From: an uncultured Clostridia bacterium | GTDB lineage: Bacteria; Bacillota; Clostridia; TANB77; CAG-508 | Length of the DNA: 64,000 bases | NCBI GenBank assembly: GCA_944387565.1 | Contig: CALXFJ010000002.1 | Span: forward strand, 9,354 to 73,353 | Reading direction: 5' to 3' | Shown: positions 1 through 64,000 of the stretch, one piece after another | Numbering within the stretch: the stretch's first letter is position 1 | Layout: each line of letters starts with the position of its first letter | The notes under the pieces: model-generated | The model's input: only the letters and a program-made list of their open reading frames with translations | The model's database searches: none | What the model was told of the DNA's origin: nothing | Program-made: the position numbers and the translations under genes

Positions 1-1
1 A

Positions 2-742
2 GCACAATCAGGACATCCAGGAGGTTCTTTATCAGTTGCAGATATACTTACAGTATTATATTTTGATGAATTAAATGTAGATGAAAAAAATCCAAAATGG
101 GAAGATAGGGATAGACTAGTATTATCTAAAGGACATTGTTCGCCTGCATTATATAGCTGTTTAGCAAATAGAGGATTTTTTGATGTAGAAAAATTAACAA
201 CATTTAGAAACATAGAAAGTAAATTACAAGGACATCCTGATATGACAAAAGTACCAGGAGTTGATATGACAACAGGTTCATTAGGACAAGGACTATCTGC
301 AGCAAATGGAATGGCAATAGCAGGAAAAATGGACAAGAAAAATTATAGAGTATATTGTATTTTAGGAGATGGAGAAATAGAAGAAGGACAAATTTGGGAA
401 GCAGCAATGGCATCTAGCAAATACAAATTAGATAATTTATGTGTAATAGTAGATAATAATAATTTGCAAATAGATGGAACGATAGATAAAGTAATGAGTC
501 CATATCCAATAGATGAGAAATTTAAAAGTTTTGGATTCCAAATAATAAATATAGATGGAAATGACATAGAAGAAATAAAAAAAGCATTTGAAGTAGCAAA
601 AAATGTAAAAGAAAAACCAGTATGCATAATAGCAAAAACAACAAAAGGAAAAGGTGTATCATTTATGGAAAATAAAGCAGAATGGCATGGAAAAGCACCT
701 AATGAAGAACAATATAAACAAGCTATGGAAGAATTAAAATAA
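2..742 (+). CDS. transketolase, N-terminal (TPP-binding) subunit; 5' end lies outside the window
   Basis: Frame-2 translation reads SGHPGGSLSVADIL...GDG, which are the thiamine-diphosphate-binding motifs, and ends with a stop at 742. The C-terminal subunit gene follows directly. Confidence 0.85.
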   Translation, partial: AQSGHPGGSLSVADILTVLYFDELNVDEKNPKWEDRDRLVLSKGHCSPALYSCLANRGFFDVEKLTTFRNIESKLQGHPDMTKVPGVDMTTGSLGQGLSAANGMAIAGKMDKKNYRVYCILGDGEIEEGQIWEAAMASSKYKLDNLCVIVDNNNLQIDGTIDKVMSPYPIDEKFKSFGFQIINIDGNDIEEIKKAFEVAKNVKEKPVCIIAKTTKGKGVSFMENKAEWHGKAPNEEQYKQAMEELK

Positions 743-764
743 TAAATTTAAGAGAGGTTTTGTT

Positions 765-1691
765 ATGGAAGAGATAAAAAAAGCGATAAGACAAAGTTAT
801 GGAGAAGCTTTAGCTGATTTAGGTAAGAAAAATGAAAAAATAGTAGTATTAGATGCTGATTTATCATCAGCAACTAAGACAAATATATTTGCAAAAGAAT
901 TTCCAGAAAGATTTTTAGATATGGGAATAGCAGAAGCAAATATGTTAGGAACAGCAGCAGGACTTGCAACATGTGGGAAAATACCATATGTGAGTACATT
1001 TGCAGCATTTGCAGCAGGAAGAGCATATGACCAAATAAGATGTAGTGTATGTTATCCTAAGTTAAATGTAAAAATATGTGTAACACATAGTGGAATAACA
1101 GTAGGAGAAGATGGAGCAACACATCAAATGATAGAAGATATTTCAATGATGAGAACAATGCCTAATATGACAGTAATGACAACGTCAGATGATGTAGAAA
1201 CTAAATGGGCAGTAGAAGAAATATCAAAAATAGAAGGGCCAGTGTATTTAAGACTTGCAAGAGTAAAGACAAGTAAAATATATGATGAAAATCAAAAATT
1301 TGAAATAGGAAAAGCTATTCAAATAGGAGAAGGAACAGATGCAACTATTTTTGCAACAGGAGTAACTGTAGAACAAGCATTGATTGCAAAAGAAGAGTTA
1401 CAAAAACAAGGAATAGAAGTGCGTGTTGTAGATATGCATACAATAAAACCAATAGATAAAGAAATGATAATAAAATGTGCAAAAGAAACTAAAAAACTGA
1501 TTTCTGTTGAAGACCATAGCGTAATAGGAGGATTAGGCTCAGCAATTTCTGAAGTTTTAACAGAAAATTATCCAGTAAAATTAAAAAGAATAGGAATAAA
1601 AGATTGTTTTGGTCGTTCAGGAAAGGCAGAAGAATTAATTAAATATTTTGGAATAGATTCTGAAAGTATTAAAAAAGCTGTGCAAGAATAA
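765..1691 (+). CDS. transketolase, C-terminal subunit
   Basis: 308 aa with the pyrimidine-binding and C-terminal domains typical of split tkt genes in Clostridia. An RBS precedes the start. Confidence 0.85.
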   Translation: MEEIKKAIRQSYGEALADLGKKNEKIVVLDADLSSATKTNIFAKEFPERFLDMGIAEANMLGTAAGLATCGKIPYVSTFAAFAAGRAYDQIRCSVCYPKLNVKICVTHSGITVGEDGATHQMIEDISMMRTMPNMTVMTTSDDVETKWAVEEISKIEGPVYLRLARVKTSKIYDENQKFEIGKAIQIGEGTDATIFATGVTVEQALIAKEELQKQGIEVRVVDMHTIKPIDKEMIIKCAKETKKLISVEDHSVIGGLGSAISEVLTENYPVKLKRIGIKDCFGRSGKAEELIKYFGIDSESIKKAVQE

Positions 1692-1916
1692 ACTTGCTTA
1701 GCTTTTTTTTCTATTGTGAACATTTTGTAAATTTTGAAAAATGAAGAAAAATGAAGAAAGCGGCTAAAAAAAGCAAAAAAACCAACTTTTTCTATCGAAA
1801 AAGTACTAAAAAAGTATTGCAAAATTTCAACTTTATTGATATGATTAGATAGGATAAAATATAATAGGAATTTATGGGTTAAAGAATATATAAACAAAAG
1901 GTAAGGAGAAACTAAA

Positions 1917-2603
1917 ATGATTGAATTTAGAAATGTTTCAAAGGTATATGATACAGGTACAAAAGCAATAAAAAATGCAAATTTTGTTATAGACAAAGGT
2001 GAGTTTGCATTTTTGGTTGGTTCATCAGGAAGTGGAAAATCAACATTAATAAAGTTAATATTAAAAGAAGAAGAACCAACATCAGGAAATATAATAATAA
2101 ATGGAAAAGACACAACATTTTTAAAACCAAATAGAATACCATATTTAAGAAGAAGTATGGGGGTTGTATTCCAAGATTTTAGACTTTTACCAGATAAAAC
2201 AGTATATGATAATGTAGCATATGCAATGTATATAGTAAGAGCAACACCAAGGCATATAAGAAGACAAGTACCAATGGTATTATCACTTGTAGGACTAAGT
2301 GGAAAAGCTAAAATGTATCCTAATGAACTATCAGGAGGAGAACAACAAAGGGTTGCATTAGCAAGAGCATTAGTAAATAATCCATCAATGCTAATAGCAG
2401 ATGAGCCAACAGGAAATTTAGACCCAGAAACAGCATGGGATATTATGAATTTACTAAATGATATTAATATGAGAGGAACAACAGTAGTTGTAGCAACACA
2501 TGCTAAAGATATAGTAGACAAAATGAAAAAAAGAGTTATCCATATTAGTAAAGGACAAATAGTAAGAGACGATAAAAAAGGTGGGTATGATTATGAAATA
2601 TAA
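1917..2603 (+). CDS. ftsE: cell division ATP-binding protein FtsE
   Basis: ABC ATPase with Walker A GSSGSGKST and signature LSGGEQQR. It overlaps ftsX. Confidence 0.9.
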   Translation: MIEFRNVSKVYDTGTKAIKNANFVIDKGEFAFLVGSSGSGKSTLIKLILKEEEPTSGNIIINGKDTTFLKPNRIPYLRRSMGVVFQDFRLLPDKTVYDNVAYAMYIVRATPRHIRRQVPMVLSLVGLSGKAKMYPNELSGGEQQRVALARALVNNPSMLIADEPTGNLDPETAWDIMNLLNDINMRGTTVVVATHAKDIVDKMKKRVIHISKGQIVRDDKKGGYDYEI

Positions 2604-3498
2604 TATATTAGGATATTTAATAGGTGAAGGATTTAGTAACGTATTTAAAAACAAAAAATCAACAGGTGCTTCTCTTATGATTATGTGTGCTACTATGATA
2701 ATATTTGGAATTTTCTTGATTCTAGGAGAAAATATTAATCATTTTGTAGACCAAGTAGAGTCAGAACAAGGAATGCAAGTATTTGTTAAAAATGAAGCAA
2801 CACAAGAACAAATAGATGAATTAGGCGAAAAGATAAGAGCAATAGATGGTGTGAGTACAGTAGAATTTGTATCAAAAGATGAAGCATTAGAACAAATGAG
2901 AGAAAGATTTGGAGATAAACAAGATTTATTAGATGGATACGAAGGAGAAAATAATATATTTACAGCATCTTATGTTGTAACATTAACAGATTTAACAAAG
3001 AGTAAAACAGTTCAAGACCAAATTAATACATATACTGATGTAGTAAAGAAAATTACTAGTAAAGATGAAGTTGTTACAACTTTAATTAATTTAGCAAATG
3101 GAATTAAAATTGTAACAGGAGTAATTTTAGTATTATTAATTATAATTTCAATATTCATAATAGCAAATACAATAAAACTTACAGTACATGCAAGAAGAAA
3201 AGAAATCTCAATTATGAAATATGTAGGTGCAACAAACAACTTTATAAGATGGCCTTTTATAGTAGAAGGTATGATTATAGGAATATTAGCAAGTATAATT
3301 TCAATCATTATTGTAGGAGTAGCATATACATTTATAGCAGATAAATTAGTAAATGTAGAATTTATGCAATTAATTAATATGAGTTTAATTAGCTTTAGTG
3401 ATATGTTTAACTCAATAATATTAGTATATATGCTATTAGGAATTGGAATAGGTGTTCTTGGAAGCTTAATTTCTATGAGAAAATATTTAAAAGTATAA
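2593..3498 (+). CDS. ftsX: cell division permease FtsX
   Basis: Translationally coupled to ftsE. It has four C-terminal transmembrane segments. An RBS (aaggtggg) precedes the ATG at 2593, and a longer ORF from a GTG at 2581 is also possible. Confidence 0.8.
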   Translation: MKYNILGYLIGEGFSNVFKNKKSTGASLMIMCATMIIFGIFLILGENINHFVDQVESEQGMQVFVKNEATQEQIDELGEKIRAIDGVSTVEFVSKDEALEQMRERFGDKQDLLDGYEGENNIFTASYVVTLTDLTKSKTVQDQINTYTDVVKKITSKDEVVTTLINLANGIKIVTGVILVLLIIISIFIIANTIKLTVHARRKEISIMKYVGATNNFIRWPFIVEGMIIGILASIISIIIVGVAYTFIADKLVNVEFMQLINMSLISFSDMFNSIILVYMLLGIGIGVLGSLISMRKYLKV

Positions 3499-3507
3499 GG
3501 AGAGAAT

Positions 3508-4716
3508 ATGCGAAAAGTTTTAAGTTGTATGCTAGCTTTTGCAATATGTGTTTTAAGTATTTTTTCTTATGTACAAGCAGATAATGAAACACAAAATACA
3601 GCAATAGATAATTTGCAAAATCAAAGAAATGAAGTTCAAAGTCAAGTAGATGCAGCAAATGAAGAATTAGAAGGAGTTCAAAGTGACTTATCAGAAAACT
3701 TACAACAAGTTCAAAAGCTAGATGAAAAAATAAACAGTTCACAAGAAGAGTTAGATAATATAAATACACAAATGGATGAATTACAAAAATCAATAGATAG
3801 TGTAGAGGCTGATTTAAAAGTTGCTGAAGATAATTATAACAATCAGAAAACTTTATTAGATAATCGTTTGGTAGCAATACAAGAATCAGAAGATACAAAA
3901 TATCTAGACGTTCTACTAAGTTCAAAAAGTATATCAGAATTTTTATCAAGCTATTTTCTAATTACAGAACTTGCTACATATGATATGGACTTATTAGATG
4001 AAATGCAAGAAAAGAAAGATAATATAGAAAATTCTAAAAGTCAGCTGGAAACATCAAGAGAGCAATTAGCAGCATTAAAAACAAGTCAAACGAAAACAGC
4101 TAAAATTTTGGAAAACACAAAAACGGTAAGAGAAAATTTTATTTCAAAATTATCTGACCAAGAAAAACAAATACAAAGTCAGATAGATGAATATAACGCA
4201 CAAGTAACAGCAATTAATAATGAAATTTTAGCTTTAGCACAAGGAAGTATTTTAAGTCAATACATAGGTGGAGAACTAGCATGGCCAGTACCTGGATATA
4301 CAAGAATAACATCAAAATATGGAATGAGGACACACCCAATAACAGGAGTTTATAAATTACATACAGGTGTAGATATAGGAGCACCAATGGGGGCAAACTT
4401 TATTGCAGCAAATGATGGAATTGTAACAAAAGCAGGCTATAATGGTGCATACGGTAATATGGTAATTATAGACCATGGTGGAGGAATTTCTACATTATAT
4501 GCACATGGTTCAGAAATTTTAGTACAAGTTGGACAATCTGTAAAAAGAGGTGACCCAATATTAAAAGTAGGGTCAACAGGATATTCAACAGGAGCACATG
4601 CTCACTTTGAAGTTAGAATAAATGGAGTTGTAACAGACCCGATGCCATATATAACAAATGGACTAGTACCAGAAACACAAAATAAAGATGAAGAAACACA
4701 AAATGAAACACAATAA
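3508..4716 (+). CDS. M23/LytM-family peptidoglycan metalloendopeptidase with N-terminal coiled coil and signal peptide
   Basis: The C-terminal LytM domain carries the HTGVD...HAHFEVR motifs. A long coiled-coil N-terminal half sits downstream of ftsEX (EnvC-like arrangement). Confidence 0.8.
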   Translation: MRKVLSCMLAFAICVLSIFSYVQADNETQNTAIDNLQNQRNEVQSQVDAANEELEGVQSDLSENLQQVQKLDEKINSSQEELDNINTQMDELQKSIDSVEADLKVAEDNYNNQKTLLDNRLVAIQESEDTKYLDVLLSSKSISEFLSSYFLITELATYDMDLLDEMQEKKDNIENSKSQLETSREQLAALKTSQTKTAKILENTKTVRENFISKLSDQEKQIQSQIDEYNAQVTAINNEILALAQGSILSQYIGGELAWPVPGYTRITSKYGMRTHPITGVYKLHTGVDIGAPMGANFIAANDGIVTKAGYNGAYGNMVIIDHGGGISTLYAHGSEILVQVGQSVKRGDPILKVGSTGYSTGAHAHFEVRINGVVTDPMPYITNGLVPETQNKDEETQNETQ

Positions 4717-4758
4717 AAATTAAAAAATATAAAATATAAAATATTTTAGGAGGAACTT

Positions 4759-5997
4759 ATGAAAAAGATAGGATTAAAAATATTGGGAATAGTAATAATT
4801 TTAATAGTATTATTACAAAGTACAATGGTATTTGCTGCAGCTGATACAAGTGCATTAAAAAATGAACAAAATAAAAACAAAGAGCAAATTAATGATTTGA
4901 ATGACCAAAAAGACCAAGTTCAGAAAGAAAAATCAAATACTCAAGAAGAGGTAAATGATTTAAGTGCTCAAATTTCTGATTATCAAGCTCAAATTAATGA
5001 TTTGAATTCAAAAATAAATGATTTAAATAATCAGATAGAAGAGTCTCAAAAGAAATTAGATGAAGCACAAGCTAAGTATAACGAAAATAAAAAATTAGCA
5101 GAAGAAAGATTAGTGGTAATGCAAGAATCTGGAGATACAACATATTTAGATTTAATACTTTCATCAGATAGTATAACAGATTTAATTTCAGGTTATTATT
5201 TAGCATCAGAATTAGCAGAAGCTGATACGGAACTTTTAAGTAACTTAGAGTCTGAGAGACAAGAAGTTGAAAAGGCAAAACAAGATTTAGAAAGTAAGAA
5301 AAAAGAATTAGATACATCAAAAGCAAGTAAACAAAGTATTACAACACAATTACAAACTGCTAAAAACGAAAAGACTCAAAAAGTTGCAGATCTTTCTGAA
5401 GATGAAAAAGAATTACAAGCAAGAATTGATGAATTACAAGAAGAAAATGATAGAATAGCAGGAGAAATACAAGAAGCACAAAGAAAATATGCAGCACAAA
5501 TAGCAGCATTAGAGAATAAAAAGAATAATTCAAGCTCTTCAAGTAATTCAAGTGGTTCAAACAGTTCAGGTGGCTCATCAGGAGGAAGTTATAATAGTGG
5601 AAGTACTGGAAGACTTCAAAGACCAGTATCATCAGGACGTGTTACAGCAGGCATGACATATCCAAGTGGTGGATATCATGGAGGAATAGATTTTGGAGTA
5701 TCATCAGGAACACCAGTATATGCAGCAGATGATGGAGTAGTAATAAAAACAGCTAATTTAACAACAAGCTATGGTACATATGTAGTAATTCAACATGCTG
5801 GAGGATTACAAACATGGTATGCTCATGGTACTAGAGGTTCAATATTAGTATCACCAGGACAAACTGTTTCAAGAGGACAACAAATAATGTTATCAGGAAA
5901 TACAGGAAATTCAACAGGACCACATTTACACTTTGAAGTAAGAGTAGCACCATATACATATAGAACATGTAATGTTAATCCTACAAATTATTTTTAA
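4759..5997 (+). CDS. second M23/LytM-family peptidase, coiled-coil N-terminus and Ser/Gly-rich linker
   Basis: Signal peptide followed by coiled coil, then a low-complexity SSSSNSSGSNSSGG linker and a C-terminal M23 domain (HGGIDF...HLHFEVR). Confidence 0.8.
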   Translation: MKKIGLKILGIVIILIVLLQSTMVFAAADTSALKNEQNKNKEQINDLNDQKDQVQKEKSNTQEEVNDLSAQISDYQAQINDLNSKINDLNNQIEESQKKLDEAQAKYNENKKLAEERLVVMQESGDTTYLDLILSSDSITDLISGYYLASELAEADTELLSNLESERQEVEKAKQDLESKKKELDTSKASKQSITTQLQTAKNEKTQKVADLSEDEKELQARIDELQEENDRIAGEIQEAQRKYAAQIAALENKKNNSSSSSNSSGSNSSGGSSGGSYNSGSTGRLQRPVSSGRVTAGMTYPSGGYHGGIDFGVSSGTPVYAADDGVVIKTANLTTSYGTYVVIQHAGGLQTWYAHGTRGSILVSPGQTVSRGQQIMLSGNTGNSTGPHLHFEVRVAPYTYRTCNVNPTNYF

Positions 5998-6073
5998 ATG
6001 AATGAAAACTAATTTAATAGAATAAAATTATAAGGGCGGAAGTTCTCCGCCCAAGTTACTTATTTAACCGAAA

Positions 6074-7300
6074 TTGGAGGCAGTAGAATTGGAAGAAAAA
6101 AGAAATTTTAAAACCTATAAGATTGTAATGCTAGTAATATTAGTTGCATTTGTTACATTTCTACTAACAACTATAGGAATGTATCAATACTTTACAAAAG
6201 ATGGATTTGGAAAGCAACTAGTAGCAACTTCTAGTAATAATGAAGAAATAGCCAATACATTAACTCAATATAGAAAAATAATAGATAAATATTATTTAGG
6301 AGATATTGATGAAGAAAAACTAAAAGAAGGTGCAATAAAAGGCTATGTAGAAGGACTTGGAGATAAGTATACAGAATATATACCTAAAGAAGAAATGGAA
6401 GACTATATGGCAGATACAACAGGAAATTTTGTAGGAATTGGAATATATATGGTACAAGACACAGAAGCAAATAAAATAATGGTATTATCACCTATAAAAG
6501 GAGGTCCAGCAGAAAAAGCAGGATTACAACCAGGAGATTACATAATAGCAGTAGATGGAGTACAATATACAGGAGAGCAAATGACAGAAGCATCTAATAA
6601 AATAAAAGGAGAAGAAGGCACAACAGTAAAATTAGAAGTACAAAGAGGTAACGAGACTTTAGATTATGAAATAACAAGAGAAAACGTAAAAGTAAATCCT
6701 GTAGAAGGAGAAGTTTTAGATAATAATATAGGTTATATTACATTCTCATCATTTGATGATGGAACAGCAGAAGAATTTAAAGCAAAATATGAGGAACTAG
6801 CAAAACAAGGTATACAATCATTAATAATAGATTTAAGAAATAATGGTGGAGGAATTGTAGATGAAGCTTTAGAAATTGCAAATTATATATTAGATAAAGA
6901 TTCTGTTATTTTATATGAAGTTGATAAAAATAATAATGAAACAGAAGAGAAAACAACAGATGAACCAATTATTAATATACCAATAATAGTTCTTACAAAT
7001 GAAAATACAGCAAGTTCATCAGAAATACTTGCAGGAGCATTAAAAGACCACGGAAAAGCAAAAATAGTGGGAACAAAGACATATGGAAAAGGAGTAATAC
7101 AACAATTATTAACATTACCAGATGGAAGTGGTTTAAAAATAACAGCTGAAGAATATTTAACTCCAAATAAAACCAAAATAAATGGTGTAGGAATAGAACC
7201 TGATGAGATTGTAGAATTACCAGATAGTGTTGAAAATGTATTAAATGTAGATAGAAACGAAGATACACAATTACAAAAAGCAATGGAATTATTAAAGTAA
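6074..7300 (+). CDS. ctpA: carboxy-terminal processing protease (S41) with PDZ domain
   Basis: PDZ domain plus S41 catalytic region (GGGIVDEA...TASSSEILAG). The real start is probably the TTG at 6089 behind the ggagg RBS. Confidence 0.8.
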   Translation: MEAVELEEKRNFKTYKIVMLVILVAFVTFLLTTIGMYQYFTKDGFGKQLVATSSNNEEIANTLTQYRKIIDKYYLGDIDEEKLKEGAIKGYVEGLGDKYTEYIPKEEMEDYMADTTGNFVGIGIYMVQDTEANKIMVLSPIKGGPAEKAGLQPGDYIIAVDGVQYTGEQMTEASNKIKGEEGTTVKLEVQRGNETLDYEITRENVKVNPVEGEVLDNNIGYITFSSFDDGTAEEFKAKYEELAKQGIQSLIIDLRNNGGGIVDEALEIANYILDKDSVILYEVDKNNNETEEKTTDEPIINIPIIVLTNENTASSSEILAGALKDHGKAKIVGTKTYGKGVIQQLLTLPDGSGLKITAEEYLTPNKTKINGVGIEPDEIVELPDSVENVLNVDRNEDTQLQKAMELLK

Positions 7301-7354
7301 TGTCGCGTTGGGGACGTTTCTCATGCGACATACCAAAAGAAATGAGGGAATAAA

Positions 7355-7948
7355 ATGAATTTACCAAATAAACTAACAATTTTTAGAATTATATTAGTAC
7401 CAATAATGGTAATTATACCTTTTTTTGGAATAGATGGAAGAATAGCAGGAATACCAATAGAATGGTTAATAATTGATGTAGTATTTTTAATAGCATCATT
7501 AACAGATAAATTAGATGGGTATTTAGCAAGAAAAAATAATCAAGTAACAGCATTTGGTAAATTTTTAGACCCTTTAGCAGATAAAATATTAGTACTAGCT
7601 GCAATGATGATGTTAGTAGAAATGCAAAAACTACCAGCATGGATACCAATTATAGTGTTAGCAAGAGAATTTATGGTATCTGGTTATAGATTAATTGCAG
7701 TAGAAAAAGGAGGGGAAGTAATTGCAGCATCTAAGTGGGGAAAATTAAAAACAGTAACTCAAATGATTGCAATAGTCTTAGCATTCTTAGATTTAAATGC
7801 ATTTGGAGAATGCTTTACAGGAGTATTACAAGGAGGAGATTTAATATTAAATTTAATAGTGACCATTATGATGATTATACAAGTAATTGCAACTATCTTT
7901 TCTGGAATTGATTATATGAAAGGTGCTAAAAAATATATAAAAGATTAA
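7355..7948 (+). CDS. pgsA: CDP-diacylglycerol--glycerol-3-phosphate 3-phosphatidyltransferase
   Basis: CDP-alcohol phosphatidyltransferase motif DxxDGxxAR...G...D...D in a membrane protein. Confidence 0.85.
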   Translation: MNLPNKLTIFRIILVPIMVIIPFFGIDGRIAGIPIEWLIIDVVFLIASLTDKLDGYLARKNNQVTAFGKFLDPLADKILVLAAMMMLVEMQKLPAWIPIIVLAREFMVSGYRLIAVEKGGEVIAASKWGKLKTVTQMIAIVLAFLDLNAFGECFTGVLQGGDLILNLIVTIMMIIQVIATIFSGIDYMKGAKKYIKD

Positions 7949-8085
7949 TAAAAAAGTATAAAAAAATAAGGAATGAATAAATTATAAAATAAAAATGAAG
8001 TTTGCTTGACAAATTTCATTTTTTGTCTTAATATATTAAAGACTGATTTAATAAGTTAAATTACATTAGGAAGGAGTAATGAACT

Positions 8086-8562
8086 ATGGAAGAAAAGGAA
8101 GTATTATTAACTCAAGAAGGATATAATAATTTAGAAAGCGAGTTAAATTTTTTAAAAACAGAAAAAAGAGCTGAGATAGCTGATAGAATAAAAGTTGCTC
8201 TAGGATTTGGAGATTTATCAGAAAATTCTGAATATGATGAAGCAAAAACAGCACAAGCAGAAAATGAAGTAAGAATAGCAGAACTTGAAAATAAACTAAG
8301 ACATGCAAAAATTATAGAGCAAAAAGATATAGATACAGATACAGTACAAGTGGGAAACAAAGTACAAGTTCTTGATATGGAATTTGATGAAAAAGTTGAA
8401 TATCAAATAGTAGGTTCAACAGAAGTAAACTTAGCTGAAAATAGAATATCTAATGAATCACCTTTAGGAGAAGCTTTACTTGGTGCAAAGAAAAATAATA
8501 TTGTTGAAGTAAATGCTCCAGGTGGAATTATGAAATATAAGATATTATCAATCAAAAAATAA
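8086..8562 (+). CDS. greA: transcription elongation factor GreA
   Basis: 158 aa with a coiled-coil N-terminus and an FKBP-like C-terminus. A sigma-A promoter (TTGACA-17-TAATAT) lies upstream. Confidence 0.9.
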   Translation: MEEKEVLLTQEGYNNLESELNFLKTEKRAEIADRIKVALGFGDLSENSEYDEAKTAQAENEVRIAELENKLRHAKIIEQKDIDTDTVQVGNKVQVLDMEFDEKVEYQIVGSTEVNLAENRISNESPLGEALLGAKKNNIVEVNAPGGIMKYKILSIKK

Positions 8563-8646
8563 TTTTTGAGACTTAAAATGTAAAAAGAATAAAAAATATC
8601 CTTAATAATCTAATTAAGGATATTTTTTGTTTAACTTCTAAAAAAA

Positions 8647-9372
8647 TTAATTAAGTTCTAAGCTACTTTCTAAAGCAAGTTTTATCATTTTATTTAATCC
8701 AGTTTCTCTTTCTTCAGGAGTGGCTATTTCTTTAATGTATTTAGAATCAACAACACTCATTAAACAAGAAGCTCTTTTATTAAACATTTTTGCAGTATAA
8801 AATAATGCAAAAGCTTCCATTTCAGCTCCAAGAGGATTAAAATCTTTTGGAACTCTTTCTAAAAATTGGTTAACATCTGTCATATATACATCAAAACAAT
8901 CAGTACATACAGTATTTCCTTTGAATATTTTTATATTGTTTTTATTAGCAGTTTTTTCAATTATAGAATTTAATTCTTTATTTCCATCTGCAATATGGCA
9001 ATTATCATTATTTAAAGTTAAAGCAAAATTACTTTCACTAAAAACTTGATTAGAAAGTATTATATCAAATAATTTTAATTCAGGGCTATAGCTACCACAA
9101 GAACCAATTCTTATAATATTTTCTACTTCATAGAATTTATATAATTCATAAGAATAAATCCCTATACTTGGCATTCCCATTCCTGATGTCATAACAGTTA
9201 TTTCTTTTCCTTTATATTTTCCTGTATACGCATATGCACATCTTATACTATTTACAAGTTTAACATCCTCTAAAAAGTTTTCAGCTATATATTTTGCACG
9301 AAGTGGGTCTCCTGGCATAATAACAGTTTTAGCAATATCACCTAATTTTGCTTCATTATGTGGTGTTGGCAT
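8647..9372 (-). CDS. deoD: purine nucleoside phosphorylase DeoD-type
   Basis: 241 aa PNP/UDP-1 family protein, with a bidirectional terminator at 8590-8630. Confidence 0.85.
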   Translation of the reverse strand: MPTPHNEAKLGDIAKTVIMPGDPLRAKYIAENFLEDVKLVNSIRCAYAYTGKYKGKEITVMTSGMGMPSIGIYSYELYKFYEVENIIRIGSCGSYSPELKLFDIILSNQVFSESNFALTLNNDNCHIADGNKELNSIIEKTANKNNIKIFKGNTVCTDCFDVYMTDVNQFLERVPKDFNPLGAEMEAFALFYTAKMFNKRASCLMSVVDSKYIKEIATPEERETGLNKMIKLALESSLELN

Positions 9373-9473
9373 AAAAATTCCTCCTTTAAATTTATTTTAT
9401 ATAAATAGTATATCACAAAATGAGAATTTTGGGGACGGAGCTTTTTTGTCTCATTTTATCTAAAGTACAAAAA

Positions 9474-9695
9474 TTACTTACTTTTTGGGTATGGTTTTTT
9501 GATATCTGTTAATTTAGCAATATAATCAATAGATACATTATAATATTTTGCAAATTTTATTATTGTATCTAATGGTGGTATCCTTTCACCATTTTCATAT
9601 CTGATATATGAATTCTTAGATATGTATGCTATTTCAGCACATTGTTTTTGAGTTAAGTCTTTATCTTCTCTTAAATCTCTTAATCTTGTATTCAT
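9474..9695 (-). CDS. XRE-family helix-turn-helix transcriptional regulator
   Basis: 73 aa HTH_XRE protein, transcribed divergently from the FGE-domain gene at 9851. Confidence 0.75.
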   Translation of the reverse strand: MNTRLRDLREDKDLTQKQCAEIAYISKNSYIRYENGERIPPLDTIIKFAKYYNVSIDYIAKLTDIKKPYPKSK

Positions 9696-9850
9696 TTAGT
9701 TCACCTCAAAAATAATTATAAAAAATACTTCATTCGGGGTTGGTTTTTACTCTATATGGGGTATTATTATTTTAACAACCCAATTGGAGTACAATATAAA
9801 ATTTTAAATAATAAAAAATATTAAAACAAAAGAAAAGGAGAGAAAAATTT

Positions 9851-11044
9851 ATGAGTAACAAAAAAGTAGGAAAAGAAGAAAATAGAAAAGGAATAACACT
9901 TATAGTTCTTGTGATTACAATAATTGTTCTTTTAATTTTAGCAGGTGTTTCAATTTCAATGTTAACGAGCCACAATGGAATACTTACTCAAGCACAAAAT
10001 GCTAAAAATAGAACAGAAGAAGCACAAGAAAATGAAGCAAATGCATTAATAAGCTATGAACAAATCATAAATGCTAGTACAGGAGTGAATCTAGGAACGA
10101 TAACAGGAACGGAAACAAGCAATACAGTAGCACAAGATAGTTTAGGTAATAGAGTAGTAGTGCCAGCAGGATTTACAGTAGAAAACCCAAATGATAATGT
10201 AGAAGATGGAATAATAATAGTAGATTCAGATAAAAGTAGAGTAACATATGGAAGCGAATTTGTATGGATTCCTGTAGGAGAAAACATAAAAAAGAAAGAT
10301 AAAACAACATTTGATATAAAATTAGGAAGATATGTATATAAAGAAGATGGAACGATAGATATAACTTTATCAAAAACAGAACCAACAGGCCAATTAAGAA
10401 ATAGTTTAGCAGATTCAATTTATTATACAGAAGGGCTAAAAGATACTCCCACAACAAATACACATGCAAAAGATATAGAGGCATTTATATCAAAAGTAAA
10501 AACAACAGGAGGATATTATATAGCAAGATATGAGGCAAGGACAAAAGCTGAAAGAACAGCTCCAACTAACGATGAAGGATTAACACAGTTAACAGTAAAA
10601 CCAGATGAATATGTATATAATTTTGTAACACAGCCACAAGCAGCAAGTTTAAGTCGAAATATGTATGTAGGTACTAATTTTACAAGTGACTTAATGAATA
10701 GTTATACATGGGACACAACTATAGACTTTTTACAAAAATGTGACGATAGAGAGGGAGAAAATAAAACACCATATTCAAGACAAACTTCTTTATATGGTGG
10801 TATGGCTGAAAAAGGAACTATTGGAACAGATAAAGAAGATAAGATATGTAATATATATGATATGGCAAGGAACTGTTATGAATGGTCAACAGAAACATCT
10901 AGTAACGGTGAATGGCTTTGTGTAGCTAGAGGGGGTTGCTATAACGATGGCAATAATACTACATCTTTTCGATACGGAACAGGAATATCATATAGTAATA
11001 TATACGGTGCTGGTGTTACCTTCCGTCCAATTTTATATTTATAA
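9851..11044 (+). CDS. membrane-anchored FGE-sulfatase (SUMF1/DUF323)-domain protein with pilin-like hydrophobic N-terminus
   Basis: The N-terminus KGITLIVLVITIIVLLILAG resembles a prepilin-type segment but lacks Glu at position +5. The C-terminal region (YIARYEAR ... YEWS ... ARGGCY ... FRYG ... GVTFRPIL) matches the conserved FGE-domain blocks. It is a paralog of the gene at 40926. Confidence 0.55.
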   Translation: MSNKKVGKEENRKGITLIVLVITIIVLLILAGVSISMLTSHNGILTQAQNAKNRTEEAQENEANALISYEQIINASTGVNLGTITGTETSNTVAQDSLGNRVVVPAGFTVENPNDNVEDGIIIVDSDKSRVTYGSEFVWIPVGENIKKKDKTTFDIKLGRYVYKEDGTIDITLSKTEPTGQLRNSLADSIYYTEGLKDTPTTNTHAKDIEAFISKVKTTGGYYIARYEARTKAERTAPTNDEGLTQLTVKPDEYVYNFVTQPQAASLSRNMYVGTNFTSDLMNSYTWDTTIDFLQKCDDREGENKTPYSRQTSLYGGMAEKGTIGTDKEDKICNIYDMARNCYEWSTETSSNGEWLCVARGGCYNDGNNTTSFRYGTGISYSNIYGAGVTFRPILYL

Positions 11045-11205
11045 TTTTAAAGGAAAAGCTAGTATCTTTCCTTTAAAATTTATAAAAACTGTTGTAAAAA
11101 CTATTGATAAGTGATAAACTAATAATAGATTGAAAAAAAACCGAATTTTTTGGTGGATTTTTAATCTTTTTTCTTTGGTTTTATTTTTTTTAGAAAGGGG
11201 AAAAA

Positions 11206-12813
11206 ATGAATACAAAATATATATTTGTAACAGGTGGAGTAGTATCAGGATTGGGAAAGGGAATAACAGCAGCATCTTTAGGAAGATTATTAAAAAATAG
11301 AGGATATAAGGTAACAATACAAAAATTTGACCCTTATATAAATGTAGACCCAGGAACAATGAATCCATATGAACATGGAGAAGTGTTTGTAACAGATGAT
11401 GGAGCAGAAACAGACTTAGACTTAGGTCATTATGAAAGATTTATAGATGAGAATTTAACAAATAATTCTAGTGTAACAATGGGAAAAGTATACTCAACTG
11501 TAATTGAAAAAGAAAGAAAAGGAGAATACTTAGGAAAAACAGTACAAGTAATACCACATATAACAAATGAGATAAAGAAAAGAATATATGGTTTTGAAAA
11601 TACTGACACAGATATAGTAATAACAGAAGTTGGAGGAACAGTAGGAGATATAGAAGGATTATCAATAATAGAGGCAATAAGACAAGTAGGATTAGAAAAA
11701 AATCCAGAAGATGTTGTATATATACATGTAACATTACTTCCATATATACATGGTTCTAATGAAATAAAATCAAAGCCAACTCAACATTCTGTAAAAGAAT
11801 TACAAAGTTTGGGAATAAAACCAGATATATTAGTATGTAGAACAGAACAAGATATACCAGATAGTGTAAGAGAAAAATTATCTCTATTTTGTAATGTAAG
11901 AAAATCAAGTGTAATACAAAATAAAACAGCAGATTGTTTATATGCTGTACCTCTAATGTTAGAAGAAGAAGGACTAGCAAGAGAAGTTTGTAATCATTTA
12001 AAATTAGATAGATATATACCAGATAATACAAAATGGCAAGAAATGACAGAAAATATAAGGAAAATAGATAAAAATAAAATTGTAAAAATTGCAATAGTTG
12101 GTAAATATATAAAATTAGAAGATTCTTATATATCAGTAATAGAAAGTTTACATCATGCAGGTTTTGCAAACAATGTAAATGTAGAAATAGATTTAGTAGA
12201 TGCAGAAAAAATAAATAATGAAAATGCAGAAGAAATCTTATCAAAATATGATGGTATAGTAGTGCCAGGAGGTTTTGGAAATAGAGGAATAGAAGGAAAA
12301 ATAGCGACTATAAAATATGCAAGAGAAAATAAAGTTCCATTTTTAGGAATATGTTTAGGTATGCAAATGGCAGTTGTAGAATTTGCAAGAGATGTATTAG
12401 GTTTAGAAGATGCGAATTCAGCGGAATTTGATAAAAATACTAAAAATCCAGTAATACATATAATGGAAGAACAAAAAAATATAGATAAAAAAGGTGGAAC
12501 AATGAGATTAGGAGCTTATCCTTGCATTGTAAAAGAAGGAAGTTTAGCAAATAAAGTTTATGGTAAAAAAGAAATATCAGAAAGACATAGACATAGATAT
12601 GAATTTAATAATGACTATAGAGAAAATTTAGAAAATGCGGGATTACATATTTCAGGGACATCACCAGATGGTAAATTAGTAGAGATAGTAGAAATAGAAG
12701 ACCATCCATATTTCATAGCAGGACAATTTCATCCAGAGTTAAAATCAAGACCAAACAGGCCTGCACCATTATTTACAGGATTAGTAAAAGCAGCAGTTGA
12801 TAAAAAATATTAA
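11206..12813 (+). CDS. pyrG: CTP synthase
   Basis: 535 aa with an N-terminal synthetase domain and a C-terminal glutamine amidotransferase domain (GICLGMQ). Confidence 0.95.
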
Positions 12814-12883
12814 AAATTTTAAAATAGCTATTGACAAATTTATAAAAAACCTTTATAATCTATAATTGTCAGGAGGAAAAAAT

Positions 12884-12957
<74 letters not shown>

Positions 12958-12984
12958 CAAATCCTGACAATTATAATTTATTTT

Positions 12985-13058
<74 letters not shown>

Positions 13059-13242
13059 AAGATTACTCTCATAGAATTCTAAAATAATTAGTTTAAGAAT
13101 TTTATGAGAGTTTTTCGTAAACAGTAGAAAATTTAATGGCTAGAAAAGTCTATTATTTTCACCAGATAAATCGAATTAATATGTGTACGGCCTAAAATTT
13201 ATGTAAATAATAAAAAACTACTAATAAATTTTTTTATAAAAA

Positions 13243-14274
13243 TTAATCAAAATTAAAATCTAAATATACATAATTATTCATATCATAAGAAAGATTTTTA
13301 TCAATCATATTTTTAGCAATCTTACAACATTTAGAAATTCTTTTACCATTAAATAGAGGGTCAATATACCTAATCTTAGCTCCATGATGAACAAAGTATA
13401 CATCTTTAGGTTCTTCTTTTGAAACTTTAATTTTCGTAGCATTTCTCCAAATATTAAATATATTATTATATTTAGAATTTTCTATAATATTAATAACATC
13501 ACTTTCTTTTAATTCATATAAATCTCTTATAGAAATCTTATTTTCATTATTTAATCTTTTCAAAATATCAGCAATTAGTTGCATAGAATACCTAGTTCTA
13601 TCCTCACGATAGATAATAGATAGTTTACTTGTAACTTTAACAAAAACTCTAGCAATTTTTTTAGTCTTAAAACCTAATTCAATTTCATTTTCTTCATTTT
13701 TTTGAATTTCAATATTATCATATATTTCTTTAATAGAATTAAAATCTAATAAATTATAAGTAAATAAAGCATTTGATAAAGAATACTCTAATCTATCAGC
13801 AGATAATTTAGGAGTATCGTTATCAGCAATAGGATAAATATGATAATTATTTATTTCAGAAATATCAATATTATCTCTTTTTAATAAATTCATAATTTCC
13901 TTAGAATTTCTAATAATATCTGTTGTTAAATCTTCAGTTGATTCTTGTACCATATAATCTCCATTTAAGAAATCTATGCAGTGTTTAAATACAGGAGTTG
14001 ATATGTCATGAAATAAACCAGCTAAAGTTTGTTTTTTATCATGGGTAAAATGCCATACAATTAAAGCAACTGCAACAGAATGGTCTAAACTTGAAAAGAA
14101 AAAGTTGCTTTCAAATAATTTAGAATATATAGTACCACAAGTAACACTAATATATGATTGTGATAGTAATTCTTTTGTATTTATATATTCATTTAACCAT
14201 TCAGGAAAATTAGGTTCTAAAATATTTAAATAATCTTTAATTTCTTGTTTTATATTATTAAAATAATTCTTCAA
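13243..14274 (-). CDS. HD-domain phosphohydrolase family protein
   Basis: 343 aa with an H...HD metal-binding motif (GLFHDISTP). Confidence 0.6.
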   Translation of the reverse strand: MKNYFNNIKQEIKDYLNILEPNFPEWLNEYINTKELLSQSYISVTCGTIYSKLFESNFFFSSLDHSVAVALIVWHFTHDKKQTLAGLFHDISTPVFKHCIDFLNGDYMVQESTEDLTTDIIRNSKEIMNLLKRDNIDISEINNYHIYPIADNDTPKLSADRLEYSLSNALFTYNLLDFNSIKEIYDNIEIQKNEENEIELGFKTKKIARVFVKVTSKLSIIYREDRTRYSMQLIADILKRLNNENKISIRDLYELKESDVINIIENSKYNNIFNIWRNATKIKVSKEEPKDVYFVHHGAKIRYIDPLFNGKRISKCCKIAKNMIDKNLSYDMNNYVYLDFNFD

Positions 14275-14433
14275 TTTATTTACCTTCTTTTATTTATATT
14301 TTTACTAAAAATATTATACTATAAGAAAAAAGAAATTTATATAAATATAAACTATTTATAAAAAATTATTGAAGAAAAAAATAAGATGTGATTATAAGAA
14401 AGACATAAAAGAAAGAATTTAGGAGGTCTTGAT

Positions 14434-15387
14434 ATGAAAAAACAAGAAATAACATTAAAAAATACAAAAGCAGAAATATTGGAAGCATTAAATGAAGCAT
14501 TAGAAAGGGAAAAGAATATACAACAAGTAAAATATGAACCAGAAAAAGAAGAAAAAACTCAAAAAGAAAAACAAGCAATAGAAGAAACAAGAGAAAATGT
14601 AGAACAAAAAATATTTTCAGAAGAATTAAATAATAAATTTATAAGTTTAGAAACAGCAATAAAAGCAGAAGAAGAAAAACTAAAAGAATTATATGGAATA
14701 GAAAAAGAATTAAGTAATTTAGTAGTTGTTGTAAATGCAGGAAAAGATTATGTTGCTAAATTAAACAGTGAAAAAGAAGAAAAAGAAAAAGAGATAAATA
14801 CTAATATAGAATTATTAGAAGAAGAGTATCAAGCCAAAAAAGAAGAATTACAAAAAGAATATGATTTAAAAGCTAAAAACCTAAAAATGGAAAGAGAAAG
14901 AGAAGCAGAAGAATATAACTACAAAACAAAAAGAGAAAGAGAAATAAGCAATAATAATTGGGAAGATGAAAAATTAAAAAGAGAAAAGATTTTATCAGAA
15001 AAAGAACAAAAAGCAGAAGAATTATTAAAAGAAGCAGAAGAGAAAACAGAACATATAAAAGAACTAGAAGAAAAGGTAGAAAAAATACCAGAACTTTTAT
15101 CAAATGAATATGAAAAAGGAAAGCAAGAAGCAACAGAAGAAATAAAAAAGGAAAATAAATATGCAACAGAATTATTAAAAAAAGACTATCAAAATACAAT
15201 TGATAGACAAAAAGACAAAATAGAATCTTTAACAGAAGAATTAAATAAATCTAATGAAGAAAAAGAATCTTTGCAAACTAAACTAGACCAAGCATATACA
15301 CAAATTAAAGAAATGGCAACAAAAACTGTTGAGGCAACAGGAGGAGTAAAAATATTAGGAAATAATGCAAATGATAATAATAAATAA
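14434..15387 (+). CDS. Lys/Glu-rich coiled-coil protein of unknown function
   Basis: 317 aa, almost entirely K/E heptad-like sequence, with a strong RBS (aggagg). Confidence 0.5.
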   Translation: MKKQEITLKNTKAEILEALNEALEREKNIQQVKYEPEKEEKTQKEKQAIEETRENVEQKIFSEELNNKFISLETAIKAEEEKLKELYGIEKELSNLVVVVNAGKDYVAKLNSEKEEKEKEINTNIELLEEEYQAKKEELQKEYDLKAKNLKMEREREAEEYNYKTKREREISNNNWEDEKLKREKILSEKEQKAEELLKEAEEKTEHIKELEEKVEKIPELLSNEYEKGKQEATEEIKKENKYATELLKKDYQNTIDRQKDKIESLTEELNKSNEEKESLQTKLDQAYTQIKEMATKTVEATGGVKILGNNANDNNK

Positions 15388-15543
15388 CTTAAATAGAGTA
15401 TGTAAGGTAAAACTTATATACTCTATTTGCATTTCTATTATTAAAAAATTGTTTTAAAACTACTAATATGCTTGTAAAATTTTGCAATTTAGTGTAAAAT
15501 ACGTTTAGATTGTAAATAATAATTAGGAGGATTGATTAAAAAG

Positions 15544-16599
15544 ATGAGATTCGTGACAGATGAACAATCGAAAAAAGAATATAAAGAATTTTTAGAAAAT
15601 CATGAAAGATGTAACTTTCAACAATCATTAGAATGGGCTGATGTAAAAAAGCCTAATTGGAAGCCAGAAGTGGTTTTAGCAGAAGATGAAGAAGGAAATA
15701 TTGTAGGCTCAATATGTGTATGGATACGTAAAATGCCTATATTTGGTAATATGATGTATTCACCAAGGGGACCAGTTTGTGATATAGATGATATAGCAAT
15801 AATGAAACAATTAACAGATGGAATAATAGAACTTGGAAAAAAATATAATGCATTTGTATTTAGAAACGAACCAGATATATTAAGTTCAGACCAAAACTAT
15901 AGAGAAATAGTAACAAATTTAGGATATAAAATAAAAGACAATGCAAAAGATTTTAAAGATGAAATACAACCAAGATATGTATTTCGTTTAGATATAAAAG
16001 ATAAAACAGAAGAAGAAGTAATGGCTGGGTTTAAACAAAAATGGAGATATAATATACGTTTAGCCGGAAGAAAAGGAGTAACAGTAAAAGAAGGGACAAA
16101 AGAAGATTTAAAAGATTTTTATAATATTATGGTAGAAACAGGAAAAAGAGATGGATTTATAATAAGACCATTAGAATATTTTGAAAAAATGTATGATTGC
16201 TTAGGTGACCATATGAAAGTTTTAATGGCATATTATGAAGGAAAACCAATATCAGGGGTAATACCAATATTTTATGGAAATAAAACATGGTATTTATATG
16301 GAGCAAGTAGTAATGAACATAGAAACTTAATGCCAAACTATCTATTACAATGGGAAATGATAAAAATGGCAATAGCAAGACATGATGATATATATGACTT
16401 TAGAGGAGTATCAGGAGTAGTAGATGAAAACCATCCACAATATGGATTATATAGATTTAAACAAGGATTTGGAGCAACATTTACAGAGTTTATAGGAGAA
16501 GTATATTATCCATTTAAACCATTAACTTATAAATTATATAAATTTTCAGAAAAAGCATTCAGAACACTTCGCGAAATAAAGAGAAAAATCTTAAAATAG
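15544..16599 (+). CDS. FemAB-family peptidoglycan interpeptide-bridge aminoacyltransferase
   Basis: About 350 aa FemABX fold (GNAT-like duplicated domains). The start is placed at the ATG at 15544, and an alternative TTG lies at 15532. Confidence 0.7.
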   Translation: MRFVTDEQSKKEYKEFLENHERCNFQQSLEWADVKKPNWKPEVVLAEDEEGNIVGSICVWIRKMPIFGNMMYSPRGPVCDIDDIAIMKQLTDGIIELGKKYNAFVFRNEPDILSSDQNYREIVTNLGYKIKDNAKDFKDEIQPRYVFRLDIKDKTEEEVMAGFKQKWRYNIRLAGRKGVTVKEGTKEDLKDFYNIMVETGKRDGFIIRPLEYFEKMYDCLGDHMKVLMAYYEGKPISGVIPIFYGNKTWYLYGASSNEHRNLMPNYLLQWEMIKMAIARHDDIYDFRGVSGVVDENHPQYGLYRFKQGFGATFTEFIGEVYYPFKPLTYKLYKFSEKAFRTLREIKRKILK

Positions 16600-16612
16600 G
16601 GAGAAATAACAT

Positions 16613-17734
16613 TTGAATACCTTAGTAATAAATAAAGAAGACTTAAGTAATAATATAAAAAACATAAAAAAATATTTATCTAAAAGCGGTGTAGATGATA
16701 ACGGAAATCCTGTAAAGATAATTGCAGTGGTGAAGGCAAATGGATATGGATTAGGAATAGTAGAATATACTAAATTTCTAATAAGTCAAGGAATATCCTT
16801 TTTTGCTGTGTCAACAATAGAAGAAGCACTAACTTTAAGACAAGCAGGTATTGAAGAAAAAATACTTATGCTTTCACCAATAGCAATAGAAAGTGAAGTA
16901 AGAAAATTAATAGAAAACAATATCATATTAACAATAGGTTCTAAAGAAGATGCTAAGATAGTAGAAAAAATAGGAAAAGAATTAGATAAAAAAATAAGAG
17001 TACATTTAAAAATAGATACAGGATTTGGTAGATACGGATTTGTTTATTCTAAAAGAGATGAAATGGTAGAAGTTCTAAAAGGATTACAATATGTACAAAT
17101 AGAAGGAACATTCACACATTTTTCAGTAAGCTTTTATGATGATAAATATACAAAAAAACAATTTGATAGATTTTTAGATGTAATAGCAATATTAAAATTA
17201 AACGAAATAGAAACAGGAATTTTACATGTATGTAATTCAGCAGCATTTTTAAAATATCCATATATGCATTTAAATGCTGTAAGAATAGGTTCTGCTATTC
17301 TTGGAAGATTACCATTTAAAAGTATAATAAATCTTAAAAAAATAGGATATTTAGAAACATGTGTAACTGAAATAAAAGAATTACCAAAAGGATTTAATAT
17401 AGGATATTCAAATAGTTATAAAACAAAAAAAGAAACCAAAATAGCAATCTTACCATGCGGGTATATGACAGGAATAAATATGGAACTTGGAAGGGATATG
17501 TTTAGATTTATAGATAAAATAAGATACTTATATAATGATATAAAATTATTCTTTAAAAAACAATATAAAACTATCCAAATAAAAAATAAGCCATGTAGAA
17601 TCTTAGGAAGAATAGGAGCATATCATGTTATTTGTGATATAACAAATAAAGACATAGAAATAGGAGATAAGGCAAAGATAGAAATAAATCCAATGTTTAT
17701 TGATTCTAATGTAAGAAGGGAGTACAAAGAATAA
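16613..17734 (+). CDS. alr: alanine racemase
   Basis: PLP-lysine motif VVKANGYGLG and a C-terminal HVCNSAA...VRIGSAILG block, with a TTG start behind an agggag RBS. Confidence 0.75.
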   Translation: MNTLVINKEDLSNNIKNIKKYLSKSGVDDNGNPVKIIAVVKANGYGLGIVEYTKFLISQGISFFAVSTIEEALTLRQAGIEEKILMLSPIAIESEVRKLIENNIILTIGSKEDAKIVEKIGKELDKKIRVHLKIDTGFGRYGFVYSKRDEMVEVLKGLQYVQIEGTFTHFSVSFYDDKYTKKQFDRFLDVIAILKLNEIETGILHVCNSAAFLKYPYMHLNAVRIGSAILGRLPFKSIINLKKIGYLETCVTEIKELPKGFNIGYSNSYKTKKETKIAILPCGYMTGINMELGRDMFRFIDKIRYLYNDIKLFFKKQYKTIQIKNKPCRILGRIGAYHVICDITNKDIEIGDKAKIEINPMFIDSNVRREYKE

Positions 17735-18834
17735 TGGATGAGGAGAATACAAAAGTAGAAAATTCTAATAATCAAAAAGAAAATAAAAATGATGAAAATC
17801 CAAAAAAAGATGGGTTTTTTAAAAATGTTTGGATGTCAATTACTAAAATAGAAAAGTATCCAGATATGGCAGCAAGAGGTGTAGGAAAAGCAATTAGTTA
17901 TTTAGCAAAAATAGTAGCAATTTTTGCTATAATTCTTTGCTTAGGAATGTTATATCAAACACATAATTTGTTAAAACAAGGGATAGACTATTTACAAAAC
18001 AACTTTCCTGACTTTTCTTATAAAGACGGAATATTAGACGTATCTTCAGATAAGGTTGTGCAAATATCTGCAGAAGATTCAGTGATTGGAGAGGTAATAG
18101 TAGACACAAAAACTGAAGATGAAGCACAAATAAATCAATATACAACTCAAGTAGAAAATGCTGGTGGAGGAATTATTGTTTTAAAAGATAGAGTAATAAT
18201 AAAAAATGCTTCAGTTGCGGGTATAGTTAGTTATCAATATAAAGATACTTTAGAATCAATGGGAATAACAGAACTTAATAAGCAAGATGTAATTAATTAT
18301 GCAAATAGTAGTAGTATAATCTCATTATATGTAAGTGTATTTATAACAATGTTTGTATATGCATTTATAATATATTTTATAACAACACTTTCAAATGCAA
18401 TTTTATTAAGTTTCTTTGGATTTATAACAACATGGCTTGCTAGAATAAAGATGAGATATGTTGCAATATTTAATATGTCAGTATATGCCTTAACATTATC
18501 TGTTATTTTAAATATGTTATATATAGCGGTAAATATATTTATACCATTTACAATGGAATACTTCCAAGTAATGTATGTTGCAGTAGCAGCAATATATTTG
18601 GTTGCAGCAATTATGATATTAAAAACTGATTTTATGAAAAAACAAATCGAGTTAATGAAAATAGCAGAAGCACAAGAAATGGTAAAAAAAGAATTAGAAG
18701 AAAGAGAAAGAAAACAAAAAGAAGAAAAAGAAAGAGAAGATAGAAGAAGAAAAGATAAAGAAGAGGAAGAAAAAAAGAAAAAAGAGCAAGGACAAGAAGA
18801 AAATGATACAGGAGGAGAACCTCAAGGCGTATAG
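17734..18834 (+). CDS. DUF1189-like polytopic membrane protein with highly charged K/E/R C-terminal tail
   Basis: Multi-pass membrane core followed by an EERERKQKEEKEREDRRRKDKEEEE tail. Its start overlaps the alr stop. Confidence 0.5.
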   Translation: MDEENTKVENSNNQKENKNDENPKKDGFFKNVWMSITKIEKYPDMAARGVGKAISYLAKIVAIFAIILCLGMLYQTHNLLKQGIDYLQNNFPDFSYKDGILDVSSDKVVQISAEDSVIGEVIVDTKTEDEAQINQYTTQVENAGGGIIVLKDRVIIKNASVAGIVSYQYKDTLESMGITELNKQDVINYANSSSIISLYVSVFITMFVYAFIIYFITTLSNAILLSFFGFITTWLARIKMRYVAIFNMSVYALTLSVILNMLYIAVNIFIPFTMEYFQVMYVAVAAIYLVAAIMILKTDFMKKQIELMKIAEAQEMVKKELEERERKQKEEKEREDRRRKDKEEEEKKKKEQGQEENDTGGEPQGV

Positions 18835-18861
18835 AGAATAAAAGAGGAAAAAGGAGGAAAA

Positions 18862-20676
18862 ATGAGCAAAGACAATAGAAATAGTAAAGAAAACAAAAAG
18901 GAAAAGCAAAATAAAAGATTATGGACCATATTAATATCATTAATTATATTATTGGTAGCACTAATAGGTCTTAGTATATATCTAATGCAAAATAAAGAAA
19001 AAGAAGATGAAAATACATTAGCATATACAGATTTAATAAAAGAAATATCAGCTGGTAATATCGAGAAAATAGAAATGCAAACTGGAAGTACAACAGTAAA
19101 GGTAAAAATAAGAAATGAGGAAGAAGAAAAAACAGCAATTGTACCAAATACAGAGAGTTTTATAACATTAGTGCAAAGTAAAGTAGAAGAAGGAAATGAA
19201 ATAGAATTAATACAAAAGCCACGTAGTTTCATATCACAAATACCAAGTTTTATAATATCATTTTTACCAACAGCTATAATGCTTGCATTATTTATAATGA
19301 TATTTAAAATGCAAGGACTTAGTGAAAAAGGAAAAGTATATGATGAAACTGAAAGAAAAACAAAAATCACATTTGATGATGTAGCAGGCTTAGATGAAGA
19401 AAAAGAAGAAATGAAAGAAATAGTTGATTTCTTAAAGAAACCAGAAAAATATACTAAAATGGGAGCTAGAGTTCCAAAAGGAGTTTTACTATATGGAAAA
19501 CCAGGAACAGGAAAAACTTTAATAGCTAAAGCAATTGCTGGAGAAGCAGATGTACCATTTATTTCAATGAGTGGTTCTGAATTTATAGAAATGTTTGCAG
19601 GACTGGGAGCATCTAGAGTTAGAAAATTATTTGAAAAAGCAAGAAAACTAGCTCCATGTATTGTATTTATTGATGAAATAGATGCAATTGGTTCAAGAAG
19701 AACATCAAATAGTGGAGCAGAAACAGAAAATAACCAAACATTAAATCAATTACTAGTTGAAATGGATGGATTTGGTTCAGAAGAAACAATAATAGTATTA
19801 GCAGCAACAAATAGACCAGAAATGCTTGATAAAGCACTTTTAAGGCCGGGAAGATTTGATAGAAGAATAACAATACCGACACCGGATTTAAAAGGAAGAT
19901 TAGAAATATTAAAAATTCATAGCAAAGATAAAAGATTAGCAGAAGATGTTAACTTAGAAAGTATTGCAGAAGATACAGCTGGATTTACTGGTGCAGAACT
20001 TGAAAATATTCTAAATGAAGCGGCAATAGTTGCAACTAAGAATAAACATGAAGATATTGAAAATGAAGATATAGAAGAAGCGGTAAAGAAAGTAACAGTT
20101 GGTCTAGAAAAGAGAGAAAGAAAATATTCAGAAAAAGATAAGAGATTAACAGCTTACCATGAAGCAGGACATGCTGTAGTAAGTAGGTATTTACCAACAC
20201 AGACTAATGTAAAAGAAATATCAATAATACCAAGAGGTGTTGCTGGTGGCTACACAATGTATAAATCTGATGAAGATAAATACTATATATCAAAAACAGA
20301 AATGGAGGAAAAATTGGTGGCATTACTTGGTGGTAGAGCAGCAGAAAAATTAGTTTTAAATGATATATCAACAGGAGCAAGTAATGATATTGAAGTAGCA
20401 ACTAAAATTGCTAGAGATATGGTAACTAAATATGGAATGAGTGACAATTTAGGTCCAATAGATTTTCAAGGAAAAGAACCATATGAAATGCAAATATTTG
20501 GAGAAAATATTGGGGATAAAATAGGATTAGAAGTTAAAGAATTAATTAATACAGCATATAATAGAGCAATATCTTTATTACAAGAACATAGAGATAAATT
20601 AGACGCTATTGCTGAAGAGTTATTAAAACATGAAAAAATAAATGAAGAAAAATTTGATGAGTTTTTCAGAGAATAA
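18862..20676 (+). CDS. ftsH: ATP-dependent zinc metalloprotease FtsH
   Basis: AAA+ Walker A GPPGTGKT, the second region of homology, and an HEAGH zinc site, 604 aa in total. Confidence 0.95.
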   Translation: MSKDNRNSKENKKEKQNKRLWTILISLIILLVALIGLSIYLMQNKEKEDENTLAYTDLIKEISAGNIEKIEMQTGSTTVKVKIRNEEEEKTAIVPNTESFITLVQSKVEEGNEIELIQKPRSFISQIPSFIISFLPTAIMLALFIMIFKMQGLSEKGKVYDETERKTKITFDDVAGLDEEKEEMKEIVDFLKKPEKYTKMGARVPKGVLLYGKPGTGKTLIAKAIAGEADVPFISMSGSEFIEMFAGLGASRVRKLFEKARKLAPCIVFIDEIDAIGSRRTSNSGAETENNQTLNQLLVEMDGFGSEETIIVLAATNRPEMLDKALLRPGRFDRRITIPTPDLKGRLEILKIHSKDKRLAEDVNLESIAEDTAGFTGAELENILNEAAIVATKNKHEDIENEDIEEAVKKVTVGLEKRERKYSEKDKRLTAYHEAGHAVVSRYLPTQTNVKEISIIPRGVAGGYTMYKSDEDKYYISKTEMEEKLVALLGGRAAEKLVLNDISTGASNDIEVATKIARDMVTKYGMSDNLGPIDFQGKEPYEMQIFGENIGDKIGLEVKELINTAYNRAISLLQEHRDKLDAIAEELLKHEKINEEKFDEFFRE

Positions 20677-20775
20677 ATTAAGAAGAGTGGTTAAAAAATC
20701 ACTCTTTTAAATTTTATATAGAATTTATTATAATTTTGTGATATGATAATTATGGTTTTTGGTGGAGGTGAGGTT

Positions 20776-21621
20776 ATGACAATAAGAGAAACAATAAGAA
20801 AAGGAATGATAATGCTAAAAAATAGTAACGTAACAGAGCCAAATATAAAAGCAAGACTAATAATGCAATATGTATTAAACAAACCAAGAGAATATTTATT
20901 AGTCTATGATAAAGAAATATTAATGCTAAGGCAAGAAGTAAACTATTTTAAAGCAATAAAAAAACTATGTCAAGGAATACCAATTCAACACATAACACAT
21001 AGACAAGAATTTATGAAAATGACATTCTATGTAGATGAAAATGTATTAATACCAAGACAAGATACAGAAATCTTAGTAGAAGAAGTAATTAAAATAGCTA
21101 AGAAAATAAATGCAAAGAAAATATTAGACTTATGCACAGGAAGTGGAGCAATAGCTATATCTCTTGCTAAATACATAGAAAATAGTGAAATAACAGCAGT
21201 AGATATTTCAAGTAAAGCTTTAAATATAGCAAAAATAAATAGTAAAAACAACAATGTAGAAAATCAAATAACATTTATAGAATCTGACTTGTATAAAAAC
21301 TTACCAAAAGAAAAATATGATATAATTGTTTCAAATCCACCATATATAAAAAAAGAAATAATAAAAAAATTAGATAAAGAAGTGCAAAAAGAACCTAAAT
21401 TAGCTTTAGATGGAGGATATGATGGATTAGACTTTTATAGAAAAATAGTTAGTAAAGCGGATGAATACTTAAAATTCCATGGGTATTTATGCTTAGAAAT
21501 AGGTTATGACCAAAAAGAAGAAGTAGAAGAAATAATAAGTAAGCAAGAAAAATATATAGACACATATTGTAAAAAAGACTTATGTGATAATGATAGAGTA
21601 ATAGTAACAAAACTAAATTAA
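20776..21621 (+). CDS. prmC: release factor glutamine methyltransferase PrmC (HemK)
   Basis: Class I SAM methyltransferase with an NPPY motif (VSNPPYI). The ggaggtgagg RBS precedes the ATG at 20776. Confidence 0.8.
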   Translation: MTIRETIRKGMIMLKNSNVTEPNIKARLIMQYVLNKPREYLLVYDKEILMLRQEVNYFKAIKKLCQGIPIQHITHRQEFMKMTFYVDENVLIPRQDTEILVEEVIKIAKKINAKKILDLCTGSGAIAISLAKYIENSEITAVDISSKALNIAKINSKNNNVENQITFIESDLYKNLPKEKYDIIVSNPPYIKKEIIKKLDKEVQKEPKLALDGGYDGLDFYRKIVSKADEYLKFHGYLCLEIGYDQKEEVEEIISKQEKYIDTYCKKDLCDNDRVIVTKLN

Positions 21622-21635
21622 GAAGGGAGAAGAAT

Positions 21636-40925: not shown

Positions 40926-42803
40926 ATGAGAAAAATTAATTCAAAAGGAATAACTTTAATTAGTTTGGTAATTACAATTGCTGTATTATTAATTTTAGCT
41001 TCTATTGCTACATATAGTGGAATAGATGTTATTAGACAATCAAAATTAAATAAGTTTACAGCAGAAATGAAAGTTATGCAGACACAAGTAAATGATTTAT
41101 ACCAAAAATATACAGATGGAAGAAGTGTAACTATTGGAGGTAGTACTTATACAGGAGATGATATTTTAAATAAAATAGGACAGGATTTACCATCTAATGC
41201 TGATAGTGTTTTTACAAGTGAAAAATCTGGAATAACGGAAAAAGAAGGATATAGATATTATAATCAAGATACAATTAAAGGATTAAATATAGATGGAGTA
41301 GAAGGAGAATTCTATGTTAATGTAAAAAATAGAAGTGTAATATCAACTGAAGGGCTAGAATATGAAGGAACTACTTATTATACTTTAGAACAATTACCAA
41401 ATGGATTGTATAATGTAGATTATGAAGATAAAAATACAGGAAAACCAACATTTGATGTTTCAATAGAAAATATTGGAGATAAAAATAGAATTGTTATATC
41501 AAATATTAATTATAATGGTTATGTAGATAAATGGCAAGTAAAATATCAAAAAGAAGGACAAGATTATTGGAGTACTTCTGATGATTTAAGCTTTGTAGTT
41601 TCGGAAGATGGACTTTATAAAGTAAAGATAGTTAATGGAAATATAGAATCAGATGAGAAAAAAGTAATGATTTCAGATGGAAGATGGAATGGAAGTGTAA
41701 ATATACCTAATCTAAAAGGAGATATGGAACCAGTATATTGGGATGAAAGTAATAATGAAGTAAATTTAGAAGATGATAATTTTGATTCAACTAAATGGTA
41801 TGATTATAATAGTAATAAATGGGCAAATGCAAAAACATCTGACGGAAGTTATTGGGTATGGATACCAAGATATGAATACCAAGTAATAAATAATGTAACT
41901 GATAGTAGCCAAGCAGGAACAGTAAATGTTAATTTTATCCCAACAAGTACAATAACAGCATGTAGTAGTGATTATTATATACACCCATCATTTAGAGATG
42001 ATAGTAGTAATAATTTCTCTAATGGTGGATGGGATAGTGAGTTACCAGGATTTTGGGTAGCAAAATATGAAATGAGTATGGAAGATGGAAATGGAAATCA
42101 TGTAGAAACGACAGAATCCAATGGAAATGTAGCTTTAAGTGATACTGTAAAGATTGTAAGTAAACCAGGAGTGACAAGCTGGAGATATATAAATATAGCA
42201 AATAGTTATACAAATTCATATAATTATGATAGAACAAAAGAAAGCCATTTAATGAAAAATAGTGAATGGGGAGCAGTAGCATTTTTAACACATAGTAAAT
42301 ATGGAAGAAAAGGACAAGAAGTAACAATAAATTCAAATAGTAGTTATTATACAGGAGGAGGTACAGGAGAAGCATATAAAACAACAAATACAAATCAAAG
42401 TAGTACAGGAAATATAACAGGGATATACGATTTAAATGGAGGAGCTATTGAATATGTAGCGGCATTTAATGGAAATTATTCAGGAGAATATTATACAGGA
42501 AGTTCATATGTAGATGCAGAAGGAAATAATTTTGCAAATACGGGGGGAAAAAGTACAAAGTATGCAACAGCTTATTCAGGAACATTAATAAGCTCAGCAT
42601 ATAAACGAGGTGATGCAACTTATGAAACAACTGGGTGGAACGGAGATAATGAGTTTTTCATAACTTCTGATAGAACGTTTTTTATACGCAGTGGAAGCTA
42701 TTTGGCTGGTTCTAGTGCAGGAATATTTTATTATAATTCTGTGAATGGTGGGTATAATAATGAAGATATTTATCGTTATTCATTCCGCATATGTCTTGCT
42801 TAA
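40926..42803 (+). CDS. membrane-anchored FGE-sulfatase (SUMF1/DUF323)-domain protein, long paralog
   Basis: N-terminus KGITLISLVITIAVLLILASIA resembles that of the 9851 protein. C-terminal FGE-domain blocks are FWVAKYEMS ... FFIRSGSY ... YRYSFRICLA. An intrinsic terminator follows at 42866-42895. Confidence 0.55.
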   Translation: MRKINSKGITLISLVITIAVLLILASIATYSGIDVIRQSKLNKFTAEMKVMQTQVNDLYQKYTDGRSVTIGGSTYTGDDILNKIGQDLPSNADSVFTSEKSGITEKEGYRYYNQDTIKGLNIDGVEGEFYVNVKNRSVISTEGLEYEGTTYYTLEQLPNGLYNVDYEDKNTGKPTFDVSIENIGDKNRIVISNINYNGYVDKWQVKYQKEGQDYWSTSDDLSFVVSEDGLYKVKIVNGNIESDEKKVMISDGRWNGSVNIPNLKGDMEPVYWDESNNEVNLEDDNFDSTKWYDYNSNKWANAKTSDGSYWVWIPRYEYQVINNVTDSSQAGTVNVNFIPTSTITACSSDYYIHPSFRDDSSNNFSNGGWDSELPGFWVAKYEMSMEDGNGNHVETTESNGNVALSDTVKIVSKPGVTSWRYINIANSYTNSYNYDRTKESHLMKNSEWGAVAFLTHSKYGRKGQEVTINSNSSYYTGGGTGEAYKTTNTNQSSTGNITGIYDLNGGAIEYVAAFNGNYSGEYYTGSSYVDAEGNNFANTGGKSTKYATAYSGTLISSAYKRGDATYETTGWNGDNEFFITSDRTFFIRSGSYLAGSSAGIFYYNSVNGGYNNEDIYRYSFRICLA

Positions 42804-42958
42804 TATTTTATTTATATATATAAAGTAAATAAATTTTATATAAAAATAATTTACTTTTTCTAAAAAAGAACTAATAAAAAACTATTAGTTCTTCTTTACT
42901 TTTATGGAAAAATAAGGTATAATAAACAGGTAATTTATAAGAGTTAGGAGAGATTTTT

Positions 42959-44455
42959 ATGTCAGAAAAAGAAAACAATGAAGAACTGGATATGAATCAT
43001 TTAATGCAAATAAGAAGAGATAAATTAGAAGAACTACAAAAAGAAGGAAAAGACCCATATCAAATAACAAAATTTAATAGAACAAACACAGCAGGAGAAA
43101 TAAAAGCAAACTATGAAAAATTTGAACAAAAAGATGTAACAGTAGCTGGAAGAATAATAGCAAAAAGAATAATGGGAAAAGCATCATTTTGTACTATACA
43201 AGATAGTGATGAAAAAATCCAAAGTTATGTAAGTATAAATGATTTAGGAGAAGAAAGTTATAAAGCATTTAAGACATTTGATATTGGAGATATTATAGGA
43301 ATTACTGGATTTGTATTTAAAACAAGAACAGAAGAAATATCAGTTCATGCTAAAGAAGTAACATTACTTTCAAAATCATTAAGACCATTACCAGAAAAAT
43401 TCCATGGACTAAAAGACCCAGATTTAAGATATCGTCAAAGATATGTTGATTTAATAGTAAATCCAGAAGTAAAAGAAACATTTATATTAAGAAGTAAAAT
43501 AATAAGCAAAATAAGAGAAATATTAAATGAAAAAGGATTTTTAGAAGTTGAAACACCAATATTAAACACAATATCAGGTGGAGCAACAGCAAAACCATTT
43601 ATAACACATCACAATGCTTTAAATATTGATATGTATTTAAGAATAGCACTTGAATTAAATCTAAAAAGATTAATAGTTGGTGGATTTGATAAAGTATATG
43701 AAATGGGAAGAGTATTCAGAAATGAAGGTATGGACATAAGACACAACCCAGAATTTACAGAATTAGAACTATATGCATCATATCAAGATTATCATGACAT
43801 GATGGATATAACAGAAGAAATATTCTCAAGAACAGCTAAAGAAGTATTAGGAACAACAAAAATAAACTATCAAGGACAAGATATAGATTTAGCACCAGGA
43901 TGGAAGAGAATAACAATGATAGATAGTATAAAAGAAGTAACAGGAATAGACTTTAATGAAATAAAAACTGATGAAGAAGCAGTTGCTTTAGCAAAAGAAA
44001 GAGGGTTAGAAATTCCAGATAAGACAAAAGAAACTAGAGGAGATGTAATAAGTATATTCTTTGATGAATATGTAGAAGAAACATTAATACAACCAACATT
44101 TGTATATGATTACCCAATAGAAATATCACCACTTGCTAAAAAGAAGAAAGAAGACCCAAGACTTACAGAAAGATTTGAAGCATTTATTGGCGGTCGTGAA
44201 TATGGAAATGCATTCTCAGAATTAAATGACCCAATAGACCAATATCAAAGATTCAAGAAACAAGTAGAGGCAAGAGAAGCAGGAGACGAAGAAGCAGGAA
44301 TGATGGATGAAGATTATATCCAAGCATTAGAAATAGGTTTACCACCAACTGGAGGATTAGGAATAGGAATTGACCGTTTAGTAATGTTATTAACTGATTC
44401 TAGTTCAATAAGAGATGCTTTATTATTCCCTACAATGAAGCCAATAGAAAAATAA
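42959..44455 (+). CDS. lysS: lysine--tRNA ligase (class II)
   Basis: 498 aa with an N-terminal OB anticodon-binding domain and class II motifs. Confidence 0.95.
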
Positions 44456-44617
44456 TAGATAAGAGTTGCTATATAAAGTAATAAAAGTAAAGGATTTATG
44501 CAATGATAGATTTTACAGAAGCAACATTAGTTAAATTTCCAGGCTCTATAAGAGAAAAAATAGAACATTCCTATAAAAAATTAAGTATAAATAAAAGAGG
44601 ATAACAAAGGAGTAAAT

Positions 44618-45352
44618 ATGTTTAATTTTTCATTTGATAGAAGAGTATTATATATAGTAATTGCAATATTAGTAGTAATATCATTAACTAATCTAATGAC
44701 AAACCCAGGAGCATTATATTCATTACTACTTGGAATACCGGGAGTGTTAGTAGCAATTACATTCCACGAATTTGCACATGGTATAGTAGCGTATAAATTA
44801 GGAGACAATACAGCCAAAAATGAAGGAAGACTTAGCCTTAATCCATTTGCACACTTAGACCCAATAGGAACATTAATGTTAGTATTTGCAGGATTTGGTT
44901 GGGGAAAACCGGTACATGTAAATCCAAGTAACTATACAAGAAAAATTTCAATGGAAAAAGGAGAAGCAATAGTATCAGCAGCAGGACCAATAATGAATAT
45001 CTTACTTGCATTTGTATTTGCAATTATATATTTTGTAATATATAAATTTGCAGGAAGTGAAATTTTGGATTCAACAGTAGGATGGGTAATAATGCAAATA
45101 ATAGCTTCTACAATTGCAACTAACGTAGGATTAGGAGTATTTAACTTAATACCATTACCACCACTAGATGGTTCAAAAATAATTATGCCATTTTTACCAT
45201 ACAAGGCAAAACAATGGTTTATAAATAATGAGCAAATATTTTATCTAGTATTTATAGTATTATGGATAACAGGATTAGCTGGAAGAATAATATCACCAGC
45301 AATTACTTGGATTGCAACAGGAATAATGAATATTTGTAGTTTTATATTATAA
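44618..45352 (+). CDS. site-2 protease family (M50) membrane metalloprotease
   Basis: HEFAH zinc motif and a downstream LDG motif (PLPPLDGSKI) in a polytopic membrane protein. Confidence 0.7.
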   Translation: MFNFSFDRRVLYIVIAILVVISLTNLMTNPGALYSLLLGIPGVLVAITFHEFAHGIVAYKLGDNTAKNEGRLSLNPFAHLDPIGTLMLVFAGFGWGKPVHVNPSNYTRKISMEKGEAIVSAAGPIMNILLAFVFAIIYFVIYKFAGSEILDSTVGWVIMQIIASTIATNVGLGVFNLIPLPPLDGSKIIMPFLPYKAKQWFINNEQIFYLVFIVLWITGLAGRIISPAITWIATGIMNICSFIL

Positions 45353-45418
45353 AAATAAGGGTTTCAGACGCCTTTTGTGGCTATGAAGCCTATATTAATA
45401 TTAAAGGAAGGAAAAAAC

Positions 45419-46426
45419 ATGAAAGATATACTAACAATGGGAATAGAATCAAGCTGTGATGAAACATCAGTAGCAATAGTGAAAAATGGAAGAGAAATAT
45501 TATCAAATGTAATAGACACACAAATACCTATACATGAAAAATATGGTGGAGTGGTTCCGGAAATAGCATCAAGGAATCATATAGAAGCAATATCAAGAGT
45601 AGCAAAAAAAGCTTTTAAAGACGCAAATGTCAAAATAGAAGATATAGATGCAATAACACCAACATATGGGCCAGGATTAGTAGGCGCATTACTTGTAGGA
45701 GTATCATATGCAAAAGCATTAGCATTTGCAAATAATATACCACTTGTTGGAGTAAATCACATAGAAGGACATATTGCAGCAAATTATATAACACATAAAG
45801 AATTAAAACCACCATTTTTATGCGTAATGATGTCAGGAGGAAATACACAAATTATTTATGTAAAAGATTATACAAAGTTTGAAGTATTAGGAAAAACAAG
45901 AGACGATGCAATAGGAGAAGCATTTGATAAAGTAGCAAGAGTAGTTGGACTAGGATATCCAGGGGGACCAAAAGTAGACAAACTAGCAAAAGAAGGAATA
46001 GCAAACATAGACCTTCCAAAAACACATTTTGAAAAAGAAGAATATACATTAGACTTTAGCTTTAGTGGAATAAAAACAGCGGTAATAAATTTACATCATA
46101 AAAATCCTAATATAAATAAAGCTGATTTATGTGCTAGCTTTGAAAAAAACGTAACAGAGACTTTAATGGAAAACGTAAAAAAAGCAATAGAGAAAACAGG
46201 AATAAAAGTAGTTAGCCTAGCAGGAGGAGTATCAGCAAATACATATATAAGAGGGGCTTTTAAAGAGCTAGAAAAAGAAGGAATAAAAGTATATATGCCA
46301 GACTTAAAACTATGTACTGATAATGCAGCGATGATAGCATCAAGCGGATATTACAATTTTATAGAAGGAAAAAGAAGTTCATTAGACTTAAATGCAATAC
46401 CAAATTTAAAATTAAACAATAACTAA
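45419..46426 (+). CDS. tsaD: tRNA N6-adenosine threonylcarbamoyltransferase
   Basis: Kae1/TsaD family protein starting [21 protein letters not shown] with HIEGH metal ligands. Confidence 0.9.
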
Positions 46427-46440
46427 AGAAAGGAAAATAA

Positions 46441-46830
46441 ATGGAAGAGAATAAAGAAAATAGTAAAGAAGAAAAATCAAAAGAAAACAAGAAAGAAAAA
46501 ACTAAAAATAAAAAAATATTAGTATTAATAATAGGAATAATGATTGTAATAGTAGCAGGGATAGCAGTATTTACAATGTCACAAAGAAATGATAAAGAGA
46601 AAAAAGCAGAAGAAATATTTGGAAATGATTACTGTGACTCAGTATTACATATGGCAACTAGAGATTTAGTAGAACATACATGTAGCATATGTGGAGAAAA
46701 ATTCCAAGATTCAGGAATGAGAGCAGATATTTGTGATAAATGTGCTAATTTATTAGACCGTTGTAATTTCTGTGGGAAAAAATTAAGTGAAGAAGTAAAA
46801 GAACAAAGAAATGAATTATTAGGAGAATAG
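46441..46830 (+). CDS. membrane-anchored zinc-ribbon protein
   Basis: Basic N-terminus, one transmembrane segment, then a C-terminal CxxC...CxxC...CxxC cluster. Confidence 0.5.
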   Translation: MEENKENSKEEKSKENKKEKTKNKKILVLIIGIMIVIVAGIAVFTMSQRNDKEKKAEEIFGNDYCDSVLHMATRDLVEHTCSICGEKFQDSGMRADICDKCANLLDRCNFCGKKLSEEVKEQRNELLGE

Positions 46831-46841
46831 AGGAGTAGTAT

Positions 46842-47546
46842 ATGTCAATATATACAATAGGAGATTTACATTTATCTTTTAAAGAAAATAAGCCAATGAG
46901 TGTATTTGGAGATAATTGGAAAGACCATGATAAAAAAATAAAAAAGGACTGGGAAGAAAAAGTAAAAGAAGAAGATTTAGTAATCTTACCAGGAGATTTT
47001 TCATGGGCAATGTATTTAAAAGACACAGATGAAGATTTTAAATATTTAAATAACTTACCAGGAAGAAAACTATTATTAAAAGGAAATCATGATTACTGGT
47101 GGACAACTTTAAATAAGATGAGGAATTTTTTAAAAGAAAATGATTTCGAAAATATAGATTTTATATATAATAATGCATATGAATTTGAAAACCACATTAT
47201 AGTAGGAGCAAGAGGATGGAGTATGACAGATGATGCAGAGGATATTAGATTGTTTAAAAGAGATGCAATAAGATTAGAATTATCAATAAAGGATGGAATA
47301 GAAAAATACGGGGATGAAAAGGAAATAATAGCATTTACACATTATCCGCCAATTATAAAATCCAATATTACTAAAAATGAAACAAATGAAATGATAGATA
47401 TATTAAAAAAATATAACATAAAAAGATGTTATTATGGACATTTACATAGTACATCAATTAAAGATGCAGTAGAAGGAGAATATTTTGGAATTAACTTTAA
47501 ATTAGTAAGTGCTGATGGATTAGATTTTAAATTATGGAGGATTTAA
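46842..47546 (+). CDS. calcineurin-like metallophosphoesterase
   Basis: Phosphoesterase motifs GDLH...GNHD...GHLH. Confidence 0.7.
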   Translation: MSIYTIGDLHLSFKENKPMSVFGDNWKDHDKKIKKDWEEKVKEEDLVILPGDFSWAMYLKDTDEDFKYLNNLPGRKLLLKGNHDYWWTTLNKMRNFLKENDFENIDFIYNNAYEFENHIIVGARGWSMTDDAEDIRLFKRDAIRLELSIKDGIEKYGDEKEIIAFTHYPPIIKSNITKNETNEMIDILKKYNIKRCYYGHLHSTSIKDAVEGEYFGINFKLVSADGLDFKLWRI

Positions 47547-47555
47547 ATAAATTCT

Positions 47556-49602
47556 ATGATAGATTTAAATAAAGATGTAAAATATATAAAAGGAGTAGGA
47601 CCAAATAGAGTATTACTTTTAAATAAACTTCGGAATATTTACTTTAAAAGATTTAATTACATATTATCCAAGAACATATGAAGATAGGAGCAAGCCTAAA
47701 TATATATATGAATGTGAAGATGGAGAAGAAGTATTAATAGAAGCGGTTGCATGTAATAGAGTAAATAGTATAAAACTTAAAGGTAAGACTATGCAAAGAT
47801 TACAAGTAAGAGATGAAACAGGAGATGCAATAATAACATGGTTTAACCAACCTTATTTAAGAGATACATTTAAAATAGGAGAAAAATATAAATTTTTTGG
47901 TAAGGTAAATAAAAAAACAGGAAAAATAATGTTTAATTCACCAGTATTTGATAAAGGAGATAAAATCCAAAATACAGGAAGAATTATTCCTATATATCCA
48001 CTTACTTTTAAACTTTCTCAAAATCAATTAAGAAAGATTATGGAAGCTGGAATAAAAGAAGTATATGGAAATTTACCAGAAACTTTACCTAATTACTTAT
48101 TAGAAGAATATAAGTTAGAAAATATAAATGATGCAACAAAACATATACATTTTCCAGATGAATTTAAAGATTTTAATATAGCAAGAAAGAGGCTTGTTTT
48201 TGAAGAATTATTATCAGTACAACTTGCACTTTTAGAATTAAAAAATAGCTATAATAATGATATAAAAGGAATAGCTTTTAGTAAAGATGCTAAAATGTCT
48301 GATGTAATAAATTCATTACCATTTAAATTAACAAAAGCACAATTAAGAGTATTAGAAGAAATTGATAGTGATATGGAATCTAATAAAAATATGAATAGAT
48401 TACTTCAAGGAGATGTAGGTTCTGGTAAAACTGTAGTTGCAATGTGTGCAGCATATAAAGCAGTAAAATCGGGATATCAAGCAGCAATAATGGCACCAAC
48501 CGCAATTTTAGCTACTCAGCATTTAGAAAACTTTAAAGGGATGTTAGAAAATTTAGGAATTAGATGTGAATTATTAATTTCAGGAATAACTAAAAAGAAA
48601 AAAGAAGATATATTGGAAAGATTAAAAAATGGTGAAATAGATATATTAATAGGAACACATGCAATTATTGAAGATAATGTACTATTTAAAAAATTAGGAT
48701 TAGTTGTAACAGATGAACAACATAGATTTGGTGTAAAACAAAGAACGAAAATTGCAGAAAAAGGAGAAAATCCAGATGTGTTAGTAATGACAGCAACACC
48801 AATACCACGTACACTTGCTTTAATATTATATGGAGACTTAGATATATCAATTATAGATGAATTGCCACCAAATAGAAAAAAAATAGAAACTTTTGCAGTA
48901 AATAGGAAAATGACAGATAGAGTAAATGCTTTTATAAGAAAGCAAATAGAAGAAGGAAGACAAGCATATATAGTATGTCCTCTAGTAGAAGAAAACGAAG
49001 AAATGGATTTAAAATCTGTTGAAAAAATATATGAAACTTATAGTAAAGAAGTCTTTCCAGATTATAAGGTAGAATATATACATGGAAAAATGAAACCAAA
49101 AGAAAAAGATAGTATAATGGAAAGATTTAAAAATAAAGAAATAGATATATTAATATCAACAACTGTAATAGAAGTAGGAGTAGATGTTCCAAATAGTAAT
49201 ATAATGGTAATAGAAAATGCAGAAAGATTTGGATTAGCACAACTTCATCAATTAAGAGGAAGAGTAGGAAGAGGTAATTATCAGTCTTATTGTATTTTAA
49301 TATGTGAAGGAAACAGCGAAACAATAAGGAAAAGAATGAAAGTTATGTGTGAAACAAATGATGGATTTGTAATATCAGAAAAGGACTTGGAACTAAGAGG
49401 TTCAGGAGATTTTTTTGGAACAGCACAACATGGACTTCCAGAATTTAAAATTGCTAACTTATTTGAAGATGTGGATGTATTAAAAATGGTACAAAGTGTA
49501 GCAATGAAAATATTATTAGATGACCCTAAACTAGAAAAAGAAAAAAATAAATTATTAAAAGAATTAATAAAGGACAAATTTACAAAAAGAATAGAAATAT
49601 AA
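47556..49602 (+). pseudogene. recG: ATP-dependent DNA helicase RecG, interrupted by a +1 frameshift at about 47631
   Basis: An ATG at 47556 gives MIDLNKDVKYIKGVGPNRVLLLNKL and then derails (RNIYFKRFNYILSKNI*). The +1 frame continues GIFTLKDLITYYPRTYEDRSKPKYIYECEDGEEVLIEAVACNRVNSIKLKGKT into the annotated ORF 47791-49602. Removing the single C in cttCGGaata yields a normal RecG of about 681 aa. Confidence 0.85.
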
Positions 49603-49717
49603 GGCTGTTTTTAGAACGGCTTCAAAAAACAGCCTATAAATTTTCTTGGTGAAGAAGATAGTATTTATTGACTTCTTTCAAGAAAAATAGTATATTAATA
49701 TAGACAAATAAAAAAGG

Positions 49718-49921
49718 ATGTTGATAAAAATGTTTCAAATAATTGTTAGTTTATTAGCAGCAATAATGTTACTTATAGGAGTTATTTTAATATATGATGC
49801 ACGTTTAATAACAAAAAAATTTTTTGGATTTGGAGACCAAAATGAAGCTTCTAGTGGATTAAAAATATTAGGTTTTTTATTAGTCATAATAGGAGGACTT
49901 ATTTTATATTTTAATTTTTAA
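49718..49921 (+). CDS. small two-TM membrane protein (67 aa)
   Basis: Hydrophobic ORF with its own TTGACT-17-TATATT promoter. Confidence 0.4.
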   Translation: MLIKMFQIIVSLLAAIMLLIGVILIYDARLITKKFFGFGDQNEASSGLKILGFLLVIIGGLILYFNF

Positions 49922-49986
49922 AATTTGCTTGACAAAGTGTAGTGATTTGTGCTAATATAAGTATTGTTAAGTTGAAAAATAAATAT

Positions 49987-50070
49987 GCGGATGTGGCGGA
50001 ACTGGTAGACGCGCTAGTCTTAGGAACTAGTGCCAACGGCGTGGGGGTTCAAGTCCCTTCATCCGCACCA
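49987..50070 (+). tRNA. tRNA-Leu (anticodon TAG)
   Basis: 84 nt with a long variable arm, anticodon loop cuUAGga and an encoded CCA. A TTGACA-17-TAATAT promoter lies upstream. Confidence 0.85.
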
Positions 50071-50207
50071 AAATAGAAATCAATACAGAAGTTGGTTTCT
50101 ATTTTTTTGTAAATAATTTTTGAAAAAATTTACATAATGTGGTATAATAGTAATTGTATACTCCAAGTGAGTATTTTTAATAACATACCAATACATAAGG
50201 ATGAAAT

Positions 50208-50594
50208 ATGAAAGATACAACAATTACGGTAGAAAATATGTCACAATTGGTAAGCAATACCTTTAAGGAATGCCTTTTTAAGGAAGGCGAAGATACATCA
50301 AACTATGTTATAGGAGAAGGAATTAAGAACAATTTTGGATTTAATCCCCAAAGACTAGAACAACATCGTGAGCTTGTAACAGCTATACTTAACGAATTGC
50401 CAGATGACTTTAAGAAAGGGTATACTTTTCTTGGCATTTGTGTCAATAAAGATGGTAAGTTGTGGACAGGTGAACACAGAGTTTGTGAACAACTAGTTGC
50501 TATGGCAAATGCATTAGGTTTGATGTCTTATTGCTTCCCAAGGACCGTTTGGGGTGTTTTGCCTCAAAAACTTCCGTATGTACAAATTAATTAA
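50208..50594 (+). CDS. hypothetical protein (128 aa), tRNA-Leu-adjacent and GC-enriched
   Basis: AGGA RBS and an extended -10 (TGGTATAAT). Its codon usage is atypical for the window. An intrinsic terminator cccacctcgaaagaggtgg follows. Confidence 0.5.
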   Translation: MKDTTITVENMSQLVSNTFKECLFKEGEDTSNYVIGEGIKNNFGFNPQRLEQHRELVTAILNELPDDFKKGYTFLGICVNKDGKLWTGEHRVCEQLVAMANALGLMSYCFPRTVWGVLPQKLPYVQIN

Positions 50595-50724
50595 TGGTAT
50601 GAATTAAATAAGAAATTATTCTTCCCACCTCGAAAGAGGTGGTTTCTTTTGGTTCTTTTTACAAAAATGCAAAACCTTAAATTTTGTGATATGATATAAA
50701 AGATAAAGTAATAAGGAGAATGAA

Positions 50725-51573
50725 ATGGAAGAAATATATATAAAAGCAAGAGCAAAAATAAACCTAAATTTAGAAGTATTAGGAAAAAGAGAAGATAATT
50801 ATCATAATATAAAATCAATATTTCAAAAAATAAACTTATATGATGAAATAAAAATAAAAAAATTAAAAATAGACAAATTTAAAATGATTACAAACATAAA
50901 AGAATTAAATAATGAAGAAAATATTATTTATAAAGCTTACAAAAAATTAAAAGAAAAATATGAGCAAATAAAAGGAATTGAGATAAAATTAAATAAAAGA
51001 ATCCCAATCCAAGCAGGAATGGCAGGGGGAAGTACAGATTGTGCAGCTTTTATTGTAGCAATGAATAAATTATTTTCTTTAAACTTATCAAAAGAAAAAA
51101 TGAAAACTTTAGGAAAAGAATTAGGAGCTGATGTAGTTCCATGTTTTTATAATAGAGCTGTGATAGTAGAAGGAATAGGAGATATAGTAACTAAAATAGA
51201 TACAAACTTTAAATACTATATAGTTATTATAAAACCCGAAATATCTTGTAATACCAAAGAAATGTATAACAGATTAGATGAAAAAGAAATAAAACAAAAA
51301 GATACAACAAAAAAAATAATAAAAGCTTTAGAAAATCACGATATAAAAATACTATCAAATAATCTGTATAATGTATTTGAAGAAGTTATAGAAAATAAGG
51401 AAATAATAAAAGAGTTAAAAGAAGAACTTATAAAATATGGAGCAATATCTTCATTAATGACTGGTTCAGGCTCAGCAGTTTATGGAATATTTAAAGATAA
51501 GGATACAGCAAAAAATGCATATGAAAAATTAAAAGATAAATATAATACATATATATGCACATCATATAATTAA
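50725..51573 (+). CDS. ispE: 4-diphosphocytidyl-2-C-methyl-D-erythritol kinase
   Basis: GHMP kinase motif PIQAGMAGGSTD, 282 aa. Confidence 0.9.
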   Translation: MEEIYIKARAKINLNLEVLGKREDNYHNIKSIFQKINLYDEIKIKKLKIDKFKMITNIKELNNEENIIYKAYKKLKEKYEQIKGIEIKLNKRIPIQAGMAGGSTDCAAFIVAMNKLFSLNLSKEKMKTLGKELGADVVPCFYNRAVIVEGIGDIVTKIDTNFKYYIVIIKPEISCNTKEMYNRLDEKEIKQKDTTKKIIKALENHDIKILSNNLYNVFEEVIENKEIIKELKEELIKYGAISSLMTGSGSAVYGIFKDKDTAKNAYEKLKDKYNTYICTSYN

Positions 51574-51656
51574 AAAAAGATTTATATAAAAATAAAATAC
51601 CCTTCAAGAAAATAAATTTCTTGAGGGGTATCATTGAATTTAGCCAGTTTGATTTG

Positions 51657-52688
51657 TTAGTGTTGCTCAGGTATTGCATTTCGTACCATGCATAGATACT
51701 TTAATGCATAATCTATATCTTGAGCAGTAATGATATAATTACCATTATTTTCTTCAATAGAAATATCTTCATCTCTGAATATATTATCTATATCAAATGA
51801 AGAATAATTGTTCCTCCATTCTATCCTTATAGAAGAAATTCTGGTGTTACTACCAATAACAATATCGCCATCAATAGTATGGAACAGAATCCAAGGAGAA
51901 TAAGAATTTGGGTCATATCCATTTGGTAACAATTCATATGTATACTCATTAGGCTCATAGACATGGTCCATAAGGCTTAGAGTGAACCTATTGATTTCAA
52001 TAAGTTCTCTATAATTACGATAACAAGAATCATGATAGAATTTTCCATCAATATAAATGCATGGAGAATCCTTAAAGTCTTTCATCATAAATTTGTTACA
52101 GCAACATTGACAAATTGTACCATCTTTGGGAATATGATACCGAGTTGAATAAAAACTTATAGAACTATTATTATTCTTAAAGTTTTCATAACTTTCAACA
52201 ATACCATGCCTAATTAGCTTATCCCTTTCTTCTTTTGTTGCTTTGATTAACCTAATTGAACCAAGTTTGTCTAGTAAGAGCCAACCAAAGACAACAAATT
52301 CATTGAGAGTTTGATTAGGATGAGATTTGATAAAAAGTGCTCTATCATTTAATAATTCATAGAAAAATGAAAGAGTTACAATTTTATCTTGAACAGCCAT
52401 GATGGAATCAAAATAGTTTTTTGGTTTATCAAAAACTCGTTCCTCATAAGAAATTTCTACAACAGGGAGAGAATTATCTTTACTTTCTCTAGATATTTTG
52501 GCTTGCTTAAGTCTAAAGATTCTTGTTTGTTCTTTAGTGAAATTAGGATGACCAAAAATATCAAAAGATAAAGGAATAATTTGTTCTCCTTGAAAAGAAA
52601 CTTTTACACTATAGGGAAGGGCTAATTTATCCAAAGTGATATGTCCTAAATTGCCAACATTTTTAATTGGCTTATTTTCAATGATCAT
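51657..52688 (-). CDS. hypothetical Cys-rich protein (343 aa)
   Basis: Cys cluster CQCCCNKF...C...HDSC and no recognisable domain. It has its own promoter and leader hairpin (described in the findings). GC is higher than the surroundings. Confidence 0.5.
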   Translation of the reverse strand: MIIENKPIKNVGNLGHITLDKLALPYSVKVSFQGEQIIPLSFDIFGHPNFTKEQTRIFRLKQAKISRESKDNSLPVVEISYEERVFDKPKNYFDSIMAVQDKIVTLSFFYELLNDRALFIKSHPNQTLNEFVVFGWLLLDKLGSIRLIKATKEERDKLIRHGIVESYENFKNNNSSISFYSTRYHIPKDGTICQCCCNKFMMKDFKDSPCIYIDGKFYHDSCYRNYRELIEINRFTLSLMDHVYEPNEYTYELLPNGYDPNSYSPWILFHTIDGDIVIGSNTRISSIRIEWRNNYSSFDIDNIFRDEDISIEENNGNYIITAQDIDYALKYLCMVRNAIPEQH

Positions 52689-53530
52689 GATAGAACCTCC
52701 AAATATTTTAGGTTTTACTGATAAAAATTTCGGAGGTTAATGCCTCCGAAATATCGGATGGCATTTAAATTACCATCATTGATATATATTATACTATTGC
52801 TTTACATAAAATTCAAGAAAAAATTGTGATATCTTGTTTAAAAAAATAAAATTAAGAAAAAATAAATAAATTATTAAGAAAAATAGTATATAATAATAAA
52901 AATTATATATTTGTAAAAAAATAAAACGACTTTTATATATTAGGAAAGTAAAACAATTTGTTTTAAAACTGTACGAAAAATAAAATTTTATCAAAAAACT
53001 TGCGAAAATTTGTTTTACATGATATAAATATGAAAGTGAATGGAGGTGAGGACTTGAAACTAACATTTACATGTGATTTAAGAATAAAAGAGACACAAGA
53101 AAAAATAATAAAATGAAATAAAATTTTCACTTTGTTATATACAATTTTTTTAATCTGTTTTTTTAATTTGATACATTTTATTAATTTCTGGATATTTTAA
53201 ATAGCTAATTTACAAATAAAGAGAGGATTATTTAAAACAAATAGTGGGAAAATAATAAATGCAGATGTAAATGGAAGTATAAATATTCTAAGAAAATATA
53301 TAAAAGAAGTCTTTAGTCCAAACCTAGAAATAGCGATGGATATTGGTCGAGAACAACGACCATTAAAGAAAAGGGTTGCCTAAGGAATTAGGTGGAAACT
53401 TAAAAACAACATCTTTACAAAAATTGCTACTAATTAGAAATTAGTAGCAAGGGTGAAAATTTTAATTTTCACATTTGTTCAAATATGGTATACTAGATAG
53501 GAAATGTAAAAAAGTAAGGGAGATATAAAT

Positions 53531-54280
53531 GTGGATAAAAATCAAAAATCAAAAATAATAAAAATAATAGTGTTTATTATAACAATTTTATTATTAATAT
53601 CTTTAACAATATATTTATTTCCAATAATGAGTAATTTGTTTAAACCAGAAGGAAGAGAAATGTTTAAACAACAAATACAACAAAATGGAACAACGGGGAT
53701 GTTTATTTTGTTAGGATTAGAGATGGCTCAAATATTATTACCAATACTTCCGGGAGAACCAATAGAAATTTTAGCAGGAATGTGTTATGGAACAATTGGA
53801 GGATTTTTATTTATTACTTTTTCAGTGTTATTAATAACAAGTATAATATTTTTTGTTGTAAGAAAATTAGGAAGAGATTTTGTTTACACAATAGTAAGTA
53901 AAGAAAAAATAGATAAATTAGAAAATAGCAAATTATTTAAAAATCCTAAAAAGATAGAATATATAATGTTAATATTATTCTTTATTCCAGGTACTCCTAA
54001 GGATTTATTAGTATATATTGCAGGATTACTTCCTGTAAATCCGGTAAGATTTATTTTAATTTCAAGTTTTGCAAGATTTCCTTCAATAATATCATCTACA
54101 ATTGCAGGAGATACATTAGTAGAAGGAAACTGGCATATTGGATTACTTTGTTATTTAGCAACATTTGCATTAGTAGGAATAATTGTTTTAGTAACTAAGA
54201 AATTAGATAAATCTAAAACTACAGAAAATATTTTAAATGAGATTCAAAATGAAAAAACTGATAGTAAAGCAGGAAAATAA
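53531..54280 (+). CDS. TVP38/TMEM64 (DedA-related) family membrane protein
   Basis: Polytopic membrane protein with a GxxxP...F.PG.P signature (ILLPILPGEPIEILAGM ... FFIPGTPKD). Confidence 0.65.
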   Translation: MDKNQKSKIIKIIVFIITILLLISLTIYLFPIMSNLFKPEGREMFKQQIQQNGTTGMFILLGLEMAQILLPILPGEPIEILAGMCYGTIGGFLFITFSVLLITSIIFFVVRKLGRDFVYTIVSKEKIDKLENSKLFKNPKKIEYIMLILFFIPGTPKDLLVYIAGLLPVNPVRFILISSFARFPSIISSTIAGDTLVEGNWHIGLLCYLATFALVGIIVLVTKKLDKSKTTENILNEIQNEKTDSKAGK

Positions 54281-54350
54281 ACATCTTGCTTTACTTTTTT
54301 TCTATAAAATGTTAAAATTTATTAGAAAATAAATATAAAGAGGAGAAAAT

Positions 54351-55709
54351 ATGCCAGTAGAAAAAAATCAAGAATATATTGTAGAAATTATAGATAATGG
54401 TTATGAAGGAGAAGGAATTGCTAAAATTGAGAATTTTACAATATTTATTCCTAATAGTATAAAAGGTGAAAAAGTAAGGATTTTAATAGTTAAAGTACTA
54501 AAATCACATGCATTTGGTAAAGTTTTAGAAATAATAAAAACATCAGAATATAGAAAAGAAAGTGATTGTGAAACTTATAAACGCTGTGGAGGTTGTGATT
54601 TAAGACATATTAAATATGAAGAGACACTGAGAATGAAACAAAATGCAGTTCAAAGTTTGGTAAATAAAACTTTAGAAAACAAGGTGAAAGTAGAAGAGAC
54701 TTTAGGAATGGAAAATCCTTATAATTATAGAAATAAAGCTCAGTATCCTGTAGGATTAGATAAAGAAGGAAAACCGATTATAGGAGTATTTGCAAATAGA
54801 ACACATGAAATTATACCAATCAAAGAATGTTTGATACAAAATAAAAAAAGTGAAAATTTAGCTAAATTTGTGCTAGAGTTTATAAAGAAAAATAACATTA
54901 GTGTTTATAATGAAAAAACTACAAAAGGTTTGGTAAGACATATTGTTACTAAAATTGGAATTAAGACAAATGAAATTATGTGTATAATTGTAATTAATGG
55001 TAGAAATATTCCTAAAGAAAAAGAATTAGTAAGTGAAATATTAAAAGCATTTCCAGAAGTTAAAACAATTGTTAAAAATATAAATACTAAAAACACAAAT
55101 GTGATTATGGGAAAAGAAAATATAAATTTATATGGAGATGGATATATAAAGGATAAATTAGGAGATTTTGTATTTAAGATATCACCACTTTCTTTTTACC
55201 AAGTAAATCCTATTCAAGCAGAAAAACTTTATAATATAGCAGTTAAAGGAGCGGAAATTAGCAAAGATGATGTTGTGTTTGATTTATATTGTGGAATTGG
55301 AACAATATCACTATTTATGGCAAAATATGCTAAAAAGGTTTATGGTATTGAGATTGTAGAAGATGCTATAAAAGATGCAAAAGAAAATAGTAAATTAAAT
55401 AATATAAAAAATTCTGAGTTTATTGCAGGAGATGTAGAAATTGTTTTAGATGACTTAATAAATAAGAAGAAAATAATTCCAGATATTATTATGGTAGACC
55501 CTCCAAGAAAGGGACTAGATAATAAAAGTATAAATAATATATTAAAAATTAGTCCTAAAAAAGTGGTTTATGTTAGTTGTAATCCAGCAACACTTGTAAG
55601 AGATTTGAAGAGTTTGGAAGAAAAATATGAAATAAAAACAATAAAACCAGTTGATATGTTTCCATTTAGCAAACATATTGAGTGTGTTTCAGTGCTATGT
55701 TTGAAGTAA
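54351..55709 (+). CDS. rlmD: 23S rRNA (uracil-C5)-methyltransferase RlmD/RumA family
   Basis: TRAM domain, a 4Fe-4S Cys cluster (C...CGGCDLRH) and a C-terminal SAM methyltransferase domain (DPPRKG). Confidence 0.85.
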   Translation: MPVEKNQEYIVEIIDNGYEGEGIAKIENFTIFIPNSIKGEKVRILIVKVLKSHAFGKVLEIIKTSEYRKESDCETYKRCGGCDLRHIKYEETLRMKQNAVQSLVNKTLENKVKVEETLGMENPYNYRNKAQYPVGLDKEGKPIIGVFANRTHEIIPIKECLIQNKKSENLAKFVLEFIKKNNISVYNEKTTKGLVRHIVTKIGIKTNEIMCIIVINGRNIPKEKELVSEILKAFPEVKTIVKNINTKNTNVIMGKENINLYGDGYIKDKLGDFVFKISPLSFYQVNPIQAEKLYNIAVKGAEISKDDVVFDLYCGIGTISLFMAKYAKKVYGIEIVEDAIKDAKENSKLNNIKNSEFIAGDVEIVLDDLINKKKIIPDIIMVDPPRKGLDNKSINNILKISPKKVVYVSCNPATLVRDLKSLEEKYEIKTIKPVDMFPFSKHIECVSVLCLK

Positions 55710-55946
55710 AACTCAAAATTATTGAGATTTGAAAAAATCAAAAAAATATGTAAAAGCAGAGTCAGCAAGGAAAGAAAAACATTCATATCTACCGTATCTA
55801 TACGAGGCATGTTAAGCATATATAGTGAATATATAAAAAATACTTAAATTTAGAAGTTAAAAATAAAATTATAAGAAAGAAGAAGCACTCTAAGTAAAGT
55901 ACTTTGATAAGTGCTTTGTTTTTTGGGGAAAATTCATGACAAACAC

Positions 55947-55996
55947 TTGTCGGAAATCTTCGTAAATGATATAATATTTACGAAGATTTCCGACAA
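55947..55996 (+). promoter_or_regulatory. perfect 21-bp inverted-repeat operator flanking the -10 box of the abiEi promoter
   Basis: ttgtcggaaatcttcgtaaat - gatataat - atttacgaagatttccgacaa. The arms are exact reverse complements. The spacer contains TATAAT. Confidence 0.7.
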
Positions 55997-56012
55997 AGGA
56001 GAAAAAATAGAG

Positions 56013-56606
56013 ATGGATAATATTAAAAAAATTGAAAAATTATTAAATAAGAAAAATGGAATTATAACAACAAGAGAAGTTGAAGAATTAGGAATTAACA
56101 GTAGAATTCTAACAAGGATGATTGAAAGAGGGATAATTGAAAGAGTTGCAAGAGGTGTTTATATAAGTGTAGATACACTAGAAGATACATATTTTATAAC
56201 ACAAGCTATATGTAAAAAAGGTATATTCTCTCATGAAACAGCTTTATATTTTCATGATTTATGCGATAGAACACCTATAAAATATCAATTAACAGTACCA
56301 ACTAATTATAATAACATATTAATAAAAAATAAAAACTATCAATTTTTTTATTTGAAAGAAGAACTATATGAAATAGGTATTACAGAAATAAAAACGCCTT
56401 ATGGAAATAAAGTAAAAGTCTATGATTTAGAAAGAACAATATGTGATATTATAAGAAATAAAAAGAAAATTGAAATAGCTTTATTTACAGACGCAATGAA
56501 AAGATATGCTGATAGAAAAGATAGAGATTCTATTAAATTGCATAAATATGCAAAAATATTTAATATTGAAGATGAACTAAGAAAATATCTGGAGGTTTTG
56601 CTATGA
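56013..56606 (+). CDS. abiEi: AbiEi-family type IV toxin-antitoxin antitoxin/transcriptional regulator
   Basis: N-terminal winged HTH (GIITTREVEELGINSRILTRMIERGIIERVARGVYI). Its stop overlaps the abiEii start (ATGA). The start is placed at the ATG at 56013 behind an aaggag RBS. Confidence 0.75.
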   Translation: MDNIKKIEKLLNKKNGIITTREVEELGINSRILTRMIERGIIERVARGVYISVDTLEDTYFITQAICKKGIFSHETALYFHDLCDRTPIKYQLTVPTNYNNILIKNKNYQFFYLKEELYEIGITEIKTPYGNKVKVYDLERTICDIIRNKKKIEIALFTDAMKRYADRKDRDSIKLHKYAKIFNIEDELRKYLEVLL

Positions 56607-57472
56607 TAGCTAAAAATAGAGCACAACTAAAAGCATGGATAAAAAATATGTCAGCAAAAGTTGATGTGAATGAAAATATAATTCTACAAAATTATATGCT
56701 AGAGAGGCTATTGGAAAGAAGTGCTGTATCAGAATATAAATATAAATTTATATTAAAAGGTGGAATGCTAATAACAGCTATAGTTGGAATAGATATGAGA
56801 AATACACTAGATATGGATGCAACAATAAAAGGTTTTGACTTAGAAAAAGACAACTTAGAAAATATATTAAATGAAATTTTTAATATTGATTTAGATGATG
56901 GTGTAACTTTTGAATTTAGAGGAATAAAAGAAATAAGACAAGAAGATGAATATGGTGGATACAGAGTATCATTAGATGCCAAGTTTGATAAGTTAGTTGT
57001 ACCTATGAAACTAGATATAACAACAGGAGATGTTATTACTCCAAAAGAAATAAAATACAAATTTGATTTGTTGTTTGAAGAGCGTTCTATAGAGATACTT
57101 GATTATAATATGGAAACTGTAATTGCAGATAAATTTGAAACAATTATATCTAGAAATGTTGATACTACAAGAGCAAGAGATTTTTATGATATTTATATTT
57201 TATGGACAACACAACAGAAGAATTTTGATAAGAAATCGTTAAAACAAGCTATTATAAAGAAATTTGAGTATAGAGGCTCTGTTGATAAATTAAATAATAT
57301 AGATGAAATAGTGGAAGTTATAAAAGAAAGTGAAGCTTTAAAAGAACATTGGAAAAACTATCAAGGCAAGTTTAGTTATGCAAAAGATATTAGTTATGAA
57401 GATACAGTGAAAGAGCTAATGGAAATAGTCGATGTTATAAAAAGCAATAGTAATTATAATAAAATATATTAA
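56603..57472 (+). CDS. abiEii: AbiEii/AbiGii-family nucleotidyltransferase toxin
   Basis: Nucleotidyltransferase motif KGGMLITAIVGIDMRNTLDMDAT (G[SG]-x9-13-DxD). 289 aa, translationally coupled to abiEi. Confidence 0.75.
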   Translation: MIAKNRAQLKAWIKNMSAKVDVNENIILQNYMLERLLERSAVSEYKYKFILKGGMLITAIVGIDMRNTLDMDATIKGFDLEKDNLENILNEIFNIDLDDGVTFEFRGIKEIRQEDEYGGYRVSLDAKFDKLVVPMKLDITTGDVITPKEIKYKFDLLFEERSIEILDYNMETVIADKFETIISRNVDTTRARDFYDIYILWTTQQKNFDKKSLKQAIIKKFEYRGSVDKLNNIDEIVEVIKESEALKEHWKNYQGKFSYAKDISYEDTVKELMEIVDVIKSNSNYNKIY

Positions 57473-57587
57473 AATTATAGCTATTGTGTATAAATTTTGA
57501 CAATACTTTAACAGTAATGGTACTATGTAAAAAGTTGTATGAAATTAGCTTAAAATAAGATTAAAACTTAAGGAGCAAAAGAAAAAA

Positions 57588-58166
57588 ATGGATATTTATG
57601 AAGAAATATATAATAAAAATAAAAAATTAATAGATAAGGCAATAGAAAAAATAAAAGGATGTGAGAATGACCCATTACATTTTATAGGACATACAATAGA
57701 TGTTATAAATTATGTAAAAGAATTATTAGAAAAATTTTCAGTAAATAAAGAAATATGCATAATATCAGCATATTGGCATGACGTAGGAAGAAGCGTGTGT
57801 GATGAAGGACATGAAGAAAAAAGTGGAAAAATGTTAAAAGAAGAAATGACAAAATTAGGATATAGTAGTGAATTTATAGATGAATGTTATTCAGCAGTTA
57901 CAAATCATAAAAGAAAATATATACCACCAACAATAGAAGGGGTAATTGTAAGAGATGCAGATAAACTTGCATATATTGGAAAAAATAGATGGAAAAGATG
58001 TATTGGAGAAAATCCAGATGCACTTGATGAAATTATAGAAGTTTATTTACCAATATTAAGAAATAAAATATTAAGATTAAATTATTCAAAAGAATTATTT
58101 GATAGAGATATGAATGCTTATGTAAAAGATTATCTAAAAATATGGAAAAAGAGGAGGTCAAAATGA
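57588..58166 (+). CDS. HD-domain phosphohydrolase
   Basis: H...HD...D motifs (GHTIDV, YWHDVGR, RDADKLAY). Preceded by its own extended -10 promoter (TGGTACTAT). Confidence 0.7.
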   Translation: MDIYEEIYNKNKKLIDKAIEKIKGCENDPLHFIGHTIDVINYVKELLEKFSVNKEICIISAYWHDVGRSVCDEGHEEKSGKMLKEEMTKLGYSSEFIDECYSAVTNHKRKYIPPTIEGVIVRDADKLAYIGKNRWKRCIGENPDALDEIIEVYLPILRNKILRLNYSKELFDRDMNAYVKDYLKIWKKRRSK

Positions 58167-58573
58167 GAGTATTTATAATATGTAGTAAAGCATTTTATAA
58201 GGATATAGAACCAATAAAGGAAAAATTAGAAAATATGGGGCATAAAGTAGAATTACCAAATTCATACTATGAAAAAGATGCAGAGAAAAAGAGTTGGGAA
58301 CTAGGAGAACAAGAACACACAAACTTCAAACAAAAAATGTTTAGAATGAGTAGAGAAAGAATAAAAGAAGTAGACGCAGTATTAGCATTAAATTTTGATA
58401 AAAATGAAAAGAAAAATTATATAGGAGGTTCAACATTCCTAGAATTATATGAAGCTTTCATGGAAAATAAGAAAATATATCTATATAATGAAATTCCAGA
58501 AGGAATATTATACGACGAAATATCAGGATTTTCACCAATAATAATAAATGGAAACTTAGATTTAGTAAAATAG
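58163..58573 (+). CDS. nucleoside 2-deoxyribosyltransferase/DNPH1(Rcl)-like protein
   Basis: Flavodoxin-like pattern: an N-terminal beta-strand (RVFIICS) and DAVLAL...IGGSTFLELYEAF, which matches the NDT/DNPH1 nucleophile-Glu block D..GT..E.GYA. A gaggagg RBS precedes the start. Confidence 0.45.
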   Translation: MRVFIICSKAFYKDIEPIKEKLENMGHKVELPNSYYEKDAEKKSWELGEQEHTNFKQKMFRMSRERIKEVDAVLALNFDKNEKKNYIGGSTFLELYEAFMENKKIYLYNEIPEGILYDEISGFSPIIINGNLDLVK

Positions 58574-58583
58574 GTAAAATGAT

Positions 58584-58994
58584 ATGAAAAAAATGAATAT
58601 AATAATGGTATTTAATAAAGAAGAAAATAAAATTCTTATGTGTAAAAGAGAAAAAGAACCATATAAGGGAAAATATAATTTAATTGGTGGAAAAGTAGAA
58701 TTGGGAGAAGATGAAGTATGTGCAGCATATAGAGAACTAAAAGAAGAAACTGGAATAACGAAGGATGATATTAAACTAACTTATTTTATGAATTTTGAAT
58801 ATAAAATAGATGATTTTGAGTTAGAGGTGTTCGTTGGAAAATTAAATAAAGATATAGAATTGGTAGAAGAAATAAATAAACTATATTGGTTTGATAAAAA
58901 TGCAAATTTCTTTAACATAGAAAAATTTGCAGGAGAAGGAAATATTGGACATATATTGTATAAAGTAGAACAGTGTAAAAATAAAATATTTTAA
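58584..58994 (+). CDS. NUDIX hydrolase
   Basis: Nudix box GGKVELGEDEVCAAYRELKEETGI. Confidence 0.8.
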   Translation: MKKMNIIMVFNKEENKILMCKREKEPYKGKYNLIGGKVELGEDEVCAAYRELKEETGITKDDIKLTYFMNFEYKIDDFELEVFVGKLNKDIELVEEINKLYWFDKNANFFNIEKFAGEGNIGHILYKVEQCKNKIF

Positions 58995-59209
58995 AAATTA
59001 AGGAAAACAAGTAAAAGCTTGTTTTTTCTTTCTTTTGGCTTGAGAAAAAATGTAAAGTATGATATATTAAAATAAGTTTTAGAAAAAATAATCTTTATGC
59101 TAAATTCTACAAATTTAGCATAAAAAATGAGTATAATAATATTAGGATGTGTCCCTAAATGGACATTTTGTCCAAAAAGAAACGTCCCCAAATGGACATG
59201 GAGGAAGAT

Positions 59210-60112
59210 ATGGAAGAGTTTAAATCAGGTTTTGTAACATTAATTGGAAGAACAAATGTAGGAAAATCAACATTAATTAATTTGCTAGTTGGTGAAAAGG
59301 TTGCAGCAATAGCAAATAAAGTTCAAACAACTAGAACAGCAATCAAAGGAATTGTAAATCGTAAAAATTCACAAATAATTTTTACAGATACACCAGGAAT
59401 TCATAAACCTAGGACCAAACTAAATGAAACAATGCTAGATACTTCTTTTACTAGTCTTAAAGATGCAGATTTAGTTTTATTTTTAATAGAAGCAACAAGC
59501 ACTGAGATAGGAAGAGGAGATAGTAGGATATTAGAAAAAATAAAAGAAGCAAAAGCAAAAACTATATTAATTATAAATAAGATAGATTTAGTAAAAAAAG
59601 AGAGTTTATTAAAATTGATTGATTTATATAGTAAAGAATATGATTTTGAAGCGGTAATACCGATATCAGCAACAGAGGCAAAATATAGAGATATTATTTT
59701 AAATGAAATAGAAAAGAACTTAAAACCAGGTCCTGCATATTATGATAAAGAGGAGTATACAGACCAAACTTTAAGACAACTTGCTGAAGAAACAATTAGA
59801 GAAAAAGCTTTAAAATTGTTACAAGATGAAGTGCCACATGGTATTTATGTAGAAGTTCAAAAAATGAAGGAAAGAAAAAATAAAAATGGTGAAGATATTT
59901 ATGATATTGAAGCAAATATATATTGCTTAAGAGAATCTCATAAAGGAATAATTATTGGAAAAAATGGAGAAATGTTAAAAAGAATTGGAAGAGCAGCTAG
60001 AATTGATATGGAAGAAAATTTTGGAGTAAGAATAAATTTGAAAACTTGGGTAAAAGTAAAAGAAGATTGGCAAGATAATCTAACAATTGTTAATAATTTT
60101 AAATTAAAATAA
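59210..60112 (+). CDS. era: GTPase Era
   Basis: MEEFKSGFVTLIGRTNVGKSTL is the canonical Era N-terminus. GTPase motifs G1-G4 and a C-terminal KH domain are present. A ggagg RBS precedes the ATG at 59210. Confidence 0.9.
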   Translation: MEEFKSGFVTLIGRTNVGKSTLINLLVGEKVAAIANKVQTTRTAIKGIVNRKNSQIIFTDTPGIHKPRTKLNETMLDTSFTSLKDADLVLFLIEATSTEIGRGDSRILEKIKEAKAKTILIINKIDLVKKESLLKLIDLYSKEYDFEAVIPISATEAKYRDIILNEIEKNLKPGPAYYDKEEYTDQTLRQLAEETIREKALKLLQDEVPHGIYVEVQKMKERKNKNGEDIYDIEANIYCLRESHKGIIIGKNGEMLKRIGRAARIDMEENFGVRINLKTWVKVKEDWQDNLTIVNNFKLK

Positions 60113-60195
60113 AAAGAAGCATTTTTGTATAAAAATATATAAAAAAGCAAAAGATAAAATTAAAGTTAAAACTTTAAAAAAGGAAGTGAGAGCTT

Positions 60196-60354
60196 ATGAT
60201 AAAGAAAATAGCTTGGGATACATTTAAAAATACTGGAGATATAAATGCATATTTAGAATTAAAAGAAATTGAAAACATAGAAAAAAGAATAGTAGAAGAA
60301 AAGGATATAAAAGATAATGGCGAGCATAAAAGTAAATGGAATAATATTGTCTGA
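60196..60354 (+). CDS. yqzL: YqzL-family small protein (52 aa) between era and recO, missed by the ORF track
   Basis: aaggaag RBS then ATG, giving MIKKIAWDTFKNTGDINAYLELKEIENIEKRIVEEKDIKDNGEHKSKWNNIV. The W-x-x-F-x-x-TG-x-x-x-AYL pattern is typical of YqzL, and the era-yqzL-recO gene order is conserved. Confidence 0.6.
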   Translation: MIKKIAWDTFKNTGDINAYLELKEIENIEKRIVEEKDIKDNGEHKSKWNNIV

Positions 60355-61045
60355 ACACAACCTTGGAGATTTTGACAAAATGCTTACGATGTTAACTCCA
60401 GGAATTGGAAAGATTTCTTGCGTTGCTAAAGGAGCAAGAAGACCTAAAAGTGCTCTTTTAGCAGGAACGCAAATGTTTTGTTTTGGAGAATATTTAATGT
60501 ATAAAGGAACTAATACTTATCATATAAATTCTGTAGAGCCTATTGAAATATTTTATAATTTAAGGACAGATTTAGATAAATTGAAATATGCAGTACATAT
60601 AAATAAAATAGTTCAAGATGTGACACATGAAAATCAGAATTGTTATAATATTTTACAATTAACATTAAATACACTTTATACAATATCAGAGAATGATAAA
60701 GATTTGGATTTTGTATTAAGTGTATTTAAATTGAGACTTCTTTGTATATTGGGTTTTACTCCAAATATTAAAAAATGTGTTAACTGTGGAGAGGAAAATG
60801 AATTAGAGTATTTTAGCATAAAAGATGATGGCTTTAAATGTAAAGTATGTGGAAAGCAGGATAAATCAGCATTAAGTATGGGAAAAAGTACTAAAAATGC
60901 AATTTGTTATACAATAACTTCGCCAGCTAAAAAATTATATTCATTTAATATAAAAGATGATGCATTGGAAGAATTTAAGCTAATAACAAAAATATATTTT
61001 AATCAAAAATTAGAAAAGGAATACAAGATAGAAGAATTATTTTAA
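60317..61045 (+). CDS. recO: DNA repair protein RecO
   Basis: OB fold plus C-terminal zinc finger CVNCG...CKVCG, 242 aa. Confidence 0.85.
   Translation: MASIKVNGIILSEHNLGDFDKMLTMLTPGIGKISCVAKGARRPKSALLAGTQMFCFGEYLMYKGTNTYHINSVEPIEIFYNLRTDLDKLKYAVHINKIVQDVTHENQNCYNILQLTLNTLYTISENDKDLDFVLSVFKLRLLCILGFTPNIKKCVNCGEENELEYFSIKDDGFKCKVCGKQDKSALSMGKSTKNAICYTITSPAKKLYSFNIKDDALEEFKLITKIYFNQKLEKEYKIEELF

Positions 61046-64000: not shown

Follow-up and report, generated by a model that had tools for sequence, protein, structure and literature searches.

Two paralogous genes of an uncultured gut Clostridia bacterium encode probable binding proteins of the cell surface with a pilin-like N-terminus and a lectin-fold head on a scaffold used by DGRs

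The stretch of DNA analysed here (the window, 64,000 nucleotides from an uncultured Clostridia bacterium) contains two ORFs that share an N-terminal hydrophobic motif. The larger gene (40926..42803, forward strand, stop codon included, as given in the ORF list) encodes a protein of 625 amino acids, and an identical product is found on 16 public contigs. It is preceded by a strong ribosome-binding site (GGAGG, 40914-40918, forward strand) and by a promoter-like site with an extended -10 element (TTATCA, 16 nt, TG-TATAAT; 40866..40893, forward strand), found only by a consensus scan and counting as weak evidence, since such sites are no more numerous in this region than in shuffled sequence. A terminator-like hairpin (40810-40839) lies on the 5' side of the promoter-like site, and, because the latter comes after the former, the gene looks like a transcription unit of its own. 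On the 3' side, an inverted repeat with a T-rich run after it (42866..42893, forward strand) was read off the sequence and is kept in sister strains; it is the probable terminator of the gene, and a terminator scan gave no call for it. The first-pass annotation had placed the gene in a "tRNA-Gln islet"; we find no compositional (GC) anomaly there, and the gene order around the gene is kept in sister strains, which weakens the case for an islet. Neighbours of both genes are housekeeping genes (pheT, ffh, rpsP, trmD, rplS, lysS; greA, pyrG), and at one locus the order UPF0158, family gene, lysS is found, sister strains included. Two 343-aa ORFs on the minus strand of the window share no relationship with each other.

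The second gene (9851..11044, forward strand, stop codon included; ORF list) encodes a 397-aa protein, identical on 15 public contigs, and likewise has a strong ribosome-binding site (AGGAGA, 9836-9841, forward strand). The divergent XRE gene noticed earlier is indeed there (9474..9695, reverse strand); it encodes a 73-aa HTH regulator (Pfam HTH_3, HTH_19, HTH_31). Its homologues are found upstream of, and divergent from, family genes in loci L081, L108, L109, L168, L148, and L155, and the regulator may control the 397-aa gene. The two ORFs with their common N-terminus exist as the first-pass annotation had described them, and their proposed paralogy holds up. The N-termini align by BLASTP (residues 5-87 vs 11-96, E 2e-7), the N-terminal coding DNA is 73% identical over 62 nt, and the motif KGITLI.LVITI is limited to these two ORFs within the window. 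Similarity of the C-terminal parts is not significant by BLASTP, which is significant for the N-terminus only, so that their homology needed profile-profile comparison: hhalign of the two families gives 99.3% probability (E 2.8e-20).

Each protein starts with a class III-like signal, i.e., a short hydrophilic leader ending in Gly, with about 21 hydrophobic residues after it, and this pattern is kept in both families. In the 625-aa protein, the basic leader MRKINSKG (40926..40949, forward strand, read from sequence) ends in Gly and is followed by ITLISLVITIAVLLILASIAT, and the junction G/ITLIS is a putative prepilin-peptidase site; G8, T10, and L11 are invariant among 30 relatives, and the leader is 6-14 residues long in most relatives. 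In the 397-aa protein, the leader MSNKKVGKEENRKG is followed by ITLIVLVITIIVLLILAGVSI and gives way to a hydrophobic helical stalk (leader and stalk, residues 1-77; 9851..10081, forward strand) with AF2 helices at residues 11-39 and 44-77; within the family, G14, I15, T16, L17, and I18 each show conservation of 90% or more. The leader of the larger protein is part of a pilin-like carrier module (residues 1-160; 40926..41405, forward strand), which in the AF2 model comprises the hydrophobic segment with one long 58-residue helix (6-63) and a small β domain (67-151). The module stays together as one unit, its full 160 residues being shared by 1125 cluster representatives, and elsewhere it bears ConA-like lectin (Laminin_G_3, PF13385), LRR, Listeria-Bacteroides repeat, ChW, GLUG, and SpaA heads.

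Sequence similarity of these N-termini to pilins is detectable and weak. The N_methyl domain (PF07963 / IPR012902 / TIGR02532) scores 17.5 bits in the 625-aa protein, below the 21.2 cut-off, and has no match in the 397-aa protein (Pfam); an NCBIfam scan of both proteins gave no pilin-domain match above cut-off. The same domain is matched in 13 of 30, 7 of 30, and 6 of 89 relatives, and the family profile weakly matches geopilin (E 8.5e-4, residues 2-62) and PilA chains. Together with the long helix and β domain, these matches justify the description of the N-terminus as pilin-like in the first-pass annotation, which was also right that Glu is missing at position +5, occupied by Ser in the 625-aa protein and by Val in the 397-aa protein. 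Residue counts at +5 are S71/A35/T3 and A102/E2 in the families, and Glu is thus absent from almost all relatives (0 of 144 best-match relatives of the module, 2 of 219 family members); the +1 residue is Ile or Val, not Phe. A literature search with the N-terminal peptide strings found no paper.

The carrier of the 625-aa protein is followed by an Fn3/Ig-like β-sandwich spacer (approximately residues 170-250; 41433..41675, forward strand; AF2 strands within 175-249), which matches single Fn3 domains at a Foldseek probability of 1.00. The remainder of each chain is a C-type-lectin-fold head of the FGE subtype, at approximately residues 255-625 in the larger protein (41688..42800, forward strand) and 85-397 in the smaller one (10103..11041, forward strand). 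The AlphaFold (AF2) models used here are predictions, with pLDDT of 87 (625 aa) and 86 (397 aa). The 625-aa model has TaqVP (5vf4) as its top PDB match (Foldseek E 4e-7), with Mtd among the matches, and TaqVP is also the best sequence match of the family profile (hmmsearch E 1e-4). The 397-aa model matches TvpA (2y3c, 2.5e-4), then ToxD, PvdO, Mtd, TaqVP, CarF, OvsA, and EgtB. The middle of the 625-aa protein, described earlier as Asn/Tyr/Gly-rich, has such a bias to a moderate degree (S 12%, N 12%, G 10%, Y 8%) and is predicted to be folded.

Five FGE-like blocks are found in each head: GFWVAKYE (375-382), HLMKNSEWGAVAFL (441-454), GIYDLNGGAIEYV (499-511), RSGSY (588-592), and SFRICLA (619-625) in the 625-aa protein; GYYIARYE (221-228), DLMNSYTWDTTIDFL (280-294), NIYDMARNCYEW (334-345), RGGCY (360-364), and TFRPILYL (390-397) in the 397-aa protein. 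The first-pass annotation had assigned both C-termini to the FGE-sulfatase domain and had staked this on a match to PF03781; in our Pfam scan neither window protein matched, even at E<=1, so that formally the assignment fails by its own test. Two homologues, P0098 with 25.6 bits and P0103 with 26.4 bits, pass the gathering score of PF03781 (23.3 bits); scores are 20.8 for the L062 target and 18-19 for family-2 members, and matches at E<=0.01 are found in 6 of 30 and 5 of 30 relatives. What stands of the assignment, supported by the fold, the blocks, and PF03781 matches in homologues, is membership of both domains in the FGE-sulfatase superfamily by fold and profile. The active site of human FGE (hFGE) is a Ser-Cys-Cys triad (PMC6328139), and neither protein has its catalytic Cys pair when Cys positions are compared by motif anchoring, not by structural superposition: the 625-aa protein has only C346 and C623, with none between RSGSY and SFR, and the 397-aa protein has a single Cys (C363) between the RGG block and the FR block. 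No sulfatase family is found among the Pfam annotations of window ORFs. The missing Cys pair bears out the earlier guess that the proteins are lectin-like and not true maturases, and an oxygenase-like role, the other guess, finds no support.

At about 15% of the related loci, the last ~50 codons of the family gene are a DGR variable region (VR), with an adjoining template repeat (TR), bAvd, and reverse transcriptase (RT). A 3'-terminal repeat with mismatches at adenines of the downstream copy was found at nine family-1 loci and one family-2 locus (L021, L036, L040, L048, L059, L062, L070, L076, L087, and L102), with adenines accounting for 25 of 25 mismatches in L062 and for 25 of 26 in L102. 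The presence of bAvd and RVT_1 at related loci was verified by Pfam, and about 14 loci have RT and Avd immediately beside the family gene. In one of the DGR-linked relatives, L102, the N-terminus is hydrophobic but divergent and not of the KGITLI type. VR/TR peptides of L062 and L102, among other loci, align to both window C-termini, and the homologues of the variable region are thereby placed at residues 578-625 of the larger protein (FFITSDRTFFIRSGSY...YSFRICLA; 42657..42800, forward strand; alignment to L062 and others) and at residues 352-397 of the smaller one (10904..11041, forward strand; alignment to L102). A membrane anchor and adhesion domains are typical of cellular DGR targets (PMC8144416). 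The first-pass annotation had missed the DGR hypermutation of this scaffold in related genomes.

DGR activity in the window itself is rejected. Neither a template repeat nor any direct repeat of either 3' end was found within the 64 kb, tblastn searches of the window with RT and Avd gave E>=0.4, there is no RVT_1 or bAvd among the window ORFs (Pfam), and strain variation is not concentrated at the C-terminus. Among the 17 strain variants of the 625-aa protein, comparison of 16 to P0001 shows only two single substitutions in the last 50 residues, and the C-terminus of the 397-aa protein is near-invariant among strain variants of its cluster. Since the window has no template repeat or RT and the C-termini are essentially invariant across strains, both window copies are of fixed specificity in the sampled strains.

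Each family has many members in gut Clostridia (more than 6000 matches), and a genome carries several paralogues, scattered among housekeeping genes. The fusion of a pilin-like N-terminus to an FGE-like domain, which had been thought unusual, is therefore a known and abundant one; as the pilin + SUMF architecture IPR012902-IPR005532 it has also been catalogued before (8 proteins, Dataset S1, PMC8179133). No type IV pilus or prepilin-peptidase genes are found by Pfam among the ORFs of the 64-kb window, and regex scans of 1.6 Mb adjoining family genes, crude enough for divergent genes to escape, returned nothing relevant for a Glu5 pilin, a GspE-type Walker A, or an A24 peptidase motif. The only GspE-like match, in L152, is a fragment of a SpoIIIAA-like ATPase instead. 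A pilus operon context is thus rejected for the DNA examined, i.e., the window and the 1.6 Mb near family genes, and a pilus role finds no support there.

The explanation that we favour, with a probability of about 0.7, is that the products of both genes bind ligands at the cell surface of a Gram-positive gut Clostridia bacterium, as adhesins or receptors, and are not enzymes. The leader ending in Gly and the ~21 hydrophobic residues after it would insert the protein in the membrane and leave the remainder outside; the hydrophobic segment would run on as one long helix, similar to that of type IV pilins, which in the 625-aa copy would be part of the conserved 160-residue carrier, followed by the Fn3-like spacer. 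The last ~45 residues of the head would form an exposed binding surface, and it is this stretch that in related genomes serves as the variable region of a DGR and is rewritten through mutagenic, adenine-specific reverse transcription. Here, both copies would be proteins of fixed specificity within a large repertoire of paralogues, a role suggested by the lack of a template repeat, bAvd, or RT in cis and by C-termini that are the same in all sampled strains. We infer surface exposure and ligand binding for both proteins, and the leader may be cut by a prepilin peptidase; the missing Glu5 suggests either a position at a tip or no polymerisation at all. The proteins belong to known kinds, namely DGR-type lectin-fold proteins and modular pilin-like proteins.

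Two alternatives differ from each other in what they make of the N-terminus. The proteins may be true type IV (pseudo)pilins, cut by prepilin peptidase after the Gly, with a Glu5-less subunit that sits at the tip of a type 4 filament, like GspK-type minor pilins and modular pilins, and shows the lectin-fold head. The class III-like signal with its hydrophilic, Gly-ending leader, the (nearly) invariant G-1, T+2, and L+3 across the families, the geopilin and PilA profile matches, the N_methyl domains of some relatives, and the 58-residue helix followed by a β domain all agree with this reading, and modular pilins with lectin heads are established, IPR012902-IPR005532 being listed with them (PMC8179133). 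We nevertheless consider it doubtful, given the near-total lack of Glu5, the Ile/Val at +1 in place of Phe, the sub-threshold (625 aa) or missing (397 aa) N_methyl match, the failure of searches in the window and in the 1.6 Mb near family genes to find any pilus ATPase, platform protein, peptidase, or Glu5 pilin, and the dispersal of multiple paralogues per genome among housekeeping genes. Pilus genes that go undetected in the same DNA favour an uncleaved signal-anchor, whereby these would be membrane proteins of type II, the head would be carried across the cell wall by the long helix and the spacer, and no filament would be made. A transmembrane anchor would account for the basic n-region and the hydrophobic helix of 20-22 residues, and in line with this reading is the DGR-linked L102 relative with its divergent, non-KGITLI hydrophobic N-terminus. 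What this second alternative fails to explain is the strict conservation of KG-ITLI and of the 160-residue module over more than 1000 diverged clusters, and we give it somewhat less than even odds.

Other readings concern the head, and all of them have low probability. If a DGR located elsewhere in the genome acted on these genes from a distance, one could understand why, at the same locus (UPF0158, gene, lysS), sister strains carry another C-terminal cassette, with GC of 0.48-0.50 vs 0.28 for the locus and 70-76% DNA identity to VR/TR of other species, and why two sister alleles differ at 46 sites in the last 54 codons, with codon positions 1 and 2 accounting for 78% of these sites. The window-type C-termini, however, are invariant in at least 17 samples, are AT-rich (GC 0.33 and 0.37), and match no VR/TR in DNA; moreover, the 625-aa copy has a Glu and a 3-4-residue insert that AAY-codon mutagenesis would not produce, and one identical C-terminus is seen in 12 of 16 sister alleles, all of which makes current diversification quite unlikely. 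Sister strains with the GC-rich cassette likewise have no TR or RT in cis. An extracytoplasmic FGE-type enzyme, be it a sulfatase maturase or another oxidase, would have the superfamily fold and sequence blocks that we observe; it would also be expected to have the Cys pair of the hFGE triad, which is missing here, as are a sulfatase gene in the window and the DinB-like iron-binding domain that EgtB and OvoA have, and the nearest structures are non-catalytic DGR variable proteins, so that an enzyme is very improbable. Least credible are receptor-binding proteins of a phage or prophage: phage tail fibres often contain lectin-fold targets of DGRs (Mtd), and the C-terminal domain has five weak IMG/VR matches, but five viral loci stand against at least 595 genomic ones, both genes lie amid housekeeping genes in conserved order, and the membrane-anchor N-terminus is unfit for a virion protein.

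A more speculative extension of the surface-protein reading, which we hold to be rather unlikely as a whole, is that the Glu5-less 160-residue module marks a surface-display system of its own, so far uncharacterised, in uncultured gut Clostridia. Such a system could be built on a specialised subunit at the tip of a type 4 filament or on a non-polymerising anchor dependent on prepilin peptidase, and could present interchangeable adhesin heads, including lectin-fold heads hypermutated by DGRs. By analogy, it could be for Firmicutes what the type V pilus adhesins diversified by DGRs are for Bacteroides, and the alleles at the lysS locus could alternate between two cassettes, one GC-rich and diversifiable, the other AT-rich and fixed.

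The window itself is ordinary, with two fixed family members and no retroelement in its 64 kb. Two unannotated proteins that have no above-threshold Pfam match can now be assigned as surface binding proteins on a DGR-used scaffold, and the evidence argues against labelling them as sulfatase maturases or formylglycine-generating enzymes, an error into which homology pipelines could fall. Uncultured low-GC gut Clostridia have large repertoires of such proteins, a sizeable minority of them DGR targets, and use one pilin-like carrier for many adhesin modules. The families are thus abundant candidates for studying how binding specificity at the surface varies in Gram-positive gut commensals, and they raise the question of whether pilin-like carriers without Glu5 are processed or polymerised at all.

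Comparison with known systems puts the head closest to DGR variable proteins. Human FGE (SUMF1), EgtB, OvoA, and PvdO (PF03781) have the fold and the five blocks in common with the window proteins, which differ in having no catalytic Cys pair, no PF03781 score, no DinB domain, and no sulfatase gene nearby. The top structural matches are the DGR variable proteins TvpA of Treponema denticola (2Y3C) and TaqVP of Thermus aquaticus (5VF4), and the scaffold ...R-G-G-x-Y...F-R... up to the extreme C-terminus is the same in these proteins, in Mtd of Bordetella phage BPP-1, and in the window proteins. As with DGR variable proteins, close homologues of both window proteins come with a template repeat, bAvd, and RT, whereas the window copies have neither template repeat nor RT and do not vary from strain to strain. 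TvpA and TaqVP consist of a single domain each and Mtd is a trimer of the phage fibre (PMC6328139), unlike the window proteins with their pilin-like N-terminal module and, in the 625-aa copy, an Fn3-like spacer.

The N-terminal part has parallels of its own. Minor (pseudo)pilins of the GspK/PilX type are large, have no Glu5, which is missing in some minor tip pilins, and have been proposed to sit at the filament tip; the gene for GspK is located inside the operon of its machinery. The comparison with the window proteins, which also lack Glu5, extends to the N-terminal helix only. The tip position of GspK is mentioned in a study of modular pilins (PMC8179133). Modular pilins of Streptococcus sanguinis are PilB, with a vWA head, and PilC, with a ConA-like lectin head. 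Like PilB and PilC, the window proteins join a small N-terminal pilin-like carrier to a binding module; unlike modular pilins, they have no Glu5, have Ile or Val at +1 and a sub-threshold N_methyl score, and lie outside pilus operons, with no machinery detected nearby. Tip adhesins of Bacteroides type V pili are diversified by DGRs (bioRxiv 10.1101/2024.11.15.621889). They differ from the window proteins in the type of pilus, in their lipoprotein-type precursors, and in the phylum, and the likeness drawn here is one of concept; the concept, a pilin-like N-terminal domain joined to a lectin-fold head that is diversified by DGRs, is the same, and in both cases it is found in gut bacteria.

The 625-aa protein (40926-42803, plus strand) and the 397-aa protein (9851-11044, plus strand) are each preceded by a strong ribosome-binding site, and their coordinates and lengths are those given by the first-pass annotation. 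The N-terminal motif G-[ILV]-T-L-I-x-L-V occurs only in these two ORFs within the window (26.7% GC), and BLASTP aligns residues 5-87 of the long protein with residues 11-96 of the short one (E 2e-7), in agreement with the common N-terminus proposed before; significant pairwise similarity is confined to this region. The short C-terminal blocks listed earlier are all found, in identical order in both proteins, and profile-profile comparison, using alignments of 30 relatives per protein, matches residues 372-456 to residues 218-296 with 99.3% probability (E 2.8e-20). The C-terminal blocks are truly homologous. The long gene looks like a separate transcription unit, because it is flanked on the 5' side by a terminator-like hairpin (40810-40839) and a promoter-like site with an extended -10 (40866-40893), and on the 3' side by an inverted repeat with a T-rich tail (42866-42893), uncalled by the terminator scan. 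Divergent from the short gene is a small XRE-type HTH gene (9474-9695, minus strand), as annotated before. At no fewer than six other, unrelated loci (L081, L108, L109, L168, L148 and L155), a homologue of it likewise lies upstream of a family gene in divergent orientation, and a further locus, L062, has an HTH-like ORF at 9534-9776; these arrangements suggest that the family gene may have a dedicated regulator in this XRE-type protein.

Both C-termini had been assigned to the FGE-sulfatase (formylglycine-generating enzyme) domain, with a PF03781 match set beforehand as the test; the Pfam search gives none for either protein, even at E<=1. Homology is clear all the same: of 30 relatives per protein, PF03781 matches 6 for the long protein and 5 for the short one, and two full-length homologues (40-41% identity, E about 1e-110) reach 25.6 and 26.4 bits, above the curated 23.3. 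Structure prediction points the same way. The AlphaFold2 model of the long protein is confident (pLDDT 87.1), and its top PDB match is 5VF4 (Foldseek E 4e-7), which is TaqVP, the variable protein of a diversity-generating retroelement (DGR) of Thermus aquaticus; the same entry is found by sequence with the family profile (E 1e-4). The model of the short protein (pLDDT 86.0) matches TvpA (2Y3C, 2.5e-4), Mtd and TaqVP, all three DGR variable proteins, as well as ToxD, PvdO, CarF, OvsA and EgtB, which are members of the FGE fold and of PF03781. Thus, the domain assignment survives at the level of superfamily and fold, where both C-termini belong to the FGE-sulfatase group, and fails as a direct Pfam score. 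The catalytic triad of human FGE, Ser-Cys-Cys, is missing from the DGR variable proteins (PMC6328139) and likewise from both window proteins, in support of the earlier view that they are not true sulfatase maturases. The long protein has only Cys346, which is Cys/Ser polymorphic among strains, and Cys623; in the short one, Cys363 is the sole Cys of the relevant stretch. There is no sulfatase gene within the window (Pfam search of ORFs). Both domains are predicted to be non-enzymatic.

At the N-terminus, a short basic leader with Gly as its last residue precedes about 21 hydrophobic residues in each protein, which is the form that defines a class III signal peptide (PMC8179133). Across the two families, which are those of the long protein (family 1) and the short protein (family 2), Gly-1, Thr+2 and Leu+3 are invariant or nearly so, and +1 is Ile or Val. 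The Glu expected at +5 is indeed missing almost throughout: family 1 has Ser (71), Ala (35) or Thr (3), and family 2 has Ala in 102 of 110 members and Glu in 2. Pfam N_methyl scores 17.5 bits with the long protein, below the threshold of 21.2, and has no match to the short one; NCBIfam yields no match above cut-offs for either. Searches with the family profile give weak matches to geopilin (E 8.5e-4, residues 2-62) and several PilA chains. In the model of the long protein, a single helix (6-63) is followed by a small β domain (67-151), an Fn3-like sandwich (175-249) with Foldseek matches to Fn3, and the lectin-fold head. With residues 1-160 as query, exhaustive phmmer searching finds 1125 cluster representatives that match the whole module, 554 of them at E<=1e-10; none of the best 144 of the 1125 has Glu at +5. 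The heads mounted on this module include Laminin_G_3 (6), FGE-sulfatase (4), Listeria-Bacteroides repeats, BspA-type and other LRRs, ChW, GLUG, GBS_Bsp-like and SpaA-like domains, which makes the module a general carrier of domains of the adhesin type. The first-pass annotation had called a pilin-like anchor joined to an FGE-like domain unusual; IPR005532 is the SUMF domain. The architecture IPR012902-IPR005532 is already catalogued, with 8 proteins, in the supplementary dataset of PMC8179133, and the "modular pilins" of that work resemble our families in combining a carrier module with varied binding heads.

No pilus ATPase, platform protein, prepilin peptidase or Glu5 pilin is encoded within the window (Pfam and ORF searches), and crude motif scans detect none of them in 1.6 Mb around the family genes of other genomes; members of the families lie dispersed among housekeeping genes or form small paralogue arrays. 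We give an uncleaved N-terminal anchor a probability of about 0.4; the missing Glu5 fits a non-polymerising membrane anchor and a tip pilin equally well. It is rather unlikely that the window proteins are true pilins; the lack of Glu5 would then be that of a tip-located minor pilin. GspK, like the window proteins, is without Glu5. A position at the pseudopilus tip has been proposed for it (PMC8179133).

The link to DGRs, absent from the first-pass annotation, emerged when 80 related loci of GTDB genomes were compared with themselves. All these genomes, among them Clostridium sp. CAG:440, are MAGs of uncultured Clostridia or Bacillota from the guts of humans, rabbits, chickens, goats and mice, with several paralogues in each. 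At nine loci, the terminal 150-177 nt of the family gene recur 280-390 nt downstream, and at a tenth, L087, the repeat is just 68 nt. Nearly all mismatches fall on adenines of the downstream copy (16/17, 12/13, 27/32, 28/30, 17/17, 25/25, 20/23, 30/31 and 9/9 per locus), which is the variable region/template repeat (VR/TR) signature of DGRs. L062 has the order target (537 aa, N-terminus NNGITLIALVITIIVLLILAG), TR, accessory protein bAvd (PF22296, 3.5e-23) and reverse transcriptase (RT; RVT_1, 3.8e-25). RT and Avd homologues adjoin the family gene in about 11 of 80 family-1 loci, and among the 60 loci whose downstream sequence extends over at least 2.5 kb, 9 are DGR-linked. Family 2 also contains DGR targets: in L102, VR (7001-7135) is followed by a MutS_I-domain ORF, bAvd, RT and TR (9280-9414), where TR adenines account for 25 of the 26 mismatches, and RT or Avd is present at L147 and L155. 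The L102 cassette has its TR 3' of RT, and the ORF between target and bAvd (7376-7879) encodes 167 aa with MutS domain I (PF01624, 3.1e-8). The TR-encoded peptides of L062 (DNANFVNSNNPFFKRGGNYNNGSNAGVFNFNNNNGSSNSNNSFRVSLAI) and L102 (YSNSNNPCTNRGGNYNNSNNYTSNRNNNNTSNSNDNISFRSL) are the usual Asn-rich template, and the C-termini of both window proteins align to this scaffold. GspG-type-pilin targets are rare in a DGR survey (PMC11661182). Tandem arrays of three or four paralogues on one strand (L072, 226-10030; L083, 5547-11728; L079, 9818-13397) indicate local gene amplification of the repertoire.

The window copies themselves are very probably not being diversified. There is no RT or Avd in the window (tblastn E>=0.4; Pfam search of ORFs), nor any repeat of either gene's 3' end. 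Different samples yield 17 near-identical variants of the long protein, in which substitutions concentrate at residues 343-410 and the terminal 50 residues have two single changes only; in the short-protein cluster, likewise, the C-terminus is not where substitutions concentrate. The terminal 150 nt of the two genes have GC of 0.33 and 0.37, vs 0.43-0.54 in true variable regions, in genomes of 0.25-0.29 GC. Finally, the C-terminal segment of the long protein has one Glu and a 3-4-residue insert, which mutagenesis of AAY codons would not produce.

Sister strains, with a gene body about 90% identical and the same order of UPF0158, family gene and lysS, carry a different ~330-nt 3' cassette in the 625-aa gene. 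This allelic replacement (window 42580-42860 vs L089 9670-9990 and L091) lies at the lysS-proximal end of the gene, between near-identical flanks. The sister cassette is VR-like (GC 0.48-0.50) and 70-76% identical to VR/TR of other species; the window version is AT-rich. Two sister alleles differ at 46 sites in the last 54 codons, 78% of them at codon positions 1 and 2, and at only 56 sites, mostly third positions, in the first 1500 nt. The ~160-nt intergenic space of the sister strains leaves no room for a cis TR or RT, which suggests past or remote DGR action in their lineage. Twelve of 16 sister-type alleles share one identical C-terminus, so diversification, if any, is not rampant. Upstream of this gene, UPF0158 (window 40378-40781) is called as two pieces, of 39 and 104 aa, and is one 134-aa ORF in the sister strain (L089 7452-7856); a frameshift or a start difference in the window lineage is possible. 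The unannotated ORF 5' of UPF0158 has 330 aa in the window and 316 aa in the sister strain.

Elsewhere in the window, an AbiEi antitoxin/AbiEii nucleotidyltransferase toxin pair (type IV toxin-antitoxin, abortive infection; 55911-57472) lies amid housekeeping genes. The 451-aa product of 26752-28107 (minus strand) contains a von Willebrand factor A domain (VWA_2, 4.7e-12) and no pilin-like motif; it may be another surface or adhesion protein. Adjoining radical-SAM (22504-23070, 188 aa) and HemN_C (23174-23656, 160 aa) ORFs appear to be the two pieces of a single, split HemN/HemW-type gene. A tandem tRNA-Gly(TCC) pair (12884-12957 and 12985-13058) is 96% identical. Two 343-aa ORFs with no solid Pfam match (13243-14274 and 51657-52688, both on the minus strand) are unrelated (BLASTP E 3.6), and their equal length is thus coincidence.

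We propose that the window proteins are extracytoplasmic, membrane-tethered, putative ligand-binding proteins, perhaps displayed on a filament, with a predicted binding surface formed by the last ~45 residues of the FGE-type lectin fold. Mutagenic retrohoming by DGRs would reprogram this surface in relatives, and the two copies of this genome would be fixed parts of the repertoire. The fold class, the DGR-target class, the modular-pilin concept and the pilin plus SUMF-domain architecture are already known, and a large Glu5-less carrier family of uncultured gut Clostridia, frequently coupled to DGRs, is apparently undescribed in the literature searched. That it amounts to a distinct display system is quite unlikely. 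The proposed role fits the general picture of cellular DGR targets as membrane-anchored adhesion proteins (PMC8144416), and it has a parallel in Bacteroides, where DGRs diversify type V pilus adhesins (bioRxiv 10.1101/2024.11.15.621889).

Follow-up and report, generated by a model that had tools for sequence, protein, structure and literature searches.

An AbiE-family toxin-antitoxin cassette with a predicted self-repressing promoter palindrome in an uncultured gut Clostridia genome

The locus and its gene neighborhood

In the window examined here (the whole 64-kb stretch of DNA that was analyzed), a gene for an RlmD-type methyltransferase is followed by two overlapping genes, abiEi and abiEii, and then by genes coding for an HD hydrolase, a 136-aa protein, a NUDIX hydrolase and Era (Table 1). 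In our reading of the open reading frames, the pair is bicistronic with the antitoxin gene first, and the two frames share a 4-nt ATGA (56603-56606), the overlap from which an earlier note on this DNA had deduced translational coupling. The same note had placed the start of the module at 55911. The GTG at this position is only the start of the longest open reading frame, and we reject it as the start of abiEi because the resulting frame would cross its own promoter and operator. The ATG at 56013 lies behind a conserved AGGAG ribosome-binding site, is kept in relatives and is also the start called on public contigs, giving a protein of 197 aa.

Table 1. Coordinates of the cassette, its control elements and the adjoining features in the window
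Feature	Coordinates	Strand	Evidence and remarks
Possible terminator of the upstream rlmD-like gene	55884-55925	+	AAGCAC...GUGCUU stem followed by UGUUUUUU; low confidence
Left operator arm TTGTCGGAAATCTTCGTAAAT (predicted)	55947-55967	.	Opens with TTGTCG, predicted as the -35 hexamer (55947-55952)
Extended -10, TGaTATAAT	55967-55975	+	TG at 55967-55968; TATAAT at 55970-55975, in the gap between the arms
Right operator arm ATTTACGAAGATTTCCGACAA (predicted)	55976-55996	.	Predicted to cover the transcription start
abiEi ribosome-binding site, AGGAG	55997-56001	+	Sequence reading; nearly invariant in the upstream alignment
abiEi, antitoxin/autorepressor (predicted)	56013-56606	+	197 aa; AbiEi_4 1.4e-11; PADLOC 1.2e-72; 6Y8Q/9HLO_A 1e-33
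abiEii ribosome-binding site, GGAGG	56591-56595	+	Sequence reading; within the abiEi 3' end, 8 nt upstream of the toxin ATG
abiEii, DUF1814 nucleotidyltransferase toxin (predicted)	56603-57472	+	289 aa; PF08843 7.7e-35; PADLOC 9.2e-97; 9HLO_B 5.9e-54
A5 run inside abiEii	56844-56848	+	Intact here; 1-nt deletion in L046 and L044
HD hydrolase, outside the module	57588-58166	+	HD 1.2e-11
136-aa NDT-fold protein, outside the module	58163-58573	+	ATGA-coupled to the HD gene; AF2 model
NUDIX hydrolase, outside the module	58584-58994	+	NUDIX 9.7e-15

The wider neighborhood is made up of genes for RecG, a GHMP-type kinase, DedA, RlmD, Era, RecO and HPF. The flanking genes are thus as the earlier note had described them, with the pair lying between rlmD and era beside the HD, NDT-fold and NUDIX genes, but its extension of a “defense islet” to these three neighbors is not supported. 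Against the PADLOC models, the HD protein gives a weak match to a generic Cas3-HD (1e-4), the 136-aa protein none and the NUDIX protein a match to the candidate system PDC-S07 (1.4e-13). The 136-aa protein finds no sequence match in Pfam, NCBIfam, PADLOC or PDB even at E = 10; its AF2 model built from a 28-sequence alignment (pLDDT 91.6; the single-sequence model, at pLDDT 48.6, is unusable) matches the fold of NDT, BcmB, DNPH1 and YtoQ. In one relative (L086), a homolog is found amid genes for DNA repair and metabolism, and the NUDIX gene is syntenic in sister species. Given this context and synteny and the lack of convincing matches to defense models, we do not count the three as a defense system; they look like housekeeping genes.

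Domain architecture of the two proteins

AbiEi combines an N-terminal winged helix-turn-helix (wHTH) domain (approximately residues 7-51) with a C-terminal antitoxicity domain. The former, already recognized in the earlier note, matches Pfam PF13338 (AbiEi_4) over residues 7-51 with 44.7 bits against a cut-off of 25. The PADLOC AbiEi model PDLC02225 covers residues 1-196, and the PDB entries 6Y8Q and 9HLO (chain A) align over residues 10-197 with 36% identity. With 18.7 bits against a threshold of 150, the protein misses the NCBIfam equivalog NF047376 and hence lies outside this narrow model. The loop D85-R86-T87-P aligns with D85-E86-I87 of the Streptococcus agalactiae antitoxin, a flexible loop that is required for a stable complex and for full antitoxicity and in which single substitutions are tolerated. 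The position of the loop is conserved and the DRT sequence is invariant within the clade of the cassette; since it replaces the DEI of S. agalactiae, the details of how autophosphorylation is induced may be different.

AbiEii matches Pfam PF08843 over profile positions 1-229 of 238 and chain B of 9HLO with 34% identity. The earlier note had named an absence of AbiE hits in HMM searches as what would overturn its assignment of the pair; these searches recovered both families (Table 1), and the two proteins match the AbiE models of Pfam, PADLOC and PDB over their full length. Its G-x11-DxD motif needs correction: the nucleotidyltransferase motif reads G53-G54-x15-D70-M-D72, and x15 is the spacing reported for the AbiEii family (PMC3985639). 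Motifs I-IV as defined in the same study (hG[GS]-x15-DhD, the Arg of motif II, the K...R of motif III and the +DxxD of motif IV) are all present, as GG-x15-DMD, R66, K177 with R184, and R192-D193-F-Y-D196, respectively, and D138 and R224 are also listed among the key residues. Every residue defined there by mutation (GG, R, DxD, K, R, D) is retained. T68, in the segment MRNTLDMD, aligns with the phospho-acceptor T65 of the S. agalactiae toxin, in SRSTVDID, two residues before the DxD, and is by this alignment a conserved candidate phospho-acceptor.

Within the well-studied AbiE family the cassette, from the genome of an uncultured gut member of the Clostridia, is an ordinary case, and its annotation is routine, as PGAP and PADLOC name AbiE pairs automatically. 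The family assignment of the earlier note stands; its labels “type IV” and “GTP-type” go back to a 2014 paper and are both revised by a 2026 bioRxiv preprint (10.64898/2026.01.19.700257). There, the S. agalactiae AbiE is reclassified as a type VII system, neutralized through phosphorylation of T65, with the toxin a pyrimidine-specific tRNA nucleotidyltransferase that prefers UTP over CTP. By analogy, the present pair may also belong to type VII, a reclassification that has this preprint as its basis.

The promoter palindrome and a proposed mode of action

Upstream of abiEi lies the 21-bp perfect inverted repeat that the earlier note had described as bracketing the -10 hexamer at 55947-55996, exact in both its coordinates and its complementarity: the arms are 100% complementary and are separated by the 8-nt gap GATATAAT (a 21/8/21 geometry). 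No other perfect inverted repeat in the window with a gap of up to 20 nt is as long; 20 Markov-1 simulations of the window yielded longest repeats of 9-14 nt. The promoter scan found TTGTCG-17-TATAAT with an upstream TG at 55947-55975. For a self-repressing promoter, this palindrome is unusually clean. The putative terminator on the rlmD side is a separate element outside the cassette (MFE -14 kcal/mol; z = -2.4 versus shuffles), and a similar sequence occurs in one relative (L051).

We predict that the N-terminal winged helix of AbiEi binds both 21-bp arms, probably as two cooperating monomers. With its -35 hexamer and predicted transcription start covered by the arms, and its -10 between them, the operon would repress itself. 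The C-terminal domain of AbiEi could dock on AbiEii and provoke autophosphorylation of the toxin on T68, thereby switching it off in the manner of type VII systems. The free toxin most likely extends tRNA 3' ends by pyrimidine nucleotides, resulting in translation arrest, by homology to the S. agalactiae AbiEii and the Mycobacterium tuberculosis MenT toxins. We consider it highly probable that the locus is an intact two-gene AbiE-family toxin-antitoxin cassette with a self-repressing promoter.

Conservation of the palindrome and co-variation with the antitoxin

The 21/8/21 geometry is kept in 32 of the 38 distinct upstream regions and nearly so in three further ones. Summarized over 36 distinct relatives, the geometry is conserved, and at 8 of the 21 arm positions both partners of the pair are altered. 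Of the arm cells, 98.5% are complementary. The covariation score of 0.373 (versus 0.124 in shuffles) was reached by none of 500 shuffles, and pairing collapses to 37-48% in slid registers of the palindrome. The outer six bases of the arms, TTGYCG, and the inner eight, TCGTAAAT, are invariant or nearly so, and the central 7 nt vary; the TG and TAnnAT elements are invariant in the 37 aligned upstream regions.

Nine AbiEi residues (3, 7, 19, 21, 22, 30, 41, 101 and 104) distinguish the operator classes GGAAA.. and GTTTT.. without exception; seven of them fall among residues 1-55 (Fisher p = 0.002). The cassette of the window belongs to the former class, with GGAAATC, and that of the relative L010 to the latter, with GTTTTCA. 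From one class to the other, the N-terminal domain of AbiEi shows 68% identity and its C-terminal domain 87%. This co-variation of the palindrome with the AbiEi DNA-binding domain, along with its conservation through two-sided changes, speaks for the autoregulatory operator of the earlier note, with binding as a prediction. Part of the association could stem from physical linkage, because the operator and the N-terminal domain adjoin on the DNA and may be exchanged as one recombination block.

We also weighed two other accounts of the symmetry. That the palindrome acts as a nucleic acid hairpin or cruciform, be it a terminator or insulator against rlmD read-through, a stabilizer of the mRNA 5' end or a recombination site at the cassette edge, appears very improbable. 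The covariation preserves pairing, a 21-bp stem would be very stable and the left edge of the block of inter-species similarity coincides with the repeat, all of which would suit a hairpin. The scan also calls the repeat terminator-like, but on the minus strand, where the tail is poor and there is no convergent gene to terminate; on the plus strand no T-tract follows the stem, and we reject a terminator. A known RNA is likewise rejected, as the Rfam E-value scan returned no family, only sub-threshold matches to eukaryotic miRNA hairpin models. Further, the invariant -35, TG and -10 elements sit inside the repeat, so that the transcript would begin within the right arm, too far in to fold into the hairpin, and the outer six and inner eight arm bases are held (nearly) constant in sequence, beyond what mere pairing would demand. 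In S. agalactiae, the homologous repeats bind AbiEi (PMC3985639). As the operator classes track substitutions concentrated in the wHTH, a protein operator is favored over an RNA hairpin. Alternatively, the symmetry might be kept by mutation itself, through quasi-palindrome correction in which intrastrand template switching copies one arm onto the other, and the two-sided changes would then say little about function. Long near-perfect palindromes are known substrates for this correction, and every arm mismatch observed is a single transition. Nevertheless, it would leave unexplained the (near-)invariance of TTGYCG, TCGTAAAT, the 8-nt gap and the promoter elements across about 45 species, as well as the partition of the classes with wHTH residues. 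We hold it to be unlikely as an account of the symmetry; it does not compete with the operator model and can hold alongside it.

Returning to the protein operator, it is possible, though we put this forward tentatively and at somewhat less than even chances, that the operator and the AbiEi winged helix have co-diversified into at least two, perhaps five, specificity classes forming insulated pairs, with the C-terminal domain and the toxin conserved. This reading covers one closely related AbiE lineage, in which AbiEi is 79-97% identical. If it is correct, mutually insulated repressor/operator pairs would permit several copies of the cassette per genome without regulatory cross-talk, and the base-reading residues of AbiEi would be pinpointed, with T19, R21, E22 and S30 as candidates. 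With its approximately 45 gut Clostridia species, the comparative set is a remarkably clean natural experiment in how AbiEi recognizes its operator. We found no structure of a DNA-bound COG5340 antitoxin in the PDB and the literature; the fixed architecture, the symmetric 7-bp variable block and the partitioning wHTH substitutions could guide EMSA and structural work.

Mobility, toxin decay and association with defense systems

Identity of the cassette among about 45 species representatives is 80-97%, and that of the RlmD next to it 54-83%. The block of nucleotide similarity between species opens at the operator (55921-55959) and closes around 57405-57413. The cassette, from its promoter to near the 3' end of the toxin gene, is accessory and has been spread by horizontal transfer among gut Clostridia. 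A metagenome scan yielded 55 related rlmD loci, one with the cassette and 54 from which AbiE is absent; the taxa scanned are more distant (RlmD 63-77% identical) and era is not downstream of their rlmD, so that no true empty rlmD-era site was obtained. On plasmids and phages there is no near copy of the cassette, only distant AbiE genes with about 65% nucleotide identity. The toxin gene is frameshifted or fragmented in about ten relatives, the species representative among them, indicating that the toxin is dispensable; in two species representatives, a 1-nt deletion in the A5 run causes the frameshift (Table 1). The comparison documents the movement of a promoter-to-toxin cassette between species of an uncultured gut lineage, with the toxin repeatedly lost.

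Defense genes neighbor the cassette in 8 of the 20 loci of relatives that we inspected. It adjoins Gabija in L011 (GajA, 1e-228; GajB, 8e-186), DRT2 (5e-132) and a STAND protein in L023, Avs2-like STAND proteins in L025 and L027, an AriA/PtuA-like ATPase in L036, SoFic in L047 (2e-118) and a protein resembling the PADLOC candidate PDC-M54A in L031 and L014. This frequent placement beside Gabija, DRT2, SoFic or Avs-like genes bears on the turnover of toxin-antitoxin and defense modules in the gut microbiome.

A role of the cassette in phage defense by abortive infection is plausible, as inferred from these neighbors and from relatives. The S. agalactiae AbiE did not protect E. coli against 32 coliphages, so that a defense role is not established for this subfamily. 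There is accordingly an appreciable, if minor, chance that the cassette is a selfish addiction or stabilization module, or a stress-responsive one, which has no part in phage defense and persists because its loss is costly. AbiE stabilizes plasmids and ICEs (PMC3985639, PMC11062541); moreover, the neighbors in the window and in several relatives are housekeeping genes, and frequent toxin decay is typical of addiction modules after fixation. Against this stand the Lactococcus lactis AbiE, a bona fide Abi system, the effect of the related SanaTA and RlegTA on T7, and the defense systems adjoining the cassette in the 8 of 20 relatives, a classic guilt-by-association signature of defense genes.

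Comparison with known systems

The AbiE of S. agalactiae V/R 2603 (6Y8Q, 9HLO) shares with the present cassette the gene order and the overlapping bicistron, and its proteins are of similar length (approximately 195 and 287 aa, versus 197 and 289 aa here) and 36% (AbiEi) and 34% (AbiEii) identical over the full length. The essential residues of the toxin defined by mutagenesis and the phospho-acceptor threonine are conserved. In both cases, the promoter lies in an inverted repeat of about 50 bp with the -35 in the outer left arm: the mapped S. agalactiae PabiE has a 23+3+23 = 49 bp repeat with the -35 inside IR1 (PMC3985639, PMC7319586). It differs in carrying four mismatches, whereas the 21+8+21 operator here is perfect, and the arm sequences are unrelated beyond the TTGC at the outer end. 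Aligned by eye on the common TTGC, only about 11 of 21 positions agree; in AT-rich DNA this carries no meaning, and we set the likeness aside. The host here is an uncultured gut Clostridia lineage of 27% GC, from which the pair is known as sequence.

The AbiE of L. lactis pNP40 is the original abortive-infection system and, among close relatives, the only one for which an Abi phenotype has been demonstrated, against 936-type phages. It has the same two-protein composition of a COG5340 antitoxin and a DUF1814 toxin, by which family membership we liken the two; it is plasmid-borne, whereas the cassette here is chromosomal and lies between housekeeping genes.

The toxins of the M. tuberculosis MenAT systems (MenA3/MenT3, MenA1/MenT1 and Rv2827c-Rv2826c) have the DUF1814 nucleotidyltransferase fold in common with AbiEii and modify the 3' ends of tRNAs. 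Neutralization of MenT3 and MenT1 occurs when the antitoxin induces autophosphorylation of a Ser/Thr at the site equivalent to it, and Rv2827c autoregulates through 23-bp inverted repeats, of which there are four with 13-bp gaps, with negative cooperativity. Identity at the sequence level is very low: the S. agalactiae AbiEii is 16-17% identical to MenT1 and MenT3, and AbiEi 17.7% identical to Rv2827c; a PDB sequence search with the AbiEii studied here gave no MenT match.

Finally, SanaTA and RlegTA are toxin-antitoxin pairs with a DUF1814 toxin that are active against phage T7, and they have in common with the cassette a COG5340-like antitoxin as well as a predicted conserved antitoxin loop and phospho-acceptor residue. 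They are proteobacterial, are likened here by description, and for RlegTA the antitoxin gene is described as following that of the toxin, opposite to the gene order in the gut Clostridia cassette.

Identity of the cassette

The locus is an intact AbiE-family toxin-antitoxin cassette, a member of a known family, in the chromosome of an uncultured gut Clostridia bacterium. The earlier note had recognized its two translationally coupled genes as abiEi and abiEii and proposed an AbiE-family HMM search, in which both products score: the 197-aa antitoxin matches Pfam AbiEi_4 (1.4e-11, residues 7-51) and, over its full length, the PADLOC AbiEi model (1.2e-72), and the toxin matches Pfam AbiEii/DUF1814 (7.7e-35) and PADLOC AbiEii (9.2e-97). 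Both also align end-to-end with the characterized Streptococcus agalactiae proteins, AbiEi with PDB 6Y8Q and 9HLO chain A (~1e-33, 36% identity) and AbiEii with 9HLO chain B (5.9e-54, 34% identity). The 197-aa protein does not attain the threshold of the narrow NCBIfam AbiEi equivalog, which marks it as belonging to a subfamily other than that of the model rather than as a non-member.

AbiEi starts at the ATG at 56013, the start also called on the public contigs, with an AGGAG ribosome-binding site 11 nt ahead of it; site and start are both kept in relatives. The GTG at 55911 was rejected, as it is merely the longest-ORF start and its reading frame would traverse the promoter. The toxin is intact in the window and retains G53/G54, R66, D70, D72, K177, R184 and D196, and so has a counterpart for every residue found in 2014 to be needed for toxicity by mutagenesis (PMC3985639). 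Its nucleotidyltransferase motif is GG-x15-DMD, with the x15 spacing typical of the family, and not the G-x11-DxD previously read.

Features of the cassette and its surroundings in the window
Feature	Position	Location or strand	Details
RlmD-type methyltransferase gene	54351-55709	upstream of cassette	
abiEi, longest-ORF bounds	55911-56606	same strand as abiEii	ATGA overlap with next ORF
Inverted repeat	55947-55967 / 55976-55996		21-nt arms, 100% complementary; gap GATATAAT
Sigma-70-type promoter (consensus scan)	55947-55952; 55970-55975		TTGTCG, 17-nt spacer, TATAAT; TG before -10
abiEii ORF	56603-57472	same strand as abiEi	289 aa
HD	57588-58166	between cassette and era	
136-aa protein	58163-58573		ATGA-coupled to HD
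NUDIX	58584-58994	between 136-aa protein and era	
era	59159-60112	downstream of NUDIX	

The promoter palindrome and its conservation

The perfect inverted repeat around the -10 hexamer is as the earlier note described it, with the arms flanking a gap that holds TATAAT. Across the whole 64-kb window (26.7% GC), no other perfect inverted repeat with a gap of up to 20 nt is as long; the longest repeats in 20 first-order Markov simulations of the window are only 9-14 nt. The promoter lies exactly on the repeat, thereby placing the -35 element in the left arm, the extended -10 in the gap and the expected transcription start under the right arm. From its sequence, the palindrome would be a textbook autoregulatory operator. 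An Rfam search with the repeat recovers no matching family. The second-longest perfect inverted repeat of the window (38198-38216 / 38231-38249, 19 nt, AATAATAAATGAGACAAAT / ATTTGTCTCATTTATTATT, 14-nt gap) may represent a further operator or a terminator.

On 15 gut-metagenome contigs, a toxin of identical sequence lies in an identical context. When one genome is scanned for each GTDB species, the cassette is recovered at 61 loci (80-98% protein identity), almost all in uncultured gut Clostridia or Clostridium MAGs from human, mouse and chicken samples. Among the 38 distinct upstream regions extracted from these loci, 32 have the same 21/8/21 inverted repeat and three have near-variants (20/10/20 twice and 18/14/18). 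A close relative (locus L008) has a degraded repeat missed by the repeat finder, and a distant homologue (33% identical) has a different 12/7/12 repeat. An alignment of 37 upstream regions (36 distinct) shows little or no variation in the outer TTGYCG, the inner TCGTAAAT, the TG, the -10 positions TAnnAT or the ribosome-binding site. The seven bases at the center of each arm define operator classes, namely GAAATCT (the window), GAAACTC, GAAAGTC, TTTTCAT, TTTTCGT and TTTTTAT, and in every class the matching change is present in the opposite arm. Of 756 arm cells, 98.5% are complementary, with two-sided changes at eight of the 21 arm positions. The covariation score is 0.373, which none of 500 shuffles attains, versus 0.124 ± 0.010 for the shuffled alignments, and sliding the register by 1-3 columns lowers pairing to 37-48%.

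Protein-binding site or hairpin

Such two-sided changes would equally be expected of the stem of a hairpin, and by themselves cannot separate one from a symmetric protein-binding site. However, the invariant promoter elements lie inside the repeat; hence, the operon's own transcript would start within the right arm and could not form the stem. Further, the sequence itself is conserved at 14 of the 21 arm positions, beyond what mere pairing would need, and the operator class is mirrored in AbiEi itself: nine residues (3, 7, 19, 21, 22, 30, 41, 101 and 104) perfectly split the G-class from the T-class operators, seven of them within the first 55 (Fisher p = 0.002). Between classes, mean AbiEi identity is 68% in the N-terminal domain versus 87% in the C-terminal domain, and we infer that residues 19-22 and 30 occupy the expected HTH-helix positions of the winged-helix domain. 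We therefore favor a protein-binding operator over a hairpin.

The operator directly adjoins the 5' end of abiEi on the DNA, and recombination could exchange the two as a single block; even so, a matched repressor/operator pair would be inherited together. The MAG CAZQTH01, which has two cassettes (L017 and L052) of differing operator classes and may be chimeric, lends anecdotal support to insulation between classes, as does locus L051, where a cassette is accompanied by an orphan operator of a different class. This class-wise co-variation of operator and winged helix in a recently spread cassette is the only, mildly, novel aspect of the system.

The L051 orphan (3878-4000) is a slightly degenerate AbiE promoter/operator of class GAAACTC with about 15 abiEi codons. 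It lies 1 kb downstream of the cassette of the other class and is joined without a break to the HD-domain gene that follows it. It resembles the scar of a deletion, after which a foreign gene would be under the control of a repressible promoter.

Mobility, possible decay and genomic associations

The cassette is an accessory, mobile unit. Across species in which the adjacent RlmD is only 54-83% identical, the cassette proteins share 80-97% identity. Nucleotide similarity sets in at the operator or slightly ahead of it (55921-55959) and ends at ~57405-57413, about 60 nt before the toxin stop codon, with unrelated flanks. AbiE occurs within 7 kb at just one of 55 metagenomic rlmD loci that come from related taxa and extend at least 1.5 kb downstream. 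In one sister species, an IS200/IS605 element (Y1 TnpA + TnpB; L009 3391-4965) lies between rlmD and the cassette.

The toxin is frameshifted, truncated or fragmentary at about ten loci. Two independent deletions of 1 nt, both in the A5 run at 56844-56848 (~6241-6242 in locus coordinates), frameshift it in L046, the species representative of the window's own species (98% nucleotide identity), and in L044, from a different species; about eight further loci have only truncated toxins or fragments. These lesions could reflect recurrent inactivation or homopolymer assembly errors.

Immediate neighbors are established or candidate defense genes in eight of 20 relatives inspected. A complete Gabija abuts the cassette in L011 (6842-10050; GajA 1.4e-228, GajB 7.9e-186), DRT2 (5.1e-132) and an HSDR_N-NACHT STAND protein in L023 (3069-4397 and 6851-9811), SoFic in L047 (3822-4967; 2.1e-118) and an Avs2-like protein in L025 (6865-9708). 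These surroundings are small defense islands in uncultured Clostridia. The STAND-type neighbors are NTPases of the Avs2-like or HSDR_N-STAND kind, and the set is completed by an AriA/PtuA-like ATPase and a PDC-M54A-like protein of 1514 aa. One further relative has an IS200/IS605 element as its neighbor, and the remaining ones have housekeeping genes.

The cassette does lie between rlmD and era with the HD, 136-aa and NUDIX genes, but the "defense islet" that the earlier note drew from this arrangement is not supported. PADLOC gives only a weak generic match for HD and a candidate-model match for NUDIX, and neither it, synteny nor homologue context supports the trio as a defense system. In sister species, NUDIX is syntenic with rlmD and era, and the slot between AbiE and NUDIX holds HD + NDT-like, UDG-like + GNAT or a different HD, or is empty. 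The wider neighborhood (RecG, GHMP-type kinase, DedA, Era, RecO, HPF) is core housekeeping. The defense association is therefore a property of the cassette family and not of this stretch. A phage-defense role of the cassette itself is plausible.

The 136-aa protein has no sequence match in Pfam, NCBIfam, PADLOC or PDB. A protein search recovers 918 homologues, the best 120 of which are 73-99% identical and from metagenome assemblies. An AlphaFold2 model built from 28 homologues (pLDDT 91.6) matches nucleoside 2'-deoxyribosyltransferases, the CMP N-glycosidase BcmB, DNPH1 and YtoQ in Foldseek (E down to 1e-4, TM 0.55-0.72), so the earlier "NDT" label is right at the fold level. It has an invariant GG-x-TF-x-E motif and is predicted to represent a family of the NDT superfamily that lacks annotation, here in translational coupling with an HD hydrolase. 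A 73%-identical homologue adjoins a Tag glycosylase, an HD protein, IMPase and YebC.

Elsewhere in the window, a 343-aa ORF (51657-52688, minus strand) has no Pfam match, and ~840 nt of very AT-rich sequence without a convincing ORF (52689-53530) lie upstream of the DedA/VTT gene. The segment 50000-50067 (~68 nt) matches positions 14-71, the 3' part, of the Rfam model for tRNA and is clipped by the scan boundary; thus, the start of this tRNA gene probably lies shortly before 50000.

Comparison with the S. agalactiae AbiE system

The "type IV" and "GTP-type" labels of the earlier note derive from Dy et al. 2014 and are revised to type VII and UTP/CTP in a January 2026 preprint from the Blower, Genevaux and Fineran groups (10.64898/2026.01.19.700257). 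There, S. agalactiae AbiEi binds AbiEii as a heterodimer (PDB 9HLO), leading to autophosphorylation of the toxin on T65 and abolishing its nucleotidyltransferase activity, a type VII behavior as in MenA3/MenT3. Unphosphorylated AbiEii transfers UTP in preference to CTP to tRNAs, probably class II tRNAs, and the earlier GTP result was traced to phosphorylated protein. This closest characterized homologue gave no protection in a heterologous screen (same preprint). In the window toxin, T68 aligns with T65, R184 with the UTP/CTP determinant R180 and R224 with R220. Together with the preprint, these alignments make the best mechanistic reading one in which AbiEii would be a pyrimidine-adding tRNA nucleotidyltransferase, kept off by antitoxin-induced autophosphorylation.

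The mapped S. agalactiae promoter has the same layout, spanning 49 bp versus 50 bp in the window: two 23-bp repeats lie 3 bp apart, with the -35 (TTGCTT) in the outer part of IR1 and one AbiEi bound per repeat with positive cooperativity (PMC3985639, PMC7319586). The standout difference is in the AbiEi loop D85-E86-I87, required for a stable complex in S. agalactiae (10.64898/2026.01.19.700257), which reads D-R-T in the window and is invariant as such within its clade.

Follow-up and report, generated by a model that had tools for sequence, protein, structure and literature searches.

The closest described relatives of the gene trio treated here are small enzymes that act on nucleotides, and we found nothing in the literature specific to the trio itself or to the family of its middle protein. 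YpgQ of B. subtilis, like YedJ of E. coli a stand-alone HD hydrolase, hydrolyses (d)NTPs and is a Mn-dependent (d)NTP pyrophosphohydrolase (PMC8177086). MutT and MTH1 are 8-oxo-(d)GTP diphosphatases. DNPH1/Rcl and MilB/BlsM are (deoxy)nucleoside 5'-monophosphate N-glycosidases of the nucleoside 2-deoxyribosyltransferase (NDT) superfamily; for DNPH1, the mechanism and the role as a nucleotide-pool sanitiser have been described, the catalytic triad includes the strand-1 Tyr Y24 and the general-acid Asp D80, and S98 is the phosphate-binding Ser (PMC10603095). A system of a different kind, AbiE, is a self-contained two-gene system (AbiEi/AbiEii) of the type IV toxin-antitoxin/abortive infection class.

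The window, by which we mean the whole 64-kb stretch of DNA analysed, comes from an uncultured Clostridia bacterium and contains three ORFs packed tightly on a single strand next to such an abortive-infection module. The features of the locus are as follows.

57497..57526, + strand: promoter-like site, a consensus match only
57588..58166, + strand: HD-domain phosphohydrolase of the stand-alone YpgQ/YedJ/2pq7 type, 192 aa (Pfam HD, 1.2e-11)
58163..58573, + strand: middle protein, 136 aa, NDT/DNPH1 superfamily, unannotated family (AlphaFold/Foldseek and a profile link)
58584..58994, + strand: MutT-like NUDIX hydrolase, 136 aa (Pfam NUDIX, 9.7e-15)
59000..59037, + strand: AT-rich hairpin followed by a U-run, 3' of the NUDIX gene (folding energy)

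The sequence-only reading had described a row of HD, NDT/DNPH1-like and NUDIX genes directly downstream of AbiE; the coordinates, strand, domain and fold calls and operon-like packing of this row were all confirmed, as were the AbiEi and AbiEii genes immediately upstream (PADLOC, 5e-73 and 9e-97). At the junction of the HD and middle genes, the TGA stop of the former overlaps the ATG of the latter in an ATGA at 58163-58166, a GAGGAGG lies 5 nt 5' of this ATG, and the homologues of the middle protein all begin with MK/MR-I/V-L/F-I-I-C-S. Since none of the homologues starts at the position equivalent to 58142, this alternative start was rejected. The NUDIX gene begins 10 nt past the middle-gene stop. 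The trio has hundreds to thousands of homologues that are 70-100% identical, so we regard the genes as real, and we infer that they are co-transcribed. GC content stays level along the locus (25% in this region), searches with Rfam gave no credible riboswitch or structured RNA, and among repeats only an inverted repeat in AbiEi and a repeat pair near the start of Era stand out.

As for the extended -10 promoter that had been proposed for the trio, the 115 nt that separate AbiEii from the HD gene do contain a TTGACA-18 nt-TACTAT arrangement with a TG before the -10 hexamer; because promoter-like sites are no commoner in this AT-rich region than in its shuffles (30 found, 29.0 expected), it is a plausible candidate for a promoter of the trio's own. 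The terminator scan and folding recognised no terminator-like hairpin between AbiEii, which lies on the same strand, and this site, so that read-through from AbiE is also possible. The hairpin 3' of the NUDIX gene (-11 kcal/mol, z = -0.9 relative to shuffles), which the terminator scan missed, is possibly a weak intrinsic terminator closing the unit.

The HD protein scores 45.4 bits with Pfam HD (PF01966; cut-off 22), and its AlphaFold model (pLDDT 93.8) finds 2pq7, 3djb, B. subtilis YpgQ (5dqw/5dqv) and YedJ as the top Foldseek matches; 2pq7 is also the closest solved sequence (2e-07). It carries the metal-binding H...HD...D motif and has the helical fold of HD proteins. Across 30 homologues, H35, H64, D65 and D125 never vary, nor do H31, H75 and D123, and H107 is retained in 90% or more. 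The protein is thus like YpgQ and YedJ in size, all-helical HD fold and metal-ligand motif, but shares only about 18-21% identity with them and has an extended six-residue H..HD..H..H..D motif that may bind two metals.

The NUDIX protein scores 55.2 bits against Pfam NUDIX (PF00293; cut-off 21.1) and, from its translation, has a complete NUDIX box (GX5EX7REUXEEXGU) at G36-I58, reading G36-KVELG-E42-DEVCAAY-R50-E51-L-K-E54-E55-T-G57-I58. MutT and MTH1, the closest solved sequences, share with it a single-domain build, a length of about 130 aa and the entire NUDIX box, and its orthologues, found at 66-86% identity in many species, are annotated by JGI as 8-oxo-dGTP diphosphatases. A substrate specificity is not assignable, however, because the score lies far below the NCBIfam equivalog cut-offs for MutT (TIGR00586, 38.5 versus 97.9 bits; PRK10776, 36.1 versus 148 bits).

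The middle protein has no match in Pfam or NCBIfam even at E = 10, PF05014 and PF15891 included, and PADLOC and PHROGs gave only noise. Its AlphaFold model (pLDDT 86.5) predicts a flavodoxin-like alpha/beta fold that matches NDT and DNPH1 structures. In the PDB, Foldseek ranked NDTs first (7e-05 to 9e-04, TM 0.53-0.60), the best being PF05014 enzymes of Lactobacillus, Chroococcidiopsis and Trypanosoma; DNPH1 (TM up to 0.64) and YtoQ (TM 0.66) were also matched, as were, more weakly, TIR and TIR-STING structures, and the top matches in BFVD are phage NDTs. By sequence, the relationship is more distant: the middle protein stays below all Pfam thresholds, and sequence and profile searches against PDB chains gave nothing beyond sub-threshold matches to NDTs, at E = 0.14-0.26 with the profile. 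Distant family members do reach PF05014 (P0222, for example, with 30.1 bits, cut-off 28.8), and the family profile aligns with a bona fide PF05014 protein of another species, L126, at 92.7% probability (E = 4.3e-07), which links the family transitively to genuine NDT/DNPH1 superfamily members. The NDT/DNPH1-like fold proposed for the protein encoded from 58163 is in this way borne out by structure prediction and Foldseek, and the lack of any NDT/SLOG-like fold, named beforehand as a finding that would count against the proposal, was not what we saw. The suggested kinship with the SLOG/LOG fold found no such backing: there was no specific relationship to SLOG/LOG ligand sensors of the Thoeris ThsA type in Pfam, and SLOG proteins appear in BFVD only at ranks 44-45 with E > 0.02. 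The middle-protein family is large, comprising about 1,100 clusters at the 50% identity level and occurring in the genomes of at least 340 species. It is strongly conserved in gut Clostridia, yet goes unrecognised by Pfam and NCBIfam.

The catalytic residues give a mixed picture. The block GGSTFLELYEA, which the sequence-only reading had singled out as containing the nucleophile, spans G88-A98 (58424-58456), and its E94 recurs in 90% or more of 59 diverse members of the family, as does D71, while N77 and K103 are invariant. E94 aligns with E104, the nucleophile of DNPH1, and with a Glu of the L126 PF05014 protein and is predicted to lie in the loop-helix after the central strand, making it the putative nucleophile. 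Size and predicted fold are those of DNPH1/Rcl and MilB/BlsM (about 135-150 aa, flavodoxin-like), and a strand-Asp ... G-x-x-x-x-E-x-x-x-A ... K-K-I block is shared with DNPH1. In contrast, there is no significant sequence match to DNPH1 (hhalign E = 0.047), and the middle protein has a long helical insert (residues 33-69). In a low-confidence alignment, the DNPH1 Tyr Y24 corresponds to a hydrophobic residue (F4), the Asp D80 to S63, a position that varies in the family between S, N, D, H and Y, and S98 to a Gly; the catalytic Tyr and Asp thus do not appear to be evidently conserved. Because these equivalents are S63 and a hydrophobic residue, the putative glycosidase activity is not assured.

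These same observations bear on whether the middle protein could instead be a true nucleoside 2-deoxyribosyltransferase, or a nucleoside/nucleotide-binding salvage protein, that exchanges bases rather than destroying nucleotides, in which case the cluster would serve deoxynucleoside salvage in an auxotrophic gut bacterium. That transferase-type NDTs are the best structural matches fits this possibility, as does the Gly found six positions before the nucleophile in place of a phosphate-binding Ser such as DNPH1 S98 (PMC10603095), and genes for NT5C 5'-nucleotidases and adenylosuccinate enzymes lie nearby in some genomes. Conversely, the Tyr and Asp that NDTs typically use in catalysis are not evidently retained either, the N-terminal Tyr being absent, the gene context consists of hydrolases rather than salvage genes, and the family's fusion partners are the house-cleaning pyrophosphohydrolases MazG and NTPase_I-T and not salvage kinases or phosphorylases. 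We consider a salvage function unlikely.

We compared the locus with its counterparts in the same species and in relatives. In at least eight metagenome samples of the window's species, which were looked up by the HD sequence so that the 100% identity of HD among them is by selection, the order is VTT-RumA-AbiEi-AbiEii-HD-middle gene-NUDIX-Era-YqzL-RecO. HD, the middle gene and NUDIX are full length in all of these samples, whereas AbiEii is split in four of the eight same-species contexts (L100, L102, L103 and L104), in the last of which AbiEi is shortened as well. In the sister species L188, whose RumA, Era, RecO and NUDIX are 91%, 95%, 93% and 86% identical to those of the window, the row is RumA-[Pep_deformylase-365 aa]-NUDIX-Era-YqzL-RecO; AbiE, HD and the middle gene are all absent from the RumA-NUDIX site, and the 365-aa protein has a weak PF15891 match. 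In more distant relatives, NUDIX directly follows RumA (L189 and L190), HD orthologues (76-81% identity) lie zero to two genes past RumA (L105-L114), and L132 has Era-HD-72 aa-RecO. What occupies the interval from RumA to NUDIX or HD differs from species to species. A 148-aa gene after HD in L105 looked NDT-like by eye, but hhalign gave only 5.6% probability and Pfam no match.

All three genes are conserved between species as much as RumA or more: HD is 81% identical in L109, where RumA is 74% identical, the middle protein 75% in L060 and L064 (RumA 71-74%) and NUDIX 72% in L189 (RumA 45%). Core synteny outside any defence context, which the sequence-only reading had accepted as an argument against its own proposal, is largely found for HD and NUDIX, which lie in the RumA/Era neighbourhood without AbiE in related species; the exact trio was seen in the window's own species only. 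No AbiE genes were seen beside HD or NUDIX orthologues among the relatives examined, and among 80 species with the middle gene an AbiE pair lies near it in L026 only. We conclude that the trio is not part of the AbiE system and is probably independent of it in function, AbiE having probably been inserted 5' of the trio into the variable slot that follows RumA.

The proposal had been that the trio could form a defence or counter-defence unit, acting by nucleotide depletion or signal degradation; such an anti-phage unit would work with AbiE or be transcribed from its promoter. The attractions of this reading are that the trio lies immediately 3' of AbiEi/AbiEii with no recognisable terminator between, that defence effectors use NDT-like and TIR-like folds, both of which occur among the structural matches of the middle protein, and that PADLOC gives a match of the NUDIX protein to its candidate PDC-S07 (1.4e-13). 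PDC-S07 is, however, an unvalidated candidate according to the PADLOC listing, and its 48.7 bits fall short of the 55.2 bits for generic Pfam NUDIX, the level of match expected of any small NUDIX protein. PADLOC matched no validated defence model in the trio: the middle protein had no match, and HD had no more than a generic one to Cas3-HD (1e-04 over 33 residues). Nor do the trio's homologues travel with mobile elements: phage records contain none, plasmid records one weak match (26% identity, in a 1.3-Mb Rhizobium plasmid record), and in IMG/VR HD has none and the middle gene two, each on a contig longer than 400 kb. The surrounding 25 kb are core genes, with aaRS, TsaD, RecG and IspE upstream, and the locus is neither mobile nor a defence island. 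Together with the decay of AbiEii beside an intact trio, orthologues in core or house-cleaning contexts devoid of defence genes and a conservation at least equal to that of RumA, these data leave a defence function, tied to AbiE or not, highly improbable. Equally remote is a recruitment of the trio as an AbiE accessory in this one species via read-through from the AbiE promoter, for example to deplete or detoxify the nucleotide that the AbiEii nucleotidyltransferase consumes or produces, or to degrade a phage-derived nucleotide; were it true, the NDT-like protein would represent a new immune or counter-immune effector that cleaves nucleotides. As a defence lead the trio fails, and it is not worth pursuing as a new immune system.

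The synteny, conservation and distribution favour the alternative that had been offered alongside, a housekeeping operon for sanitising the nucleotide pool, and we asked what company its members keep elsewhere. NUDIX orthologues adjoin genes for NTPase_I-T, Ham1, UDG, a YfbR-like HD protein, a second NUDIX, Ppx/GppA and PurA/PurB. In L191, a Ham1-HD fusion, a NUDIX, a member of the middle-protein family (E = 6e-21) and the NUDIX orthologue stand in a row, and in L126 an HD gene (48% identical) overlaps the PF05014 NDT gene by 4 nt and is followed by two small genes and the NUDIX orthologue. The L126 NDT paralogue also gave a sub-threshold match to LDcluster4 (0.0026). Members of the middle-protein family occur fused to MazG, NTPase_I-T or RNase_T. 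The loci of the middle gene were looked up with an alignment of its closer homologues. In 80 other species, close orthologues of this gene are in very different contexts: among 111 immediate neighbours, NTPase_I-T, HD and NUDIX occur five times each and Ham1 and NT5C twice each, and other neighbours include adh_short, GNAT, HAD, gyrase B and NAD synthase.

Such variety is what one would expect if there were no shared pathway and the trio were simply neighbours within one of the runs of small same-strand hydrolase and other enzyme genes that typify these reduced, AT-rich Clostridia genomes, each with its own job, the packing and the ATGA overlap reflecting only genome compaction. The statistics are in keeping with this, NUDIX showing no enrichment next to the middle gene (5 of 111 near versus 4 of 140 far genes; a NUDIX-box regular-expression count likewise gave Fisher p = 1), and so are the unrelated genes that separate the HD and NUDIX orthologues in L109 and L112 and the species-specific content of the slot after RumA. 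What argues for a connection is that an NDT-superfamily gene recurs beside the same HD or NUDIX orthologues in independent lineages and from different NDT subfamilies, in L126 with its 4-nt HD overlap, in L191 directly 5' of the NUDIX orthologue and possibly in L188, and that the MazG and NTPase_I-T fusions point to a common theme. A row of genes with no common pathway is a serious possibility, albeit one we rate below a functional cluster.

We thus favour, with modest confidence, a housekeeping, AbiE-independent nucleotide-pool cluster, which would serve nucleotide-pool sanitation and nucleotide catabolism in this uncultured gut Clostridia bacterium with its genome of about 25% GC. The specific pathway that we propose for it is more tentative, its substrates and reaction order being deduced from the enzyme families. 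The YpgQ-like HD protein and the MutT-like NUDIX protein would turn (d)NTPs that are aberrant or in surplus into (d)NMPs. The NDT/DNPH1-like protein, with E94 as nucleophile, would then cut the N-glycosidic bond in the (d)NMP or nucleoside so formed, for which human DNPH1 acting on hmdUMP serves as the model; a sanitiser role downstream of a pyrophosphohydrolase would then be shared with DNPH1. Because base and (deoxy)ribose 5-phosphate would be released, the aberrant nucleotide could no longer be re-phosphorylated.

Should the middle protein prove to be a bacterial equivalent of DNPH1, nucleotide-pool sanitation in bacteria would gain an irreversible step of glycosidic cleavage, and the protein's family, whose company and fusions comprise MazG, NTPase_I-T, Ham1, NUDIX and HD proteins, would deserve an annotation of its own.

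The trio downstream of AbiEi and AbiEii lies on the + strand, with the ORF positions and the HD and NUDIX domain calls of the sequence-only reading confirmed in the window sequence and by Pfam, respectively. The locus contains the following features:

57497-57526: promoter-like site TTGACA-18-TACTAT with an upstream TG, consensus match
57588-58166, + strand: HD ORF, 192 aa; Pfam HD 1.2e-11
58163-58573, + strand: middle ORF, 136 aa (NDT/DNPH1-like)
58584-58994, + strand: NUDIX ORF, 136 aa; Pfam NUDIX 9.7e-15; complete NUDIX box G36-I58

The HD and middle ORFs overlap in an ATGA, a GAGGAGG Shine-Dalgarno sequence lies 5 nt ahead of the middle-gene ATG, and NUDIX starts 10 nt past the end of the middle gene. 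A weak AT-rich hairpin with a U-run lies 3' of NUDIX, a hairpin/terminator scan found no terminator-like hairpin between AbiEii and the HD gene, and GC content is flat across the locus (~25%). The trio had been assigned its own extended -10 promoter; a matching site is present at 57497-57526, but shuffled sequence yields about as many sites of this kind (29.0 vs 30 in the region), making it a plausible rather than a demonstrated promoter. AbiEi and AbiEii lie immediately 5' of the trio as described earlier (PADLOC, 5e-73 and 9e-97). Just 5' of AbiEi, a perfect 21-nt inverted repeat (55947-55996; TTGTCGGAAATCTTCGTAAAT / ATTTACGAAGATTTCCGACAA, spacer 8 nt) overlaps a promoter-like TTGTCG-17-TATAAT site with TG and is probably an AbiEi autoregulatory operator. 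AbiEi is called as 197 aa on other contigs, and its true start is likely 56013 (197 aa) and not the GTG at 55911 given in the ORF list.

The adjacency to AbiE had suggested a defence unit, and we compared the locus within and between species using metagenome contigs rather than complete genomes. On at least eight independent contigs of the window species, the order VTT-RumA-AbiEi-AbiEii-HD-middle gene-NUDIX-Era-YqzL-RecO is identical. In four of the eight strain contexts (L100, L102, L103, and L104), AbiEii is broken into two pieces of 84+155 aa or 150+120 aa, and AbiEi is shortened in L104; the AbiE module is therefore undergoing decay in some of the population, whereas the genes 3' of it are intact, with HD, middle gene, and NUDIX full length on same-species contigs in which AbiEii is split. 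In the sister species (L188; identity to the window 91% for RumA, 95% for Era, and 93% for RecO), AbiE, HD, and the middle gene are all absent from the site, and Pep_deformylase and a 365-aa gene lie between RumA and NUDIX in an otherwise unchanged gene order. This 365-aa protein, encoded immediately 5' of the NUDIX orthologue (L188 4668-5765), resembles two tandem NDT-like halves, the first with a weak PF15891 match (E = 0.0017, below cut-off), and would be a different NDT-superfamily gene at the same position. In more distant relatives, the NUDIX orthologue directly follows RumA, the HD orthologue lies 0-2 genes past RumA (L105-L114), and one locus (L132) has the order Era-HD-72 aa-RecO. From these arrangements, we conclude that the gap after RumA is a variable slot with cargo differing by species, AbiE being one such insertion. 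The cargo in L105-L114, L188, and the window is AbiE, His_Phos_1, a peptidase C1 fragment, a radical SAM gene, Pep_deformylase, or nothing, and the slot behaves as a local hotspot of gene gain and loss. Core synteny thus holds in part: HD and NUDIX are found near RumA without AbiE in relatives, but among the contexts examined, only contigs of the window's species showed the trio in this exact form.

Conservation of the trio genes equals or exceeds that of core genes (identity compared with that of RumA: HD 81% vs 74%, the middle gene 75% vs 71-74%, and NUDIX 72% vs 45%). The surrounding 25 kb is core (aaRS, TsaD, RecG, IspE, RumA, Era, RecO, and HPF), and nothing at the locus points to a defence island or to mobility. 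None of the trio proteins matched a validated PADLOC defence model; NUDIX matched the candidate PDC-S07 at 48.7 bits, less than its generic Pfam NUDIX score. The middle protein had no relatives in phage records, one weak match in plasmid records (26% identity, a 1.3-Mb Rhizobium plasmid record), and only two in IMG/VR, both on contigs over 400 kb; the HD protein had none in IMG/VR. AbiE decay, AbiE-free relatives, core-like conservation, and core surroundings argue against a defence unit tied to AbiE, and a defence role is very unlikely.

Three further features were observed in the window. The partly palindromic 16-nt motif GTCCC(T/C)AAATGGACAT occurs twice, 33 nt apart (59151-59166 and 59184-59199), within the Era ORF as listed, at its 5' end; because Era has 300 aa in the sister species vs 317 aa in the window, its true start is probably downstream of the listed one, and the two copies may function as an operator or a leader element. 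A 343-aa Cys-rich ORF (51657-52688, - strand), unmatched in Pfam and PADLOC, is a fast-evolving gene, with only 57% identity in the sister species vs 91-95% for flanking core genes. A hydrophobic 477-aa ORF (61748-63181) with no Pfam domain on record is a variable gene, given its 71% identity in the sister species and its absence from the same-species strain L102, where HPF is directly followed by SASP.

The middle protein matched nothing in Pfam and NCBIfam even at E = 10. It has 918 homologues in a collection clustered at 90% identity, the best 120 of which are all ~136 aa and 73-82% identical, bar one same-species cluster at 99%, and a profile search with the family gave 1,086 cluster representatives (50% identity). 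The top structure matches of its AlphaFold model (pLDDT 86.5, pTM 0.82) were NDTs from Chroococcidiopsis (7e-05, TM ~0.6) and T. brucei, followed by DNPH1, YtoQ, and TIR domains, and a viral-model search led to phage NDTs. Because of these matches, because more distant family members reach PF05014, and because the family profile aligned with a bona fide PF05014 protein (L126; 92.7% probability), the NDT-superfamily assignment holds; no specific relationship to SLOG was found. Within this known superfamily, the middle protein represents a subfamily that is new and lacks annotation. Its GGSTFLELYEA block stands (residues 88-98), with E94 conserved in 90% or more of the 59 diverse family members compared and aligned in register with the DNPH1 nucleophile E104 (mechanism in PMC10603095). 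In a low-confidence alignment, DNPH1 Y24 corresponds to a hydrophobic residue and D80 to S63, a family-variable position, and for these reasons the catalytic chemistry is not assured; with NDTs as its closest structure matches, the protein is possibly a salvage transferase.

The H...HD...H...H...D residues of the HD protein are invariant or nearly so. The closest structures to its model (pLDDT 93.8) are those of stand-alone hydrolases, namely 2pq7, 3djb, YpgQ of B. subtilis, and YedJ of E. coli; YpgQ acts on (d)NTPs as a Mn-dependent pyrophosphohydrolase (PMC8177086). MutT and MTH1 are nearest to NUDIX among solved proteins, its score for the MutT equivalog being far under cut-off.

NUDIX orthologues in other species are placed among house-cleaning and nucleotide genes: HAD-like-NUDIX-NTPase_I-T (L109), ASCH-NUDIX-Ham1-NUDIX with a YfbR-like HD further along (L195/L196), and Ham1-UDG-Ppx/GppA-...-NUDIX-NTPase_I-T-NUDIX-PurA-PurB (L197-L199). 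In L191 (1687-8430), the run comprises Ham1, a 124-aa gene, Ppx/GppA, a Ham1-HD fusion (413 aa), NUDIX, a middle-family member (hmmsearch 6e-21), the NUDIX orthologue, Metallophos, two small ORFs, and NTPase_I-T; in L126, the HD orthologue (48% identical) overlaps the PF05014 NDT gene by 4 nt and the NUDIX orthologue lies two small genes beyond. The main rival reading is that the three small enzyme genes are just neighbours with no common pathway. Among 111 immediate same-strand neighbours of the middle gene (80 species genomes), NTPase_I-T, HD, and NUDIX occur five times each and Ham1 and NT5C twice each, the neighbourhood being otherwise highly variable. The control of 140 genes at least five genes away contains four NUDIX genes and thus shows no NUDIX enrichment beside the middle gene (5/111 near vs 4/140 far); HD and NTPase_I-T are not among the control families listed and therefore have at most three members each. 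As predicted from gene calls, family members are also fused (P0131, P0188, P0183, and P0266) to CobU (cobinamide kinase), RNase_T exonuclease, MazG, and NTPase_I-T, the MazG fusion carrying a second NDT domain; the CobU and RNase_T fusions are not explained by a sanitation model.

Based on core-like conservation and house-cleaning company, the best-supported reading is the alternative already offered by the sequence-only reading, i.e. that the trio is a housekeeping cluster for nucleotide-pool sanitation or catabolism, with the upstream AbiE an unrelated insertion. In the likeliest mechanism, the YpgQ-like HD and MutT-like NUDIX enzymes would convert aberrant (d)NTPs to (d)NMPs, and the NDT/DNPH1-like protein would cut the glycosidic bond via E94, making removal irreversible, as modelled on the irreversible glycosidic cleavage by DNPH1 in mammals. 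The operon is ordinary and the system of the middle protein unsurprising; the middle protein itself merits family annotation.
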